Source: Escherichia coli (GTDB taxonomy: Bacteria; Pseudomonadota; Gammaproteobacteria; Enterobacterales; Enterobacteriaceae). Taken from it: a stretch of DNA of 64,000 nucleotides. The notes beneath the pieces were generated by a model. That model was not told where the DNA came from, did not search any database, and saw only the letters and a list, made by a program, of their open reading frames with translations. Positions 1-64,000 of this stretch are shown here, piece after piece (positions within the stretch are counted from its first letter, which is position 1; every line of letters starts with the position of its first letter). The stretch is taken from the NCBI RefSeq assembly GCF_003991155.1, contig NZ_CP031293.1; one strand, given 5' to 3'. The translations under genes and the position numbers were made by a program.

Positions 1-606
1 GGTGCAGATGGTCAGGGCTTTCGCGCCAAATTCTGCAGCGACGCCGTAGATACCAGCTGCTTCCATTTCCACGCCGAGGATGCCGTATTTTTCCATCACG
101 TCGAACATTTCGCCGTCCGGAGAGTAGAACAGGTCAGCGGAGAACAGGTTACCAACGCGAGCATCAACGCCCAGTGCTTTAGCCGCGTCTACCGCGTTAC
201 GCACCATGTCAAAGTCAGCGATAGCGGCAAAGTCATGGTCTTTAAAACGGATACGGTTAACTTTGGAATCGGTGCAGGCACCCATACCGATAACGACGTC
301 GCGCAGTTTTACGTGTGGCAGAACAGCGCCACAGGAGCCTACGCGGATAATTTTCTTCACGCCGAAATCGGTGATCAGTTCTTTGGTGTAGATGGAGCAG
401 GACGGGATACCCATACCGTGACCCATTACGGAAATTTTGCGGCCTTTGTAAGTACCGGTGAAGCCCAGCATACCGCGAACGTTGTTCACTTCACGGGCAT
501 CTTCAAGGAAAGTTTCAGCAATATACTTCGCACGCAGCGGGTCGCCTGGCATCAAAACTACGTCAGCGAAATCGCCCATTTCTGCATTAATGTGTGGGGT
601 AGCCAT
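1..606 (-). CDS. deoD: Purine nucleoside phosphorylase DeoD; 5' part only, 3' end runs off the left edge of the window
   Basis: Reverse-strand translation from the ATG at 606 begins [28 protein letters not shown]...; last gene of the deoCABD operon order. Confidence 0.9.
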
Positions 607-662
607 TGTTTTATCCTTTTTGTGACATAACAAAGGCGGAGTCAACGCTCCGCCCAAATCCA

Positions 663-1907
<1,245 letters not shown>

Positions 1908-1937
1908 TCAAATTTAAATGATCAGATCAGTATACCG

Positions 1938-3262
1938 TTATTCGCTGATACGGCGATAGACAGTTGGTGTGCTTTCCGGTGCTTTATCGGCAAGTTTAAT
2001 TGCCGCTTTCACCGCTTTCGCCGCTTCCTGCCAGCTGTTTTCGTCTTTCGCGTGGATAACTGCCAGCGGACGCTGACCGTCTACCTGGTCGCCCAGACGC
2101 GCCATATCAGTAAAGCCGACGCTGTAATCGATGGTGTCAGATGCCTGACGGCGTCCGCCGCCCATTGCAACCACTGCCATCCCCAGTGCGCGGGTATCCA
2201 TTTCACTGACAAACCCTTCGGTATCAGCATAGACTGCTTTCGTCAGCATCGCTGTCGGCAGATACTTCGCGTAGTTCTCAACGAAGTCAGTCGGGCCTTT
2301 TTGTGCCGCTACCATACGACCAAAGACTTCTGCCGCTTTACCGTTGTCCAGCACCGCCTGCAATTTCGCGCGCGCTTCGGCGTCATCTTTCGCCAGTTTG
2401 CCGGAGATAAGCATCTCTACGCACAGCGCCATTGTGACATCAAACAGACGCGGGTTACGATACTCACCCGTCAGGAACTGCACCGCTTCACGAACTTCAA
2501 CCGCGTTACCTGCACTGGAGGCCAGTACCTGATTCATATCGGTGAGCAGCGCGGTGGTACGCACGCCAGCGCCGTTAGCTACGCCAACAATCGCTTCGGC
2601 AAGGGCTTCAGAAAGTTCGTAGGTCGGCATAAACGCGCCGCTACCCACTTTCACGTCCATCACCAGCGCATCCAGACCTTCCGCCAGTTTCTTCGCCAGG
2701 ATCGAGGCAGTGATCAGCGGGATGGAGTCCACGGTTGCGGTAATATCACGGGTCGCGTAGAAACGTTTATCCGCCGGAGCCAGTGAGCTGGTCTGACCGA
2801 TAATCGCCACGCCGACGTCTTTAATAATTTCGCGGAAACGGTTGTCATCCGGGAAAATGTCGAAGCCAGGGATGGATTCCAGTTTGTCGAGCGTACCGCC
2901 AGTATGACCGAGGCCGCGACCGGAGATCATCGGAATATAGCCGCCGCAGGCTGCGACCATCGGCCCCAACATCAGCGAAGTGACATCGCCGACGCCGCCG
3001 GTCGAGTGTTTATCAACAATCGGGCCATTCAGATGCAGGCTTTTCCAGTCGAGAACGGTTCCTGAATCTCGCATCGCCATGGTCAGCGAGACACGCTCAG
3101 GCATTGTCATATCGTGGAAGAAAATGGTCATCGCGAGGGCGGCAATCTGCCCTTCGGAGATAGTGTTGTCGCGAATACCGTTGATAAAGAAACGAATTTC
3201 TTCATCGCTCAGCGCATGACCATCACGTTTTTTACGAATAATTTCTTGTGCGAGAAACAAGG
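1938..3262 (-). CDS. deoA: Thymidine phosphorylase
   Basis: ORF 1938..3329; likely TTG start at 3262 preceded by GGAGG, giving a 440-aa product beginning (M)[14 protein letters not shown]. Confidence 0.9.
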
Positions 3263-3337
3263 TAACCTCCCGTGGAAAAGAGACGAGGTAATCGGGGAAC
3301 CGGATGAGCATCGCTGCATCATCCGGCAAATCAAGCC

Positions 3338-4117
3338 TTAGTAGCTGCTGGCGCTCTTACCGTCGCCGTGGCCCAGAGCCTTCAGCAGGCTTGCCAGCAG
3401 GCTGGAAGCACCAAAGCGGTAGTGACGCGCATCAGCCCAGTCAGCACCGAACAGTTCATCGGCGATGGAGAGATATTTCTGCGCATCTTCCGCAGTACGC
3501 ACGCCGCCCGCCGGTTTGAAACCAACGGTTTTTTCTACGCCCATATCGCGGATCACTTCCATCATGATGCGCGCGCTTTCCGGCGTCGCATTCACAGCCA
3601 CTTTACCGGTAGAGGTTTTGATGAAGTCAGCACCCGCTTTGATGGAGATTTCAGACGCTTTACGGATCAGCGCTTCGTCTTTCAGTTCTCCGGTTTCAAT
3701 AATCACTTTCAGCAGGACGTTCGCCGCAGCGCAAGCCTCTTTACAGGCTTTCACCAGGTCAAAACCAACCTGCTCGTTACCCGCCATCAGCGCGCGGTAC
3801 GGGAACACCACGTCAACTTCATCGGCACCGTAGGCGATTGCCGCACGGGTTTCTGCCAGCGCGATTTCGATGTCGTCGTTACCGTGTGGGAAGTTAGTTA
3901 CCGTAGCGATACGGATTTCCGGGGTGCCCTGCTCTTTCAGAGTTTTGCGAGCAATCGGGATAAAGCGAGGATAGATACAGATAGCGGCGGTATTGCCGAC
4001 CGGAGTTTTGGCCTGATGACACAGTGCGATCACTTTCTCATCGGTGTCGTCGTCATTCAGGGTGGTCAGGTCCATCAATTTCAGTGCACGCAGGCTGCTT
4101 GCTTTCAGATCAGTCAT
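3338..4117 (-). CDS. deoC: Deoxyribose-phosphate aldolase
   Basis: ORF 3338..4141; internal Met gives a 259-aa product [24 protein letters not shown]...; first gene of the deo operon. Confidence 0.92.
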
Positions 4118-4161
4118 TTCATTCTCCTGGCTTGTCGCCAATAAAATTCACCTTGCGAGTT

Positions 4162-4177
4162 TGTTAGTATTCTAACA
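4162..4177. promoter_or_regulatory. DeoR operator (O2, deoP2-proximal), near-palindrome TGTTAGTATTCTAACA
   Basis: 16-bp palindrome about 45 bp upstream of the deoC start; exactly 599 bp from the second copy at 4761. Confidence 0.75.
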
Positions 4178-4374
4178 TCTACTTCGCAACACACTTCGAT
4201 GTACATCACAATTAAGGAAATCTACTTACAAGTTTGCATCACTGTAATGCGATCTGGTTCAAATAATTCACTTTCAAATGAATGCGTCAGTGGTGGCAAA
4301 CGCATCAGGATCAAAGTGAACATCACGAAACTTCTTACAATGGCGCATCACCTTCGGCATAAAAGGAAAAGAAG

Positions 4375-5925
4375 ATGCCCACTTCTCATGAAAATGCACT
4401 GCAACAACGTTGCCAGCAAATTGTCACCAGCCCGGTACTTAGCCCGGAGCAGAAGCGCCATTTTCTGGCACTGGAAGCAGAAAACAATCTGCCTTACCCC
4501 GCGTTGCCTGCCGAAGCCCGCCGCGCGCTGGATGAGGGGGTAATCTGCGATATGTTTGAAGGTCATGCGCCGTACAAACCGCGCTATGTCTTACCCGATT
4601 ACGCCCGTTTTCTGGCGCACGGTTCCGAATGGCTGGAGCTGGAAGGCGCGAAAGACCTTGATGACGCACTCTCTCTGCTGACCATTCTTTACCACCACGT
4701 ACCGTCGGTCACATCGATGCCGGTCTACCTGGGGCAACTGGATGCGTTGTTGCAACCGTATGTTAGAATTCTAACACAAGACGAGATCGATATTCGAATA
4801 AAACGTTTCTGGCGTTACCTCGACAGAACCCTGCCAGATGCCTTTATGCACGCCAATATCGGCCCGTCTGATTCGCCCATTACCCGCGCAATCTTACGTG
4901 CAGACGCAGAGTTGAAGCAGGTTTCACCGAACCTGACCTTTATCTACGATCCTGAAATCACCCCTGATGACCTGCTGCTGGAAGTGGCGAAGAACATCTG
5001 TGAATGTAGCAAACCGCACATCGCCAACGGTCCGGTGCATGATAAAATTTTCACAAAAGGGGGCTACGGGATTGTGAGCTGTTACAACTCACTGCCGCTG
5101 GCGGGTGGTGGCAGCACGCTGGTACGCCTAAACCTGAAAGCCATTGCCGAGCGCAGTGAATCGCTGGAGGACTTCTTTACGCGCACTCTACCGCACTACT
5201 GCCAACAGCAGATCGCCATCATCGATGCGCGGTGTGAATTCCTCTATCAACAATCACACTTCTTTGAGAATAGCTTCCTGGTGAAAGAAGGGCTGATTAA
5301 CCCTGAACGTTTTGTGCCAATGTTTGGCATGTACGGACTGGCGGAAGCAGTTAACTTACTGTGTGAGAAAGAAGGAATTGTCGCACGTTACGGTAAAGAA
5401 GCCACCGCAAATGAAGTGGGTTATCGCATCAGCGCGCAACTGGCGGAGTTTGTCGCCAATACCCCTGTGAAATATGGCTGGCAAAAACGCGCCATGTTAC
5501 ACGCACAGTCGGGGATCAGTTCCGATATCGGCACCACGCCGGGCGCGCGTTTACCATATGGCGATGAGCCAGATCCGATTACCCATCTGCAAACTGTCGC
5601 CCCGCATCATGCTTATTATTATTCCGGCATCAGCGACATTCTGACGCTCGACGAAACCATCAAACGTAATCCGCAGGCGCTGGTACAGCTTTGCCTCGGT
5701 GCCTTTAAAGCCGGAATGCGTGAATTTACCGCCAATGTCAGCGGTAACGATCTGGTTCGCGTTACTGGTTATATGGTGCGTTTGTCGGATCTGGAAAAAT
5801 ATCGTGCCGAAGGTTCACGTACCAACACCACCTGGCTGGGCGAAGAGGCCGCACGCAACACTCGTATTCTGGAACGCCAGCCGCGCGTGATAAGCCATGA
5901 ACAGCAGATGCGCTTTAGTCAGTAA
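4375..5925 (+). CDS. yjjI: Glycyl-radical-enzyme-like protein YjjI (DUF3029)
   Basis: 516-aa ORF; C-terminal RVTGY motif resembles the glycine-radical signature RVSGY; followed by an overlapping radical SAM activase gene. Confidence 0.85.
4761..4776. promoter_or_regulatory. DeoR operator (O1, deoP1), perfect palindrome TGTTAGAATTCTAACA
   Basis: Perfect 16-bp palindrome; the 599-bp spacing from the 4162 site matches the known O1–O2 distance; lies inside the annotated yjjI ORF. Confidence 0.75.
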
Positions 5926-6760
5926 GATTATCCCCTTCTCCTGCGTTGACGGGCCAGGCAGTCGTCTGGCTCTGTTTTTGCAGGGCTGCAATCTGCGCTG
6001 CAAAAACTGTCACAATCCGTGGACGATGGGACGTTGCAATGATTGCGGGGAGTGCGTGCCACAGTGTCCGCATCAGGCGTTGCAGATTGTTGACGGCAAA
6101 GTGGCGTGGAACGCTGTAGTCTGCGAGCAGTGCGATACCTGCCTGAAGATGTGTCCGCAACATGCCACACCAATGGCGCAATCCATGAGCGTGGATGAGG
6201 TGCTTAGCCATATCCGCAAAGCGGTGCTGTTTATCGAAGGGATAACGGTAAGCGGCGGCGAAGCCACGACCCAGCTGCCGTTTGTGGTGGCGCTGTTTAC
6301 TGCTATCAAAAATGATCCGCAACTGCGCCACCTCACCTGTCTGGTGGACAGTAATGGCATGTTGAGCGAAACCGGCTGGGAAAAATTGCTTCCGGTGTGC
6401 GACGGCGCAATGCTCGATCTCAAAGCGTGGGGGAGCGAATGTCATCAGCAATTAACCGGACGCGATAATCAGCAGATCAAGCGCAGCATCTGTTTGCTGG
6501 CAGAGCGCGGTAAGCTGGCGGAACTGCGTTTGCTGGTAATCCCTGGCCAGGTGGATTATTTGCAACACATCGAAGAACTGGCGGCGTTAATCAAGGGACT
6601 TGGCGATGTTCCGGTACGCCTGAACGCGTTTCATGCCCACGGCGTGTATGGCGAGGCGCAAAGCTGGCCGAGCGCCACGCCGGAAGACGTTGAGCCGTTG
6701 GCTGATGCGTTACAGGAGCGCGGGGTGAGCCGGTTGATATTTCCGGCGCTGTATTTGTGA
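5897..6760 (+). CDS. yjjW: Glycyl-radical enzyme activating enzyme (radical SAM) YjjW
   Basis: 287 aa; N-terminal CNLRCKNC (CxxxCxxC radical SAM motif) plus ferredoxin-like Cys clusters ([24 protein letters not shown]); start overlaps the yjjI 3' end. Confidence 0.85.
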
Positions 6761-6763
6761 CAT

Positions 6764-6890
6764 GCCGGATACGGCCTACGGATCGGCATAAACTTGTAGG
6801 CATGATAAGACGCGTCAAGCGTCGCATCAGGCATTGTGCGCCAGCTGCCGGATGCGGCGTGAACGCCTTATCCGGCCTACGGCACGTTAA
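6764..6890. repeat. REP/BIME-type repetitive extragenic palindromes
   Basis: Repeated GCCGGATGCGGCGTGAACGCCTTATCCGGCCTAC-like units between convergent yjjW and yjjV. Confidence 0.7.
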
Positions 6891-7656
6891 ACAACGTATA
6901 CGTGTTATTAAGCAACACTTCGGCAATTTCATCTGCGGGTTCCAGGCGTAACTCACAAAGCACAGCAAACACCCGCGCGGCCTGTTCCGGGCGGTTAGGC
7001 TGCCCCTGAAAACCGTTGAGCGGCATATCCGGCGCGTCGGTTTCCAGCAACAACGATGCCAGCGGTAATTTTGCGATGACATCGCGGGTTTTACTGGCGC
7101 GTGGATAGGTGATAGTGCCACCTACGCCAATTTTGTAGCCCAGCTGTACAAACCGTTCAGCCTGTTGCAGGCTGCCGGAAAAACCGTGAACCACGCCAGT
7201 ACATGGCAAATCGTGGCGTTTAAGATGCATCGCCAGTTTGTCGTGTGTGCGCCGTGAATGCAGGATCACCGGCAGATCGTAGCGTTTCGCCAGTTTCAGT
7301 TGTTCGTCGAGTAACCACTGCTGCCTCTCAAATTGCGGATCGTCGCCAAAGAGATCCAGACCGATCTCCCCCACCGCCACCACCTTCGCCGGACGCCTTT
7401 CCAGCGCCTGCTGTAGCTGATCAAGAGACACATCGCTATGTTTTTCCAACATACCAGGATGCAAGCCCAATGCGGCATACAGCGGTTGATATTTTTCCGC
7501 TAACGCCTGCACGCGGGCAAAATTTTCCGCCTCTGTCGCCGGAACAATGATCTTGCCTACGCCCGCTTGTGCCGCACGTTGCAGGCTGGCCTCTTCATCG
7601 CCACTAAACGGCGGGAAATCAAAATGGCAGTGGGTGTCGATAAAACGGCAAATCAA
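6877..7656 (-). CDS. yjjV: TatD-family metal-dependent hydrolase/DNase
   Basis: 259 aa; N-terminal IDTHCHFD motif typical of the TatD family; 4-nt overlap with upstream yjjU. Confidence 0.85.
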   Translation of the reverse strand: MICRFIDTHCHFDFPPFSGDEEASLQRAAQAGVGKIIVPATEAENFARVQALAEKYQPLYAALGLHPGMLEKHSDVSLDQLQQALERRPAKVVAVGEIGLDLFGDDPQFERQQWLLDEQLKLAKRYDLPVILHSRRTHDKLAMHLKRHDLPCTGVVHGFSGSLQQAERFVQLGYKIGVGGTITYPRASKTRDVIAKLPLASLLLETDAPDMPLNGFQGQPNRPEQAARVFAVLCELRLEPADEIAEVLLNNTYTLFNVP

Positions 7657-8726
7657 GCCAGATCCTCATTGTTAAATGTCGGGTCGTTCGCCTGCGGAGC
7701 GTCGCTCACTTCGGCAACCAGCGTATCGTTGGCGACTGGCGCAGGCGGAATAACGATCGACTCCGGCGTCACCACCGGCACCAGATGGCGGCTCAGCGGC
7801 GCTTTTTCAGTCAATAATTTACCGACCGTTGCCAGAAAATAACGCCCACATAAACGCCCAAGTTTATAGTCTTCACGCAGCGCCGGAATCCGACTGCCGA
7901 GCGCAATACTATGCAATGGCTTCGGCGGATAAATTTCGAATATCCGCAGCTGGCCCGGTGGTTTCTCAATAAATTGCTGAATCTCACGATAGCTGGTTTC
8001 ATGATGCTGCACCAGATTGACCAGCGGCTGCAGGCTACTGTCACCCAGCCAGCGTTCCATGCGTTTGAACCACTGTGGCGTGTAGTACATTTGTGACGGC
8101 ACAGTGCGTATGACGACCAACGTTTTTGCTCCCTGCCTTGCCGCCTCTTTAACCGGGATCGCATCACTGATCCCACCATCCAGGTAGTTAATACCTTCCA
8201 GCGACACTCCGCTACGATAAAAGCCAGGTATCGCACTGGAGGCGCGAATCACATCCAGCCAGTTTTGTTTAGTTGGCAAAAAGTAATTCGGCGCATAGTC
8301 ATCCTGACGACAGGCGCACATATAAAACGATTTGCCGCTGTCAAATAACCGCGCTGCGGTATCCATTTGCAATGGCATCTGGCTTGCGGTGGCCTCCACC
8401 AGCCAGTCGAGATCGATAAGATTTCCTCCACGGACAAAGCGCAATGGATCGAAAAATTCGCGTTTTGTGGTATAGCGCATGATGACTTTGCGCGCGTAAC
8501 CGGGCTGATTGCAGATATACGCCGAGAGGTTCTGCGCCCCGGCAGATGTGCCGAGATAAAGATCGAAAGGATTAAACTGCGCGCGCATAAACTCATCCAG
8601 CACGCCAGCCGTGAAAATTCCACGCTGTCCGCCGCCTTCGCACACCAGAGCAATCCGTCCAGGCTGGAACGGCCTCAGCGACAACGGCGCAATATTACCA
8701 AGCGTTACAGGTATTCGCTGCCCCAC
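7653..8726 (-). CDS. yjjU: Patatin-like phospholipase family protein YjjU
   Basis: ORF 7653..8762; GxGxxG (CEGGGQRG) and GTSAG patatin motifs; likely GTG start at 8726 giving 357 aa. Confidence 0.85.
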   Translation of the reverse strand: MGQRIPVTLGNIAPLSLRPFQPGRIALVCEGGGQRGIFTAGVLDEFMRAQFNPFDLYLGTSAGAQNLSAYICNQPGYARKVIMRYTTKREFFDPLRFVRGGNLIDLDWLVEATASQMPLQMDTAARLFDSGKSFYMCACRQDDYAPNYFLPTKQNWLDVIRASSAIPGFYRSGVSLEGINYLDGGISDAIPVKEAARQGAKTLVVIRTVPSQMYYTPQWFKRMERWLGDSSLQPLVNLVQHHETSYREIQQFIEKPPGQLRIFEIYPPKPLHSIALGSRIPALREDYKLGRLCGRYFLATVGKLLTEKAPLSRHLVPVVTPESIVIPPAPVANDTLVAEVSDAPQANDPTFNNEDLA

Positions 8727-8847
8727 CTCTGCCTTCCTGTTTTTGTTGTGAAAGAAGGACAAAGTAACGCAATTTATTATTCGCTAAAACCGCAAAAGCC
8801 AGTCCGTTGGACTGGCTTTGGATAAAATTTTCTTAATGGTCTGAAAT

Positions 8848-9009
8848 CTAGGGTCGTTTTCGGCCCATGAACAAACTCACCAGGAACAGAATAATCCCGA
8901 CGACAAAGACAATTTTAGCTGCGCCTGCAGCAGTACCGGCCAGACCACCAAACCCAAGTGCGGCGGCGATTAACGCGATAACCAGAAATATGATGCCCCA
9001 ACGAAACAT
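8848..9009 (-). CDS. ytjA: Small membrane protein YtjA (DUF1328)
   Basis: ORF 8848..9039; internal start gives a 53-aa hydrophobic product [22 protein letters not shown]... Confidence 0.8.
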
Positions 9010-9135
9010 AAGCGTCTCCTTTACCATAGTTAATGTCACCGCTTGATATGAGCGTGAAAATCACTCAATGCGATATTTTTAGTGTGGTGCACATCGCGCC
9101 TCCCGACAAAGTTCGGGAGGACGAATTACGACGAA

Positions 9136-9741
9136 TTACTTAGTTTTCAGATCATTTTTAACGCTTTTCACACCATCTACCGCTTTGGCGATACTTTCAG
9201 CACGGTCACTTTGTGCCTGAGAATCTACGGTACCGGAGAGCTGAACCACACCATCGGTGGTTTCAACTTTCACTTTACGTGAAGGGACAATGTCATCCGC
9301 CAGCAGTTTGGCTTTGATTTCACTGGTGGTGGCGGTGTCACCCGCGTAGCCCTTCACAGAGCCTTCTTTAGCGTCGCGAACGTGCAGTTTGTCGCTGACA
9401 GAGGTCACCCCTTCAACGCCTTTCGCCACTTTCACTGCTTCTTCGGCCTGGGCCTGGCTTTCAACGAAACCGCTCAGGGTCACGACTTTTTGATCGGTTT
9501 TGACAGAGATATCGGTGCTCTTGATGTTGTCATGATCCACCAGGGCCGCCTTCACTTTCGCGGTGATGGCGCTGTCATCCATGAAATTACCGACTTTATT
9601 CATAGAGCTATCGACTTTTTGCCCTGCGCTTTCATTGGTAGTCTGCGCGTTGTTTTCTGCGTAGGCAGAGCCGGTCGCGACGGCAGAGGTCAACATTACA
9701 GCCAGCAGAGTTTTCGAAATCTTCAGTCTTGTCATAGTCAT
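9136..9741 (-). CDS. osmY: Osmotically inducible periplasmic protein OsmY (two BON domains)
   Basis: ORF 9136..9819; internal start [28 protein letters not shown] gives a signal peptide and a 201-aa product. Confidence 0.9.
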
Positions 9742-10133
9742 CGATTTATTCCTGTATGTTTGCTCGTAATTTGAGCCTGGCAACACGAGGTTGCATTGCT
9801 GAATAGGGAGAGACTTCACCCTCTACAGAAGTCAATGGTCGCCATCACAAAAGCGATGGGTGATGAATAACGACCATTACAGCCTCTGAATCAGTTATTA
9901 ATATCGGTAGAATGACAATCGACGGCTTTAGATACTGATATCTACGCATTGAACGGTATTTAACGCCGTCAGAAATGTCATTACTTTGTTAAATATAGAT
10001 CACAATTTTGAAACCGCTCGGGATATCCCCTAAAACATAAGCAAAAGTGAATGTTTTAAGAACATTCCGTAAGCGGCTAATAAGGAAGGGAAATTGACAG
10101 GGCGCAGCGGCTACCGCGCCCTGGAGGCTAGAA

Positions 10134-11723
10134 TTAATGCTCGCGGGTCTGGTGGAACTGAACGTCCGGATAACGTTCCTGCGCCAGGCGCAGATTGACC
10201 ATGCTGGTAGCGATGTAAGCGAGGTTATCGCCGCCATCAAGCGCCAGTTGGCTTTCGTTCTTACGCTTGAACTCTTCGAATTTCTTCGCGTCCGCACATT
10301 CTACCCAGCGGGCGGTGGCAACGTTGACTGACTCATACACTGCTTCAACGTTGTATTCGCTCTTCAGGCGCGCTACCACCACATCAAACTGCAGCACACC
10401 AACCGCGCCAACGATCAAATCGTTGTTGGAGATCGGACGGAACACCTGCACCGCGCCCTCTTCGGAAAGCTGTACCAGCCCTTTGAGCAGCTGTTTTTGC
10501 TTCAGCGGATCTTTCAGGCGGATACGACGGAACAGTTCTGGCGCGAAGTTCGGAATACCGGTGAACTTCATCATCTCACCCTGGGTAAAGGTGTCGCCGA
10601 TCTGAATGGTGCCGTGGTTGTGCAGACCAAGGATATCGCCAGGATACGCTTCTTCAACGTGCGAACGGTCACCCGCCATAAAGGTCAGCGCGTCGGAGAT
10701 CACCACATCTTTCGCAGTACGCACCTGGCGCAGCTTCATGCCTTTTTCATATTTACCGGACACCACACGCATAAACGCCACGCGGTCGCGGTGTTTCGGG
10801 TCCATGTTGGCCTGAATTTTAAATACGAAGCCGGTAAATTTGTCTTCGCTCGCCTCTACGGTACGGGTATCAGTCTGACGCGGCATCGGCGCTGGGGCCC
10901 ACTCCACCAGGCCATCCAGCATATGATCAACGCCGAAGTTACCCAGCGCAGTACCAAAGAACACTGGAGTAATTTCGCCCGCAAGGAACAATTCTTTGTC
11001 GAACTCGTTAGACGCGCCTTTCACCAGTTCCAGTTCGTCACGCAGCTGCTGTGCCAGATCTTCACCAACCGCAGCGTCGAGATCCGGGTTATTCAGCCCT
11101 TTAACAATGCGGACTTCCTGAATGGTGTGGCCTTTACCGCTCTGATAGAGATAGGTTTCATCTTTATAAAGGTGGTAAACGCCTTTAAACAGCTTGCCGC
11201 AGCCAATCGGCCAGGTGATCGGTGCGCAGCCGATTTTCAGCTCGTTCTCAACTTCATCGAGCAGTTCCATCGGGTCGCGGATATCACGGTCAAGTTTGTT
11301 CATAAAGGTGAGGATCGGCGTATCGCGCAGACGGGTAACTTCCATCAGCTTACGGGTACGATCTTCAACACCTTTTGCAGCGTCGATAACCATCAGGCAG
11401 CAGTCCACCGCAGTCAGGGTACGATAGGTATCTTCCGAGAAGTCTTCGTGCCCCGGGGTGTCGAGCAGGTTAACCAGGCAATCGTGATACGGAAACTGCA
11501 TCACAGAAGTAGTAATGGAGATCCCACGCTGCTTTTCCATCTCCATCCAGTCCGACTTAGCGTGCTGGTTGGAACCACGGCCTTTTACTGTACCGGCGGT
11601 CTGAATGGCCTGTCCGAACAGCAGCACCTTCTCGGTGATGGTAGTCTTACCGGCGTCCGGGTGAGAAATAATGGCAAAAGTGCGGCGCTTCGCCACCTCT
11701 TGCAAATAAGGAGACAACGTCAT
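10134..11723 (-). CDS. prfC: Peptide chain release factor 3 (GTPase)
   Basis: ORF 10134..11750; translational GTPase motifs [12 protein letters not shown] and DTPGH; internal start [14 protein letters not shown] gives 529 aa. Confidence 0.93.
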
Positions 11724-11813
11724 AATTCTTTCTTCTTGAGTAAGCGGCATCGCGCCGCGCTTGTTGAAAACGAAAAATTGCGGCTATTTTACCCATCAAC
11801 GGGGGGGAGGCAA

Positions 11814-12491
11814 TCAGTGTTTACACAGGAGCTGCTCCAGTTCGTGCAACGAAGAAACGGTCCAGGTGGGCGCGATGCCTTCTGGTTGCTCGCGATTGTG
11901 CGCATTCAGCCAGCAGGTCGCAAGCCCGGCGTTGATGCCACCGAGAATATCGGACTCGGCAGTGTCGCCAACCATCAGCACGCGTGAACGGTCAGGATTG
12001 CCCGCCTGTTCCAGCGCATAATCGAAAATTTTCTTATTCGGTTTGGCAACGCCAACTTCTTCGGAAATCACCAGCAAATCGAAATAATCACGCAGGCCCG
12101 TGCGTTCCAGACGCACTTGCTGCAAGGCGCTAAAGCCGTTGGTGATGATGCCGATTTTGGCGTTGCCGCGAATGGCATTAAGCAGGGAAACCGCGCCCGG
12201 CAGCGGTGTGCAAATTTCCGCCATGGCATTAATGAAGGCCTCGTTGAGTTTACCTGGCTCGACGTTCAGCCGTTCGGCCCAGCTCTCAAAACGCCCGTGC
12301 TGAAGCTGTAATGAAGTGATCGCGCCGTTTTGATAATCTACCCACAGGGGCTTGTTAACGGCCTGATAGTCCTGAAAATCTTCAGCGGTAAAAGTGACGC
12401 TGTAATCAAGAAACATCCGCTGCAGTCCGGTGAACGAGTCAAAGGTAAACAGCGTTTCATCGGCATCAAAGAAAATCCAGTCCCACTTCAT
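11814..12491 (-). CDS. yjjG: HAD-family pyrimidine 5'-nucleotidase YjjG
   Basis: 225 aa; HAD motif [10 protein letters not shown] at the N-terminus. Confidence 0.88.
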
Positions 12492-12505
12492 TATTCCACC
12501 TTGTC

Positions 12506-12952
12506 TTACATACTGATTGGCAACGCCATGATGATGGCGTCTTCGCGACCGTCCTTGGTGGGGTAGTAATTGCGGCGAATCGTCGCCTCGTTAAAGCCTA
12601 AACTTTCGTACAGGGCAATGGCGGCAGCGTTTGAGGCACGGACTTCCAGCCATAGTGTCGCCACGCCGCGTTTTTCCAGTTCGTCGATCAGATGTTCCAG
12701 CAGCGCCCTTCCCAGCCCCTGACGCTGATAGTCGGGATCGACCGCAATATTGAACAATGTAGCTTCATCCAGCACCACTTGCGTAATCGCAAACGCCGCC
12801 ATTTTGCCGTTTTGCGTTAACTGAAAGTTGAGATAACGCTCGCCCTGATTACTGGCAAAGGTTTTTTCACTCCACGGAAAGGCGTGGGCGCGTTGTTCAA
12901 TGTGGTAAGCCGCTGGTAAATCAGTCGTTTCGAGGGAAGAAATCGTGTTCAT
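12506..12952 (-). CDS. rimI: Ribosomal-protein-S18 alanine N-acetyltransferase (GNAT)
   Basis: 148 aa; GNAT motif [13 protein letters not shown]; overlaps the upstream holD 3' end. Confidence 0.9.
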
Positions 12953-13334
12953 ATGTGCAAATTTGTTGCCATAACGCGGCGCGTGCCGTTGGGTTTGCCC
13001 GTAATTCGGTGAGCGCCGGTGATGCCACCTGAGCGCCTTCCAGTGATAGCGGTTCGTCAGTACCCAACCGCCAGCTGTTGCAGCGACTGCCTTGCGGCAG
13101 CATCGCGATTTTTTCTGGCGTCAGTTGCAGCACTTGATCGGGGCTGACGGTTAATGCGCGCAGAACATCGCTCACTAAAGGATCGGTCAGGGCGGGAAGA
13201 TCATTTGCCACCATCACCAGACGGACGTGTGCCGGGATCGCAATGGCAATCTCCCCCTGCAACGCGCCAGGGCGACGCAGCGACCACTGGGTAATGCCCA
13301 GTTGCTGTAACTGCCAGTCTCGTCGGGATGTCAT
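12921..13334 (-). CDS. holD: DNA polymerase III psi subunit
   Basis: 137 aa; conserved position and overlap with rimI. Confidence 0.88.
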   Translation of the reverse strand: MTSRRDWQLQQLGITQWSLRRPGALQGEIAIAIPAHVRLVMVANDLPALTDPLVSDVLRALTVSPDQVLQLTPEKIAMLPQGSRCNSWRLGTDEPLSLEGAQVASPALTELRANPTARAALWQQICTYEHDFFPRND

Positions 13335-13436
13335 AGCGAATCGCTCCTGTTGTCAGGGGCGCAAATATAGCAAATTCGTCGATACCGCGCCAACATATGG
13401 CTATAATCGCCGCCAGTATCAATTGAGGAGCATTCC

Positions 13437-14468
13437 ATGTCTGCATTTACCCCGGCAAGTGAAGTCTTGCTGCGTCACAGTGATGATTTCGAACAAAGCC
13501 GTATTCTGTTTGCCGGAGACTTACAGGATGACCTGCCCGCGCGTTTAGATACCGCGGCCAGCCGTGCTCATACCCAGCAATTCCACCATTGGCAGGTGTT
13601 AAGCCGCCAGATGGGGGATAACGCCCGTTTTAGTCTGGTCGCCACGGCGGATGATGTCGCAGATTGCGATACGCTGATTTACTACTGGCCGAAGAACAAA
13701 CCGGAAGCCCAGTTCCAGTTGATGAATTTACTTTCTCTGCTGCCGGTGGGCACGGATATTTTTGTCGTTGGCGAGAACCGCAGCGGCGTGCGCAGCGCCG
13801 AGCAGATGCTGGCAGATTATGCGCCGTTGAATAAAGTGGACAGCGCTCGTCGCTGTGGCCTCTATTTTGGTCGTCTGGAAAAACAGCCAGTATTTGATGC
13901 CGATAAATTCTGGGGCGAATATAACGTCGATGGCCTGACGGTCAAAACGCTGCCTGGCGTGTTTAGCCGCGACGGTCTGGATGTCGGTAGCCAGTTGCTG
14001 CTCTCGACGTTAACCCCGCACACGAAAGGTAAAGTGCTGGATGTCGGCTGTGGCGCGGGCGTACTTTCGGTTGCCTTTGCGCGCCATTCACCGAAAATTC
14101 GTCTCACTCTGTGCGATGTCTCTGCGCCAGCGGTAGAAGCCAGCCGCGCAACACTTGCGGCCAACGGTGTTGAAGGTGAAGTCTTTGCCAGTAACGTCTT
14201 TTCCGAGGTGAAAGGTCGTTTTGATATGATCATCTCCAACCCGCCGTTCCACGATGGGATGCAAACCAGCCTCGATGCGGCGCAAACGCTGATTCGCGGC
14301 GCGGTGCGTCATCTTAATAGCGGCGGCGAGCTGCGAATTGTAGCGAACGCCTTCCTGCCTTACCCGGACGTGCTGGATGAGACATTTGGCTTCCACGAAG
14401 TGATCGCGCAAACCGGGCGCTTCAAGGTATATCGCGCCATTATGACCCGCCAGGCGAAGAAAGGTTGA
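13437..14468 (+). CDS. rsmC: 16S rRNA (guanine1207-N2)-methyltransferase
   Basis: 343 aa; SAM-binding [11 protein letters not shown] and NPPFH motifs. Confidence 0.9.
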
Positions 14469-14469
14469 G

Positions 14470-14650
<181 letters not shown>

Positions 14651-14699
14651 TCCTGATGGACATTTTTCCAGCAATTACACCTCCGGCGATAATTAACTA

Positions 14700-14727
14700 T
14701 TGACGAAAAGCTGAAAACCACTAGAAT
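14700..14727 (+). promoter_or_regulatory. Sigma70 promoter of the tRNA-Leu operon (TTGACG, 16-bp spacer, TAGAAT) with GC-rich discriminator
   Basis: Near-consensus -35/-10 hexamers about 40 bp upstream of the first tRNA; GCGCCTCC discriminator typical of stringently controlled stable-RNA promoters. Confidence 0.7.
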
Positions 14728-14768
14728 GCGCCTCCGTGGTAGCAATTCTTTTTAAGAATTGATGGTAT

Positions 14769-14855
14769 GCGAAGGTGGCGGAATTGGTAGACGCGCTAGC
14801 TTCAGGTGTTAGTGTCCTTACGGACGTGGGGGTTCAAGTCCCCCCCCTCGCACCA
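14769..14855 (+). tRNA. leuV: tRNA-Leu (anticodon CAG), copy 1
   Basis: 87-nt sequence GCGAAGGTGGCGGAATTGGTAGACGCG...CTCGCACCA with encoded CCA and long variable arm; anticodon CAG at 14803..14805. Confidence 0.95.
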
Positions 14856-14883
14856 AAAACCACGTTGATATTGCTCGCACTGG

Positions 14884-14970
14884 GCGAAGGTGGCGGAATT
14901 GGTAGACGCGCTAGCTTCAGGTGTTAGTGTTCTTACGGACGTGGGGGTTCAAGTCCCCCCCCTCGCACCA
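14884..14970 (+). tRNA. leuP: tRNA-Leu (anticodon CAG), copy 2; one substitution (T at 14931) relative to copies 1 and 3
   Basis: 87-nt tandem copy, identical apart from the single variable-arm difference. Confidence 0.95.
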
Positions 14971-15004
14971 AACGAGGCGATATCAAAAAAAGTAAGATGA
15001 CTGT

Positions 15005-15091
15005 GCGAAGGTGGCGGAATTGGTAGACGCGCTAGCTTCAGGTGTTAGTGTCCTTACGGACGTGGGGGTTCAAGTCCCCCCCCTCGCACCA
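15005..15091 (+). tRNA. leuQ: tRNA-Leu (anticodon CAG), copy 3
   Basis: 87-nt tandem copy identical to copy 1. Confidence 0.95.
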
Positions 15092-15129
15092 ATTATCTTT
15101 ACTTCCTTTCTTGTTGCTTCCCTGTTTTA

Positions 15130-15366
15130 TCATCCCTGCTTCAAATTCATTATCATCAGCATGATGCCAGCAATAAGCGCCAGGCACGATGGTAGCAAAA
15201 CGTAATGCCGCAACTGTTTGTGATACAGCATCACCGGCGTCAATACTAATCCCATCAGAATGACAATCCGCCACTGATCCGGCGATAAATCCGCATACAT
15301 CAGCCCTGCAATCAGCAATCCCGGCAGCAACACTCCCCAGCCACTGCCCAGCGTACGTTGCAACAT
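15130..15366 (-). CDS. yjjZ: Small inner-membrane protein YjjZ (Fur-regulated)
   Basis: 78-aa hydrophobic product from an internal ATG of ORF 15130..15477; divergent from fhuF with a Fur-box-like site immediately upstream. Confidence 0.65.
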   Translation of the reverse strand: MLQRTLGSGWGVLLPGLLIAGLMYADLSPDQWRIVILMGLVLTPVMLYHKQLRHYVLLPSCLALIAGIMLMIMNLKQG

Positions 15367-15384
15367 GGTTTCATCTCTTTCATT

Positions 15385-15403
15385 GATAATGATAACCAAT
15401 ATC
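15385..15403. promoter_or_regulatory. Fur box (GATAATGATAACCAATATC) in the yjjZ promoter region
   Basis: Close match to the Fur consensus GATAATGATAATCATTATC. Confidence 0.65.
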
Positions 15404-15473
15404 ATATGATAATTTTTATCATTTGCAAGCCAGAGAAATCCCTTGCTATCGGGTAAACCTATCGATAGGATTA

Positions 15474-15488
15474 GCAATCATTATCATT
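15474..15488. promoter_or_regulatory. Fur box (GCAATCATTATCATT) just upstream of fhuF
   Basis: Fur-consensus-like hexamer repeats about 20 bp upstream of the fhuF start. Confidence 0.6.
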
Positions 15489-15506
15489 TAGGTTACTATC
15501 CCGATT

Positions 15507-16295
15507 ATGGCCTATCGTTCCGCACCGCTCTATGAAGATGTTATCTGGCGAACGCATCTCCAGCCGCAGGATGCTGGGCTTGCACAAGCCGTACGGGCGA
15601 CGATCGCCGAACATCGTGAACATTTGCTGGAGTTTATCCGCCTGGATGAACCCGCTCCGCTTAACGCCATGACGCTGGCGCAATGGTCATCACCGAATGC
15701 GCTAAGTTCTCTACTCGCGGTCTATTCCGATCATATCTATCGCAACCAACCTTTGATGATCCGCGAGAACAAACCGCTGATCTCACTATGGGCACAATGG
15801 TATATCGGCCTGATGGTGCCACCATTAATGTTGGCGCTGCTGACGCAGGAAAAAGCATTAGATGTGTCGCCGGAACATTTCCACGTTGAGTTTCACGAAA
15901 CCGGACGCGCCGCCTGTTTCTGGGTCGATGTGTGTGAAGATAAAAACGCAACACCACATTCGCCGCAGCAGCGAATGGAAACGTTAATCAGTCAGGCGCT
16001 GGTTCCGGTTGTGCAGGCACTAGAAGCAACGGGAGAGATTAACGGTAAACTTATCTGGAGCAATACCGGTTATTTGATCAACTGGTATCTGACTGAGATG
16101 AAACAGCTGCTCGGCGAGGCGACGGTTGAATCGCTGCGCCATGCCCTCTTTTTTGAGAAAACGCTCACTACCGGTGAAGATAATCCACTCTGGCGTACCG
16201 TGGTGCTGCGCGACGGCCTGCTGGTGCGCCGCACTTGCTGCCAGCGTTATCGCTTGCCGGATGTGCAGCAATGTGGTGACTGTACGCTGAAATAG
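15507..16295 (+). CDS. fhuF: Ferric-siderophore reductase FhuF (2Fe-2S)
   Basis: 262 aa; C-terminal C-C-x10-C-x2-C cluster (RRTCCQRYRLPDVQQCGDCTLK). Confidence 0.9.
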   Translation: MAYRSAPLYEDVIWRTHLQPQDAGLAQAVRATIAEHREHLLEFIRLDEPAPLNAMTLAQWSSPNALSSLLAVYSDHIYRNQPLMIRENKPLISLWAQWYIGLMVPPLMLALLTQEKALDVSPEHFHVEFHETGRAACFWVDVCEDKNATPHSPQQRMETLISQALVPVVQALEATGEINGKLIWSNTGYLINWYLTEMKQLLGEATVESLRHALFFEKTLTTGEDNPLWRTVVLRDGLLVRRTCCQRYRLPDVQQCGDCTLK

Positions 16296-16333
16296 AAAAA
16301 TTTGCCGGGGAAGTAAACCCGGCATTAAGCGTA

Positions 16334-17011
16334 TTAATAGGGGTGCAACACGTTACTTGCTTCGCAATGACGCATACATAACAGAATGTCTGCGGCCTCC
16401 AACAGCCCTGCATCAGAACTGACGCCCAGTTTCGACATCACATTAAATTTATGTGCACGGATCGTTTTGATATTGCGTTTAAGCTGCTCGGCAATTTGTG
16501 TCATTGAGTAGCCACGCGACATAAAGCGCAATATTTCTCTCTCCGTCGGGCTTAACGTCCGGCTTTGGTTAATGTACCACTGATTGTTCAGTCGATCGGT
16601 CGCCTGACGTACACCATTTAATGACAAAAAGAGTTCCTGATGAAAAATCTCCAGCGTTGACGCTTTACTTAATACACCGTCCAGCGGTGATGGCGACAAT
16701 GAACCAATCAGCCGAGCTTCAATATCATCATCCGCAATAACTAAACGCCGGGTACGCGGAAACTTAATCGCCAGTTCAGTCAGGCAGGATAATCCCTCTC
16801 TGCGCGCACTTCTCATGGCAGAAAAAGAAAAAATGACCGCCGCAAACGAGATCCGCGACATGGCATCCTGAAATGACTCCTGACTGGTATAGGTATGGAG
16901 CTTATAAGGGTTACCCGCAAACTTTCTGAATAAACTCTCAATACCGATACTGCTCATGACGCATTTTTCTATGAGTGCGACATTTCTCTTCTTAATTCGG
17001 CTGTGTTCCAT
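16334..17011 (-). CDS. bglJ: LuxR-family transcriptional regulator BglJ
   Basis: 225 aa; C-terminal LuxR-type HTH ([45 protein letters not shown]); overlaps the yjjQ 3' end. Confidence 0.85.
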
Positions 17012-17694
17012 TCTGCGGCATCTCCATAAACAGAAGGCAAGTTAAGTTCTCTTGCACCCTGCGCGCTATTTATCCATGCATACATTTCAGCGTTGCTGTG
17101 AATTGCCAGTCGACGCATCGCACTGTTTTTTTGGGCGCTGATAGTTTTATTACTTTTCTTAAGCAATGAAGCTATCTGGTTGATGCCCCATCCTTTACCT
17201 AATAGCCGCAGCACTTTGCGCTCTGAAAGAGTGAGAATGACGGAGCGATAGCTAAAATCATGAGTTTCAGTCATTGCCGGGGAGGTCAGCATGGCGCTGA
17301 TACGCTCTGCGTGCGTATTGCCAGAACGCACGGTCTTAACCAGATTCTCAATGGGTTCAACATCAGACAATAATGTCGCCGTAGGGCACATGAGAAGTTC
17401 TACCGCCTGGGAATACCAGGAGCGTGACACCATGAAAACCCAGTGAATTTCCCGATATTGTGAAATTAAAGAATAATAATGTTCACAAACAAAACGTGGA
17501 TCTTCACTTTCACCGGCTAAATCAGCAATGACTAATCCGGAACGACGTAATTGTAATAAAGTAAGGTCCTCCGCAGAGGCGCTGGATATTATTTCATATT
17601 CAGGGAAGTGAGTCCTCATGACCTCTTTTAACCCTGCTTGCATGACAGGTATTTTACTGATAACAATTCCATTTTTGCAGCATCCTGGCAACAT
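16969..17694 (-). CDS. yjjQ: LuxR-family transcriptional regulator YjjQ
   Basis: 241 aa; C-terminal LuxR HTH ([43 protein letters not shown]); AT-rich upstream region. Confidence 0.85.
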
Positions 17695-18312
17695 ATTTCC
17701 TCCACATCCACTGTCTAAAAATCATGATGGTCTATTCAGGATATTCATTCCTTAAATGTTTCCAGCAAATTAATAGATTAAGCGAATAAATTATCCTTAG
17801 CATTCACTTTCATATCAGCATACTCCTGCTGCACAACAACTCCACTGCATGTGTCAGAAGGTTAGCATCAAATGATAACCTAGTGAAATAGCCTGGAGAC
17901 ATTTAAAATATCTACATTAAGTTGTTAGAAATACTTAATGAAAAACAGAATTCTCATTCACTTAATTTATAATTAACTGATATCCCTTCCCGCAGAATGC
18001 AAAATCACACAATCAATATTTATTCAATAAAATCTGATAGTTTTAACTTGTTAAAATTAAAAAACGCGCCCAGTTATCTTTTATCCTGATTCGTAAGGGC
18101 TAAACAATAAATTCATTATAGTGATAATATTCATGCGATAATTTGTTTGCGGCGAGAGATAATTCGCTTTTTAACACCGAGCTTCTCCCGATAACCAGGA
18201 TTAATCAGCGCAATTTTGATCTTAACCTGCCGCAAAACAACCGCGCTTCATGATACAAATGGATTCTCATAATTTGAACAATACGCAGCGCGTCTATGAC
18301 AAAGGGCGAGTT

Positions 18313-19083
18313 ATGCAAACTGAGCAACAGCGAGCCGTGACACGGCTTTGTATCCAGTGTGGATTATTTCTTTTGCAACATGGTGCGGAAAGCGCGTTGG
18401 TTGATGAGCTTTCCTCACGACTGGGTCGGGCGTTGGGAATGGACAGCGTCGAAAGTTCTATCTCTTCGAACGCCATAGTGCTGACAACTATTAAAGATGG
18501 GCAATGCCTGACATCTACACGTAAAAATCACGATCGCGGCATTAATATGCATGTGGTGACTGAAGTCCAGCACATTGTGATTCTGGCGGAGCACCATCTG
18601 CTGGATTACAAAGGCGTAGAGAAACGATTTAGCCAAATTCAGCCATTACGTTACCCAAGATGGCTGGTAGCCTTAATGGTTGGCCTTTCCTGCGCCTGTT
18701 TCTGTAAACTCAATAAAGGTGGCTGGGATGGTGCCGTCATCACCTTCTTTGCCAGTACGGCCGCGATGTATATCCGCCAGCTACTGGCACAACGTCATCT
18801 TCATCCACAGATCAACTTTTGCCTCACCGCTTTCGCCGCCACCACCATTTCCGGATTGCTTTTGCAACTTCCCACTTTCAGCAATACCCCCACCATTGCG
18901 ATGGCCGCCAGCGTTCTGCTGCTGGTGCCGGGCTTTCCGTTGATAAATGCCGTCGCCGATATGTTTAAAGGCCACATCAATACCGGACTGGCACGCTGGG
19001 CGATCGCCAGTCTGCTGACACTGGCTACCTGTGTCGGCGTAGTAATGGCACTGACGATTTGGGGGCTACGCGGATGGGTGTGA
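18313..19083 (+). CDS. yjjP: Inner-membrane protein YjjP (ThrE/DUF1212 family, putative succinate exporter subunit)
   Basis: ORF 18250..19083; start uncertain (internal Met at 18313 gives about 256 aa); multiple TM segments; overlaps yjjB. Confidence 0.8.
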
Positions 19084-19547
19084 TCGAATTTCTGTTAGCG
19101 TTGGCGCAGGATATGATCCTCGCCGCCATTCCAGCGGTCGGCTTTGCAATGGTGTTCAACGTTCCCGTGCGGGCGTTACGCTGGTGTGCGCTGCTTGGCT
19201 CGATAGGTCATGGTTCCCGAATGATCTTAATGACCAGCGGGTTGAATATTGAGTGGTCAACTTTTATGGCTTCTATGCTGGTCGGCACCATTGGTATTCA
19301 ATGGTCGCGCTGGTATCTGGCACATCCGAAAGTGTTTACCGTGGCGGCTGTTATCCCTATGTTCCCTGGCATATCAGCTTATACCGCAATGATTTCGGCG
19401 GTAAAAATCAGCCAGCTAGGTTACAGCGAACCGTTGATGATTACCCTGTTAACCAACTTTCTTACAGCGTCATCGATTGTTGGTGCGTTATCCATCGGTC
19501 TTTCCATTCCTGGATTATGGTTGTACCGCAAGCGCCCTCGCGTATAA
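19074..19547 (+). CDS. yjjB: Inner-membrane protein YjjB (DUF3815), partner of YjjP
   Basis: ORF 19059..19547; hydrophobic about 157 aa; ATG overlaps the yjjP stop. Confidence 0.8.
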
Positions 19548-19653
19548 AATTGCCTCGCTTAAGCACACGGATGAGAGACAGCCTCCTTTCCTCCGTGTGT
19601 TACTATAAAAGTTATCTCCCTTCTCGTTCATCGTTCCATATTTGAGAAACAGT

Positions 19654-20193
19654 ATGTCTTCCAGAGTTTTGACCCCGGACGTCGTTGGTATTGACGCCCT
19701 GGTACACGATCACCAAACCGTTCTGGCAAAAACTGAAGGCGGTGTGGTTGCCGTATTTGCTAACAATGCCCCGGCGTTTTATGCCGTTACGCCTGCACGC
19801 CTGGCTGAACTGCTGGCGCTGGAAGAAAAGCTGGCGCGTCCGGGAAGCGATGTCGCTCTGGACGATCAACTCTATCAGGAACCGCAAGCCGCTCCCGTTG
19901 CTGTACCCATGGGGAAATTTGCCATGTATCCGGACTGGCAACCCGATGCCGACTTTATCCGCCTGGCGGCGCTATGGGGCGTGGCACTAAGAGAGCCGGT
20001 GACCACCGAAGAACTGGCCTCATTCATTGCCTACTGGCAGGCGGAAGGTAAAGTCTTTCACCATGTGCAGTGGCAACAAAAACTGGCGCGCAGCCTGCAA
20101 ATCGGTCGTGCCAGCAACGGCGGACTGCCGAAACGAGATGTGAATACGGTCAGTGAACCTGACAGCCAAATTCCACCAGGATTCAGAGGGTAA
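19654..20193 (+). CDS. dnaT: Primosomal protein DnaT
   Basis: ORF 19642..20193; product [21 protein letters not shown]..., 179 aa; followed directly by dnaC. Confidence 0.9.
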
Positions 20194-20195
20194 CG

Positions 20196-20933
20196 ATGAA
20201 AAACGTTGGCGACCTGATGCAACGCCTGCAAAAAATGATGCCTGCCCATATCAAACCTGCGTTCAAAACGGGTGAAGAACTACTGGCCTGGCAGAAAGAA
20301 CAAGGAGCGATCCGCTCCGCCGCTCTCGAACGTGAAAATCGGGCGATGAAAATGCAGCGCACCTTTAACCGCTCCGGTATTCGTCCACTGCATCAGAACT
20401 GCTCCTTTGAGAACTATCGCGTTGAGTGTGAAGGGCAGATGAATGCGTTAAGCAAAGCGCGCCAGTATGTCGAAGAGTTTGACGGCAACATCGCCAGCTT
20501 CATCTTTTCTGGCAAGCCCGGAACCGGCAAAAACCATCTGGCGGCGGCAATCTGCAACGAGCTGCTGCTACGCGGTAAATCCGTATTGATCATCACCGTG
20601 GCCGATATTATGTCGGCGATGAAAGATACCTTCAGGAATAGCGGTACCAGCGAAGAACAACTGCTTAACGATCTGAGCAACGTTGATCTGCTGGTGATCG
20701 ATGAGATCGGCGTGCAGACCGAATCGAAATACGAAAAAGTGATCATCAACCAGATCGTCGATCGCCGCTCTTCTTCCAAACGCCCAACCGGGATGCTGAC
20801 CAACAGTAATATGGAAGAGATGACCAAGTTGCTGGGCGAACGCGTGATGGACCGTATGCGCCTGGGTAACAGTTTGTGGGTGATCTTCAACTGGGATAGC
20901 TACCGTAGCCGGGTAACGGGTAAAGAGTATTAA
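20196..20933 (+). CDS. dnaC: DNA replication protein DnaC (helicase loader, AAA+)
   Basis: 245 aa; Walker A GKPGTGKNHLAAAI and Walker B LLVIDEIG. Confidence 0.93.
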   Translation: MKNVGDLMQRLQKMMPAHIKPAFKTGEELLAWQKEQGAIRSAALERENRAMKMQRTFNRSGIRPLHQNCSFENYRVECEGQMNALSKARQYVEEFDGNIASFIFSGKPGTGKNHLAAAICNELLLRGKSVLIITVADIMSAMKDTFRNSGTSEEQLLNDLSNVDLLVIDEIGVQTESKYEKVIINQIVDRRSSSKRPTGMLTNSNMEEMTKLLGERVMDRMRLGNSLWVIFNWDSYRSRVTGKEY

Positions 20934-20981
20934 TCCCCGTTTCTGGCGGTATACTGCGACACAATTCCACCTTGAGTAATG

Positions 20982-21476
20982 ATGATGAAAACTGTTAAAC
21001 ATCTTCTGTGCTGTGCCATTGCCGCCAGCGCATTAATTTCCACCGGGGTGCATGCTGCGTCCTGGAAAGATGCGCTCTCCAGCGCCGCCAGCGAACTTGG
21101 CAACCAAAACAGCACGACACAGGAAGGCGGTTGGTCGCTCGCTTCATTAACTAGCTTGCTTAGCAGCGGGAACCAGGCCTTAAGCGCAGATAACATGAAC
21201 AATGCCGCAGGCATACTGCAATACTGCGCGAAGCAGAAGTTGGCTTCGGTAACCGATGCCGAAAACATCAAGAATCAGGTACTGGAAAAACTGGGCCTGA
21301 ACAGTGAAGAGCAAAAAGAAGACACCAACTATCTGGATGGCATTCAGGGTTTGCTGAAAACCAAAGATGGTCAGCAACTCAATCTGGATAATATTGGAAC
21401 GACTCCGCTGGCAGAAAAGGTGAAAACCAAAGCCTGCGATCTGGTGTTAAAGCAGGGGCTGAACTTCATTTCCTGA
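20982..21476 (+). CDS. yjjA: Secreted protein YjjA (DUF2501)
   Basis: About 164 aa with an N-terminal signal peptide (MMKTVKHLLCCAIAASALISTGVHA). Confidence 0.8.
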   Translation: MMKTVKHLLCCAIAASALISTGVHAASWKDALSSAASELGNQNSTTQEGGWSLASLTSLLSSGNQALSADNMNNAAGILQYCAKQKLASVTDAENIKNQVLEKLGLNSEEQKEDTNYLDGIQGLLKTKDGQQLNLDNIGTTPLAEKVKTKACDLVLKQGLNFIS

Positions 21477-21729
21477 ACCGCGAAACGCCGCGTTTTAGCT
21501 GTTACCCGGCTGACGCGGCTCTCTCCTGCCCTTTTCCCTGCTCCTGGACGGTTTTACCCCTGTTACACGGGAAGCGACCGTAATCAAAAAAGTCTGTTTA
21601 TAAACTAATTCCTAACAACATCGCATTTTTTTGACACTAGAATTGCAGCAATATGGCGACGCCATTACATTGTGCTTTTCAAAAAGCTTAAACGTTGGCT
21701 AAACGGCCCGGTTTAGTGAGGATCGCCCG

Positions 21730-24021
21730 TTGTCAGAACTACTCTCTTTCGCCCTTTTTCTCGCCTCTGTGCTGATTTACGCATGGAAAGCGGGACGTAA
21801 CACCTGGTGGTTTGCAGCCACGTTAACGGTGCTGGGGCTATTTGTCGTTTTAAATATCACCCTGTTTGCCAGCGACTATTTTACTGGCGATGGTATTAAC
21901 GACGCGGTTCTCTATACCTTAACCAACAGCCTGACCGGTGCTGGTGTCAGCAAATACATCCTGCCGGGTATCGGCATTGTGCTGGGGCTGACGGCGGTGT
22001 TCGGTGCGCTGGGCTGGATCCTGCGCCGTCGTCGTCATCATCCGCACCATTTTGGTTACAGCCTGCTGGCACTCTTACTGGCGCTGGGTTCAGTGGATGC
22101 CAGCCCGGCATTTCGTCAGATAACGGAACTGGTGAAATCCCAGTCACGCGACGGCGACCCGGACTTTGCGGCTTATTATAAAGAGCCGTCGAAAACTATC
22201 CCTGACCCGAAACTCAACCTGGTTTATATCTACGGCGAAAGTCTCGAGCGAACCTATTTTGATAACGAAGCTTTCCCGGATCTCACGCCTGAACTGGGCG
22301 CGTTGAAAAATGAAGGCCTGGATTTCAGCCACACGCAGCAGCTGCCAGGAACGGATTACACGATTGCGGGCATGGTGGCCTCTCAGTGCGGCATACCGCT
22401 GTTTGCCCCCTTTGAAGGCAACGCCTCCGCCTCTGTCTCCAGCTTCTTCCCGCAGAACATCTGTCTGGGCGATATCCTGAAAAACTCGGGTTATCAGAAC
22501 TATTTCGTGCAGGGCGCGAATCTGCGTTTTGCCGGTAAAGATGTGTTCCTGAAATCGCACGGCTTCGACCACTTATACGGCTCAGAAGAGCTGAAAAGCG
22601 TGGTGGCCGACCCGCACTATCGCAACGACTGGGGATTCTACGACGATACCGTTCTCGACGAAGCGTGGAAAAAGTTTGAAGAGCTTTCCCGCTCAGGTCA
22701 GCGATTCTCACTGTTTACCCTGACGGTCGATACCCATCACCCGGATGGTTTTATCTCGCGCACCTGTAACCGCAAAAAATATGATTTTGACGGTAAGCCG
22801 AATCAGTCATTCAGCGCGGTAAGTTGCAGCCAGGAGAACATCGCGACGTTTATCAACAAAATCAAAGCGTCACCGTGGTTTAAAGATACCGTCATCGTCG
22901 TCTCTTCTGACCATTTAGCGATGAACAACACGGCGTGGAAATACCTCAATAAACAGGATCGCAATAACCTGTTTTTTGTCATCCGTGGCGACAAGCCGCA
23001 GCAAGAGACGCTGACGGTGAAGCGTAACACGATGGATAACGGCGCGACGGTGCTGGACATTCTCGGTGGCGATAACTATCTCGGACTTGGTCGTAGCAGT
23101 TTATCCGGACAGTCGATGTCGGAAATCTTCCTCAATATCAAAGAGAAAACATTGGCGTGGAAGCCGGATATCATCCGCCTGTGGAAATTCCCTAAAGAGA
23201 TGAAAGAGTTCACCATCGACCAGCAGAAAAACATGATTGCCTTCTCGGGTAGCCATTTCCGTTTGCCGCTGCTGTTGCGGGTTTCAGACAAACGCGTGGA
23301 ACCGCTGCCGGAAAGTGAATACTCAGCACCGCTGCGTTTCCAGCTGGCCGATTTCGCTCCACGCGACAATTTCGTCTGGGTTGACCGTTGCTACAAGATG
23401 GCACAACTTTGGGCTCCGGAACTGGCACTCTCCACCGACTGGTGTGTCTCGCAAGGGCAGCTTGGCGGTCAGCAAATTGTCCAGCATGTTGACAAAACAA
23501 CATGGAAGGGCAAAACGGCATTTAAAGATACGGTCATCGACATGGCGCGTTACAAAGGCAATGTCGATACGCTGAAGATTGTTGATAACGATATTCGCTA
23601 CAAAGCCGACAGTTTCATCTTTAACGTCGCCGGTGCGCCAGAAGAGGTGAAACAGTTTAGCGGGATTTCCCGTCCGGAGTCGTGGGGCCGCTGGTCCAAC
23701 GCGCAACTGGGCGATGAAGTAAAAATCGAGTACAAGCATCCGCTGCCGAAGAAATTTGACCTGGTGATTACCGCCAAAGCATACGGCAATAACGCCAGCC
23801 GTCCTATTCCGGTACGCGTAGGCAATGAAGAACAAACCCTTGTGCTGGGCAATGAAGTGACCACCACCACACTGCATTTCGATAACCCAACCGATGCCGA
23901 CACACTGGTAATTGTGCCGCCGGAACCTGTCTCAACCAACGAAGGGAATATCCTCGGACACTCGCCGCGTAAGCTCGGGATCGGCATGGTGGAGATTAAA
24001 GTGGTAGAACGTGAAGGGTAA
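21730..24021 (+). CDS. opgB: Phosphoglycerol transferase I (sulfatase-family) OpgB/MdoB
   Basis: 763 aa; apparent TTG start; N-terminal TM region plus sulfatase-type domain. Confidence 0.88.
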
Positions 24022-24029
24022 TTCCTGAC

Positions 24030-24095
24030 TGATTTGTAGGTCGCATAAGGTGCGGCCTACACGCCTTCTCCGGCTTACAACACACTATTAAGAAA
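24030..24095. repeat. REP-like palindromic element
   Basis: GTAGGTCGCATAAGGTGCGGCCTACACGCCTTCTCCGGCTTACAA-type sequence downstream of opgB. Confidence 0.5.
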
Positions 24096-24158
24096 CAAAA
24101 AAAACAGCGCCCAACACTTCCCCGGACGCTGCATGGCAACTTGAATAATCTCGCCTTA

Positions 24159-25181
24159 TCAGAAAGTAATTACACCCTTAATCAACTCACGATTGTTAAT
24201 CACATCACGTTCGTAGGTTTCTGCCAGCGTGGCGAACGGGTAGCGATGGGTTAACATCATGTCGGCAGTGATTTTCCCTTCCGCCATCAATCGACCGACT
24301 TTAGCGAAATCTTCCGGCGTGGCGTTGCGGCTGCCCATCATCGTCGTTTCTTTTTTATGGAATTCCGGATCGGAGAACTGCAACTCACCTTTAAACAGAC
24401 CGACAAATACCACCGTGCCGCCGTGACGAATCAGATTTACGGTGTTATTCATCGCATGTTGATTACCTGTCGCGTCGATCACTTTCTGCGCCAGCGAACC
24501 ACCAAACTGCGCCCGCAGCTGCGCGTCAAAATCTTCGGCTGACGGGTCCAGTACAGGTAATTCCAGACGCGTTGCCACATGTTCACGGCGCGCCGGACTG
24601 GTATCCGCCACTACCACCTGTGCGCCATCGGCTTTAGCGATTGCCGCCGCGCCCAGACCGATTGGCCCCGCCCCGACCACCAGCACCTGCTCGCCGGGAG
24701 CAATGGCTGCGCGACGCACCGCATGTGCGCTAATAGCGAAAGGTTCAATCAATGCTGCCGCCTGCGGGTCAATACCGTCTGCGGGCAAAATGTTCGCCAC
24801 CGGCACGCTCAAATACTCACTAAAACCGCCATCCTGATGCACGCCAATAACTGAAATTTTTTCACAGCAATTGGTACGACCGCTTTTACATGCAGGGCAT
24901 TGCTGACAGGCAACATAAGGGATCACAGCAACTTGCTGACCATTTTTAAGATCAGCAATATTTTTACCCAGCCCAACAATCTCCCCACATATTTCATGGC
25001 CTAAAACACGTGGATAACTAAAAAATGGTTGATTTCCACCCCAGGCATGAATATCGGTACCGCAAATCCCGACAGACTTAATTTTTATTAATGCTTCATT
25101 GTCACCCGGAATAGGTATCTCGCGTTGTTTCCAGACTAATTCTTTCGGCTGCTGGCAAATTAAAACATTCATCGTAGACAT
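24159..25181 (-). CDS. lgoD: Zn-dependent L-galactonate 5-dehydrogenase (MDR family)
   Basis: ORF 24159..25196; GHEICGEIV Zn-ADH motif and GAGPIGLGAA Rossmann motif. Confidence 0.85.
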   Translation of the reverse strand: MSTMNVLICQQPKELVWKQREIPIPGDNEALIKIKSVGICGTDIHAWGGNQPFFSYPRVLGHEICGEIVGLGKNIADLKNGQQVAVIPYVACQQCPACKSGRTNCCEKISVIGVHQDGGFSEYLSVPVANILPADGIDPQAAALIEPFAISAHAVRRAAIAPGEQVLVVGAGPIGLGAAAIAKADGAQVVVADTSPARREHVATRLELPVLDPSAEDFDAQLRAQFGGSLAQKVIDATGNQHAMNNTVNLIRHGGTVVFVGLFKGELQFSDPEFHKKETTMMGSRNATPEDFAKVGRLMAEGKITADMMLTHRYPFATLAETYERDVINNRELIKGVITF

Positions 25182-25319
25182 GATTCGGCTCTCCATTTTT
25201 TGTTGCCTTAGATATCAATGAAAATGAAAAATGGCAGCGGAACGGAAAATCTGTTTTGTGAAAACACACGCATAAAAATGTTTTAAATCGGGTTTTAATG
25301 GACTCACAAGGAGGAAAAT

Positions 25320-26234
25320 ATGAGTCGTTCACAAAATTTACGCCACAATGTGATTAACCAGGTCATTGATGATATGGCGCGGGGTCATATCCCTTCCCCA
25401 CTTCCATCGCAAAGTGCGCTGGCGGAAATGTACAACATCAGCCGCACTACAGTGCGTCATATTCTCAGCCACTTACGCGAATGCGGCGTCTTAACGCAGG
25501 TTGGAAACGACTATGTTATTGCGCGTAAACCTGACCATGATGACGGTTTCGCCTGTACTACCGCTTCAATGAGTGAACAAAACAAAGTGTTTGAGCAGGC
25601 TTTTTTCACGATGATAAACCAGCGTCAGTTACGCCCTGGGGAAACTTTTTCTGAACTGCAACTGGCTCGGGCCGCGGGTGTCAGCCCGGTTGTAGTAAGA
25701 GAATATCTTTTAAAATTCGGCCGTTATAATCTTATTCAAAGCGAAAAGCGCGGCCAGTGGAGCATGAAGCAATTCGATCAATCCTACGCTGAGCAGCTGT
25801 TTGAGCTACGCGAAATGCTCGAAACACATTCACTTCAGCACTTTCTCAACCTGCCTGATCACGATCCCCGCTGGCTGCAGGCGAAAACCATGCTCGAACG
25901 TCATCGGCTACTGCGTGACAACATCGGCAATAGCTTCCGCATGTTCTCGCAACTTGACAGAGATTTTCACTCCTTACTGCTTTCAGCTGCCGACAATATC
26001 TTTTTTGATCAATCGCTTGAGATCATCTCAGTCATCTTTCATTTTCACTATCAATGGGACGAAAGCGATCTTAAACAGCGCAATATCATTGCCGTCGATG
26101 AGCATATGACCATTCTCAGCGCTCTGATTTGCCGCAGTGACCTGGATGCCACCCTTGCGCTCCGTAACCATTTGAATTCAGCTAAACAATCAATGATTCG
26201 ATCCATTAATGAGAACACGCGTTATGCTCATTAA
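25320..26234 (+). CDS. lgoR: GntR/FadR-like transcriptional regulator of L-galactonate utilisation
   Basis: 304 aa; N-terminal GntR-type HTH (SQSALAEMYNISRTTVRHIL). Confidence 0.8.
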   Translation: MSRSQNLRHNVINQVIDDMARGHIPSPLPSQSALAEMYNISRTTVRHILSHLRECGVLTQVGNDYVIARKPDHDDGFACTTASMSEQNKVFEQAFFTMINQRQLRPGETFSELQLARAAGVSPVVVREYLLKFGRYNLIQSEKRGQWSMKQFDQSYAEQLFELREMLETHSLQHFLNLPDHDPRWLQAKTMLERHRLLRDNIGNSFRMFSQLDRDFHSLLLSAADNIFFDQSLEIISVIFHFHYQWDESDLKQRNIIAVDEHMTILSALICRSDLDATLALRNHLNSAKQSMIRSINENTRYAH

Positions 26235-26448
26235 GTACGGATTAAAAACAGCAAACTATTAGCGGGTGCACGGTTTTATCAAAAGATAAATACCGGGAAA
26301 TTCCCGCTTACCTATGCTCACAATCAGTCGACTAAAAATGTTTTTGTGAGCGGTAGTAAAGTCCTAAAACTTTAACCTGCCGTTAATGTCAACCTTGCGT
26401 AATGCACAATTACGTAAACAATTAAAATTATAAATACAGGAGTCCGGC

Positions 26449-27810
26449 GTGGAAAAAGAAAATATCACCCTCGATCCGCGTTCTTCATTTACTCCATCTT
26501 CGTCGGCAGATATTCCCGTGCCACCAGATGGATTAGTTCAACGCAGTACCCGAATTAAACGCATTCAAACCACCGCCATGTTGTTATTATTTTTTGCGGC
26601 GGTAATCAATTATCTCGACCGCAGTTCGCTGTCGGTAGCAAATTTAACGATTCGTGAAGAATTGGGATTAAGTGCCACCGAAATCGGCGCTTTGCTCTCC
26701 GTGTTTTCACTCGCTTACGGGATTGCGCAACTTCCTTGCGGCCCACTATTGGATCGTAAAGGCCCGCGCCTGATGCTGGGACTGGGGATGTTCTTCTGGT
26801 CACTGTTCCAGGCCATGTCTGGCATGGTGCACAGCTTTACGCAGTTCGTGTTGGTGCGTATCGGTATGGGGATTGGTGAAGCGCCGATGAACCCATGCGG
26901 TGTAAAAGTCATTAACGACTGGTTCAACATCAAAGAGCGCGGACGCCCGATGGGCTTCTTCAACGCAGCTTCTACCATTGGCGTTGCCGTAAGCCCACCG
27001 ATTCTGGCGGCGATGATGCTGGTGATGGGCTGGCGCGGGATGTTTATTACTATTGGTGTACTGGGGATTTTTCTCGCCATCGGCTGGTATATGCTCTATC
27101 GCAACCGCGAGCACGTAGAACTGACTGCCGTTGAACAAGCTTATCTCAATGCAGGTAGCGTCAATGCCCGCCGAGATCCGCTCAGTTTTGCCGAATGGCG
27201 CAGCCTGTTCCGTAACCGCACAATGTGGGGAATGATGCTCGGATTCAGTGGCATCAACTACACTGCGTGGCTGTATCTGGCCTGGCTTCCTGGTTACCTG
27301 CAAACAGCCTATAACCTGGATTTAAAAAGCACAGGGTTGATGGCGGCTATCCCTTTCCTGTTTGGGGCTGCCGGGATGCTGGTCAACGGTTACGTTACTG
27401 ACTGGCTGGTCAAAGGGGGAATGGCTCCGATTAAAAGCCGTAAGATCTGCATTATTGCCGGGATGTTCTGTTCTGCCGCCTTTACGCTGGTCGTACCGCA
27501 AGCGACAACATCCATGACGGCGGTTCTGCTGATTGGCATGGCACTGTTCTGTATTCACTTTGCCGGAACATCCTGCTGGGGCTTGATCCACGTCGCAGTT
27601 GCTTCTCGCATGACGGCATCGGTGGGCAGTATCCAGAACTTTGCCAGCTTCATCTGCGCCTCTTTTGCGCCGATCATTACTGGTTTTATTGTTGATACCA
27701 CCCACTCATTCCGTCTGGCACTAATCATCTGCGGTTGCGTCACTGCGGCGGGTGCACTGGCGTACATCTTCCTGGTTCGTCAGCCGATCAACGACCCACG
27801 GAAAGATTAA
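26449..27810 (+). CDS. lgoT: MFS transporter (L-galactonate:H+ symporter)
   Basis: 453 aa; 12-TM MFS-like profile. Confidence 0.85.
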   Translation: MEKENITLDPRSSFTPSSSADIPVPPDGLVQRSTRIKRIQTTAMLLLFFAAVINYLDRSSLSVANLTIREELGLSATEIGALLSVFSLAYGIAQLPCGPLLDRKGPRLMLGLGMFFWSLFQAMSGMVHSFTQFVLVRIGMGIGEAPMNPCGVKVINDWFNIKERGRPMGFFNAASTIGVAVSPPILAAMMLVMGWRGMFITIGVLGIFLAIGWYMLYRNREHVELTAVEQAYLNAGSVNARRDPLSFAEWRSLFRNRTMWGMMLGFSGINYTAWLYLAWLPGYLQTAYNLDLKSTGLMAAIPFLFGAAGMLVNGYVTDWLVKGGMAPIKSRKICIIAGMFCSAAFTLVVPQATTSMTAVLLIGMALFCIHFAGTSCWGLIHVAVASRMTASVGSIQNFASFICASFAPIITGFIVDTTHSFRLALIICGCVTAAGALAYIFLVRQPINDPRKD

Positions 27811-27817
27811 TCTCCCT

Positions 27818-27852
27818 ATGCCCGATAACATTTTGCTTATCGGGCATTTTTA
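27818..27852 (+). terminator. Rho-independent terminator downstream of lgoT
   Basis: 11-bp stem ATGCCCGATAA/TTATCGGGCAT with 8-nt loop followed by TTTTTAT. Confidence 0.7.
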
Positions 27853-27858
27853 TGGCGA

Positions 27859-29523
27859 TTAAAACGTTTCCCAGTTCTCCCCGCTATCTGCCACGGCCAT
27901 TTTACGCGGCGTAGCTGGCGTCACGGTTTTTACCACAGCCGATGTTTCACGCTGATGTTGCTGCTGTTGCTGAATCCGGAACACTGCCACAGCTTCGGTC
28001 AGGCGACTGGCCTGCTCTTCCAGCGCGGCAGCGGCGGCGGCAGATTCTTCCACCAGCGCGGCGTTCTGTTGAGTTACCCGGTCCATCTCAGCAACCGCTA
28101 ATCCAACCTGATCGATACCACGGCTCTGCTCATCAGAAGCAGAAGCAATTTCGCCCATAATGTCCGTCACGCGGGTCACGGCACTGACAATCTCTGCCAT
28201 GGTTTCCCCGGCGCTTTCGACCAGCGTAGAGCCAACATCTACTTTCCCCACCGAGTCTTCAATCAGGCTTTTAATTTCACGAGCCGCCTGAGCGCTGCGC
28301 TGGGCCAGATTACGCACTTCACCCGCGACCACCGCAAAACCGCGCCCTTGCTCACCCGCGCGCGCTGCTTCAACCGCCGCGTTCAAAGCGAGAATATTGG
28401 TCTGGAAGGCAATGCCGTCAATTACGCTGATAATATCGGCGATTTTCTGCGAACTGGTGGAGATATCGCGCATAGTCTGCACCACGTTATCTACCACTTT
28501 GCCGCCGCGTTGCGCCGTTTCAGAAGCACTTAACGCCAGGTGGCTGGCCTGGCGCGCATTTTCGGCGTTCTGCTTCACCGTTGCGGTCAGTTGCTCCATG
28601 CTGGCTGCCGTCTCTTCCAGCGAAGCGGCCTGTTGCTCGGTGCGCGAAGAGAGATCGTTATTGCCGGTAGCGATTTCGCTGGCACCGCTATAGATGGCAT
28701 TGGCCCCGTTGCGCACATCACCGACGGTACGCATCAGCTCTCCCTGCATATGGCGCAAACTCTCAGCCAGTTGCCCCATCTCATTAGAGCCATCCACCTC
28801 AATCGGTTTCACCAGATCGCCGCCTGCAATATGACGAATGCTGTCAATCAGGCGATTCATTGGCGCTACCAACGAGGCTTTAATACCGAACCAGACGGCG
28901 AAGATGACCGCCAGTACGACGATCATCACGCCCACCAGAATCCACATCGCCTGGCTGTAGGAGGCATTATTATCGCTGACGGCGATATCATAGAGCCGAT
29001 CGTTTTGCTCCATGTAAGCCACATACTGCTTCTCGAAACCGTCCTGATATCCCTGGGTCGGCTGATCAAAGAACTCGTTGATTTTGCCTGCACCTAACAG
29101 TTGGATCAGCTCCGCCAGCGCATTGTGATAAATATCGTAATTTCGTTTGATCTCTGCCGCTGCGGCGGTGCTCTGACGCGGGTCACGCGGCAACGCTTCG
29201 TAATCCGCCCAGTTTTTTTCCGCCTGTTTCAGCGAAATACTGGCACTCTGCATCAGCTCAGCAACGGTTGAACCGCTACCAATATTATTCTGATCCATCA
29301 TGTAGCGGATACCCGCGCGGTTGAGGGTGTTACGCGTCTGCAACAACGCGACCCAGCTGCCATTCAGCGTGGATTGCTGCTGGCGAATGGTTTGTAAAAC
29401 AGTGAAATTTTCTTTGTCATTCTTTAAGGCATTAAAGAACAGACCGCCTGATGTCAGTTGTAAAAGGCCAAAAACGGCCAAAACCAGCAGTAAGCTGGTC
29501 ACGATCTTGATACGTTTTAACAT
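27859..29523 (-). CDS. tsr: Methyl-accepting chemotaxis protein I (serine chemoreceptor)
   Basis: ORF 27859..29538; product from the internal start [19 protein letters not shown]... is 551 aa; HAMP and MCP signalling domains; C-terminal NWETF pentapeptide. Confidence 0.93.
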
Positions 29524-29554
29524 GGTTTCTCTTTCCACTAGACAGATACACTGG

Positions 29555-29581
29555 TTGTCGGCCTGGTGGTGGAAAACTTTA
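29555..29581 (-). promoter_or_regulatory. Sigma28 (FliA) promoter of tsr: TAAAGTTT-N11-GCCGACAA
   Basis: Reverse strand reads TAAAGTTTTCCACCACCAGGCCGACAA, a near-perfect match to the flagellar class 3 consensus TAAAGTTT-N11-GCCGATAA, about 30 bp upstream of the tsr start. Confidence 0.75.
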
Positions 29582-29662
29582 TGCTGTGGAAAAGCGTCGG
29601 CACTGCTTTTGTTGCAGCAAACTTGCGTTTTTTGTGAGGGTCACACTCTATAGCGGCAGTTT

Positions 29663-30568
29663 ATGGTACAAAGTATCAATCTTCTTCGAACCAGTGATAC
29701 TCCTATGGCTTATAGCATCGATATCATCTCCTGCATTACCGAACGGTTTATGGCGTTAACAGCCACTGAAAAGCGTATCGCACAATTTATTCTTGATGAC
29801 GTCTCTGCCGCAGTAGAGTTGCCAATTGCTGAGCTGGCACGGTTAACGCAAACCAGTCAGGCGTCGGTGACGCGTTTTGCCCGTGCACTGGGGTGCAAAG
29901 ATGTCCGCGAGTTGAAAGTCAAACTGGCGCAGTCACTGGCTGTCGGGCAGCGGTTTATTCTCGATGTACCGGATCTTGACGGTGTTCAGGGGATCTACGA
30001 AGCGATTATTAGCGTGCTGGAGACGCATCGTCGTTCGCTGGATATGAATGCCATCAGCCAGGCTGTAAGCTGGTTAAGTCAGGCGCGGCAAATTCTTGCG
30101 TTAGGAACTGGCGGCGGTTCCACTATCTGTTCACAGGAGATTCAGTACCGTTTATTCCGTCTGGGGCTACCGGTGGTCAGTCAGAATGATGCCCTGATGA
30201 TGAGAATGATGTGCTCGGCAGTCATGCCGCAGGATGTGGTGATTGTGCTTTCGCTGGGCGGTTATACACCGGAAATCATCGAAAGTGCGGCAATCGCCCG
30301 TCAGTATGGCGCGCGTGTTATTGCCATTACGCCAGCACAAACACCGCTGGCGGAACAGGTGGATCTGGTATTGCCGTTACTGGTTCAGGAAAGTGATTAC
30401 ATCTTTAAGCCCACCCCTTCCCGCTACGCGATGTTAGCCATGGTCGATGTACTGGCAACAGAACTGGCAATGGCAAATAAAGCGCAGGCGAAAGATCGCC
30501 TGCGGCGGATAAAACTCGTGTTAGACAGCCACCGTGGGGGCGCTAACCGCCAGCCACTTGGCGATTAG
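29663..30568 (+). CDS. RpiR/MurR-family transcriptional regulator (HTH plus SIS sugar-phosphate-binding domain)
   Basis: 301-aa ORF (start may be internal, about 29705); HTH region TEKRIAQFILDD...ELARLTQTSQASVTRFARALG; SIS-like motif LGTGGGS. Confidence 0.75.
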   Translation: MVQSINLLRTSDTPMAYSIDIISCITERFMALTATEKRIAQFILDDVSAAVELPIAELARLTQTSQASVTRFARALGCKDVRELKVKLAQSLAVGQRFILDVPDLDGVQGIYEAIISVLETHRRSLDMNAISQAVSWLSQARQILALGTGGGSTICSQEIQYRLFRLGLPVVSQNDALMMRMMCSAVMPQDVVIVLSLGGYTPEIIESAAIARQYGARVIAITPAQTPLAEQVDLVLPLLVQESDYIFKPTPSRYAMLAMVDVLATELAMANKAQAKDRLRRIKLVLDSHRGGANRQPLGD

Positions 30569-30577
30569 CATTGTCGG

Positions 30578-32047
30578 TTATGCTTCTTCAGGTTTGGTGA
30601 TCACGACACTCTGGTTTTCACGCTCATTGGTGATAATAGCCAAAGCTTCTTCCCGGCTGACCTGACTTGCTGGCGTTACCAACGTCACCAGTACGCCAGC
30701 GACCAGGCTGCCCAGCACTGACGGAATACACGGGTTACCCCAGTAAGCCAGCCAGTCGGCATTCATCAGCACCACAATTGACATCACCATACCGCTCACT
30801 AACGCCGCCAGCGCGCCCTGCCAGTTAAAGCGTAGCCAGAAGCGACCGAGAATCGAGCAGATAAACAGCCCGGACATCAGCATCGAAATCATTTTGGTAA
30901 TGTAGCTGATGATGTCATTAGAGGTCAGAGCAAAGACCAGCGCCAGGCCAATAACAAAGGTCAACATCCAGCGTGAGTAAGTAATGGCCTTGTCCTCCGG
31001 CGGCATTCTGCCGGTAATCATGGTGTAGACGTCGCGCATCATAATCGCCACCGCCGCGATGGCATCGGAGCTGGCAGAAGACATGGTGGCTGAAAGCCCG
31101 GCAATCAGCACCACCAGCCCAAGAATGGCAGGTAAGAAACTGGTCGCGAACAAGAAGGCGTAGTTGCTGTTTTCCAGATTTGGGTTCATGGTGAACGCCG
31201 CCATGCCGATAATGGCAGGCAAAATCGAGAAGAACAGATATAACACCCCAGTAATAACAAACGAACGGCGTACAGAGGGAACATCTTTACCCGAGTAAAT
31301 ACGCTGGCGATAAGACGGTGTGGCCAGTACGCCGACACCAATAACCAGCGCCAGCGAAAGCGCAGGTAGAACGCCCATTTTATCAATCGCAAACAGGCTC
31401 ATCGCTTTTGGGTCCATCGCCTGTTCAATCGCACTCCAGCCGCCAACGTGAACAACGGCGAGAATAGCCATCAATATAAAGCCAAAGAACAGAATTAAGG
31501 CCTGAATGGTGTCTGTCCACACTACCGCCGAATAACCGCCGATAATAACGTAAATCGCAAAAGCTAAGGCGATAATTAATTTTGCTACAGTAAGATCAAT
31601 ACCTGTTGCCCAGGCAAGATACATACTGCCACCTAATATATGCGCCCCCAGCCAGCCAATAGAGGCAATAAATATCATCAGGCCGACAATATTTTTAATT
31701 AAATGACTCCCGCCAGTATAATAAGATATTTCTTCACTCATGGTCATAAAACGTAATTTACGTACCGGTGCAAACAGCCACGCCACCAGTAATATACCTA
31801 CGGCCCCACCGACGCCATAAAGCATTCCGGCCCAGCCATTGCTGTAGCCAAAGCCCACGGCGCCCATACTGGAACCCGTGCCAACCATCGTGGCAACGGT
31901 TGAGCCCAGCGTCAGAAACAGCGGCAACGAACGCCCGCCCAGCAGAAAATCTTCTCCGCTTTTCTGATTACGAGACACAAACCAACCAAGCCAAATCATG
32001 GCGATGGCATAAATAATAAAGCCGACTAAAAAGATATGACTGTTCAT
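30578..32047 (-). CDS. Sodium:solute symporter (SSS) family transporter
   Basis: 489 aa, highly hydrophobic, SSS-like N-terminus (GGRSLPLFLTLGSTVATMVGTGSSMG). Confidence 0.75.
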   Translation of the reverse strand: MNSHIFLVGFIIYAIAMIWLGWFVSRNQKSGEDFLLGGRSLPLFLTLGSTVATMVGTGSSMGAVGFGYSNGWAGMLYGVGGAVGILLVAWLFAPVRKLRFMTMSEEISYYTGGSHLIKNIVGLMIFIASIGWLGAHILGGSMYLAWATGIDLTVAKLIIALAFAIYVIIGGYSAVVWTDTIQALILFFGFILMAILAVVHVGGWSAIEQAMDPKAMSLFAIDKMGVLPALSLALVIGVGVLATPSYRQRIYSGKDVPSVRRSFVITGVLYLFFSILPAIIGMAAFTMNPNLENSNYAFLFATSFLPAILGLVVLIAGLSATMSSASSDAIAAVAIMMRDVYTMITGRMPPEDKAITYSRWMLTFVIGLALVFALTSNDIISYITKMISMLMSGLFICSILGRFWLRFNWQGALAALVSGMVMSIVVLMNADWLAYWGNPCIPSVLGSLVAGVLVTLVTPASQVSREEALAIITNERENQSVVITKPEEA

Positions 32048-32149
32048 AATTCACATCCTGCCAGTAGAGAGAGAATAAAGTAAGAGTTCCCGGAGTGCTG
32101 AATGTATTCAGCACTCAATTGCGGTCTATTTTTTTAATTCTTAAATTTA

Positions 32150-32539
32150 TTAGCGGGTCGCGTTATAACAGGTCACATCGACTTCAACTTTACAATCGAC
32201 AACCAGATCAGCTACACAACAAATACGTGCAGGCGGATTCTCGCCAAAAAATTCTCTGAATACTTTATTAAATGACTGGAAATAGCGGGCGTCGGTCAGG
32301 ATCACTTTCACGTGAACCACATCCGCCAGGCTATAACCGGCTTCAGTCATGATGTCGACACAGTTTTGGATCGCCAGTCGTGACTGTTCAACGATACCGC
32401 CTTCTACCACTTCACCGTTTTTCATGGGGGTTTGCCCGGAGACGTACAGCCAGCCGCCCGCCTCAACCGCCCTGGCAAACGGCAAATGCTGCCCGCCAGT
32501 GCCTGTTCCACCTTCCGTACCGTAACGTTTAATACTCAT
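32150..32539 (-). CDS. RidA/YjgF-family reactive-intermediate (enamine/imine) deaminase
   Basis: About 129 aa; pattern ...VSGQTP...AGYSLADVVHVKVILTD...PAR... typical of RidA family. Confidence 0.7.
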   Translation of the reverse strand: MSIKRYGTEGGTGTGGQHLPFARAVEAGGWLYVSGQTPMKNGEVVEGGIVEQSRLAIQNCVDIMTEAGYSLADVVHVKVILTDARYFQSFNKVFREFFGENPPARICCVADLVVDCKVEVDVTCYNATR

Positions 32540-32548
32540 ATTCACTCC

Positions 32549-34000
32549 TTAATGTGAGGTCTGGCGGCGCAGGAAGCGTCCCGCACGGCCTGTAATATGT
32601 TTATCGGGACCATAGCTCATAACGCCGTTCACCATCACCGCCTCAATGCCATCTGCCGGGCGTTTGGGATCAGAAAAGCTGGCAACATCACGAATGGTTT
32701 GTGGATCGAACAACACCAGGTCCGCAAAATAGCCGACTTTCACCAGCCCACGCTGAGGCAGACGAAAACGGCTGGCAGAAAGCCCGGTCATTTTGTGGAT
32801 AGCCGTGGTCAGTGGGAATAAGCCTTCATCACGGCAATAGTGACCCAGCACGCGAGGGAAAGCGCCCCATAAACGCGGATGCGGCATGGGATCATTGGGC
32901 AGTCCGTCAGAGCCAATCATACTGACCGGATAACTCAACACTCGGCGGACGTCGCGCTCGTCCATGTTGTAATAGATAGCCCCGGCAGGCATCAGCAACT
33001 TCGCGGCCTCCAGCATACTCATCTGCCAGTCGATGGCGATTTGCGCCAGTGTTTTCCCGGCCTGCTGCGGATGTGTTTGTGACCAGGTGATCACAATATC
33101 GAATTCGTCGGTGACTTGTTTGAGATCCAGCGTTGAAGAGCTGGCTGAGTAAGGGTAGACATCGCAGCCAATTTCCTGGTGTTGACGCATTTGGTCAAAA
33201 AAGGCCAACGTTTCTTTTGTCCGCCCCCAGTTTTTCGCCCCGGCGCATTTATGGTGGGAAACCACGACAGGCACTTTGCCATGACGCCCAATACGAAACG
33301 CCTCATCCAGGGCATCGAGAATCGGTTCAAATTCAGAACGCAGATGGGTGGTATAAACGCCCTTCTCACCGGCTAATTCTTCCGCCAGCGCCATGACTTC
33401 TTCGGTAGTCGCCTGAAATGCCGTTGCATAGGCCAGCCCGGAACTTAACCCCAGCGCCCCCTGACTCAACGCCAGACGTAAGTCGGCACGCATAGCGGCA
33501 ATTTCATCCACCGTCGCCGGGCGAAACAGGTCGTCCATATGGTTATTACGCAGCGCCGTATGACCAATCAGCGTGCCAACGTTCAGTGACGGCCTGGCTG
33601 CTTCCACTGCCTGGGCATAGCTTTCAACGGTAGGATAAATAAAGTGCTCTGCTTCCCCCAACAGATTCATCGGGTCAGGAACTTCACCTTTCATTTTCGC
33701 CGACGCCGCACTAATCCCGCAGTTACCGACAATCACCGTAGTGATCCCCTGGCTGATCTTTGGCAGATATTCCGGGATGCGAATAACGTTGATATCGTCA
33801 TGGGTATGAACGTCGATAAACCCTGGTGCCAGCACCCGCCCTTCCCCGTCAATGACCTGCTGCGCCGTAACGTTAAGCGCAGGGGCAATATCGACAATCC
33901 GATCACCTGTTATTGCCACGTCACCGCGAAATTCAGGGCCGCCGCTACCGTCGATAACGGTCACATTTTTGATTAACCAGTCAACCTGCATGTTCGTCAC
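32549..34000 (-). CDS. N-acyl-D-amino-acid deacylase (D-aminoacylase), amidohydrolase superfamily
   Basis: 483 aa; N-terminal IKNVTVIDGSG...APGFIDVHTHDD metal-binding motif characteristic of D-aminoacylases. Confidence 0.75.
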   Translation of the reverse strand: MTNMQVDWLIKNVTVIDGSGGPEFRGDVAITGDRIVDIAPALNVTAQQVIDGEGRVLAPGFIDVHTHDDINVIRIPEYLPKISQGITTVIVGNCGISAASAKMKGEVPDPMNLLGEAEHFIYPTVESYAQAVEAARPSLNVGTLIGHTALRNNHMDDLFRPATVDEIAAMRADLRLALSQGALGLSSGLAYATAFQATTEEVMALAEELAGEKGVYTTHLRSEFEPILDALDEAFRIGRHGKVPVVVSHHKCAGAKNWGRTKETLAFFDQMRQHQEIGCDVYPYSASSSTLDLKQVTDEFDIVITWSQTHPQQAGKTLAQIAIDWQMSMLEAAKLLMPAGAIYYNMDERDVRRVLSYPVSMIGSDGLPNDPMPHPRLWGAFPRVLGHYCRDEGLFPLTTAIHKMTGLSASRFRLPQRGLVKVGYFADLVLFDPQTIRDVASFSDPKRPADGIEAVMVNGVMSYGPDKHITGRAGRFLRRQTSH

Positions 34001-34191
34001 TCCATTTCTGCAATGGTGACAAGTTAACCATTTACAAGGACGAAAAACAGTGGAAAACTACGCAAAACCCAGATGATTTTATGATACTTTTATTCATAAA
34101 TAATAAGATAAATAAACTAAATATTTATATTTCATTTAGTTACAAATGATACTCACATCCGATACGGTGAAAAACTTAAAAGGTAAATGTT

Positions 34192-35412
34192 ATGAAATAC
34201 CACTCAGAACCTCTGGTTCCCCATAAATCTGCCCTGATGCAAATGCCCGCAAATCTCCTTGCCGAAGATGTCTGTTTACCTGCCGCGATCATTAAAAAGC
34301 AGGCCCTGGAGAACAACATTACGTGGATGCAACGCTACGCTGACGCGCGCGGCGTTTCACTGGCACCGCACGGTAAAACCACCATGACGCCGTGGATTTT
34401 TCAGGCGCAGCAGGCGGCTGGTGCCTGGGCAATAGGTGTCGGTAGCGCATGGCAGGCTGGTGCGGCAATGGCGAGCGGTATTCAGCGAGTGCTGATGGTT
34501 AACCAGCTGGTCGGCAAGGCGAATATGCAGTTGATTGCCCAGTTGCAACGACATTACCCGACGGTCGATTTTATCTGCTGTATCGACAGCATTGAGAACG
34601 CCCGCGCTTTGTCTGCCTTTTTTGCCAGTCAGCAACAGACACTGAACGTGATGATTGAGTTGGGTGTCCCCGGCGGGCGCTGTGGTTGCCGCTCAAGGGA
34701 TGCCGCACTGACACTGGCTAAACAGGCAGCCCAATTACCGGGGTTACGCCTGCGGGGGCTTGAGTTATATGAAGGCGTTTTACACGGTGACGCTCCACAA
34801 CCGCAGGTAGAAGCTCTGCTGCGGGATGCCGCACAACTGGCCTGTGATATGGCAAGTCTGGTTGATGGCGAGTTTATTCTCACCGGAGCAGGCACGGTCT
34901 GGTATGACGTGGTGTGCAATATCTGGCTGGCGGCAGAAAAGCCTGATAACTGCCGCATTGTTATTCGCCCTGGCTGCTACATCACTCACGACACCGGGAT
35001 CTACGACGCGGCACAACAACAGTTGCTTGCCCGTGATCCTGTGGCCTGCGATCTGGCAGGCGATCTCACATCTGCGCTGGAACTGGTCGCCATGGTGCAA
35101 TCGGTGCCGGAAGCTGATCGTGCGGTGGTAAATTTTGGTAAGCGTGATTGCGCCTTCGACGCCGGACTGCCGCAACCAGTCGCCCACTACCGCAACGGCA
35201 AATCACTGGCATTTGATCCACAGGCGATTCGCAGTACAGGTATTATGGATCAGCACTGCATGTTGCAACTGTCAGCTAATAGCGACGTGCAAGTGGGGGA
35301 TATTCTGGTGTTTGGCACATCGCATCCGTGCCTGACCTTCGACAAATGGAAAACGTTGTTATTGACTGATGACGACTACAACGTACTGGCAGAATTAGAC
35401 ACTCTCTTCTAA
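34192..35412 (+). CDS. DSD1-family PLP-dependent enzyme (alanine-racemase-fold D-serine dehydratase / D-threonine aldolase-like)
   Basis: 406 aa; putative PLP-lysine motif LAPHGKTTM near the N-terminus; divergent from the deacylase gene. Confidence 0.65.
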   Translation: MKYHSEPLVPHKSALMQMPANLLAEDVCLPAAIIKKQALENNITWMQRYADARGVSLAPHGKTTMTPWIFQAQQAAGAWAIGVGSAWQAGAAMASGIQRVLMVNQLVGKANMQLIAQLQRHYPTVDFICCIDSIENARALSAFFASQQQTLNVMIELGVPGGRCGCRSRDAALTLAKQAAQLPGLRLRGLELYEGVLHGDAPQPQVEALLRDAAQLACDMASLVDGEFILTGAGTVWYDVVCNIWLAAEKPDNCRIVIRPGCYITHDTGIYDAAQQQLLARDPVACDLAGDLTSALELVAMVQSVPEADRAVVNFGKRDCAFDAGLPQPVAHYRNGKSLAFDPQAIRSTGIMDQHCMLQLSANSDVQVGDILVFGTSHPCLTFDKWKTLLLTDDDYNVLAELDTLF

Positions 35413-35536
35413 GAACGCCCCTTCGGTTAATTATCGAAGGGGCATTTTTATTGTGATCTCAATCACATATCCACCCGACGAATAATTCTTGCCCAACCGC
35501 TCACCGCCATTCCTGACCGCTTACATCCCTAAAATA

Positions 35537-35559
35537 ACCACTCAGTTATTTACCTTACT
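35537..35559. promoter_or_regulatory. Possible BtsR (YehT) direct-repeat binding site upstream of btsT
   Basis: ACCACTCA ... ACCTTACT direct-repeat-like motifs about 130 bp upstream of btsT; weak match, from memory of the ACC(G/A)CT(C/T)A motif. Confidence 0.3.
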
Positions 35560-35679
35560 TTACGCGCGCGTAACTCTGGCAACATCACTGCAGGATAGCG
35601 GTCAATTTACCTCCTCAAACGCAACGCAAACCTAGAACGGCTTCGGCCAACTATTAATCAATACATGCCAGGTTTTACT

Positions 35680-37830
35680 ATGGATACTAAAAAGATATTC
35701 AAGCACATACCCTGGGTGATTCTCGGAATCATCGGTGCATTCTGCCTCGCGGTAGTTGCATTACGTCGGGGGGAGCACGTCAGTGCCCTGTGGATCGTGG
35801 TCGCCTCTGTGTCGGTGTATCTGGTGGCTTATCGCTACTACAGTCTGTACATCGCCCAGAAGGTGATGAAACTCGACCCCACGCGCGCGACGCCTGCGGT
35901 TATTAACAACGACGGTCTGAACTATGTTCCGACCAACCGTTACGTGTTGTTTGGTCACCACTTCGCCGCTATCGCCGGTGCTGGTCCGCTGGTTGGTCCG
36001 GTTCTCGCCGCGCAGATGGGCTACCTGCCTGGCACGCTGTGGCTGCTGGCGGGGGTAGTGCTGGCCGGTGCGGTACAGGACTTTATGGTGCTGTTTATCT
36101 CCTCTCGCCGTAACGGCGCATCTCTCGGTGAGATGATCAAAGAAGAGATGGGACCAGTACCGGGGACTATCGCGCTGTTTGGCTGTTTCTTAATCATGAT
36201 CATCATCCTTGCCGTCCTGGCGCTGATTGTGGTTAAAGCCCTGGCCGAAAGTCCGTGGGGTGTCTTCACCGTTTGCTCAACCGTACCGATTGCGCTGTTT
36301 ATGGGTATCTACATGCGCTTTATTCGTCCGGGGCGTGTGGGTGAAGTCTCTGTCATTGGTATCGTGCTGCTGGTTGCCTCTATCTACTTCGGTGGCGTGA
36401 TTGCTCACGATCCGTACTGGGGTCCGGCACTGACCTTTAAAGACACCACCATTACCTTCGCGCTGATTGGCTATGCGTTTGTTTCCGCACTGCTGCCAGT
36501 GTGGCTGATCCTCGCACCGCGCGACTATCTGGCAACCTTCCTGAAAATCGGCGTTATCGTCGGCCTGGCGCTGGGTATCGTGGTGTTGAACCCGGAACTG
36601 AAAATGCCTGCGATGACCCAGTACATTGACGGTACTGGCCCGCTGTGGAAAGGCGCTCTGTTCCCGTTCCTGTTCATCACCATCGCCTGTGGTGCGGTAT
36701 CTGGCTTCCACGCGCTGATCTCTTCCGGTACGACGCCGAAACTGCTGGCTAACGAAACCGACGCGCGTTTCATCGGCTACGGCGCAATGCTGATGGAATC
36801 CTTCGTGGCGATTATGGCGCTGGTTGCTGCGTCCATCATCGAACCGGGTCTTTACTTCGCGATGAACACCCCGCCTGCTGGCCTTGGCATCACCATGCCT
36901 AACCTGCATGAAATGGGTGGCGAGAACGCGCCGATCATCATGGCGCAGCTGAAAGACGTTACCGCACACGCGGCAGCGACCGTCAGCTCCTGGGGCTTCG
37001 TGATTTCGCCAGAGCAGATCCTGCAAACCGCGAAAGACATTGGTGAGCCTTCTGTCCTGAACCGTGCAGGTGGTGCGCCGACGCTGGCGGTAGGTATCGC
37101 TCACGTGTTCCACAAAGTGCTGCCGATGGCTGACATGGGCTTCTGGTATCACTTCGGTATTCTGTTCGAAGCCCTGTTCATCCTGACCGCGCTGGATGCG
37201 GGTACCCGTTCTGGTCGCTTTATGCTTCAAGACCTGCTGGGTAACTTCATCCCGTTCCTGAAAAAAACCGACTCTCTGGTTGCCGGTATCATCGGTACTG
37301 CGGGCTGTGTGGGTCTGTGGGGCTACCTGCTGTATCAGGGCGTGGTCGATCCGCTGGGCGGCGTTAAGAGCCTGTGGCCGCTGTTCGGTATCTCCAACCA
37401 GATGCTGGCAGCCGTAGCGCTGGTACTGGGCACCGTTGTGCTGATTAAGATGAAGCGCACCCAATACATCTGGGTAACTGTTGTTCCGGCTGTATGGCTG
37501 CTTATCTGCACCACCTGGGCGCTGGGCCTGAAACTGTTCAGCACCAACCCGCAGATGGAAGGCTTCTTCTACATGGCAAGCCAGTACAAAGAGAAGATTG
37601 CTAACGGTACTGACCTGACGGCACAGCAGATTGCCAACATGAACCACATCGTTGTGAACAACTACACCAACGCAGGTCTGAGTATTCTGTTCCTGATTGT
37701 GGTGTACAGCATCATCTTCTACGGTTTCAAAACCTGGCTGAAGGTGCGTAACAGCGACAAACGTACTGACAAAGAAACTCCGTACGTTCCAATCCCGGAA
37801 GGCGGCGTGAAGATCTCTTCGCACCACTAA
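35680..37830 (+). CDS. btsT: Pyruvate/H+ symporter BtsT (CstA family)
   Basis: ORF 35665..37830; large polytopic CstA-like membrane protein; probable start MDTKKIFKHIPW. Confidence 0.9.
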   Translation: MDTKKIFKHIPWVILGIIGAFCLAVVALRRGEHVSALWIVVASVSVYLVAYRYYSLYIAQKVMKLDPTRATPAVINNDGLNYVPTNRYVLFGHHFAAIAGAGPLVGPVLAAQMGYLPGTLWLLAGVVLAGAVQDFMVLFISSRRNGASLGEMIKEEMGPVPGTIALFGCFLIMIIILAVLALIVVKALAESPWGVFTVCSTVPIALFMGIYMRFIRPGRVGEVSVIGIVLLVASIYFGGVIAHDPYWGPALTFKDTTITFALIGYAFVSALLPVWLILAPRDYLATFLKIGVIVGLALGIVVLNPELKMPAMTQYIDGTGPLWKGALFPFLFITIACGAVSGFHALISSGTTPKLLANETDARFIGYGAMLMESFVAIMALVAASIIEPGLYFAMNTPPAGLGITMPNLHEMGGENAPIIMAQLKDVTAHAAATVSSWGFVISPEQILQTAKDIGEPSVLNRAGGAPTLAVGIAHVFHKVLPMADMGFWYHFGILFEALFILTALDAGTRSGRFMLQDLLGNFIPFLKKTDSLVAGIIGTAGCVGLWGYLLYQGVVDPLGGVKSLWPLFGISNQMLAAVALVLGTVVLIKMKRTQYIWVTVVPAVWLLICTTWALGLKLFSTNPQMEGFFYMASQYKEKIANGTDLTAQQIANMNHIVVNNYTNAGLSILFLIVVYSIIFYGFKTWLKVRNSDKRTDKETPYVPIPEGGVKISSHH

Positions 37831-37838
37831 CCGTGTTT

Positions 37839-37866
37839 AGCCCCGCTTCGGCGGGGCTTTGTTCTT
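37839..37866 (+). terminator. Rho-independent terminator after btsT
   Basis: Stem AGCCCCGC/GCGGGGCT with TTCG loop followed by TTGTTCTT. Confidence 0.7.
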
Positions 37867-37879
37867 ATCAGAGTGAACT

Positions 37880-38083
37880 ATGTTTGGTAACTTAGGACAG
37901 GCAAAAAAATATCTCGGCCAGGCGGCGAAGATGTTGATTGGCATTCCAGACTACGACAACTACGTCGAGCATATGAAGACCAACCATCCCGACAAGCCGT
38001 ACATGAGCTATGAAGAATTCTTCCGCGAACGCCAGAACGCACGCTACGGCGGCGATGGTAAAGGCGGTATGCGCTGTTGTTAA
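37880..38083 (+). CDS. yjiX: Small protein YjiX (DUF466)
   Basis: 67 aa [33 protein letters not shown]...; directly follows btsT. Confidence 0.85.
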
Positions 38084-38093
38084 CGGAGAGAGC

Positions 38094-39050
38094 ATGAACC
38101 CGATTGCAGTTACCCTACTCACCGGTTTTTTAGGCGCGGGCAAAACTACCCTGCTGCGCCATATTCTTAACGAACAGCACGGCTACAAGATTGCCGTGAT
38201 TGAAAACGAATTCGGCGAAGTCTCCGTTGATGATCAACTGATTGGCGACCGCGCCACGCAGATCAAAACGCTGACCAACGGCTGCATCTGCTGTTCGCGC
38301 TCCAACGAGCTGGAAGACGCACTACTCGACCTGCTGGATAATCTCGACAAGGGCAATATTCAGTTCGACCGTCTGGTCATTGAATGCACCGGCATGGCCG
38401 ATCCCGGCCCGATTATTCAGACCTTTTTCTCCCATGAGATTTTATGCCAGCGCTACCTGCTGGACGGCGTGATTGCGCTGGTGGATGCGGTACATGCCGA
38501 TGAGCAGATGAACCAGTTCACCATCGCCCAGTCACAGGTTGGCTACGCCGACCGTATTCTGCTGACTAAAACCGACGTCGCAGGCGAAGCAGAAAAACTG
38601 CGTGAACGCCTGGCGCGCATCAACGCCCGTGCACCGATCTACACCGTCACCCACGGCGACATCGACCTGGGCCTGCTGTTCAACACCAACGGTTTTATGC
38701 TGGAAGAGAACGTCGTCAGCACCAAACCGCGTTTCCACTTTATCGCGGACAAACAAAACGATATTTCGTCGATTGTGGTGGAACTGGATTACCCGGTAGA
38801 TATCAGCGAAGTTTCCCGCGTGATGGAAAACCTGCTGCTGGAGTCGGCGGATAAACTACTGCGTTACAAAGGGATGCTATGGATTGACGGCGAACCTAAT
38901 CGCCTGCTGTTCCAGGGCGTCCAACGCCTCTACAGCGCCGACTGGGACCGCCCGTGGGGCGATGAAACACCGCATAGCACAATGGTGTTTATCGGGATTC
39001 AGCTGCCGGAGGATGAGATTCGGGCGGCGTTTGCGGGGTTGAGGAAGTAA
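38094..39050 (+). CDS. yjiA: CobW/COG0523-family metal-chaperone GTPase YjiA
   Basis: ORF 38010..39050; product from MNPIAVTLLTGFLGAGKTTLL (P-loop) with CxCC motif GCICCS; 318 aa. Confidence 0.9.
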   Translation: MNPIAVTLLTGFLGAGKTTLLRHILNEQHGYKIAVIENEFGEVSVDDQLIGDRATQIKTLTNGCICCSRSNELEDALLDLLDNLDKGNIQFDRLVIECTGMADPGPIIQTFFSHEILCQRYLLDGVIALVDAVHADEQMNQFTIAQSQVGYADRILLTKTDVAGEAEKLRERLARINARAPIYTVTHGDIDLGLLFNTNGFMLEENVVSTKPRFHFIADKQNDISSIVVELDYPVDISEVSRVMENLLLESADKLLRYKGMLWIDGEPNRLLFQGVQRLYSADWDRPWGDETPHSTMVFIGIQLPEDEIRAAFAGLRK

Positions 39051-39061
39051 TTTTGGATGAT

Positions 39062-39092
39062 GGCCGCCATGTGGCGGCCTGAATTATTTTTT
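39062..39092. terminator. Bidirectional hairpin terminator between convergent yjiA and brnA
   Basis: Inverted repeat GGCCGCCA/TGGCGGCC followed by a T-run (TGAATTATTTTTT). Confidence 0.6.
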
Positions 39093-39386
39093 GTTCTGAT
39101 CGCGCAGCATCGCTTCACGTAAAATTGCGTTCAGGCGAGTTTGATAGCCTTTACCTGGTCGCTTCAACCATTCCATCACATCAGAATCAATACGCACCGA
39201 GGCCTGAGTTTTCAATGGCCGATAAAACTTACCGCGTTCTGCGTTAGACCATTGCTCATCGCTGGAAGGTGGGATATCACTGTAATCAATATCTTCGTCG
39301 GATTTATTCGCCAGCGCCTTCAGTTCGGCCTCATGCTGCACATCGAGTGTAGAGGAGGTCCCTCGTTTATGTTTAACCATGCTCAT
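39084..39386 (-). CDS. brnA: BrnA-like antitoxin (COG3514 / DUF4415 family)
   Basis: About 100 aa from an internal ATG of ORF 39084..39527; motifs IDYSDIP and VRIDSDVMEWLKRPGKGYQTRLNAILREAM typical of BrnA; start overlaps the upstream toxin gene. Confidence 0.75.
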   Translation of the reverse strand: MSMVKHKRGTSSTLDVQHEAELKALANKSDEDIDYSDIPPSSDEQWSNAERGKFYRPLKTQASVRIDSDVMEWLKRPGKGYQTRLNAILREAMLRDQNKK

Positions 39387-39687
39387 AGCGATTCCTCTCT
39401 TTACGATCTGCTTTTCGTGCACTGATGATTCGAATAATTTCATTTCCGCTTTCGAAACGGATGGTATGCGCAACCAGAATAACCACGATGCCGTAAACCA
39501 GGCCGATTGTCTGCCAGCGATACTCACCGTTTTCTATGCGTTCTTGCTGTGACAAATGTTGTGGATCATCAAACACTAACACCGCATCTTCAAAGCGGAT
39601 GCCATGTTTCACCCGATTACTTTTGGCCTTGTTTGCATCCCATTCAAACTCCATTGGCATAGTTGCCATCCCTAATTGTATATACAA
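39373..39687 (-). CDS. brnT: BrnT-like toxin (COG2929 ribonuclease, RelE-like fold)
   Basis: 104-aa ORF (true start may be internal); motifs EFEWDANKAKSNRVKHGIRFEDAVLVFDDP and IRIISARKA typical of BrnT; toxin-first order with 14-nt overlap onto brnA. Confidence 0.75.
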   Translation of the reverse strand: MYIQLGMATMPMEFEWDANKAKSNRVKHGIRFEDAVLVFDDPQHLSQQERIENGEYRWQTIGLVYGIVVILVAHTIRFESGNEIIRIISARKADRKERNRYEHG

Positions 39688-39856
39688 AAATGTATCTACA
39701 ATTATTCTGCAATTATAGCGTTGATGTTGGAAATAGCATCACGTTTTGGATAATCAACCATGAAATTGACAATGAGTGAGTTGGACTTGATTCATCCAAT
39801 AGAATTTCTCGCCTGACATGGCACACTAAACACCTCGCTGTCGTTAAGGGATTACC

Positions 39857-41023
39857 GTGAAAAACTACAAAGTCATTACCCCGCTTTTTCCTACCTATGC
39901 GCAAGTTAAGGCTATGATGAAAGCCGTCTCAGGCTATTCCCTGAAAGCGGTGCGCAATATGATTACTGCCATTCACGAGCAAACCGGTACGCCGCAAAAA
40001 CCCGTTGACTGGTCAGAACCCGACCTGTGGATCAGCGAGCGCTTAACGGGTGAAGATGCCGACATCGCCCGTCGTATTTGGGATACCGATAATCACATCT
40101 TGAACCCGCGCCACAGCTACGGCTGCTACTTATTCCTCAACTATCCCCAGTTTGAGCTGATGGAAAGCACACCAGATGATATCTGGCAGCCCACCTCGCG
40201 CGGGCAAAAATTCCTGCAAGATGACGAAAAAACGCTGCGTTCACTGGACGACCAGGAAGGCATTCTGCAACTGCTTGAGCTGCTGGCTGGCCGGGAAATG
40301 TCGCGCCGCGCCGATTTATTGCCGGAATGGCAGGCCTTTTTGCATCAGCATTCGAAATTCGCGTCAGCAAGTTCAGTGAAAAGCACGCTCTACTCCCGTC
40401 TCTATAACCTTATCGACCGTGACATGGTTAACCGTGAAGGCATGAGCTATCGCATCACCGATACCGGGCGCGCCTGGCTTGGAAAAGCGTTGCCAGCACG
40501 AAAAAGCGATCCGCGTAAAGAGCTGTTGGAAGCGGTAAAACGCTATAACGAACAGCAAAAAGAGCTGCTGCGCGAACAAATCAGCACGATGAACCCGTAC
40601 AAATTTGAGCAACTGGTTGGTCAATTACTGGAAGCAATGGGCTACGAGCAGGTCGAAGTGACCAAAGCCTCAGGCGACAAAGGTGTGGACGTGATTGGTC
40701 AGGTGCAGGTCGGCATCACCACTATTACCGAAGTGGTGCAGGTCAAAAGAATGCAGAACACTATCACTCGCCCGTATATCGACCAGTTGCGCGGGGCGTT
40801 GCCTTACCACAAAGCCATTCGCGGTACGCTCATCACCACCGGGAAATTTGCGGCGAAATGTGCAGAAGCGGCGCTCTTTCCGGGTGCCGCGCCCATTACG
40901 CTTATCGACGGCGATCGTTTACTGGAACTGTTAATCGAAAATAACGTCGGCATTCGCCGCAGCAATGCAGTGGAATTGCTGGATGTGGATTTGCAGTTGT
41001 TTGATGAGCTGGAGATGGATTAA
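39857..41023 (+). CDS. Mrr-family (type IV-like) restriction endonuclease with extended N-terminal region
   Basis: 388 aa with GTG start; C-terminal Mrr catalytic-like core (NPYKFEQLVGQLLEAMGY...SGDKGVDVIG...EVVQVKR) and an Mrr-like C-terminal tail; N-terminal half about 80 aa longer than K-12 Mrr (304 aa, from memory). Confidence 0.7.
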   Translation: MKNYKVITPLFPTYAQVKAMMKAVSGYSLKAVRNMITAIHEQTGTPQKPVDWSEPDLWISERLTGEDADIARRIWDTDNHILNPRHSYGCYLFLNYPQFELMESTPDDIWQPTSRGQKFLQDDEKTLRSLDDQEGILQLLELLAGREMSRRADLLPEWQAFLHQHSKFASASSVKSTLYSRLYNLIDRDMVNREGMSYRITDTGRAWLGKALPARKSDPRKELLEAVKRYNEQQKELLREQISTMNPYKFEQLVGQLLEAMGYEQVEVTKASGDKGVDVIGQVQVGITTITEVVQVKRMQNTITRPYIDQLRGALPYHKAIRGTLITTGKFAAKCAEAALFPGAAPITLIDGDRLLELLIENNVGIRRSNAVELLDVDLQLFDELEMD

Positions 41024-41067
41024 AGGGCGAAATCTGCCGCCTCTACCATTACAATACGGAGTTCATC

Positions 41068-41244
41068 GTGGTCAAAGCACCAACTAAAAAAGCCAAAGCA
41101 AAGAAAAGCTCTGAAGAAACATTATGTGATACCACAAACCAATTTCGTGGTAGCGTTGAGTCCTCCGAATACAAGCACGTGGTGTTAAGCCTCGTGCTCC
41201 AGAAACTCATCAGCGATAAGTTTGAAGCACGCCGCAAAAAATGA
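41068..41244 (+). pseudogene. Type I R-M methyltransferase HsdM N-terminal fragment (about 58 codons, then stop)
   Basis: GTG start with GGAG RBS; translation ...LCDTTNQFRGSVESSEYKHVVLSLVLQKLISDKFEARRKK* resembles the HsdM N-terminal domain; ends at TGA within an A6 tract. Confidence 0.5.
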
Positions 41245-41903
41245 TTGCCGAAGCGTTAAAAGCTGATGGGATGGAAGAAATTTATTTTTCTGGCGACAAA
41301 AAAGCGGAATCTATCGATATTTTTGACGAAGATTATCTGGCGCGAATTAACAAGATCAAACTTCCAGCAACGAAGATCCTGTTATTACAAAAATTACTGG
41401 AAAAAGCGATCAGCGAGTTCAGGAAAGTGAACCAGTTGCAAGGGATTAACTTCACCCGCCGCTTCCAGGCGATTATAGATCGTTATAATGAGCGGCGAGA
41501 AGATGATGTACTCAACGGTGAAGAATTCGATACATTCAGTCAGGAAATGATTGATATTATCTATGATATTAAAACCGAAATGGGCACCTGGGCCGATTTA
41601 GGCATTGATATTGAAGAAAAAGCCTTTTTCGACATTCTTGCTCATATGCGCGATAAATATCAGTTCACCTATGACGATGAAAAAATGCTGTCACTGGCAA
41701 AAGAGATGAAAAGCGTTGTTGACAACACATCGAAATATCCTGACTGGAGTAAACGCGATGATATTAAAGCGAAACTGAAAGTTGAACTTATTCTGCTTCT
41801 ACACAAGCATAAGTTCCCGCCAGTAGCGAATGATGATGTTTATATGGGTGTGCTGGCACAGGCAGAGAATTTTAAAGAACATCATATGAGTGCTTTAAAT
41901 TAA
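41241..41903 (+). pseudogene. Type I restriction enzyme HsdR C-terminal fragment (DUF3387-like)
   Basis: 220-aa ORF starting at the ATGA overlap with the upstream fragment; motifs LGIDIEEKAFFDIL and ...LLLHKHKFPP... resemble the HsdR C-terminal domain as I recall it; no helicase/nuclease core present. Confidence 0.5.
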
Positions 41904-41910
41904 TTATGAA

Positions 41911-41936
41911 GGCCGGATACACTTTGTTATCCGGCC
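41911..41936 (+). terminator. Stem-loop (possible terminator) after the hsdR remnant
   Basis: 9-bp perfect inverted repeat GGCCGGATA/TATCCGGCC with 8-nt loop; no strong T-run. Confidence 0.4.
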
Positions 41937-42022
41937 ATTCTGAATTAACGTTAATTTCTCTTCCAGATCTTTCCAGTAACGCTTTTATTATTTTCTATTT
42001 TTAGCTGGACTTTCCCTGTATT

Positions 42023-42042
42023 TACTGATGATATATCCAGGT
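42023..42042. promoter_or_regulatory. LexA (SOS) box in the symE promoter: TACTGATGATATATCCAGGT
   Basis: CTG-N10-CAG with AT-rich centre, about 75 bp upstream of the symE start codon. Confidence 0.7.
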
Positions 42043-42059
42043 ATTTAGCGCGGTGCGAA

Positions 42060-42136
42060 TGTGCGCCAACACACCCGCACCGCTCATCACAATCCCTATT
42101 TCACGAGAATAGTAATCATGACTGACACGCATTCTA
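42060..42136 (-). ncRNA. symR: Probable SymR antisense sRNA (antitoxin of SymE), approximate coordinates
   Basis: Inferred from the known cis-antisense arrangement over the symE RBS and start codon; boundaries not determined from sequence. Confidence 0.35.
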
Positions 42137-42456
42137 TTGCACAACCGTTCGAAGCAGAAGTCTCCCCGGCAAATAACCGTCAATTAACCGTGAGTTATGC
42201 GAGCCGCTACCCGGATTACAGCCGTATTCCCGCCATCACCCTGAAAGGTCAGTGGCTGGAAACCGCCGGTTTTGCTACCGGCACGGCGGTAGATGTCAAA
42301 GTGATGGAAGGCTGTATTGTCCTCACCGCCCAACCACCCGCCGCCGAAGAGAGCGAACTGATGCAGTCACTGCGCCAGGTGTGCAAGCTGTCGGCGCGTA
42401 AACAAAGGCAGGTGCAGGATTTTATTGGGGTGATTAGTAGCAAAACGCCACGCTAA
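42118..42456 (+). CDS. symE: SOS-induced toxin SymE (AbrB-fold RNA-cleaving protein)
   Basis: ORF 42061..42456; product [48 protein letters not shown]... matches SymE. Confidence 0.88.
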
Positions 42457-42497
42457 GTTTCTCTCCCCTTCCCCATACGGAAAGGGGAATTGCCCCC

Positions 42498-42662
42498 TCA
42501 CTCCACATCTTCCCTGCGTAACCCAATATCCCTCAACCGCTCATCACTCATCTGCTGTAACACCCGCCGGGCCTGCATTTGCCGCCGCCAACGCCTCACT
42601 GCCTGCCAGAGTTGCACAAGTCCAATAAACGGTGCTTTAGCTTTGTTTTCGTGAAATTCCAT
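42498..42662 (-). CDS. yjiS: Small DUF1127 protein YjiS (54 aa)
   Basis: Hand-translated reverse-strand ORF MEFHENKAKAPFIGLVQLWQAVRRWRRQMQARRVLQQMSDERLRDIGLRREDVE* with GGAGG RBS; below the 60-aa cutoff of the ORF track. Confidence 0.75.
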   Translation of the reverse strand: MEFHENKAKAPFIGLVQLWQAVRRWRRQMQARRVLQQMSDERLRDIGLRREDVE

Positions 42663-42838
42663 CTGCTGCCTCCTCATCTTTCAGAGGCTTCATCATCCGC
42701 CTTCTGGCAGCTCACAATACAGATGCAAATATTAGTTTTATTTAACATACAGACAGGTTAAAACAGCATCTGCATCCGGTTTTTTAGCCTCATCTGTACC
42801 GGTTTTTCCCTCTGTATGGTCCAAATAAGGAATACAGC

Positions 42839-44251
42839 ATGACGCGTTATCAACATCTGGCGACTCTGCTTGCCGAGCGGATTGAGCAAGGGCTGTATCG
42901 TCACGGGGAGAAATTGCCGTCGGTGCGCAGCTTGAGTCAGGAGCACGGCGTCAGTATCAGCACCGTGCAGCAGGCGTACCAGACGCTGGAGACGATGAAG
43001 CTCATCACTCCGCAGCCGCGTTCGGGTTATTTTGTCGCACAACGGAAAGCCCAGCCGCCAGTACCGCCGATGACGCGTCCGGTGCAGCGCCCGGTGGAAA
43101 TTACCCAGTGGGATCAGGTGCTGGATATGCTGGAGGCGCATAGCGACAGTTCCATTGTTCCGTTAAGTAAAAGCACGCCGGATGTCGAAACGCCCAGCCT
43201 GAAACCGCTGTGGCGGGAGCTAAGCCGGGTGGTGCAGCATAATCTGCAAACCGTTCTCGGTTATGACTTGTTAGCCGGTCAGCGAGTGTTGCGAGAGCAG
43301 ATTGCCCGCCTGATGCTCGACAGCGGCTCGGTGGTCACCGCCGATGACATCATCATTACTAGCGGCTGCCATAACTCGATGTCGCTAGCGTTAATGGCGG
43401 TGTGTAAACCGGGCGATATTGTCGCGGTCGAATCCCCCTGTTATTACGGTTCGATGCAGATGCTGCGCGGCATGGGCGTGAAAGTGATTGAAATCCCCAC
43501 CGATCCAGAAACAGGCATCAGCGTTGAAGCGCTGGAACTGGCGCTGGAGCAGTGGCCGATTAAAGGCATCATTCTGGTGCCAAACTGTAATAATCCGCTG
43601 GGATTTATTATGCCGGACGCGCGCAAACGGGCCGTTCTCTCTCTCGCTCAGCGTCATGATATTGTGATTTTTGAAGATGATGTCTACGGCGAACTGGCAA
43701 CGGAGTATCCGCGCCCGCGGACCATTCATTCCTGGGATATCGACGGGCGAGTGCTGTTGTGCAGCTCGTTCAGTAAAAGTATTGCTCCAGGCCTGCGCGT
43801 GGGTTGGGTCGCACCGGGGCGTTATCACGATAAACTGATGCATATGAAATACGCCATCAGCAGCTTTAATGTGCCGTCCACGCAAATGGCGGCGGCAACG
43901 TTTGTGCTGGAAGGTCACTATCATCGCCATATCCGGCGGATGCGGCAGATCTATCAGCGCAATTTGGCGCTTTATACCTGCTGGATACGGGAATATTTTC
44001 CCTGCGAAATCTGTATTACGCGCCCGAAAGGCGGATTTTTACTGTGGATAGAATTGCCTGAACAGGTCGATATGGTTTGCGTTGCGCGGCAGCTATACCG
44101 CATAAAAATCCAGGTGGCGGCAGGCTCGATTTTCTCAGCTTCCGGCAAATACCGTAATTGTCTGCGCATCAACTGCGCTTTGCCGCTCAGCGAAACCTAT
44201 CGCGAAGCACTGAAGCAAATTGGCGAAGCCGTGTATCGGGCAATGGAATGA
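42839..44251 (+). CDS. yjiR: MocR/GabR-type transcriptional regulator (GntR HTH fused to PLP aminotransferase-like domain)
   Basis: 470 aa; N-terminal GntR HTH (LPSVRSLSQEHGVSISTVQQAYQTLE) and large aminotransferase class I-like C-terminal domain. Confidence 0.85.
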   Translation: MTRYQHLATLLAERIEQGLYRHGEKLPSVRSLSQEHGVSISTVQQAYQTLETMKLITPQPRSGYFVAQRKAQPPVPPMTRPVQRPVEITQWDQVLDMLEAHSDSSIVPLSKSTPDVETPSLKPLWRELSRVVQHNLQTVLGYDLLAGQRVLREQIARLMLDSGSVVTADDIIITSGCHNSMSLALMAVCKPGDIVAVESPCYYGSMQMLRGMGVKVIEIPTDPETGISVEALELALEQWPIKGIILVPNCNNPLGFIMPDARKRAVLSLAQRHDIVIFEDDVYGELATEYPRPRTIHSWDIDGRVLLCSSFSKSIAPGLRVGWVAPGRYHDKLMHMKYAISSFNVPSTQMAAATFVLEGHYHRHIRRMRQIYQRNLALYTCWIREYFPCEICITRPKGGFLLWIELPEQVDMVCVARQLYRIKIQVAAGSIFSASGKYRNCLRINCALPLSETYREALKQIGEAVYRAME

Positions 44252-44329
44252 ATTCGAAATAGTGGCGAGCCCCCTGATTTCCTCTCACGAATAGCGTGTG
44301 ACTCGTTTTATCTTTGCAGGGTCATCTCC

Positions 44330-44460
44330 ACGTTCCAGTATGGCTTAGGCAAATTGCGCTTCGTTCATGCCGGATGCCATGTGAACGCCTTACCAGGTCT
44401 ACAAAATTTTTAAAGTTCAATATATTGAATGGGTTATGTAGACCTGATAAGCGTAGCACA
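44330..44460. repeat. REP/BIME palindromic units
   Basis: GCCGGATGCCATGTGAACGCCTTACCAGGTCTAC and inverted GTAGACCTGATAAGCGTAGCACATCAGGC copies between yjiR and rpnD. Confidence 0.7.
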
Positions 44461-44493
44461 TCAGGCAGCTTTGCGTTTGTCATCGGCCTCTGA

Positions 44494-45450
44494 TTAGTAC
44501 TCGATCCATGGATCGCGCTTGCTTTCAGGCAAGGGCTGATCTAATGCCTGCATTTGCTCTGCCGAAAGTCCGGTATATCGTTGTATCCATTCAGGATCCG
44601 CCCCATTCTGCAACAACAATCGGAGGAGGCTCTTTTCCCCTTCTTCTTTCCCTTCTTTCCTCCCCCTCTCCCTTCCCAACAGCCATCCATCATTATGAAT
44701 TCGCTCTGCAATCGTCATTATTCGCTCCCTGTGTTGTGGCATTCGACGGATAAGTTCGCTGATAAACTCATTAAAACGCGCTTCATCGCCAGTCAGTAAA
44801 ATGTAATTTAACAGCGCGGTTATCTGGCTGTCATTAGCGCACCCTGTAACCAGTAATACTGCCAGTTGATCAATAAGCCCCATTAGATCGCGCTGGCGAA
44901 TATGCTTTTGGATCAACTCCAGCAGGGCGACTCTGCGATGCTGCACAATCTCGTCGTCTGGCACGACAGTGACATCCACCAGCGGGAACGCTGCGGTATA
45001 AAGCTTCCGTGCGGTAGCCGGGTCGGCAAATTCATCCAGCCAGCACAAAGACCAGGGGTAAGGACTACGGCTACCGTGATAAAACAGCATCGGGATGACC
45101 AGCGGTAGCGGCCGGCGTTTATCATGCTCGATATGGCGCTGCATCACCGCCATGGAATATCGCATCAGGCGAAAGGCCATATGGATATCCTCGCGGCTCT
45201 GATGTTCAATCACCACATAAATATAGCCATCTCCTTCGCGGGTCTTTACCGACCACAGAATATCGGAATGTAGCGCCCGCAATTTTTCATCGACAAAGCT
45301 GGCGTATTCCAGTTTTAAGCTGTCGAGATCGCACAGTTCACGTAAATCTTTGGGTAAGTGGATCTCCATAAAATCCCGCGCGGTGTCAGGGTGGGTGAGA
45401 AAAGATTTAAATAATGCGTCATGCGGCGTGCTGGTCGTGAAGTTTGTCAT
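44494..45450 (-). CDS. rpnD: Rpn-family recombination-promoting nuclease (PD-(D/E)XK, transposase_31-like); intact ORF
   Basis: 318 aa; N-terminal HDALFKSFL motif typical of Rpn/YhgA-like proteins; E/G/K-rich low-complexity C-terminal linker. Confidence 0.75.
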
Positions 45451-45916
45451 GGCGATCCGTCACCTGTAGATAAGATGGCCCGACTGTAGCGACTAACAAA
45501 ACCATTCTCACCCGGCAATTTCTCGTTCCCCGAGGTGCTTTCCAGGCTATTTTTGTTCCTCTGCAAACGATACATTTTTCCGGAAACAGGCTCGCATTTT
45601 ACATTTCCTGTACCCGGCAGATATTCCCCTTTCCACCGCACTCTTTTGATTAACCGCAAATTTTAATTACACTTAAGGTGTATATTTTCTATGCAACCCA
45701 TCAATTCAAGAGGTGTAATGTGCTGATGACTATTTGTAATCGTTATACATTCTGACCTGGAGTCAGAAGGTATTTCTCTGTCTGTATGTTCACAGGCAGT
45801 GTGGTTGATTACATGAAATTCAGTACATTTGCCCGTCTCGCCTGCCTTTCGTCATTACCGACGGTATTGAATTTCGTTTTCCCCATTGGGATTCTCCGGA
45901 CAAGGAGTTGTTTGTT

Positions 45917-47149
45917 ATGCCACGTTTTTTTGCCCGCCATGCCGCCACGCTGTTTTTCCCGATGGCGTTGATTTTGTATGACTTTGCTGCGTATCTGTCG
46001 ACGGACCTGATCCAGCCAGGGATCATTAATGTGGTCCGTGATTTTAATGCCGATGTCAGTCTGGCCCCTGCTGCCGTCAGTCTCTATCTCGCTGGAGGCA
46101 TGGCATTGCAGTGGCTGCTGGGGCCGCTTTCCGACAGGATTGGCCGCAGGCCGGTGCTGATTACCGGGGCGTTAATTTTTACCCTTGCCTGCGCCGCGAC
46201 AATGTTCACCACGTCAATGACACAATTTCTTATCGCGCGTGCAATTCAGGGCACCAGTATCTGTTTTATTGCCACCGTTGGTTATGTCACGGTGCAGGAG
46301 GCGTTCGGACAGACAAAAGGGATCAAGTTGATGGCGATTATCACCTCCATCGTACTGATTGCGCCGATTATTGGCCCGCTTTCCGGCGCAGCTCTGATGC
46401 ACTTTGTGCACTGGAAAGTCCTTTTTGCCATCATTGCGGTTATGGGTTTTATCTCATTTGTCGGCTTGCTGCTGGCGATGCCAGAGACGGTGAAGCGCGG
46501 CGCGGTTCCGTTTAGCGCCAAAAGCGTCTTACGCGATTTTCGCAATGTCTTTTGCAACCGGCTGTTCCTCTTTGGCGCGGCAACCATCGCCCTCAGCTAT
46601 ATCCCAATGATGAGCTGGGTGGCTGTCTCGCCGGTGATCCTGATCGATGCGGGCGGCTTAACAACTTCGCAGTTCGCCTGGACGCAGGTTCCGGTATTCG
46701 GCGCGGTGATTGTCGCGAATGCCATCGTGGCGCGTTTCGTTAAAGATCCGACCGAACCGCGGTTTATCTGGCGTGCCGTACCCCTTCAACTGGTCGGCCT
46801 CGCGCTGTTGATTATCGGCAATCTGCTGTCGCCACACGTCTGGCTGTGGTCGGTGCTCGGCACCAGTCTGTATGCTTTCGGGATTGGTTTGATCTTCCCG
46901 ACCTTATTCCGCTTTACGCTGTTTTCCAATAACTTACCGAAAGGGACCGTCTCCGCATCGCTGAATATGGTGATCCTGATGGTGATGTCTGTCTCGGTCG
47001 AAATCGGCCGCTGGCTGTGGTTTAACGGCGGTCGCTTGCCGTTTCATCTGTTAGCCGTTGTGGCAGGCGTTATCGTCGTTTTCACCCTGGCCGGATTGCT
47101 TAATCGCGTGCGCCAACATCAGGCTGCCGAGCTGGCGGAGGAGCGGTGA
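45917..47149 (+). CDS. mdtM: MFS multidrug efflux transporter MdtM
   Basis: ORF 45908..47149; 12-TM MFS; product from [23 protein letters not shown], about 410 aa. Confidence 0.88.
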
Positions 47150-47190
47150 TTTTTGCGCGATCCTGCCGTCAGGCTCTATTCTTAACGTTA

Positions 47191-48470
47191 TGAATAAACT
47201 CATCGAACTCAGACGCGCCAAAATGTTGGCGCTCTCTTTACTGCTTATCGCCGCTGCTACCTTTGTCGTTACGCTGTTTTTGCCGCCCAATTTTTGGGTG
47301 AGCGGCGTGAAGGCGATTGCTGAAGCGGCGATGGTCGGCGCGCTGGCTGACTGGTTTGCGGTGGTGGCGCTATTTCGCCGCGTGCCGATTCCGATCATTT
47401 CTCGTCATACGGCGATTATCCCGCGTAATAAAGACCGGATTGGCGAAAATCTCGGTCAGTTCGTGCAGGAAAAATTTCTCGATACCCAATCGCTGGTGGC
47501 ATTGATTCGACGTCACGAACCGGCGTTGTTGATTGGCAACTGGTTTAGTCAGCCAGAAAACGCCCGCCGCGTTGGTCAGCATCTGTTGCAGATCATGAGT
47601 GGTTTTCTTGAACTGACCGATGATGCGCGTATTCAGCGCCTGCTTAAGCGCGCGGTCCACCGGGCGATTGATAAGGTTGATCTTTCTGGCACCAGTGCGT
47701 TGATGCTGGAGAGTATGACCAAAAACGATCGTCATCAGGTGCTGCTCGATACGCTGATCGCACAGTTGATCGCCCTTCTCCAGCGCGATAAATCGCGCAA
47801 GTTTATCGCCCAGCAGATTGTTCGCTGGCTGGAGAGTGAGCATCCACTGAAAGCCAAAATTCTCCCCACTGAATGGCTGGGCGAACATAGCGCGGAGTTA
47901 GTTTCTGACGCGGTGAATTCTTTGCTTGATGATATTAGTCGCGATCGTGCGCATCAGATCCGCCATGCATTTGATCGCGCCACTTTTGCCCTGATCGACA
48001 AGTTGAAAAACGATCCTGAAATGGCAGCGCGAGCCGATGCCGTAAAAAGCTATCTGAAAGAAGATGAAGCTTTTAACCGCTATCTCAGTGAATTGTGGGG
48101 GGATTTGCGGGAATGGCTGAAAGCGGATATCAACAGTGAAGATTCTCGTGTGAAAGAACGCATCGCACGAGCGGGTCAATGGTTTGGCGAAACGTTAATT
48201 GCCGATGATGCCTTGCGGGCGTCGTTAAATGGTCACCTGGAACAAGCCGCGCACCGCGTCGCGCCTGAGTTTTCCGCATTCCTGACGCGCCACATCAGCG
48301 ATACGGTAAAAAGCTGGGATGCCAGGGATATGTCGCGGCAAATCGAGTTAAATATCGGCAAAGATCTGCAGTTTATTCGTGTTAACGGTACGCTGGTTGG
48401 CGGATGTATTGGGCTGATTTTATATTTGCTGTCGCAGCTCCCGGCCTTGTTCCCCCTCGGCAATTTTTAG
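47191..48470 (+). CDS. yjiN: DUF445-family inner-membrane protein YjiN
   Basis: ORF 47058..48470; likely start [19 protein letters not shown] at 47191 (about 426 aa). Confidence 0.8.
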
Positions 48471-48585
48471 AAATCCATGAAAAACTAAGTGGCTAACCGC
48501 GAGAGAGATCAAATAAACCATACTAAAAGAATGGTAATAATGTGGCCTCTTTTCATTATCTCCCGTGGTACGGGGAAGGAAAATC

Positions 48586-49737
48586 ATGTCACTTGTCACC
48601 GATCTACCCGCTATTTTCGATCAGTTCTCTGAAGCTCGCCAGAAAGGCTTTCTCACCGTCATGGATCTCAAGGAGCGCGGCATTCCGCTGGTTGGCACTT
48701 ACTGCACCTTTATGCCGCAAGAGATCCCGATGGCAGCCGGTGCGGTTGTGGTTTCGCTCTGTTCCACCTCTGATGAAACCATTGAAGAAGCGGAGAAAGA
48801 TCTGCCGCGCAACCTCTGCCCGCTGATTAAAAGCAGCTACGGCTTTGGCAAAACCGATAAATGCCCCTACTTCTACTTTTCGGATCTGGTGGTCGGTGAA
48901 ACCACCTGCGACGGCAAAAAGAAAATGTATGAATACATGGCGGAGTTTAAGCCCGTGCATGTGATGCAATTGCCCAACAGCGTTAAGGACGATGCCTCGC
49001 GTGCATTATGGAAAGCTGAGATGCTGCGCTTACAAAAAGCGGTAGAGGAACGTTTTGGACACGAGATTAGCGAAGATGCTCTGCGCGATGCCATTGTGCT
49101 GAAAAACCGCGAACGTCGCGCACTGGCTAATTTTTATCATCTTGGGCAGTTAAATCCTCCGGCGCTTAGCGGCAGCGACATTCTGAAAGTGGTCTACGGC
49201 GCAACCTTCCGGTTCGATAAAGAGGCGTTGGTTGACGAACTGGATGCAATGACCGCCCGCGTTCGTCAGCAGTGGGAAGAAGGCCAGCGACTGGACCCGC
49301 GTCCACGCATTTTAATCACCGGCTGCCCAATTGGCGGCGCAGCAGAGAAAGTGGTGCGCGCGATTGAAGAGAATGGCGGCTGGGTTGTCGGTTATGAAAA
49401 CTGCACTGGGGCGAAAGCGACCGAGCAATGCGTGGCGGAAACGGGCGATGTCTACGACGCGCTGGCGGATAAATATCTGGCGATTGGCTGCTCCTGTGTT
49501 TCGCCGAACGATCAGCGCCTGCAAATGCTCAGCCAGATGGTTGAAGAATATCAGGTCGATGGCGTAGTTGATGTGATTTTGCAGGCGTGCCATACCTACG
49601 CGGTGGAATCGCTGGCGATTAAACGTCATGTGCGTCAGCAGCACAACATTCCTTATATCGCTATTGAAACAGACTACTCCACCTCAGATGTCGGGCAGCT
49701 CAGCACCCGTGTCGCGGCCTTTATTGAGATGCTGTAA
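48586..49737 (+). CDS. yjiM: 2-hydroxyacyl-CoA dehydratase-like protein YjiM (HgdB/BcrB family component)
   Basis: ORF 48565..49737; product from MSLVTDLPA, 383 aa; adjacent to its putative ATPase activator yjiL. Confidence 0.8.
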   Translation: MSLVTDLPAIFDQFSEARQKGFLTVMDLKERGIPLVGTYCTFMPQEIPMAAGAVVVSLCSTSDETIEEAEKDLPRNLCPLIKSSYGFGKTDKCPYFYFSDLVVGETTCDGKKKMYEYMAEFKPVHVMQLPNSVKDDASRALWKAEMLRLQKAVEERFGHEISEDALRDAIVLKNRERRALANFYHLGQLNPPALSGSDILKVVYGATFRFDKEALVDELDAMTARVRQQWEEGQRLDPRPRILITGCPIGGAAEKVVRAIEENGGWVVGYENCTGAKATEQCVAETGDVYDALADKYLAIGCSCVSPNDQRLQMLSQMVEEYQVDGVVDVILQACHTYAVESLAIKRHVRQQHNIPYIAIETDYSTSDVGQLSTRVAAFIEML

Positions 49738-49746
49738 GGAGTGGCA

Positions 49747-51693
<1,947 letters not shown>

Positions 51694-51760
51694 CAGGCTG
51701 GCATATTTCACCTTTTTGTTATTAACTTGTTAACAACAAAAATGACATACAAGGTTAAAC

Positions 51761-52939
51761 ATGCCTTCGTCCTCGCATCCCGTAGAACGCTTTTCTTTCA
51801 GCACCGCGCTTTTCGGGATGCTGGTTCTGACCCTAGGTATGGGATTAGGTCGCTTCCTTTATACGCCTATGTTGCCCGTCATGATGGCGGAAGGGGCGTT
51901 TTCATTTAGCCAGCTCTCGTGGATTGCCAGCGGCAACTATGCGGGGTATCTGGCTGGCAGTCTGCTATTTTCGTTTGGCGCATTTCACCAGCCGTCGCGC
52001 CTACGCCCATTTCTGTTGGTTTCTGCCCTGGCGAGCGGGTTGTTGATCCTCGCAATGGCATGGTTGCCGCCATTTATTCTGGTGTTATTGATTCGCTTCC
52101 TGGCGGGTGTCGCCAGCGCCGGTATGCTGATTTTTGGTTCGACGCTGATTATGCAGCACACGCGCCATCCTTTTGTGCTGGCAGCTTTGTTTTCTGGCGT
52201 TGGCATTGGCATTGCACTGGGCAACGAATATGTTCTGGCAGGCCTGCATTTTGCCTTATCCTCGCAAACGTTATGGCAAGGCGCCGGGGCGCTTTCTGGC
52301 ATGATGCTGATTGCACTTACGCTTTTAATGCCCTCGAAAAAACACGCCATCGCACCAATGCCATTGGCAAAAACGGAGCAACAGATAATGAGCTGGTGGT
52401 TACTGGCTATTCTGTACGGCCTGGCGGGATTTGGTTATATCATCGTCGCGACTTACCTGCCGCTCATGGCGAAAGATGCAGGCTCACCATTGTTAACCGC
52501 CCATCTCTGGACGTTAGTCGGCTTATCAATTGTGCCAGGCTGCTTTAGCTGGCTATGGGCAGCAAAACGTTGGGGGGCTTTGCCTTGCCTGACGGCGAAT
52601 TTGCTGGTGCAGGCTATCAGTGTGCTGCTTACTCTCGCCAGCGACTCTCCTCTCTTGCTTATCATTAGTAGTATCGGTTTTGGCGGTACCTTTATGGGCA
52701 CGACATCTCTGGTGATGACTATCGCCCGCCAACTGAGCGTTCCGGGAAATCTCAATCTTTTAGGCTTTGTGACGCTCATTTACGGCATTGGACAAATCCT
52801 CGGCCCGGCGCTGACCAGTATGCTCGGCAATGGAACATCGGCGCTTGCCGGCGCCACTCTCTGCGGCGCGGCGGCGTTGTTTATTGCTGCGCTTATCAGC
52901 ACAGTACAATTATTTAAGCTGCAAGTGGTCACTTCATGA
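51761..52939 (+). CDS. yjiJ: MFS transporter YjiJ (DUF1228)
   Basis: 392-aa polytopic membrane protein. Confidence 0.8.
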
Positions 52940-52951
52940 GGAGTGTTTCCC

Positions 52952-53506
52952 TTACCACTCAAGAAATTCGACCGCAACCGTTGATGTCAGCCAGACTCCG
53001 TTTTCCGCTTGCCAGAAAGGGATGCCTCGTTTCGCCATTTCCTGTGCTTTGACGGTTAAGATAACCGGCGATCCGTGTCTTGCTCCCACTTTGCGTGCCG
53101 TTGCTTCATCAGCAGAGAGATGCACGTAATGACGCTCCCCTGCAATCAGCCCCTGTTTTTTTATCTCGTCAAGGAAACGGCTTGCCGTACCGTGGTAAAG
53201 AAACTGTGGCGGTGTTTTTTCGGCAAAGGAAATAGCGACCTGCGAAGTCGAATGCCCCTGAACCGCGCGGATGCACCTACCATCACTGGAATAACTAAAA
53301 CGCTTTTTATCACTGGTGGCGACCACGGTATCCAGCAATGTACGGGTTAATCGCTTGCCCGCTTTTTGGGCACAAAGTATGAGCTTATCGATATCCGCCC
53401 ATCCTTCACGGTCAAGTACGATACCAATCGCCTCCGGTTTGTGTCGGAGGACAAAACTTAAAAACTTGCTCGTATCCGCCAGCTCTTTTTCGTTGTACTT
53501 TGCCAT
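52952..53506 (-). CDS. kptA: RNA 2'-phosphotransferase KptA (Tpt1 family)
   Basis: ORF 52952..53608; product from [24 protein letters not shown], 184 aa. Confidence 0.88.
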
Positions 53507-53755
53507 CTCGTTTTCGTCCCTGGATTTTCTGTTTTTATTTACTGATGTCATTGTCACTGGGTTTATGAATTTTCTGCAACTCAATCCTGCGCAGAGCCTT
53601 TTCCACACAGCGTAATTTTTCCGCTATGCAAAAAACGCATAGCCAGAAACATACTTGCATTTTCCCCATACCCACATGGCTGATAAGGTTTTTCCGCTCC
53701 AGGAATTTTCCTGGCTCAAGCAACACACAAACACAAAAAAACAATGGGGATTGTT

Positions 53756-54439
53756 ATGACACAACAAGGGGATGCTGTAGCCGGGGAGCTGGCGACAGAA
53801 AAAGTGGGCATTAAAGGGTATCTGGCTTTTTTTCTCACCATAATCTTTTTTTCCGGTGTTTTTTCCGGAACAGACAGCTGGTGGCGCGTTTTTGATTTTT
53901 CCGTTCTGAACGGATCGTTTGGGCAACTGCCTGGTGCGAACGGAGCCACCACCTCATTTCGCGGGGCGGGTGGCGCGGGGGCTAAAGATGGCTTTCTCTT
54001 TGCGCTGGAGCTGGCACCGTCAGTCATTCTCTCTCTGGGGATTATTTCAATTACCGATGGTCTTGGTGGATTACGCGCCGCGCAGCAGTTAATGACACCT
54101 GTGCTAAAACCGTTGTTGGGCATTCCAGGGATCTGCTCGCTGGCGCTGATCGCTAACCTGCAAAACACGGATGCCGCCGCCGGTATGACCAAAGAGCTGG
54201 CGCAGGAAGGTGAAATTACCGAACGCGATAAAGTGATTTTCGCCGCATATCAAACCAGCGGTAGCGCCATCATCACCAACTACTTCTCTTCCGGCGTCGC
54301 GGTGTTTGCCTTTCTGGGCACGTCCGTAATCGTACCTTTAGCCGTCATCCTGGTGTTTAAATTTGTCGGAGCCAACATTTTGCGCGTCTGGCTTAACTTC
54401 GAAGAACGTCGCAACCCAACGCAAGGAGCGCAAGCATGA
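53756..54439 (+). CDS. yjiH: Nucleoside-recognition-domain membrane protein YjiH
   Basis: ORF 53744..54439; membrane protein; start overlaps with downstream yjiG. Confidence 0.8.
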   Translation: MTQQGDAVAGELATEKVGIKGYLAFFLTIIFFSGVFSGTDSWWRVFDFSVLNGSFGQLPGANGATTSFRGAGGAGAKDGFLFALELAPSVILSLGIISITDGLGGLRAAQQLMTPVLKPLLGIPGICSLALIANLQNTDAAAGMTKELAQEGEITERDKVIFAAYQTSGSAIITNYFSSGVAVFAFLGTSVIVPLAVILVFKFVGANILRVWLNFEERRNPTQGAQA

Positions 54440-54897
54440 CAACTCAGGTCCGCAAAAACGTCATGGATATGTTTATCGATGGCGCGCGCCGTGGCTTTAC
54501 TATCGCCACCACCAACCTGCTGCCAAACGTGGTGATGGCGTTTGTCATCATTCAGGCGCTGAAAATTACCGGCCTGCTCGACTGGGTGGGGCATATCTGT
54601 GAACCGGTAATGGCGCTGTGGGGATTACCCGGTGAAGCGGCAACCGTCCTTTTAGCCGCATTAATGAGTATGGGCGGCGCAGTCGGTGTTGCCGCCAGTC
54701 TGGCGACCGCTGGCGCATTAACCGGCCACGATGTCACCGTTTTACTGCCCGCGATGTATTTAATGGGCAACCCGGTGCAAAATGTCGGTCGCTGCCTGGG
54801 GACAGCCGAAGTGAATGCCAAATATTACCCGCATATCATTACGGTCTGCGTGATTAACGCATTGCTGTCGATCTGGGTTATGCAGCTTATTGTTTAA
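54436..54897 (+). CDS. yjiG: SpmB-like inner-membrane protein YjiG
   Basis: 153 aa; 4-nt overlap with yjiH; upstream of iadA. Confidence 0.82.
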   Translation: MTTQVRKNVMDMFIDGARRGFTIATTNLLPNVVMAFVIIQALKITGLLDWVGHICEPVMALWGLPGEAATVLLAALMSMGGAVGVAASLATAGALTGHDVTVLLPAMYLMGNPVQNVGRCLGTAEVNAKYYPHIITVCVINALLSIWVMQLIV

Positions 54898-54909
54898 CAA
54901 GGAGTTACC

Positions 54910-56082
54910 ATGATTGATTATACCGCAGCCGGTTTTACCCTGCTGCAGGGAGCGCATTTGTATGCGCCGGAAGATCGGGGAATTTGCGATGTCCTCGTCG
55001 CTAACGGCAAAATTATCGCCGTTGCCAGTAATATCCCTTCTGACATTGTACCGGACTGCACGGTTGTCGATCTCAGCGGGCAAATCCTCTGCCCAGGTTT
55101 TATTGATCAACACGTCCATTTGATTGGCGGTGGCGGCGAAGCAGGTCCCACGACGCGCACGCCGGAAGTGGCGCTAAGTCGCCTGACGGAAGCGGGCGTC
55201 ACGTCAGTGGTTGGTCTGCTGGGCACCGACTCTATCTCTCGCCACCCGGAATCCCTGCTCGCCAAGACCCGTGCGCTCAATGAAGAAGGCATCAGCGCCT
55301 GGATGCTGACCGGCGCTTATCATGTCCCTTCCCGCACTATTACGGGTTCCGTGGAAAAAGACGTGGCGATTATCGATCGCGTGATTGGTGTGAAATGCGC
55401 CATCTCTGATCACCGTTCTGCCGCACCGGACGTTTATCACCTGGCTAATATGGCGGCGGAATCCCGCGTTGGCGGTTTGCTCGGCGGCAAACCTGGCGTC
55501 ACCGTGTTCCACATGGGCGACAGTAAAAAGGCGTTACAGCCTGTCTATGACCTGCTGGAAAACTGCGATGTGCCGATCAGCAAGCTGCTGCCGACCCACG
55601 TTAACCGCAACGTTCCGTTGTTTGAGCAGGCGCTGGAGTTCGCGCGCAAAGGCGGCACCATCGACATCACCAGCAGCATTGACGAACCGGTCGCCCCTGC
55701 CGAAGGTATTGCCCGCGCCGTTCAGGCGGGTATTCCGCTGGCACGCGTCACCCTCAGCTCCGACGGCAACGGTAGCCAGCCGTTCTTCGATGACGAAGGG
55801 AATTTAACCCATATCGGTGTTGCCGGTTTTGAAACGTTGCTGGAAACCGTGCAGGTGCTGGTCAAAGACTATGATTTCAGTATCAGCGATGCCCTGCGCC
55901 CGCTCACCAGTAGCGTAGCCGGTTTCCTTAACCTGAGCGGGAAAGGCGAAATTCTGCCAGGCAATGACGCAGACTTACTGGTCATGACGCCAGAATTGCG
56001 CATTGAGCAGGTATACGCTCGCGGCAAACTGATGGTCAAAGACGGCAAAGCCTGCGTGAAAGGAACGTTTGAAACGGCTTAA
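54910..56082 (+). CDS. iadA: Isoaspartyl dipeptidase (amidohydrolase superfamily)
   Basis: 390 aa; metal-binding GFIDQHVHLIGGGGE motif. Confidence 0.9.
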   Translation: MIDYTAAGFTLLQGAHLYAPEDRGICDVLVANGKIIAVASNIPSDIVPDCTVVDLSGQILCPGFIDQHVHLIGGGGEAGPTTRTPEVALSRLTEAGVTSVVGLLGTDSISRHPESLLAKTRALNEEGISAWMLTGAYHVPSRTITGSVEKDVAIIDRVIGVKCAISDHRSAAPDVYHLANMAAESRVGGLLGGKPGVTVFHMGDSKKALQPVYDLLENCDVPISKLLPTHVNRNVPLFEQALEFARKGGTIDITSSIDEPVAPAEGIARAVQAGIPLARVTLSSDGNGSQPFFDDEGNLTHIGVAGFETLLETVQVLVKDYDFSISDALRPLTSSVAGFLNLSGKGEILPGNDADLLVMTPELRIEQVYARGKLMVKDGKACVKGTFETA

Positions 56083-56146
56083 ACGGTTGTCAGCCGCCCG
56101 AATGGACGTAGAATGCCCGCAAGGGCGGCTGACAGAGTAAAACGTA

Positions 56147-57058
56147 ATGGATGGCTGTGGTGCGGTTTTGCATAATATTGAAACAAAATGGCTTTATGAT
56201 TTTCTGACCCTGGAAAAATGCCGCAACTTTTCCCAGGCGGCAGTCAGTCGCAACGTCTCGCAACCGGCATTCAGCCGCCGCATCCGTGCACTGGAACAGG
56301 CGATTGGCGTTGAATTGTTTAACCGCCAGGTGACGCCGCTGCAACTCTCGGAACAAGGGAAAATCTTTCATTCGCAGATCCGCCATCTGTTGCAACAGTT
56401 AGAAAGCAATCTGGCAGAGCTGCGTGGCGGCAGCGATTACGCGCAACGTAAAATCAAGATAGCCGCTGCACACTCTCTTTCCCTCGGTCTGTTACCGTCC
56501 ATTATCAGCCAGATGCCGCCGCTCTTTACCTGGGCGATTGAAGCCATTGATGTCGATGAAGCGGTCGATAAACTGCGTGAAGGGCAAAGTGACTGTATTT
56601 TTTCCTTTCACGACGAAGATTTGCTGGAAGCACCATTTGACCACATTCGCTTATTTGAATCTCAATTGTTCCCCGTCTGCGCCAGTGACGAACACGGAGA
56701 AGCACTTTTTAACCTCGCGCAGCCACACTTTCCGTTACTGAATTACAGCCGCAACTCCTACATGGGGCGATTGATTAATCGCACCCTGACGCGCCACAGT
56801 GAGTTAAGTTTCAGCACCTTTTTTGTCTCTTCGATGAGCGAGCTTTTAAAGCAGGTTGCCCTCGACGGCTGTGGAATTGCCTGGTTGCCGGAGTATGCCA
56901 TCCAACAAGAAATTCGCAGCGGGAAGCTCGTTGTGCTTAATCGGGACGAACTAGTGATCCCGATTCAGGCTTACGCATACAGGATGAACACCCGTATGAA
57001 TCCCGTTGCCGAACGCTTCTGGCGTGAACTGCGCGAGCTGGAGATTGTGCTTAGCTGA
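56147..57058 (+). CDS. hypT: LysR-type transcriptional regulator HypT (hypochlorite-responsive)
   Basis: 303 aa; N-terminal LysR HTH ([29 protein letters not shown]). Confidence 0.85.
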
Positions 57059-57443
57059 CATTCTCCAGCGTCGCACTACGCCAACCGCCATTATCCCAGA
57101 CCAGATCAAACGTTAGCGGTTCATCGTCGTGGTACAGCATTATCTCAAGGCAGATCGCCAGCGTGTGGCAGTACGCTTCTTTCAAATTGACCTGCAACGC
57201 CGCAATCCGTGGCTCATGAAATAACAGTGCAGAACGCAGCTGACGGCAATACCAGCCCTGAAGATGTTTGTCGCTCTGGTTATGCAGTTGCCACTCGGGC
57301 ATGCCTGAAACAAGTAATGACGGTAATGCCGAATGAGGAGAATTAAAAAGTGTGAGGAGATCGCTGCATACCGATTTACGCAGCGATGACGTTTTATTGC
57401 CTGAAATTTCAGGTAAAACAGCCTGAAGTGATTGGCGCATCAT
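57051..57443 (-). CDS. iraD: Anti-adaptor protein IraD (RssB inhibitor, DNA-damage induced)
   Basis: ORF 57051..57452; internal start MMRQSL gives about 130 aa; 3' end overlaps hypT. Confidence 0.8.
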
Positions 57444-58115
57444 TTTGCGCACTCCTGACGTTTAGCAACATATGCGGCTTGCCCTGAACACCGGGCACCA
57501 CTGTATTGATGCTCATTTTCCATAGCCATTCCCTTTTGTTCATTACATCCATGTCAGTCTGAGACAGGCCTGAATCCTGTCAGCAAAGTATAAAACCTTA
57601 CTTGCCTATGAATATCTACTGACTTTTCAGGAAAAAAGTCATGATTTGATAAAAATCATCAAACTCAAAAAAAAACTGCTAGTATATTCTGAATATTCCG
57701 AATAGTTATGTAGATGAAAATACTTGTCACCGCCGCTACTTAATTCCGGTGGGAAATTATTTATTTCCGCATAATCAGCCATGTATTATTTGAAACAATT
57801 AGTTTGTAAATAATATAAATTGATAACATATCAAATACATCAAAAATACCATTCACAGGCATTATTAATATAGACATCAATATAGCAACATCAAATTCCA
57901 ATTAGTAATAAGATATGCTTTTTAATTGCATGAAAATAATTTCAAATGAGCGTTTTTTGATACTTTAGAGTGTTTCCTACCCTTTAATATCACCGTGTAG
58001 AGTTGATATCACTACAACAGAAACATGCATGTCATTTGTTTACTTCTCTTTTTACTACAGAAAAATTTATCTATTTTTCTAAACATCAGTGAAATACTCC
58101 TAAAAGGTAACTATT

Positions 58116-58946
58116 ATGTCTATGCCATTAAGCAATGCCCTTCAGAGCCAAATTATTACAGATAATCACTTCCTTCATCATCCAAAAGTCGACAGTGAGT
58201 TAACACGTCGATATGAATATGCACGCCTGGATACGGAAAATATCTATCTTCTGCCTCTTGCTCGTGGCAATAACCATAATTACGATGGAAAAAGCGTTGT
58301 CGAAATTAGAAAACTTGATATTAGTAAAGAGCCCTGGCCATTTAATTATGTGACAGAAACATGCAGAGAATCCGATGGTATTACAACAACAGGACGTATG
58401 CTCTATCGAAACTTGAAAATCACCACAGTTTTAGACGAAATATATGGTGGTATATGTAAAAAGGCGCATGCTGCCACAGAGTTAGCAGAAGGATTAAGGC
58501 TAAATTTATTTATGAAGAGCCCTTCCTATCCTGTTGAGGACTATACAGTTCATGAAATAACATTAGGCCCTGGTTGCAATGTTCCAGGTTACGCCGGAAC
58601 CACGATAGGATATATTTCAACCCTTCCAGCTTCTCAGGCAAAAAGATGGACCAATGAGCAGCCAAGGATTGATATCTATATTGATCAGATAATGACGGTA
58701 ACAGGGGTAGCAAATTCTTCCGGATTCGCCCTTGCCGCATTACTTAATGCTAATATTGAGTTGGGTAATGACCCAATAATTGGTATAGAAGCCTATCCCG
58801 GTACCGCGGAGATCCATGCAAAAATGGGATATAAAGTTATCCCGGGTGATGAAAATGCACCACTCAAACGTATGACTCTGCAACCGTCATCTCTTCCAGA
58901 ACTGTTTGAATTAAAAAATGGTGAATGGAATTATATTGGTAAATAA
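58116..58946 (+). CDS. yjiC: Uncharacterised protein YjiC
   Basis: 276-aa ORF with low-GC AT-rich codon usage, preceded by a long AT-rich intergenic region. Confidence 0.7.
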   Translation: MSMPLSNALQSQIITDNHFLHHPKVDSELTRRYEYARLDTENIYLLPLARGNNHNYDGKSVVEIRKLDISKEPWPFNYVTETCRESDGITTTGRMLYRNLKITTVLDEIYGGICKKAHAATELAEGLRLNLFMKSPSYPVEDYTVHEITLGPGCNVPGYAGTTIGYISTLPASQAKRWTNEQPRIDIYIDQIMTVTGVANSSGFALAALLNANIELGNDPIIGIEAYPGTAEIHAKMGYKVIPGDENAPLKRMTLQPSSLPELFELKNGEWNYIGK

Positions 58947-59048
58947 CTACCAGGAACAATGAGTACTAATATTCAGGTTATACAGATATTTAAACAATAC
59001 CCTGCAATTTACAAAGTAATACTCATTGCGACTTCTTAATTTAAGAAA

Positions 59049-59073
59049 GCGCAAGAAACGTTTACCCTTGCGC
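59049..59073 (-). terminator. Rho-independent terminator downstream of uxuR (shared with convergent yjiC)
   Basis: Stem GCGCAAG/CTTGCGC; on the reverse strand it is followed by TTTCTTAAATT. Confidence 0.6.
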
Positions 59074-59086
59074 TTATCATAATAAG

Positions 59087-59860
59087 TCAGGCGTCGACTT
59101 TATCCAGCGGCCATGAATCAAACAGATAGCCATCAAAATAAATATCGTCAACGTTCGAGAATTCCAGCAGACGTTGCTTAACGTTTTCCAGATGCTGCCA
59201 CATTGCCAGCTTCGCCGCTCGGGCATCTTTTTTGATTAACGCGGCGAGGATCTGTTTGTGATCGCCCAACCACTCTTTGCGATACAGGCTGTCATCCAGA
59301 TGGCTGTGCAACTGGATCCACATTGGATTGTTTTCCCGCCACTGCCAGGACTGACGGAACAGCTCCACCAGCATGCTGTTATGCGTTGCTTCGGCAATAG
59401 CGAGATGGAACTGCATGTCACCGCTTTCGCTGCTGCCCGGCGCACTGGAAGCCAGTTCACGCTCTTCCAGTTGCAATGCCTGACGCATTTTGACGATATC
59501 TTCGCGGGTAGCCTGCAAAGCGGCAAACTCGGCGATGTTGCTCTCCAATAACTGCCGCGCCTGTAACAGCTCAAAAGGACCGGCATCGTTGCAGACGTTG
59601 GCATCCGGACTGTCTGTGTTCTGGCTGCCTGAGTTATCAAGAACATAGATACCGGCACCCCGGCGTACTTCCACCAGCCCTTTGATCTCCAGCATGATCA
59701 GCGCTTCACGTACCACCGTCCGCGTGACATCAAGCATTTCTGCAATTTCACGCTCCGGCGGCAGCCGTTCGCCAGGATTGTACGGCGTCTTTATGATCAG
59801 ATCGCGGATCATCGCCCCGACTTCCTGGTAAGGTCTTTGCGCAGAGGTGGCAGATTTCAT
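59087..59860 (-). CDS. uxuR: GntR/FadR-family repressor of hexuronate utilisation
   Basis: 257 aa; GntR HTH (LPPEREIAEMLDVTRTVVREAL) plus FCD domain. Confidence 0.9.
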   Translation of the reverse strand: MKSATSAQRPYQEVGAMIRDLIIKTPYNPGERLPPEREIAEMLDVTRTVVREALIMLEIKGLVEVRRGAGIYVLDNSGSQNTDSPDANVCNDAGPFELLQARQLLESNIAEFAALQATREDIVKMRQALQLEERELASSAPGSSESGDMQFHLAIAEATHNSMLVELFRQSWQWRENNPMWIQLHSHLDDSLYRKEWLGDHKQILAALIKKDARAAKLAMWQHLENVKQRLLEFSNVDDIYFDGYLFDSWPLDKVDA

Positions 59861-59879
59861 GGTGTTGTGTCCGTTAGGT

Positions 59880-59945
59880 GCGGTTAATCAAATTTTTGCC
59901 GGATGCGGCGTGAACGCCTTATCCGGCCTACAACGGGCAATTTTA
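59880..59945. repeat. REP palindromic unit
   Basis: TGCCGGATGCGGCGTGAACGCCTTATCCGGCCTACAA between uxuB and uxuR. Confidence 0.7.
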
Positions 59946-60074
59946 CGGCCCCCGTTAATCTCAAACTATACCATTAGCACTGGAAGTTGGCACGTACAGG
60001 TGGGCAAAAAAACGAAAACTGGTCAACCAAATATCAGTTTGATTGACCAGTAAGTCTGTAGGGTAATCAGTTAG

Positions 60075-61535
60075 TTACAGCGCAGCCACACACTCGCGCG
60101 CACCGCGTTCGCACAGCTGCTGATATGCCGCCGTCACTGCGCCAACAAAGTCGGCATTCTGCGGCAGATCATCGGCAAAAATACCGCTCAGGCCCAGCAG
60201 CGCTTTCACGCGGTCTGCGCCCTGATACTGCGCGTTGATCTTCTGGAACTCCGCCAGCATCGGGTCGACCACGTCAATGGCATTACCCTGCTCATCCACG
60301 CCCTGGGTGTAACGCATCCAGCCAGCCACGCCCAGCGCCAGGTGACGCCAGCTGCCGCCGTTTTGCAGGTGCAGACGCACCGGGTCCAGCAGACGCTGCG
60401 GTAACTTCTGGCTGCCGTCCATCGCAATCTGCCAGGTACGGTGACGCAGAGACGGGTTGCTGAAACGCTCGATCAGCAGCGTCGCATAGGCGTTCAGGTC
60501 TGTACCTTCCGGCATCGACAGCGTTGGCGCTTGTTCCTGCATCATCAGGGCAAAGGCCGCTTTGCGATAATCCGGGTTAGTCATGGTGTCGGCAATGGTT
60601 TCATAGCCACCGAGGTAACCGAGGTACGCCAGGAAAGAGTGGCTGCCGTTCAGCATACGCAGCTTCATCATTTCGAACGGTACAACGTCTGCAACGAACT
60701 GTGCGCCCACTTTATCCCAGTCCGGACGACCATTAACGAAGTTATCTTCAATCACCCACTGACGGAACGGTTCGCAGGCAATGGCGCACGGGTCGTAAAC
60801 ACCCAGCTGGTCAGCAATTTCCTGTAAGGTTTCTGGCGTCGCCGCCGGAACGATGCGGTCAACCATGGTGCACGGGAAGGTGACGTTCTCTTCAATCCAT
60901 GCCGCCAGCTGTGGATCACGCGCCTGAGCCAGCCCCAGAACCGCGACCTTCGCCACATGACCGTTTTCACGTACGTTGTCGCAGGACATCACCGTAAACG
61001 CTTTCAGCCCTTTTTCACGACGCAGACGCAGGGCTTCTACGATGTAACCAATCGCGGACTTCGGCGCAGTCGGGTTTTCCAGATCGTGCTTAATCAGCGG
61101 ATTATTGAGATCCAGCTGACCGCTTGCCGCATCGGCGCAATAACCTTTCTCTGTGACCGTCAGGGAGACAATCGCCGTCTGCGGACGCGCCATCGCGTTG
61201 AGAATACCTTCACAACCGTCGATTTCCGGGTGCAGGGCTTCTTTCATCGAACCGATAATTTTCAGCTCGGTGCTTTCTGCGCCTTTTTCCGCCACGGTGT
61301 ACAGCAGTTGCTGTTTTTTCAGGTTTTCGATCAGCACGCGGTCGTTACCTGGCATCAGGTTAACTTCGCAGATACCCCAGTCGCTGTCGGTACTTTCCAG
61401 CAGATGATGGGTATACAGCGCCTGGTGCGCGCGGTGAAACGCTCCGCAACCGAGATGCACAATGCGTGATTCCAGACGAGAATGATCCCATGACGGGCGG
61501 GCAACCGGCAGATTGCTGTCAACAATAGTAGTCAT
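60075..61535 (-). CDS. uxuB: D-mannonate oxidoreductase (fructuronate reductase)
   Basis: 486 aa; N-terminal Rossmann motif IVHLGCGAFHRAHQA. Confidence 0.9.
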   Translation of the reverse strand: MTTIVDSNLPVARPSWDHSRLESRIVHLGCGAFHRAHQALYTHHLLESTDSDWGICEVNLMPGNDRVLIENLKKQQLLYTVAEKGAESTELKIIGSMKEALHPEIDGCEGILNAMARPQTAIVSLTVTEKGYCADAASGQLDLNNPLIKHDLENPTAPKSAIGYIVEALRLRREKGLKAFTVMSCDNVRENGHVAKVAVLGLAQARDPQLAAWIEENVTFPCTMVDRIVPAATPETLQEIADQLGVYDPCAIACEPFRQWVIEDNFVNGRPDWDKVGAQFVADVVPFEMMKLRMLNGSHSFLAYLGYLGGYETIADTMTNPDYRKAAFALMMQEQAPTLSMPEGTDLNAYATLLIERFSNPSLRHRTWQIAMDGSQKLPQRLLDPVRLHLQNGGSWRHLALGVAGWMRYTQGVDEQGNAIDVVDPMLAEFQKINAQYQGADRVKALLGLSGIFADDLPQNADFVGAVTAAYQQLCERGARECVAAL

Positions 61536-61615
61536 CGTAAACTCCAGAATCCGTCTTCAGAGAGTGACGGCAAGGAAGAAGGAACCGGCACGGCGCGCAG
61601 CCATGCCGGTGGATA

Positions 61616-62800
61616 TTAACGGCTAAAGAAAGCGCGCTGGATCGCCAGTTCGACACCGCGAACTTCGGCCAGGCCTTTCAGACGACCAATTGCGGAGTAA
61701 CCTGGGTTGGTTTTCTTCTTCAGGTCGTCCAGCATCTGATGACCGTGGTCCGGACGCATCGGGATCAGGTCTTCTTTGCCTTCCGCTTTACGACGGTGTT
61801 CTTCTTCAACAATCGCTTTCACCACTTCGTACATATCAACGTCACCGTTCAGGTGCGCCGCTTCGTGGAAGGTTTTCGGGTTATCTTCACGCATGGTGGA
61901 ACGCAGATGGGTGAAGTAAATACGCGGACCGAACTGCTTGATCATATCAACCAGATCGTTGTCAGCACGCACGCCGTAGGAACCGGTGCACATGGTGAAA
62001 CCGTTCGCCATGCTGTTTACGGTATCAACCATCCACTGCATATCTTCAATGGTGGAAACAATGCGCGGCAGGCCGAGGATTGGGCGCGGCGGATCGTCCG
62101 GGTGAACAGCCATACGGACGCCAACTTCTTCCGCAACTGGAATGATCGCCTTCAGGAAGACCGCAAAGTTTTCGCGCAGTTTGGCTTTGTCGATATCTTT
62201 GTACAGCTCCAGGTGCTTACGGAACTGGTCGAGGGTGTACCCTTCTTCCGCGCCCGGCAGACCGGCAATGATGTTACGGGTCAGACGCGCTTTGTCTTCG
62301 TCGCTCATAGTGGCGAAGCGTTCAGCTGCCTGAGCAATTTCTTCTTCGGTGTAATCCGCTTCCGCACCTGGGCGTTTCAGGATATGCATTTCGAATGCAG
62401 CGAATTCGATCTGGTCGAAGCGCAGAGCTTTGGAGCCGTCTGGCAGCACGTATTCGAGGTCAGTACGGGTCCAGTCGAGCACCGGCATGAAGTTGTAGCA
62501 CACGGTGCGAATGCCGCACTGCGCCAGGTTGCGCAGGGTCTGCTGATAGTTAGCAATCCACTGCTCATAGTTGCCAGTGTGGGTTTTGATATCTTCGTGA
62601 ATTGGTACGCTTTCAACGACAGACCACACCAGGCCTGCGTCTTCAACGATCGCCTTGCGTTTGAGGATCTCTTCTACGGACCATACTTCGCCGTTCGGGA
62701 TATGGTGCAGCGCGGTAACCACGCCAGTTGCGCCCGCCTGACGGACATCAGCTAAAGAAACCGGATCGTTTGGGCCGTACCAGCGCCAGGTCTGTTCCAT
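61616..62800 (-). CDS. uxuA: D-mannonate dehydratase
   Basis: ORF 61616..62836; product from [23 protein letters not shown], 394 aa. Confidence 0.92.
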
Positions 62801-63139
62801 GATTTTTCCTCTTTCACATAGTGGGTTCCACAGCAAAGAGACGTGGAGCCCCGGAGTTGTTTAGGTATCCGGATGAACAACCAGACCGCAGCCGTGGCGT
62901 TGCATCGGATGAGATGGCGTATAAGTTCTACCTTTTGGTAAGACATGTCAACCCGAATTCTAAAATTGGTTAACCACATCACAAGAATTTCACTCTCATG
63001 GTTGTTGCTGCAAATTGCATCAAAGGGTAATCGATGGTTATTGATCAGAGGATGTGACATTCATCGCAACAATGGTTGACCAATTTACATAACATGTCGC
63101 CCAAAATAACAACGGTTCAACCAGGTAAGGTAAAACGTT

Positions 63140-64000
63140 ATGCATGTGCTTAACATTCTCTGGGTGGTATTCGGCATTGGTCTGATGCTGGTACTGAATT
63201 TGAAGTTCAAAATCAATTCAATGGTGGCTTTGTTGGTGGCGGCGCTGTCCGTCGGGATGCTGGCGGGCATGGATTTGATGTCGCTGCTGCACACCATGAA
63301 AGCGGGCTTCGGCAACACGCTGGGGGAACTGGCTATCATCGTGGTGTTCGGTGCGGTCATCGGTAAATTGATGGTCGACTCCGGCGCGGCTCACCAGATA
63401 GCACATACGCTGCTGGCGCGTCTCGGTCTGCGCTATGTACAGCTGTCGGTGATTATCATCGGCCTGATTTTCGGTCTGGCGATGTTTTATGAAGTGGCCT
63501 TTATCATGTTAGCGCCGCTGGTTATTGTTATTGCCGCCGAAGCTAAAATTCCGTTCCTGAAACTGGCGATCCCGGCAGTAGCAGCTGCCACTACCGCACA
63601 TTCACTGTTCCCACCGCAGCCGGGTCCGGTGGCGCTGGTGAATGCTTATGGCGCGGATATGGGGATGGTTTATATCTATGGCGTACTGGTGACGATCCCA
63701 AGTGTAATCTGCGCAGGTCTGATCCTGCCGAAGTTCCTCGGCAATCTTGAGCGCCCAACGCCATCATTCCTGAAAGCAGATCAACCGGTAGATATGAATA
63801 ATCTGCCCTCTTTCGGCGTTTCGATTCTGGTGCCGCTGATCCCGGCGATCATTATGATCTCCACCACCATCGCCAATATCTGGCTGGTAAAAGATACCCC
63901 TGCCTGGGAAGTGGTTAACTTTATCGGTTCCTCGCCGATTGCAATGTTTATTGCGATGGTGGTTGCATTCGTACTCTTTGGCACCGCGCGTGGTCATGAC
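63140..64000 (+). CDS. gntP: GntP-family permease (fructuronate/gluconate transporter); 5' part only, continues past the right edge of the window
   Basis: Hand-translated open frame from the ATG at 63140 ([36 protein letters not shown]...) with no stop before the window end; divergent from uxuA. Confidence 0.8.

Follow-up and report, generated by a model that had tools for sequence, protein, structure and literature searches.

The genes symE and yjiS converge across 41 nt in the stretch of Escherichia coli DNA analyzed here (64 kb, referred to as the window), and the locus raises the question of what this arrangement represents: a functional unit, a remnant in decay, or a known module brought next to a small-protein gene by the absence of the DNA that separates them elsewhere. 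The window is a 100% match to E. coli 2016C-3878 (NZ_CP029747.1) in a megablast search against complete E. coli genomes, and the RefSeq annotation at the window coordinates lists symE (WP_000132633.1), yjiS (WP_000394263.1), and yjiR. An earlier note on this DNA had placed symE, a LexA-box-like site, and a small reverse-strand gene here, and every item that it listed is found where it had been put, exact to the base.

The locus is very probably the right-hand edge of a shrunken immigration control region (ICR), in which the canonical symE/SymR module is followed by the convergent small-protein gene yjiS. The adjacency of symE and yjiS reflects cassette content and not a functional unit. SymE, SymR, the LexA site, and yjiS are all already known, and the finding is correct but ordinary; nothing is new beyond a missing SymR annotation and a caution on ORF-length cut-offs.

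The symE–yjiS junction in the immigration control region

The ICR is located between yjiS and yjiA (PMC3874165). The window strain shares the framework described in that work, yjiA … symE … yjiS-yjiR with variable defence cassettes in between, but its version is minimal (~3.4 kb). It harbors BrnT/BrnA, an Mrr-like endonuclease, fragments of hsdM and hsdR, and symER, and has neither mcrBC nor an intact type I system. The type I restriction-modification operon beside symE is reduced to two pseudogene fragments following a 5.5-kb deletion, which shows 13 nt of microhomology when strain 746 is taken as the reference.

In K-12, the interval between symE and yjiS spans 7.5 kb and contains mcrB, mcrC, and the yjiV/yjiT pseudogenes. 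It is because mcrBC and yjiT/V are absent from the window that the two genes lie 41 nt apart. The downstream neighbor of symE is thus yjiS rather than the mcrB of K-12; yjiS is divergent from yjiR in both strains, while its 3′ neighbor is symE in the window and the yjiT pseudogene in K-12. Homology to K-12 ends ~21 nt before the symE stop codon and restarts near the yjiS stop codon, such that the last codons of symE are part of the variable segment.

The direct symE–yjiS junction occurs in ~916 of 5,426 complete E. coli genomes (about 17%). The symE region is present in ~2,860 of the 5,426, making symE an accessory gene, and yjiS is found in about 3,680–4,160 complete E. coli genomes.

These observations can also be read differently, with symE as a decaying remnant whose cassettes have been deleted, whose ribosome-binding site has been degraded, and whose C-terminus has been replaced, so that no functional SymE is made. 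The truncation of the neighboring type I operon is in line with such decay, as is the fact that nearly half of the complete E. coli genomes are without symE. The state of the control elements and of the coding sequence, described below, bears on this reading, which is considered very unlikely in comparison with that of an intact module at the edge of a reduced ICR.

The LexA box and the symE promoter

The LexA (SOS) box TACTGATGATATATCCAGGT occupies positions 42023–42042, with its CTG at 42025–27 and its CAG at 42038–40, and lies 76–95 nt upstream of the symE ATG. A LexA-box-like CTG-N10-CAG site had been noticed here from the letters alone; it is present and is orthologous to the box of K-12 symE (yjiW). 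The window box is identical to the K-12 box TACTGATGATATATACAGGT at 19 of 20 positions, the one difference being an A to C change next to the CAG. The C allele is found in five of the nine other E. coli sampled and is the commoner allele in that sample. A C immediately 5′ of the CAG is common in functional LexA boxes, e.g., those of uvrB, recN, and dinI.

Could the site nevertheless be a chance palindrome that is no LexA operator at all? The bare CTG-N10-CAG pattern occurs 21 times in the 64-kb window, where 13.4 ± 4.0 copies would be expected; a count of 21 is attained in 4 of 100 shuffles. The count of bare motifs was dropped as evidence, there being no significant excess, and was replaced by ranking against the consensus and by conservation across genera. 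When the window is ranked against the consensus TACTG(TA)5CAGTA, quoted from PMC6590174, the symE box comes first, and no other 20-mer of the 64 kb agrees with the consensus at 14 or more of the 20 positions. However, its score is only 14/20, and a core-intact site as good arises in 11.5% of shuffled windows (about 1 in 9); taken alone, the consensus match is only suggestive of a LexA operator. A chance origin would also agree with one recent transcriptome in which symE is only 1.5-fold induced by AZT (PMC11228462). On the other hand, the orthologous K-12 box has a heterology index of 7.9 (PMC11228462), and the K-12 symE promoter is LexA-bound and damage-induced, with LexA-dependent expression (Kawano et al. 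2007, PMC1891008, citing Fernandez de Henestrosa 2000).

For the comparison across genera, loci were collected from one genome per species with a search pattern built on the 3′ hairpin of SymR and not on the LexA box. The search yielded 30 loci with a symE homologue, 29 of which have enough upstream sequence. Approximately 40 of the 70 pattern matches are GC-rich and have no symE nearby (Dyella, Burkholderia, Streptomyces, and others); these were set aside. A CTG-N10-CAG site lies 94–99 nt upstream of the symE ATG in 27 of the 29 loci, which represent about a dozen enterobacterial genera (Escherichia, Salmonella, Citrobacter, Pseudocitrobacter, Pantoea, Klebsiella, Raoultella, Kluyvera, Enterobacter, Entomohabitans, and Erwinia among others). 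Across these loci, the 10-nt spacer of the box diverges while the CTG and CAG half-sites are kept, and the identity of SymE to the window protein falls to as low as 37%. In the two remaining loci, from Kosakonia cowanii and Kluyvera sichuanensis, the left half-site is mutated. Fixed half-sites at a fixed distance around a variable spacer argue against a chance palindrome, which is regarded as highly improbable. The assignment of the CTG-N10-CAG site upstream of symE as a LexA operator is thus supported, and its decisive basis is orthology together with conservation.

Upstream of the box, the hexamer TGGACT (42006–42011, + strand) is the probable −35 element of symE, judged by its position 17–18 nt 5′ of the A/T-rich core of the LexA box. 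It is contained within CTGGACTT, which is nearly invariant in 26 symE upstream regions from many genera and lies 11–12 nt upstream of the box, 11 nt in the window. If so placed, the LexA box would cover the spacer and the −10 region of the symE promoter. A consensus scan of positions 41850–42900 called no canonical sigma-70 promoter for symE, symR, or yjiS; therefore, the promoter positions given here rest on homology and inference.

SymR, symE translation, and the SymE protein

The antisense RNA SymR (77 nt, 42123–42047, − strand) matches the Rfam family RF01809 with 88.9 bits (gathering score 61; E 2e-17) over model positions 1–77 of 77. SymR had been expected over the start of symE, where it is indeed found, and its ends had been thought impossible to set from sequence, which does not hold, as homology to RF01809 places both of them. 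The predicted ends, 42123 and 42047, are resolved by homology and not by transcript mapping. The 5′ end falls 3 nt beyond the symE start codon, and the 3′ end falls 5 nt from the LexA box. Because the 5′ end lies past the start codon, SymR would cover nearly all of the symE 5′ UTR together with the Shine-Dalgarno region and the start codon, with further complementarity to the first 3 nt of symE codon 2.

SymR is predicted to fold into two hairpins (−37.6 kcal/mol, z −5.1). The RNAalifold consensus of 26 SymR homologues comprises 29 pairs, 7 of which show compensatory changes; the search pattern that retrieved these loci had, however, already set part of the 3′ hairpin. The RF01809 gathering score is reached in 15 of the 15 loci tested from other genera. 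Together, the LexA box and the SymR footprint across genera confirm that three-layer control of symE is ancient in the Enterobacterales, as was implied by earlier work.

The presumed −10 hexamer of the symR promoter, TAGAAT (42131–42136, − strand), is located inside symE codons 5–7 and is identical to that of K-12. When Kawano et al. mutated the symR −10 from CATTCT to CACTCC, SymR was abolished (PMC1891008). Among 10 E. coli, the symR promoter region carries three single-strain differences, none of which is within the −10 hexamer. The K-12 SymR (RyjC), the RNA partner in an SOS-regulated type I toxin-antitoxin locus (PMC1891008), has the same position, the same length of 77 nt, a 5′ end likewise 3 nt past the start codon, and the same −10 hexamer. 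It differs from the window SymR at ~10 of 77 positions, mostly in the loop of the 5′ hairpin that is antisense to the Shine-Dalgarno sequence. A SymR annotation is missing both from the RefSeq record of strain 2016C-3878 and from the PGAP-annotated W3110 record; the value of the present placement for annotation is that SymR can be added at 42123–42047 on the minus strand.

The Shine-Dalgarno region of symE, CGAGA (42104–42108, + strand), corresponds to GGAGA in K-12 and falls in the loop of the SymR 5′ hairpin. Its predicted duplex with the anti-Shine-Dalgarno sequence is worth −3.0 kcal/mol, compared with −5.6 to −6.6 kcal/mol (about −6) in eight other E. coli alleles, which makes it the weakest of the nine alleles compared. 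Such a weak site counts in favor of the decay reading. However, the same GAGAA allele is also found in Pseudocitrobacter, Citrobacter braakii, Kluyvera ascorbata, and E. albertii. A reading of the weak Shine-Dalgarno sequence as a sign of decay was rejected, since several other genera carry this allele next to an intact symE.

The coding sequence of symE extends from the ATG at 42118 to a stop codon that ends at 42456 (+ strand) and encodes 112 amino acids. The earlier note regarded symE as retained, and this is borne out: the ORF is intact, with no frameshift and no internal stop, and the protein scores above the cut-offs of its family models. These are Pfam PF08845 (SymE_toxin; 75 bits, cut-off 29) and the NCBIfam equivalog NF010128 (endoribonuclease SymE; 221.8 bits, cut-off 132, residues 1–110). 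Over codons 1–106, 10 E. coli alleles show 43 variable columns distributed 9:8:26 over codon positions 1, 2, and 3, the third-position bias that purifying selection would produce. Of 27 homologous loci in other genera, 26 retain an intact symE ORF of 104–120 amino acids. A PDB sequence search (E ≤ 10) returned no solved relatives of SymE.

The window SymE is ~90% identical to K-12 SymE over residues 1–106. The K-12 protein has 113 amino acids and the C-terminal tail AGKQKVA; the window protein ends in SSKTPR. The replacement of these last six to seven residues is a further point in favor of a decaying gene. In contrast, the SSKTPR tail is common to all five other direct-junction strains sampled and tracks the downstream gene: SSKTPR is found in direct-junction strains, whereas AGKQKVA is found where mcrBC or a GmrSD gene lies downstream. 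The SSKTPR tail is presumably shared by many of the ~916 direct-junction genomes and is not a private lesion. With the intact ORF, the equivalog score, the third-position bias, the recurrence of the Shine-Dalgarno allele, and the conservation of the LexA box, the symR promoter, and SymR all opposing decay, the preferred reading remains that of a canonical symE/SymR module.

SymE was first described as an RNA-cleaving toxin (PMC1891008), and its overproduction in K-12 inhibits growth (PMC1891008). The protein is degraded by Lon (PMC1891008; PMC4147584). According to the summary in PMC11894785, a 2022 study by Thompson et al. detected no RNase activity of SymE and describes non-specific DNA binding and nucleoid compaction. 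Of the earlier label “SOS-induced toxin,” the identity of the gene as symE stands, while the toxin or endoribonuclease designation is historical and, going by that summary, contested.

The control elements of symE/SymR in the window are present, intact, correctly arranged, and conserved. Their working in this strain is most likely that deduced from the K-12 experiments. LexA bound at 42023–42042 would overlap the core of the symE promoter and hold transcription off. Upon DNA damage, RecA-stimulated self-cleavage of LexA would free the promoter. SymR would be made constitutively from its promoter within symE codons 5–14 and would pair along the entire 5′ UTR as well as with the ribosome-binding site and start codon, thereby blocking translation of symE, while Lon protease would clear any SymE produced. 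A build-up of SymE would then lead to growth arrest. This arrest was first ascribed to RNA cleavage; in the newer view, it would arise from non-specific DNA binding and nucleoid compaction via the MazE/AbrB-like domain of SymE. The gene yjiS, for its part, encodes an independent, arginine-rich DUF1127 protein of 54 amino acids.

yjiS, its overlapping ORFs, and the 41-nt spacer

The coding sequence of yjiS lies on the minus strand at 42498–42662. The earlier note reported a 54-codon reverse-strand ORF with the DUF1127 signature convergent on symE, and its translation equals the peptide quoted there. YjiS matches Pfam PF06568 (DUF1127) with 46.6 bits (cut-off 23.3) over residues 18–54 and model positions 1–37 of 37. 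It is arginine-rich (RRWRRQMQARR) and carries DIGL at residues 45–48, named as a DUF1127 motif (PMC11707872). K-12 YjiS also has 54 amino acids and is identical at 51 of them, the window substitutions relative to K-12 being R7K, T31A, and K44R.

The N-terminal half of yjiS varies considerably across 11 E. coli alleles (e.g., RRWRRQMQA versus RSWWLKKQT). Over codons 32–54, the DUF1127 core, the protein is invariant except for R44K, and seven of the eight variable sites are at third positions. These substitutions place yjiS under purifying selection, and with its credible start and its conservation they mark it as a real gene. The earlier note had made the standing of the small ORF depend on its conservation in related genomes; yjiS is annotated in thousands of genomes, and its DUF1127 core is conserved.

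The note also observed that yjiS is missing from the ORF track supplied with this DNA. This is true and is an artefact of the 60-aa cut-off of that track; RefSeq contains the gene. A 60-aa cut-off thus hides the functionally studied YjiS while it admits a spurious antisense ORF. The latter, 60 amino acids long, begins at a TTG and spans 42579–42761 on the plus strand, antisense to yjiS. A 59-aa form of yjiS, starting from an ATG at 42677, also has to be weighed. Mechanical ORF definition gives yjiS this length of 59 amino acids.

Both of these longer frames are open in the window, and the plus-strand frame is free of stops in 11 of 11 E. coli alleles; either might accordingly be proposed as the true gene at 42498–42761 in place of the 54-aa YjiS. 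The plus-strand ORF, however, has no Pfam match, and 2 of the 11 E. coli alleles lack its TTG start. Its substitutions are distributed 15:7:12 over codon positions 1, 2, and 3, with a peak at its own codon position 1 and no excess at the third. These features agree with its earlier dismissal as spurious and mark it as non-coding, an antisense shadow of yjiS.

The 59-aa form was rejected because an in-frame TAG separates the two ATGs in K-12 and because the Shine-Dalgarno sequence overlaps the upstream ATG. This Shine-Dalgarno sequence, GAGGAGG (42669–42675, − strand), precedes the ATG at 42662 by 6 nt and is invariant in 11 E. coli. Its spacing and the K-12 TAG are the reasons that the 54-aa start is preferred. 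Moreover, both ribosome profiling and western blotting have detected Salmonella YjiS as a protein of 54 amino acids (PMC11707872). Next to no credence is given to either longer frame, and the gene is taken to be yjiS in its 54-aa form. Rfam matches to archaeal C/D-box snoRNAs at 42660–42701 (16–21 bits; gathering scores 45–54) are dismissed as chance.

DUF1127 small proteins have been reported to bind either a sensor kinase (PhoR or SsrA) or RNA (PMC12501420, PMC11707872, PMC8034643). YjiS of E. coli binds PhoR and restrains pst (phosphate-uptake) expression (PMC12501420), and YjiS of Salmonella is membrane-associated and interacts with SsrA (PMC11707872).

The spacer between symE and yjiS contains an inverted repeat, TCCCCTTCCC / GGAAAGGGGA (42464–42488), and the resulting hairpin is the only candidate 3′-end structure for both convergent genes. 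Its predicted folding energy is −13.4 kcal/mol for the plus strand (z −2.0) and −18.6 kcal/mol for the minus strand (z −2.9). A U-tract is lacking on both strands, and a scan of 41850–42900 detected no intrinsic terminator. With a single 41-nt spacer and a hairpin of this kind, SOS-induced transcription of symE could conceivably read into yjiS in the antisense direction, or collide with yjiS transcription, in direct-junction strains; this is unlikely, and it is put forward as a long shot. If it were true, such interference would make YjiS levels and, via PhoR, phosphate uptake responsive to DNA damage. The link would not be visible in K-12, where symE and yjiS are separated by 7.5 kb.

The restriction-cassette slot and its left edge

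In K-12, mrr lies beside yjiA, whereas the window carries at that place a BrnT/BrnA toxin–antitoxin pair and a 388-aa restriction endonuclease with an Mrr_cat domain (39084-41023). Relative to strain 746, which has an intact hsdM-hsdS-hsdR operon, a deletion of ~5.5 kb has removed the type I R-M operon (window 41068-41903). The deletion junction lies at a 13 nt microhomology (41239-41251), and the leftovers of the operon are an N-terminal hsdM fragment and a C-terminal hsdR fragment of 220 codons. The symE/SymR module, directly downstream of the deletion, is unaffected.

The final 6-7 codons of symE, together with the 41-nt spacer that separates it from yjiS (window 42436-42497), are found only where symE directly adjoins yjiS. 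Because this segment is junction-specific, the left edge of the variable restriction-cassette slot is placed within the symE coding sequence, which accounts for the occurrence of two types of C-terminal tail, SSKTPR and AGKQKVA.

Variation in SymR and symE homologues

In SymR, the 5′-hairpin loop (window 42098-42106), which is antisense to the Shine-Dalgarno region of symE, is a hotspot of variation such that six of its nine columns vary among 10 E. coli sequences; outside the loop, per-column variability in the same set is roughly 0.1-0.27. A small set of loop alleles is found repeatedly across genera, and this recurrence suggests either an ancient polymorphism or exchange of the module. In E. 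coli strain S4 (locus L005, 451-484; equivalent to window 42058-42075), the 3′ hairpin of SymR carries an inverted tip, with GUGCGCCAACAC in place of GUGUUGGCGCAC, a palindrome flip that leaves the stem preserved.

The symE homologue of Pseudocitrobacter vendiensis (locus L066, 2455-2784) is broken after 30 codons, yet tblastn similarity runs on to the end; it is likely a pseudogene. Upstream of the broken gene, both a LexA box and a sequence resembling SymR are still present.

YjiS and the yjiS-yjiR intergenic region

The N-terminal half of YjiS (codons 1-31, window 42570-42662) is unusually variable within E. coli, unlike the C-terminal DUF1127 core, which is invariant. The variants differ by clustered multi-residue changes (e.g., RRWRRQMQA, RSWWLKKQT, and RTWWLKKQT). 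Recombination between divergent alleles might explain such a pattern, as might selection that is relaxed or diversifying.

The divergent yjiS-yjiR intergenic region (window 42717-42807) is nearly invariant among 11 E. coli sequences. It harbors a direct repeat, CATCTGCATCCGGTTTT and CATCTGTACCGGTTTTT, with a spacing of 24 nt, as well as an inverted partner, ATACAGATGC. YjiR is a MocR-type regulator with a GntR HTH and an aminotransferase domain. The region is a plausible candidate operator for YjiR, which might control yjiS.

Follow-up and report, generated by a model that had tools for sequence, protein, structure and literature searches.

The question raised by this locus of Escherichia coli is what the long AT-rich stretch between iraD and yjiC holds, a stretch which a preliminary description had regarded as an intergenic region with room for multiple promoters, an H-NS binding zone, or an unannotated small RNA or small protein. 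The window, i.e. the whole 64,000-nucleotide stretch of DNA analysed here, is E. coli DNA, as established from its ORF map and from how identical and near-identical genomes are annotated: strain 2016C-3878 is 100% identical to it, and K-12 is 97.4% identical over 2.1 kb. The region is the iraD upstream region of K-12 itself, already known and ordinary, and its earlier reading is essentially right. The additions made here are modest and comprise a description of the haplotypes at this locus, the finding that idlP coupling is conserved across the genus, and a mismatch between the ytiC start codon and the transcription start site (TSS) of promoter P1.

Position and composition of the iraD–yjiC spacer and its counterpart in K-12

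The local gene order is iadA, hypT (+), iraD (−), yjiC (+), uxuR, uxuB (−), and the spacer is located directly upstream of the iraD orthologue, between hypT–iraD and yjiC–uxuR. The genes iraD and yjiC are divergent, and the gap between them is a divergent promoter region; around the unit on the iraD strand, the order reads hypT, iraD, idlP, ytiD, ytiC, yjiC, uxuR. The genes concerned and the distal part of the gap are as follows.

57051–57443, minus strand: iraD coding sequence, anti-adaptor IraD, 130 aa, ATG at 57443 (ORF and RefSeq annotation)
57440–57523, minus strand: idlP (ORF27), 27-aa iraD leader peptide (annotation and ORF)
57639–57782, minus strand: ytiD (ORF47), 47 aa, translated from P1 transcripts
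57761–57862, minus strand: ytiC, 33 aa as annotated in K-12 (b4720)
57895–58115, no strand: distal AT-rich part of the gap, ~27% GC
58116–58946, plus strand: yjiC coding sequence, DUF2686, 276 aa, 40% GC (ORF and annotation)

IraD scores 296.6 bits against the NCBIfam equivalog NF010726, where the cut-off is 198, and YjiC matches Pfam family PF10887 (E=2e-154). IraD also matches the phage baseplate wedge gp25/T6SS TssE family (PF04965, E=4e-14), and the anti-adaptor would thus be derived from a phage or T6SS baseplate fold. A 605-bp contig deposited under 'Bacillus coahuilensis m4-4' (NZ_ABFU01000118.1) encodes E. coli idlP, iraD (97% identity for IraD) and the end of hypT, and evidently entered that assembly as a contaminant from E. 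coli.

As the annotated start of iraD is the ATG at 57443, the gap extends from 57444 to 58115 and comprises 672 bp, as in the published accounts, with 32% GC; the preliminary description was correct as to its length and AT-richness, but let it begin at 57453, upstream of an in-frame GTG (57452) which is not the annotated iraD start. The tract as then delimited (57453–58115, 663 bp) has 31.8% GC versus 51.3% for the whole window, only 0.4% of the 663-bp windows in the 64 kb are equally AT-rich, and GC content reaches its lowest value in the 64 kb (29.9%) within the iraD–yjiC gap. Runs of at least five A/T bases, to which attention had also been drawn, number nine in this tract versus 3.9 ± 1.8 in composition-matched shuffles. 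Apart from the gap, the window falls below 37% GC only at 17362–18426, which is yjjP/yjjQ–bglJ according to the annotation of identical genomes. [quoted passage not shown] It is not intergenic in the sense of gene-free, as three small genes, all on the iraD strand, are annotated inside it in RefSeq and in K-12 (idlP, b4722; ytiD, b4721; ytiC, b4720), and its largest part free of annotated genes is ~253 bp long (57863–58115).

K-12 MG1655 contains the same locus in the same order, where ytiC–ytiD–idlP–iraD constitute a transcription unit (b4720–b4722, b4326). The two spacers are identical at 664 of 672 positions (98.8%), and none of the eight SNPs lies in the promoter hexamers, the CsrA sites, idlP or the DnaA box, while one is found in the HusR box (57677) and another in the P1 spacer (57876); at the protein level, YtiD differs at 3 of its 47 residues. 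For the 100%-identical strain, PGAP, unlike the K-12 annotation, enters ytiD as well as ytiC as 'hypothetical protein'. All published K-12 elements are present in the window (the P1 and P2 hexamers and TSSs, CsrA sites BS1–BS4, the idlP–iraD overlap and the DnaA box at −81), and the eight differences spare the key elements, so that the K-12 mechanism is transferable to the window. The K-12 experiments concern the activity of P1 and P2, binding of CsrA, coupling via idlP, H-NS occupancy and the fact that the three ORFs are translated; by virtue of this identity, these findings should hold in the present strain with high confidence.

Promoters, regulators and the iraD leader

The elements upstream of iraD, listed in the direction of iraD transcription, are as follows.

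57860–57894, minus strand: P1, −35 TTGATG at 57889–57894, −10 TATATT at 57867–57872, TSS at 57860 (−417)
57676–57708, minus strand: block AACTATTCGGAATATTCAGAATAT with the HusR box, conserved in the Escherichia alignment
57676–57691, minus strand: HusR (YnfL) box CAGAATATACTAGC(G/A)G, from published HusR genomic SELEX
57606–57663, no strand: conserved block upstream of P2, containing two inverted repeats, with the core TGAYTTTTRTCA at 57642–57663
57580–57592, minus strand: P2, −10 TATACT at 57587–57592, TSS (A) at 57580 (−137)
57575–57577, minus strand: GGA of CsrA site BS1, which works only in P1 transcripts
57546–57555, minus strand: CsrA site BS2 (GGA 57548–57550), within 57519–57555
57527–57533, minus strand: CsrA site BS3 (GGA 57530–57532), overlapping the idlP Shine-Dalgarno (SD) sequence
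57519–57521, minus strand: GGA of CsrA site BS4, overlapping the idlP start codon
57516–57524, plus strand: putative DnaA box TTTTCCATA, at −81 from the iraD ATG
57452–57456, minus strand: iraD SD sequence AGGAG, a locally paired segment, invariant in 8/8 Escherichia alleles

The presence of multiple promoters, which had been proposed from the length of the gap, agrees with the literature, as the iraD TSSs at −417 (P1) and −137 (P2) have been mapped in K-12 and both promoters have been mutated there. P1, a sigma70 promoter, is induced by ppGpp and AZT as well as on reaching late log phase, while P2 is recognized by sigma70 or sigmaS, depends on ppGpp and fires in every growth phase (Sass et al., bioRxiv 10.1101/2021.05.20.444958). 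The −10 hexamers, as set by the mutagenesis primers of that study (an ApaI substitution for P1), have the K-12 letters in the window, and transcription would be expected to start at the same positions in this strain. A consensus promoter scan of the gap gives two overlapping matches at the P1 site, one of which (TTGATG-16-TATATT) consists of the published hexamers; the five promoter-like matches in the gap are no excess over shuffled sequences (6.9 ± 2.8).

Several regulators have been linked to this DNA. The DnaA box at −81 was proposed from genetics and EMSA, in a study which also identifies SspA as a further iraD input (Sass et al., bioRxiv 10.1101/2021.05.20.444958), while a DnaA ChIP-seq study, whose authors question whether iraD is part of the DnaA regulon, saw no DnaA upstream of the gene; direct DnaA control of iraD is thus disputed. 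The HusR box carries an A at its position 15 (57677) in this strain and a G in K-12.

The stop codon TGA of idlP overlaps the ATG of iraD (AAATGATG), and translational coupling of the two has been shown in K-12, as has a hairpin sequestering the iraD SD sequence in the leader (Park et al. 2017, PMC5574718). In the minimum-free-energy fold of the present leader, the iraD SD sequence is paired with a downstream CACUU; taken over its full length, the P2 leader shows no more folding than shuffles (z −0.13), and the SD-sequestering hairpin is thus a local feature only. Four CsrA sites have been described in the iraD leader, with positions −78/−77, −90 to −84 and −112 to −103 for BS4, BS3 and BS2, respectively, and CsrA represses iraD only via ORF27, now named idlP (Park et al. 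2017, PMC5574718). The GGA motifs of BS1–BS4 are found at the published positions in the window, where CsrA would be predicted to bind; the TSS of P2 is an A followed by 'ACAGGA', which places the GGA of BS1 3 nt downstream, in accordance with the statement of Park et al. The arrangement resembles other systems combining leader-peptide coupling with CsrA in having the same short overlapping upstream ORF, a sequestered SD sequence of the main gene, and GGA motifs covering the start codon of the upstream ORF and its SD sequence. The usual mode of CsrA is to occlude the SD sequence of the regulated gene itself, whereas in iraD it acts only through the upstream ORF (Park et al., PMC5574718); this difference is already published and does not make the present locus a new variant.

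The gap is very probably a divergent iraD/yjiC control region, the iraD side of which is a two-promoter, CsrA-controlled and translationally coupled leader embedded in H-NS-bound AT-rich DNA. According to the mechanism proposed, the iraD-proximal two thirds of the gap would act as a long multi-input regulatory leader, where P1 (TSS 57860) would fire in late log phase and after replication stress to give a 417-nt leader bearing ytiC and ytiD, while P2 (TSS 57580) would supply basal transcription with a 137-nt leader. The inputs at the DNA level would be ppGpp and SspA, possibly DnaA-ATP and possibly HusR. In both P1 and P2 transcripts the ribosome-binding site of iraD would be hidden in a hairpin, and iraD would be translated mainly by coupling to the 27-codon idlP, the stop codon of which overlaps its start; CsrA bound to the GGA sites over the SD sequence and start codon of idlP would repress both idlP and iraD and destabilise the mRNA. 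The AT-rich DNA from P2 to yjiC would form an H-NS-bound 'promoter island'.

Haplotypes, yjiC and the distal AT-rich DNA

The full arrangement is present in 4881 of 5403 matching E. coli genomes, while yjiC and the distal spacer are missing from the other 522 (~10%). Details of the yjiC-less arrangement come from the examined members of these 522 that retain iraD, namely CNR85I8 and strain 998, which encode a 127-aa IraD with 77% identity, have no yjiC and possess an iraD–uxuR spacer of ~410 bp. In strain 998, the GimA-island genes dhaKL-ptsP adjoin iraD, while in EC17CM2 ibeA/GimA-island genes follow hypT and no iraD is found in the 8-kb stretch fetched. In a genus survey, in which one genome per species was scanned, the arrangement without yjiC recurs in E. 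whittamii, Escherichia sp. E1V33 and two more representatives labelled 'E. coli'. E. albertii has yjiC in the same place, with a spacer of 654 bp and 31% GC; its UxuR is 94.6% identical to that of the window and its YjiC 63.5%.

The divergent haplotype is characterized by an IraD of 127–134 aa with 72–79% identity, a different uxuR terminator and the spacer of ~410 bp, while the flanking hypT and uxuR are 95–99% identical across haplotypes. With IraD, spacer and yjiC diverged between conserved flanks, the iraD-to-yjiC block thus represents a deeply diverged haplotype set. The K-12-type IraD is the outlier, being 72–79% identical to all others, which share 77–94% among themselves; the K-12-type leader is nearest to that of E. 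albertii (82%).

In an eight-way alignment, the proximal ~300 bp are homologous in all alleles, and the conserved elements are the P2 −10 hexamer (TATACT, TATATT or TATCTT across the genus), the GGA motifs of BS2–BS4, idlP, the iraD SD sequence and three blocks upstream of P2. The idlP ORF and its stop/start overlap with iraD are intact in 8/8 Escherichia alleles, while the GGA of BS1 is not conserved in the yjiC-less ones. Only the K-12-type haplotype has the hexamers of P1 and the ORFs ytiC and ytiD; P1 is not conserved in E. albertii and is absent from the yjiC-less alleles. Among eight K-12-type alleles, the 117 bp from P2 to the idlP start (57524–57640) are invariant, and the genes vary as follows.

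iraD: pi 2.3%
yjiC: pi 4.3%; 32 synonymous and 47 non-synonymous variable codons
ytiC: 2 synonymous and 2 non-synonymous variable codons
ytiD: 0 synonymous and 6 non-synonymous variable codons

As judged from these alignments, the P2/leader/idlP core kept across Escherichia is the functional heart of the region, and P1, ytiC, ytiD, yjiC and the AT-rich DNA of the distal part were added to it in a lineage-specific manner. The gene yjiC is unusually polymorphic, and YjiC shares only the above 63.5% with the E. albertii orthologue at the same locus.

The distal part (57895–58115) presumably holds the yjiC promoter and the yjiC SD sequence, and the consensus promoter scan finds nothing convincing for yjiC in it. 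A 15-bp block, AAATGAGCGTTTTTT (57944–57958), is identical in E. coli and E. albertii, in a distal spacer of which otherwise only ~55–60% is alignable. The chance of such an identical run is roughly 3%, and a regulator of yjiC or P1 may bind there.

Among the 78 'promoter islands' catalogued for K-12 is the yjiC/iraD spacer (Panyukov and Ozoline 2013, PMC3661553, Table 1), and H-NS binds it in the ChIP sets of Kahramanoglou and Oshima compiled in that source. Promoter islands are tied there to genes predicted to be foreign, among which yjiC is flagged. The present region shares with them the AT-richness (32% GC versus 51%, the lowest in the 64 kb), the extent of several hundred bp and the adjoining low-GC, predicted-foreign gene; the yjjP/yjjQ–bglJ region of the same window is another example of an H-NS-bound promoter island. 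However, promoter islands are described as almost silent, whereas the iraD spacer has two productive and strongly inducible promoters. The high-affinity H-NS motif TCGATAAATT has a single 9/10 match in the gap (58064–58073), with no local enrichment, and H-NS occupancy thus rests on the published ChIP and the AT content. The H-NS zone suggested in the preliminary description is in this way supported by K-12 ChIP and the promoter-island listing, and would be predicted for the present strain.

The same description had also viewed yjiC as horizontally acquired and silenced, and the strongest rival to a control region throughout the gap is that 57895–58115 and yjiC are acquired, H-NS-silenced DNA with no regulatory role for iraD. 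This is in keeping with the low GC content (27% in the distal part, 40% in yjiC), with the H-NS occupancy and foreign-gene predictions that cover yjiC and the distal DNA in PMC3661553, with the lack of both in ~10% of E. coli and in four further lineages of Escherichia, and with the excess of non-synonymous over synonymous variable codons and the pi of yjiC. However, yjiC occupies the same locus in E. albertii, so that the block may be old and repeatedly lost rather than newly acquired, and its transcript is induced 11-fold by AZT alongside the P1 transcripts, so that yjiC is not simply or permanently silent; furthermore, the active and regulated P1 is located inside the same AT-rich, haplotype-specific DNA. 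The view of yjiC as acquired and silenced thus has partial support, and silenced distal DNA wholly without a role for iraD is rather improbable. The reading of the gap as a divergent control region is retained.

ytiC, ytiD and the inverted repeats

The suspected small protein has support, as all three ORFs of the gap are translated (Park et al. 2017; VanOrsdel et al. 2018), but it is not unannotated, since the ORFs are already entered as b4720–b4722. ORF23 (ytiC) and ORF47 (ytiD) are translated without any effect on iraD expression, and the ORF23 form of ytiC uses the ATG at 57829 as its start codon (Park et al. 2017, PMC5574718), while a 33-aa YtiC has been detected by chromosomal tagging (VanOrsdel 2018). 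AZT RNA-seq gives inductions of 260x for ytiC, 33x for ytiD, 18x for idlP, 14x for iraD and 11x for yjiC, which are LexA-independent and make ytiC the most AZT-induced gene of the K-12 genome (PNAS 2024, PMC11228462).

The gene model of ytiC and the transcript map are in incomplete agreement, because the annotated start codon (57862–57860) begins 2 nt upstream of the P1 TSS at 57860. In addition, the T (minus strand) at 57876 in the window creates an ATG at 57877 and thereby a 38-aa ORF starting inside the P1 spacer, which PGAP calls in several genomes sharing this base. Only the 22-aa ORF23 form (ATG 57829) is wholly inside the P1 transcript. Either the true product is this 22-aa protein, or the mRNA is leaderless, or a promoter exists further upstream.

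That ytiC and ytiD encode functional small proteins of the replication-stress response, rather than incidental leader ORFs, is suggested by the hydrophobic, membrane protein-like character of YtiC, by translation of both as lacZ fusions (Park et al. 2017, PMC5574718), by the tagged 33-aa product and the record AZT induction of ytiC, by both ORFs being open in 8/8 K-12-type alleles sampled, and by the existence of a Pfam family for YtiC (PF23685, matched with E=4.9e-27). Against this, mutation of their start codons leaves iraD expression unchanged (PMC5574718), the ORFs are absent in E. albertii, E. whittamii, other Escherichia lineages and the yjiC-less E. coli alleles, the variable codons of ytiD (0 synonymous, 6 non-synonymous) give no sign of purifying selection, and the annotated start of ytiC precedes the mapped TSS. 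A search for homologues of ytiC and ytiD elsewhere in Escherichia yielded only a 23–26-residue match to the C-terminal part of ytiD, which reflects a conserved DNA block and not an ORF. A function as small proteins is thus unlikely; ytiD has the look of an incidental or very young ORF and not of a conserved protein, and the same probably applies to ytiC.

The inverted repeat quoted in the preliminary description, TGATTTGATAAAAATCATCAAA, is present at 57642–57663, and a perfect 8-bp repeat, TGACTTTT-N6-AAAAGTCA, adjoins it at 57620–57641. Three blocks upstream of P2 (57620–57708) are conserved genus-wide, namely AAAAGTCAGTRGATATTC, the core TGAYTTTTRTCA, in which T..A becomes C..G in the yjiC-less alleles, and AATTATTCGGAATAWTCAGAATAT, which overlaps the HusR genomic-SELEX box. 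We infer that the conserved repeats of 57606–57663 are a regulator-binding site or an RNA hairpin of the P1 transcript. An excess of folding is confined to 57581–57860 (z −4.1 on the minus strand, −4.4 on the plus strand) and is absent from the distal 255 bp (z +0.44); as z is alike on both strands, the excess reflects DNA palindromes rather than strand-specific RNA structure. The alignment of the leader likewise contains almost no compensatory changes, with a double change in only 2 of 33 consensus pairs, and a strand-specific RNA-structure reading of the inverted repeats was rejected; neither the folding of the two strands nor the leader alignment reveals a strand-specific conserved RNA structure. 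In an Rfam scan of the gap with permissive E-values, the best match has E=0.067 and all lie far below the gathering scores; these matches (eukaryotic snoRNA, lncRNA and CRISPR-repeat families) are at chance level. A terminator scan of 57444–58115 finds no terminator-like site on either strand.

The unannotated small RNA that had been considered is accordingly not borne out: an undescribed independent one, such as a short stable ytiC transcript derived from P1 or an antisense transcript, would fit the 280-nt P1–P2 segment folding far better than shuffles and the steep AZT gradient from ytiC through ytiD to idlP, which could mean a short abundant 5′ fragment, but it is highly improbable given the Rfam and terminator results, the equal folding of the opposite strand, the conservation of the ytiC–ytiD segment within one haplotype only, and the alternative explanation of the gradient by a constitutive P2 raising the downstream baseline. 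The gap yields no evidence of an independent small RNA.

Implications for RpoS control

IraD stabilises RpoS, the sigma factor of the general stress response, after DNA damage and on entry into stationary phase, and the iraD spacer brings together the input of starvation via ppGpp and SspA with that of replication stress, of CsrA and of nucleoid silencing, all of which has been published for K-12. The comparison of haplotypes is the only part that could matter beyond this. P1 is the stationary-phase and replication-stress promoter which provides most of the iraD induction, and we tentatively propose, as a possibility somewhat short of probable, that the P1–ytiC–ytiD module is non-ancestral and may have arisen in H-NS-bound AT-rich DNA travelling with yjiC, and that yjiC-less strains may couple RpoS stabilisation differently. 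The comparison predicts lineage-specific control of RpoS, with most E. coli on one side and, on the other, the ~10% minority without yjiC and P1, which includes strains with the ibeA/GimA island. If the yjiC-less strains have only the P2/idlP/CsrA core, the stabilisation of RpoS would be coupled to DNA damage and starvation in a manner unlike that of K-12.
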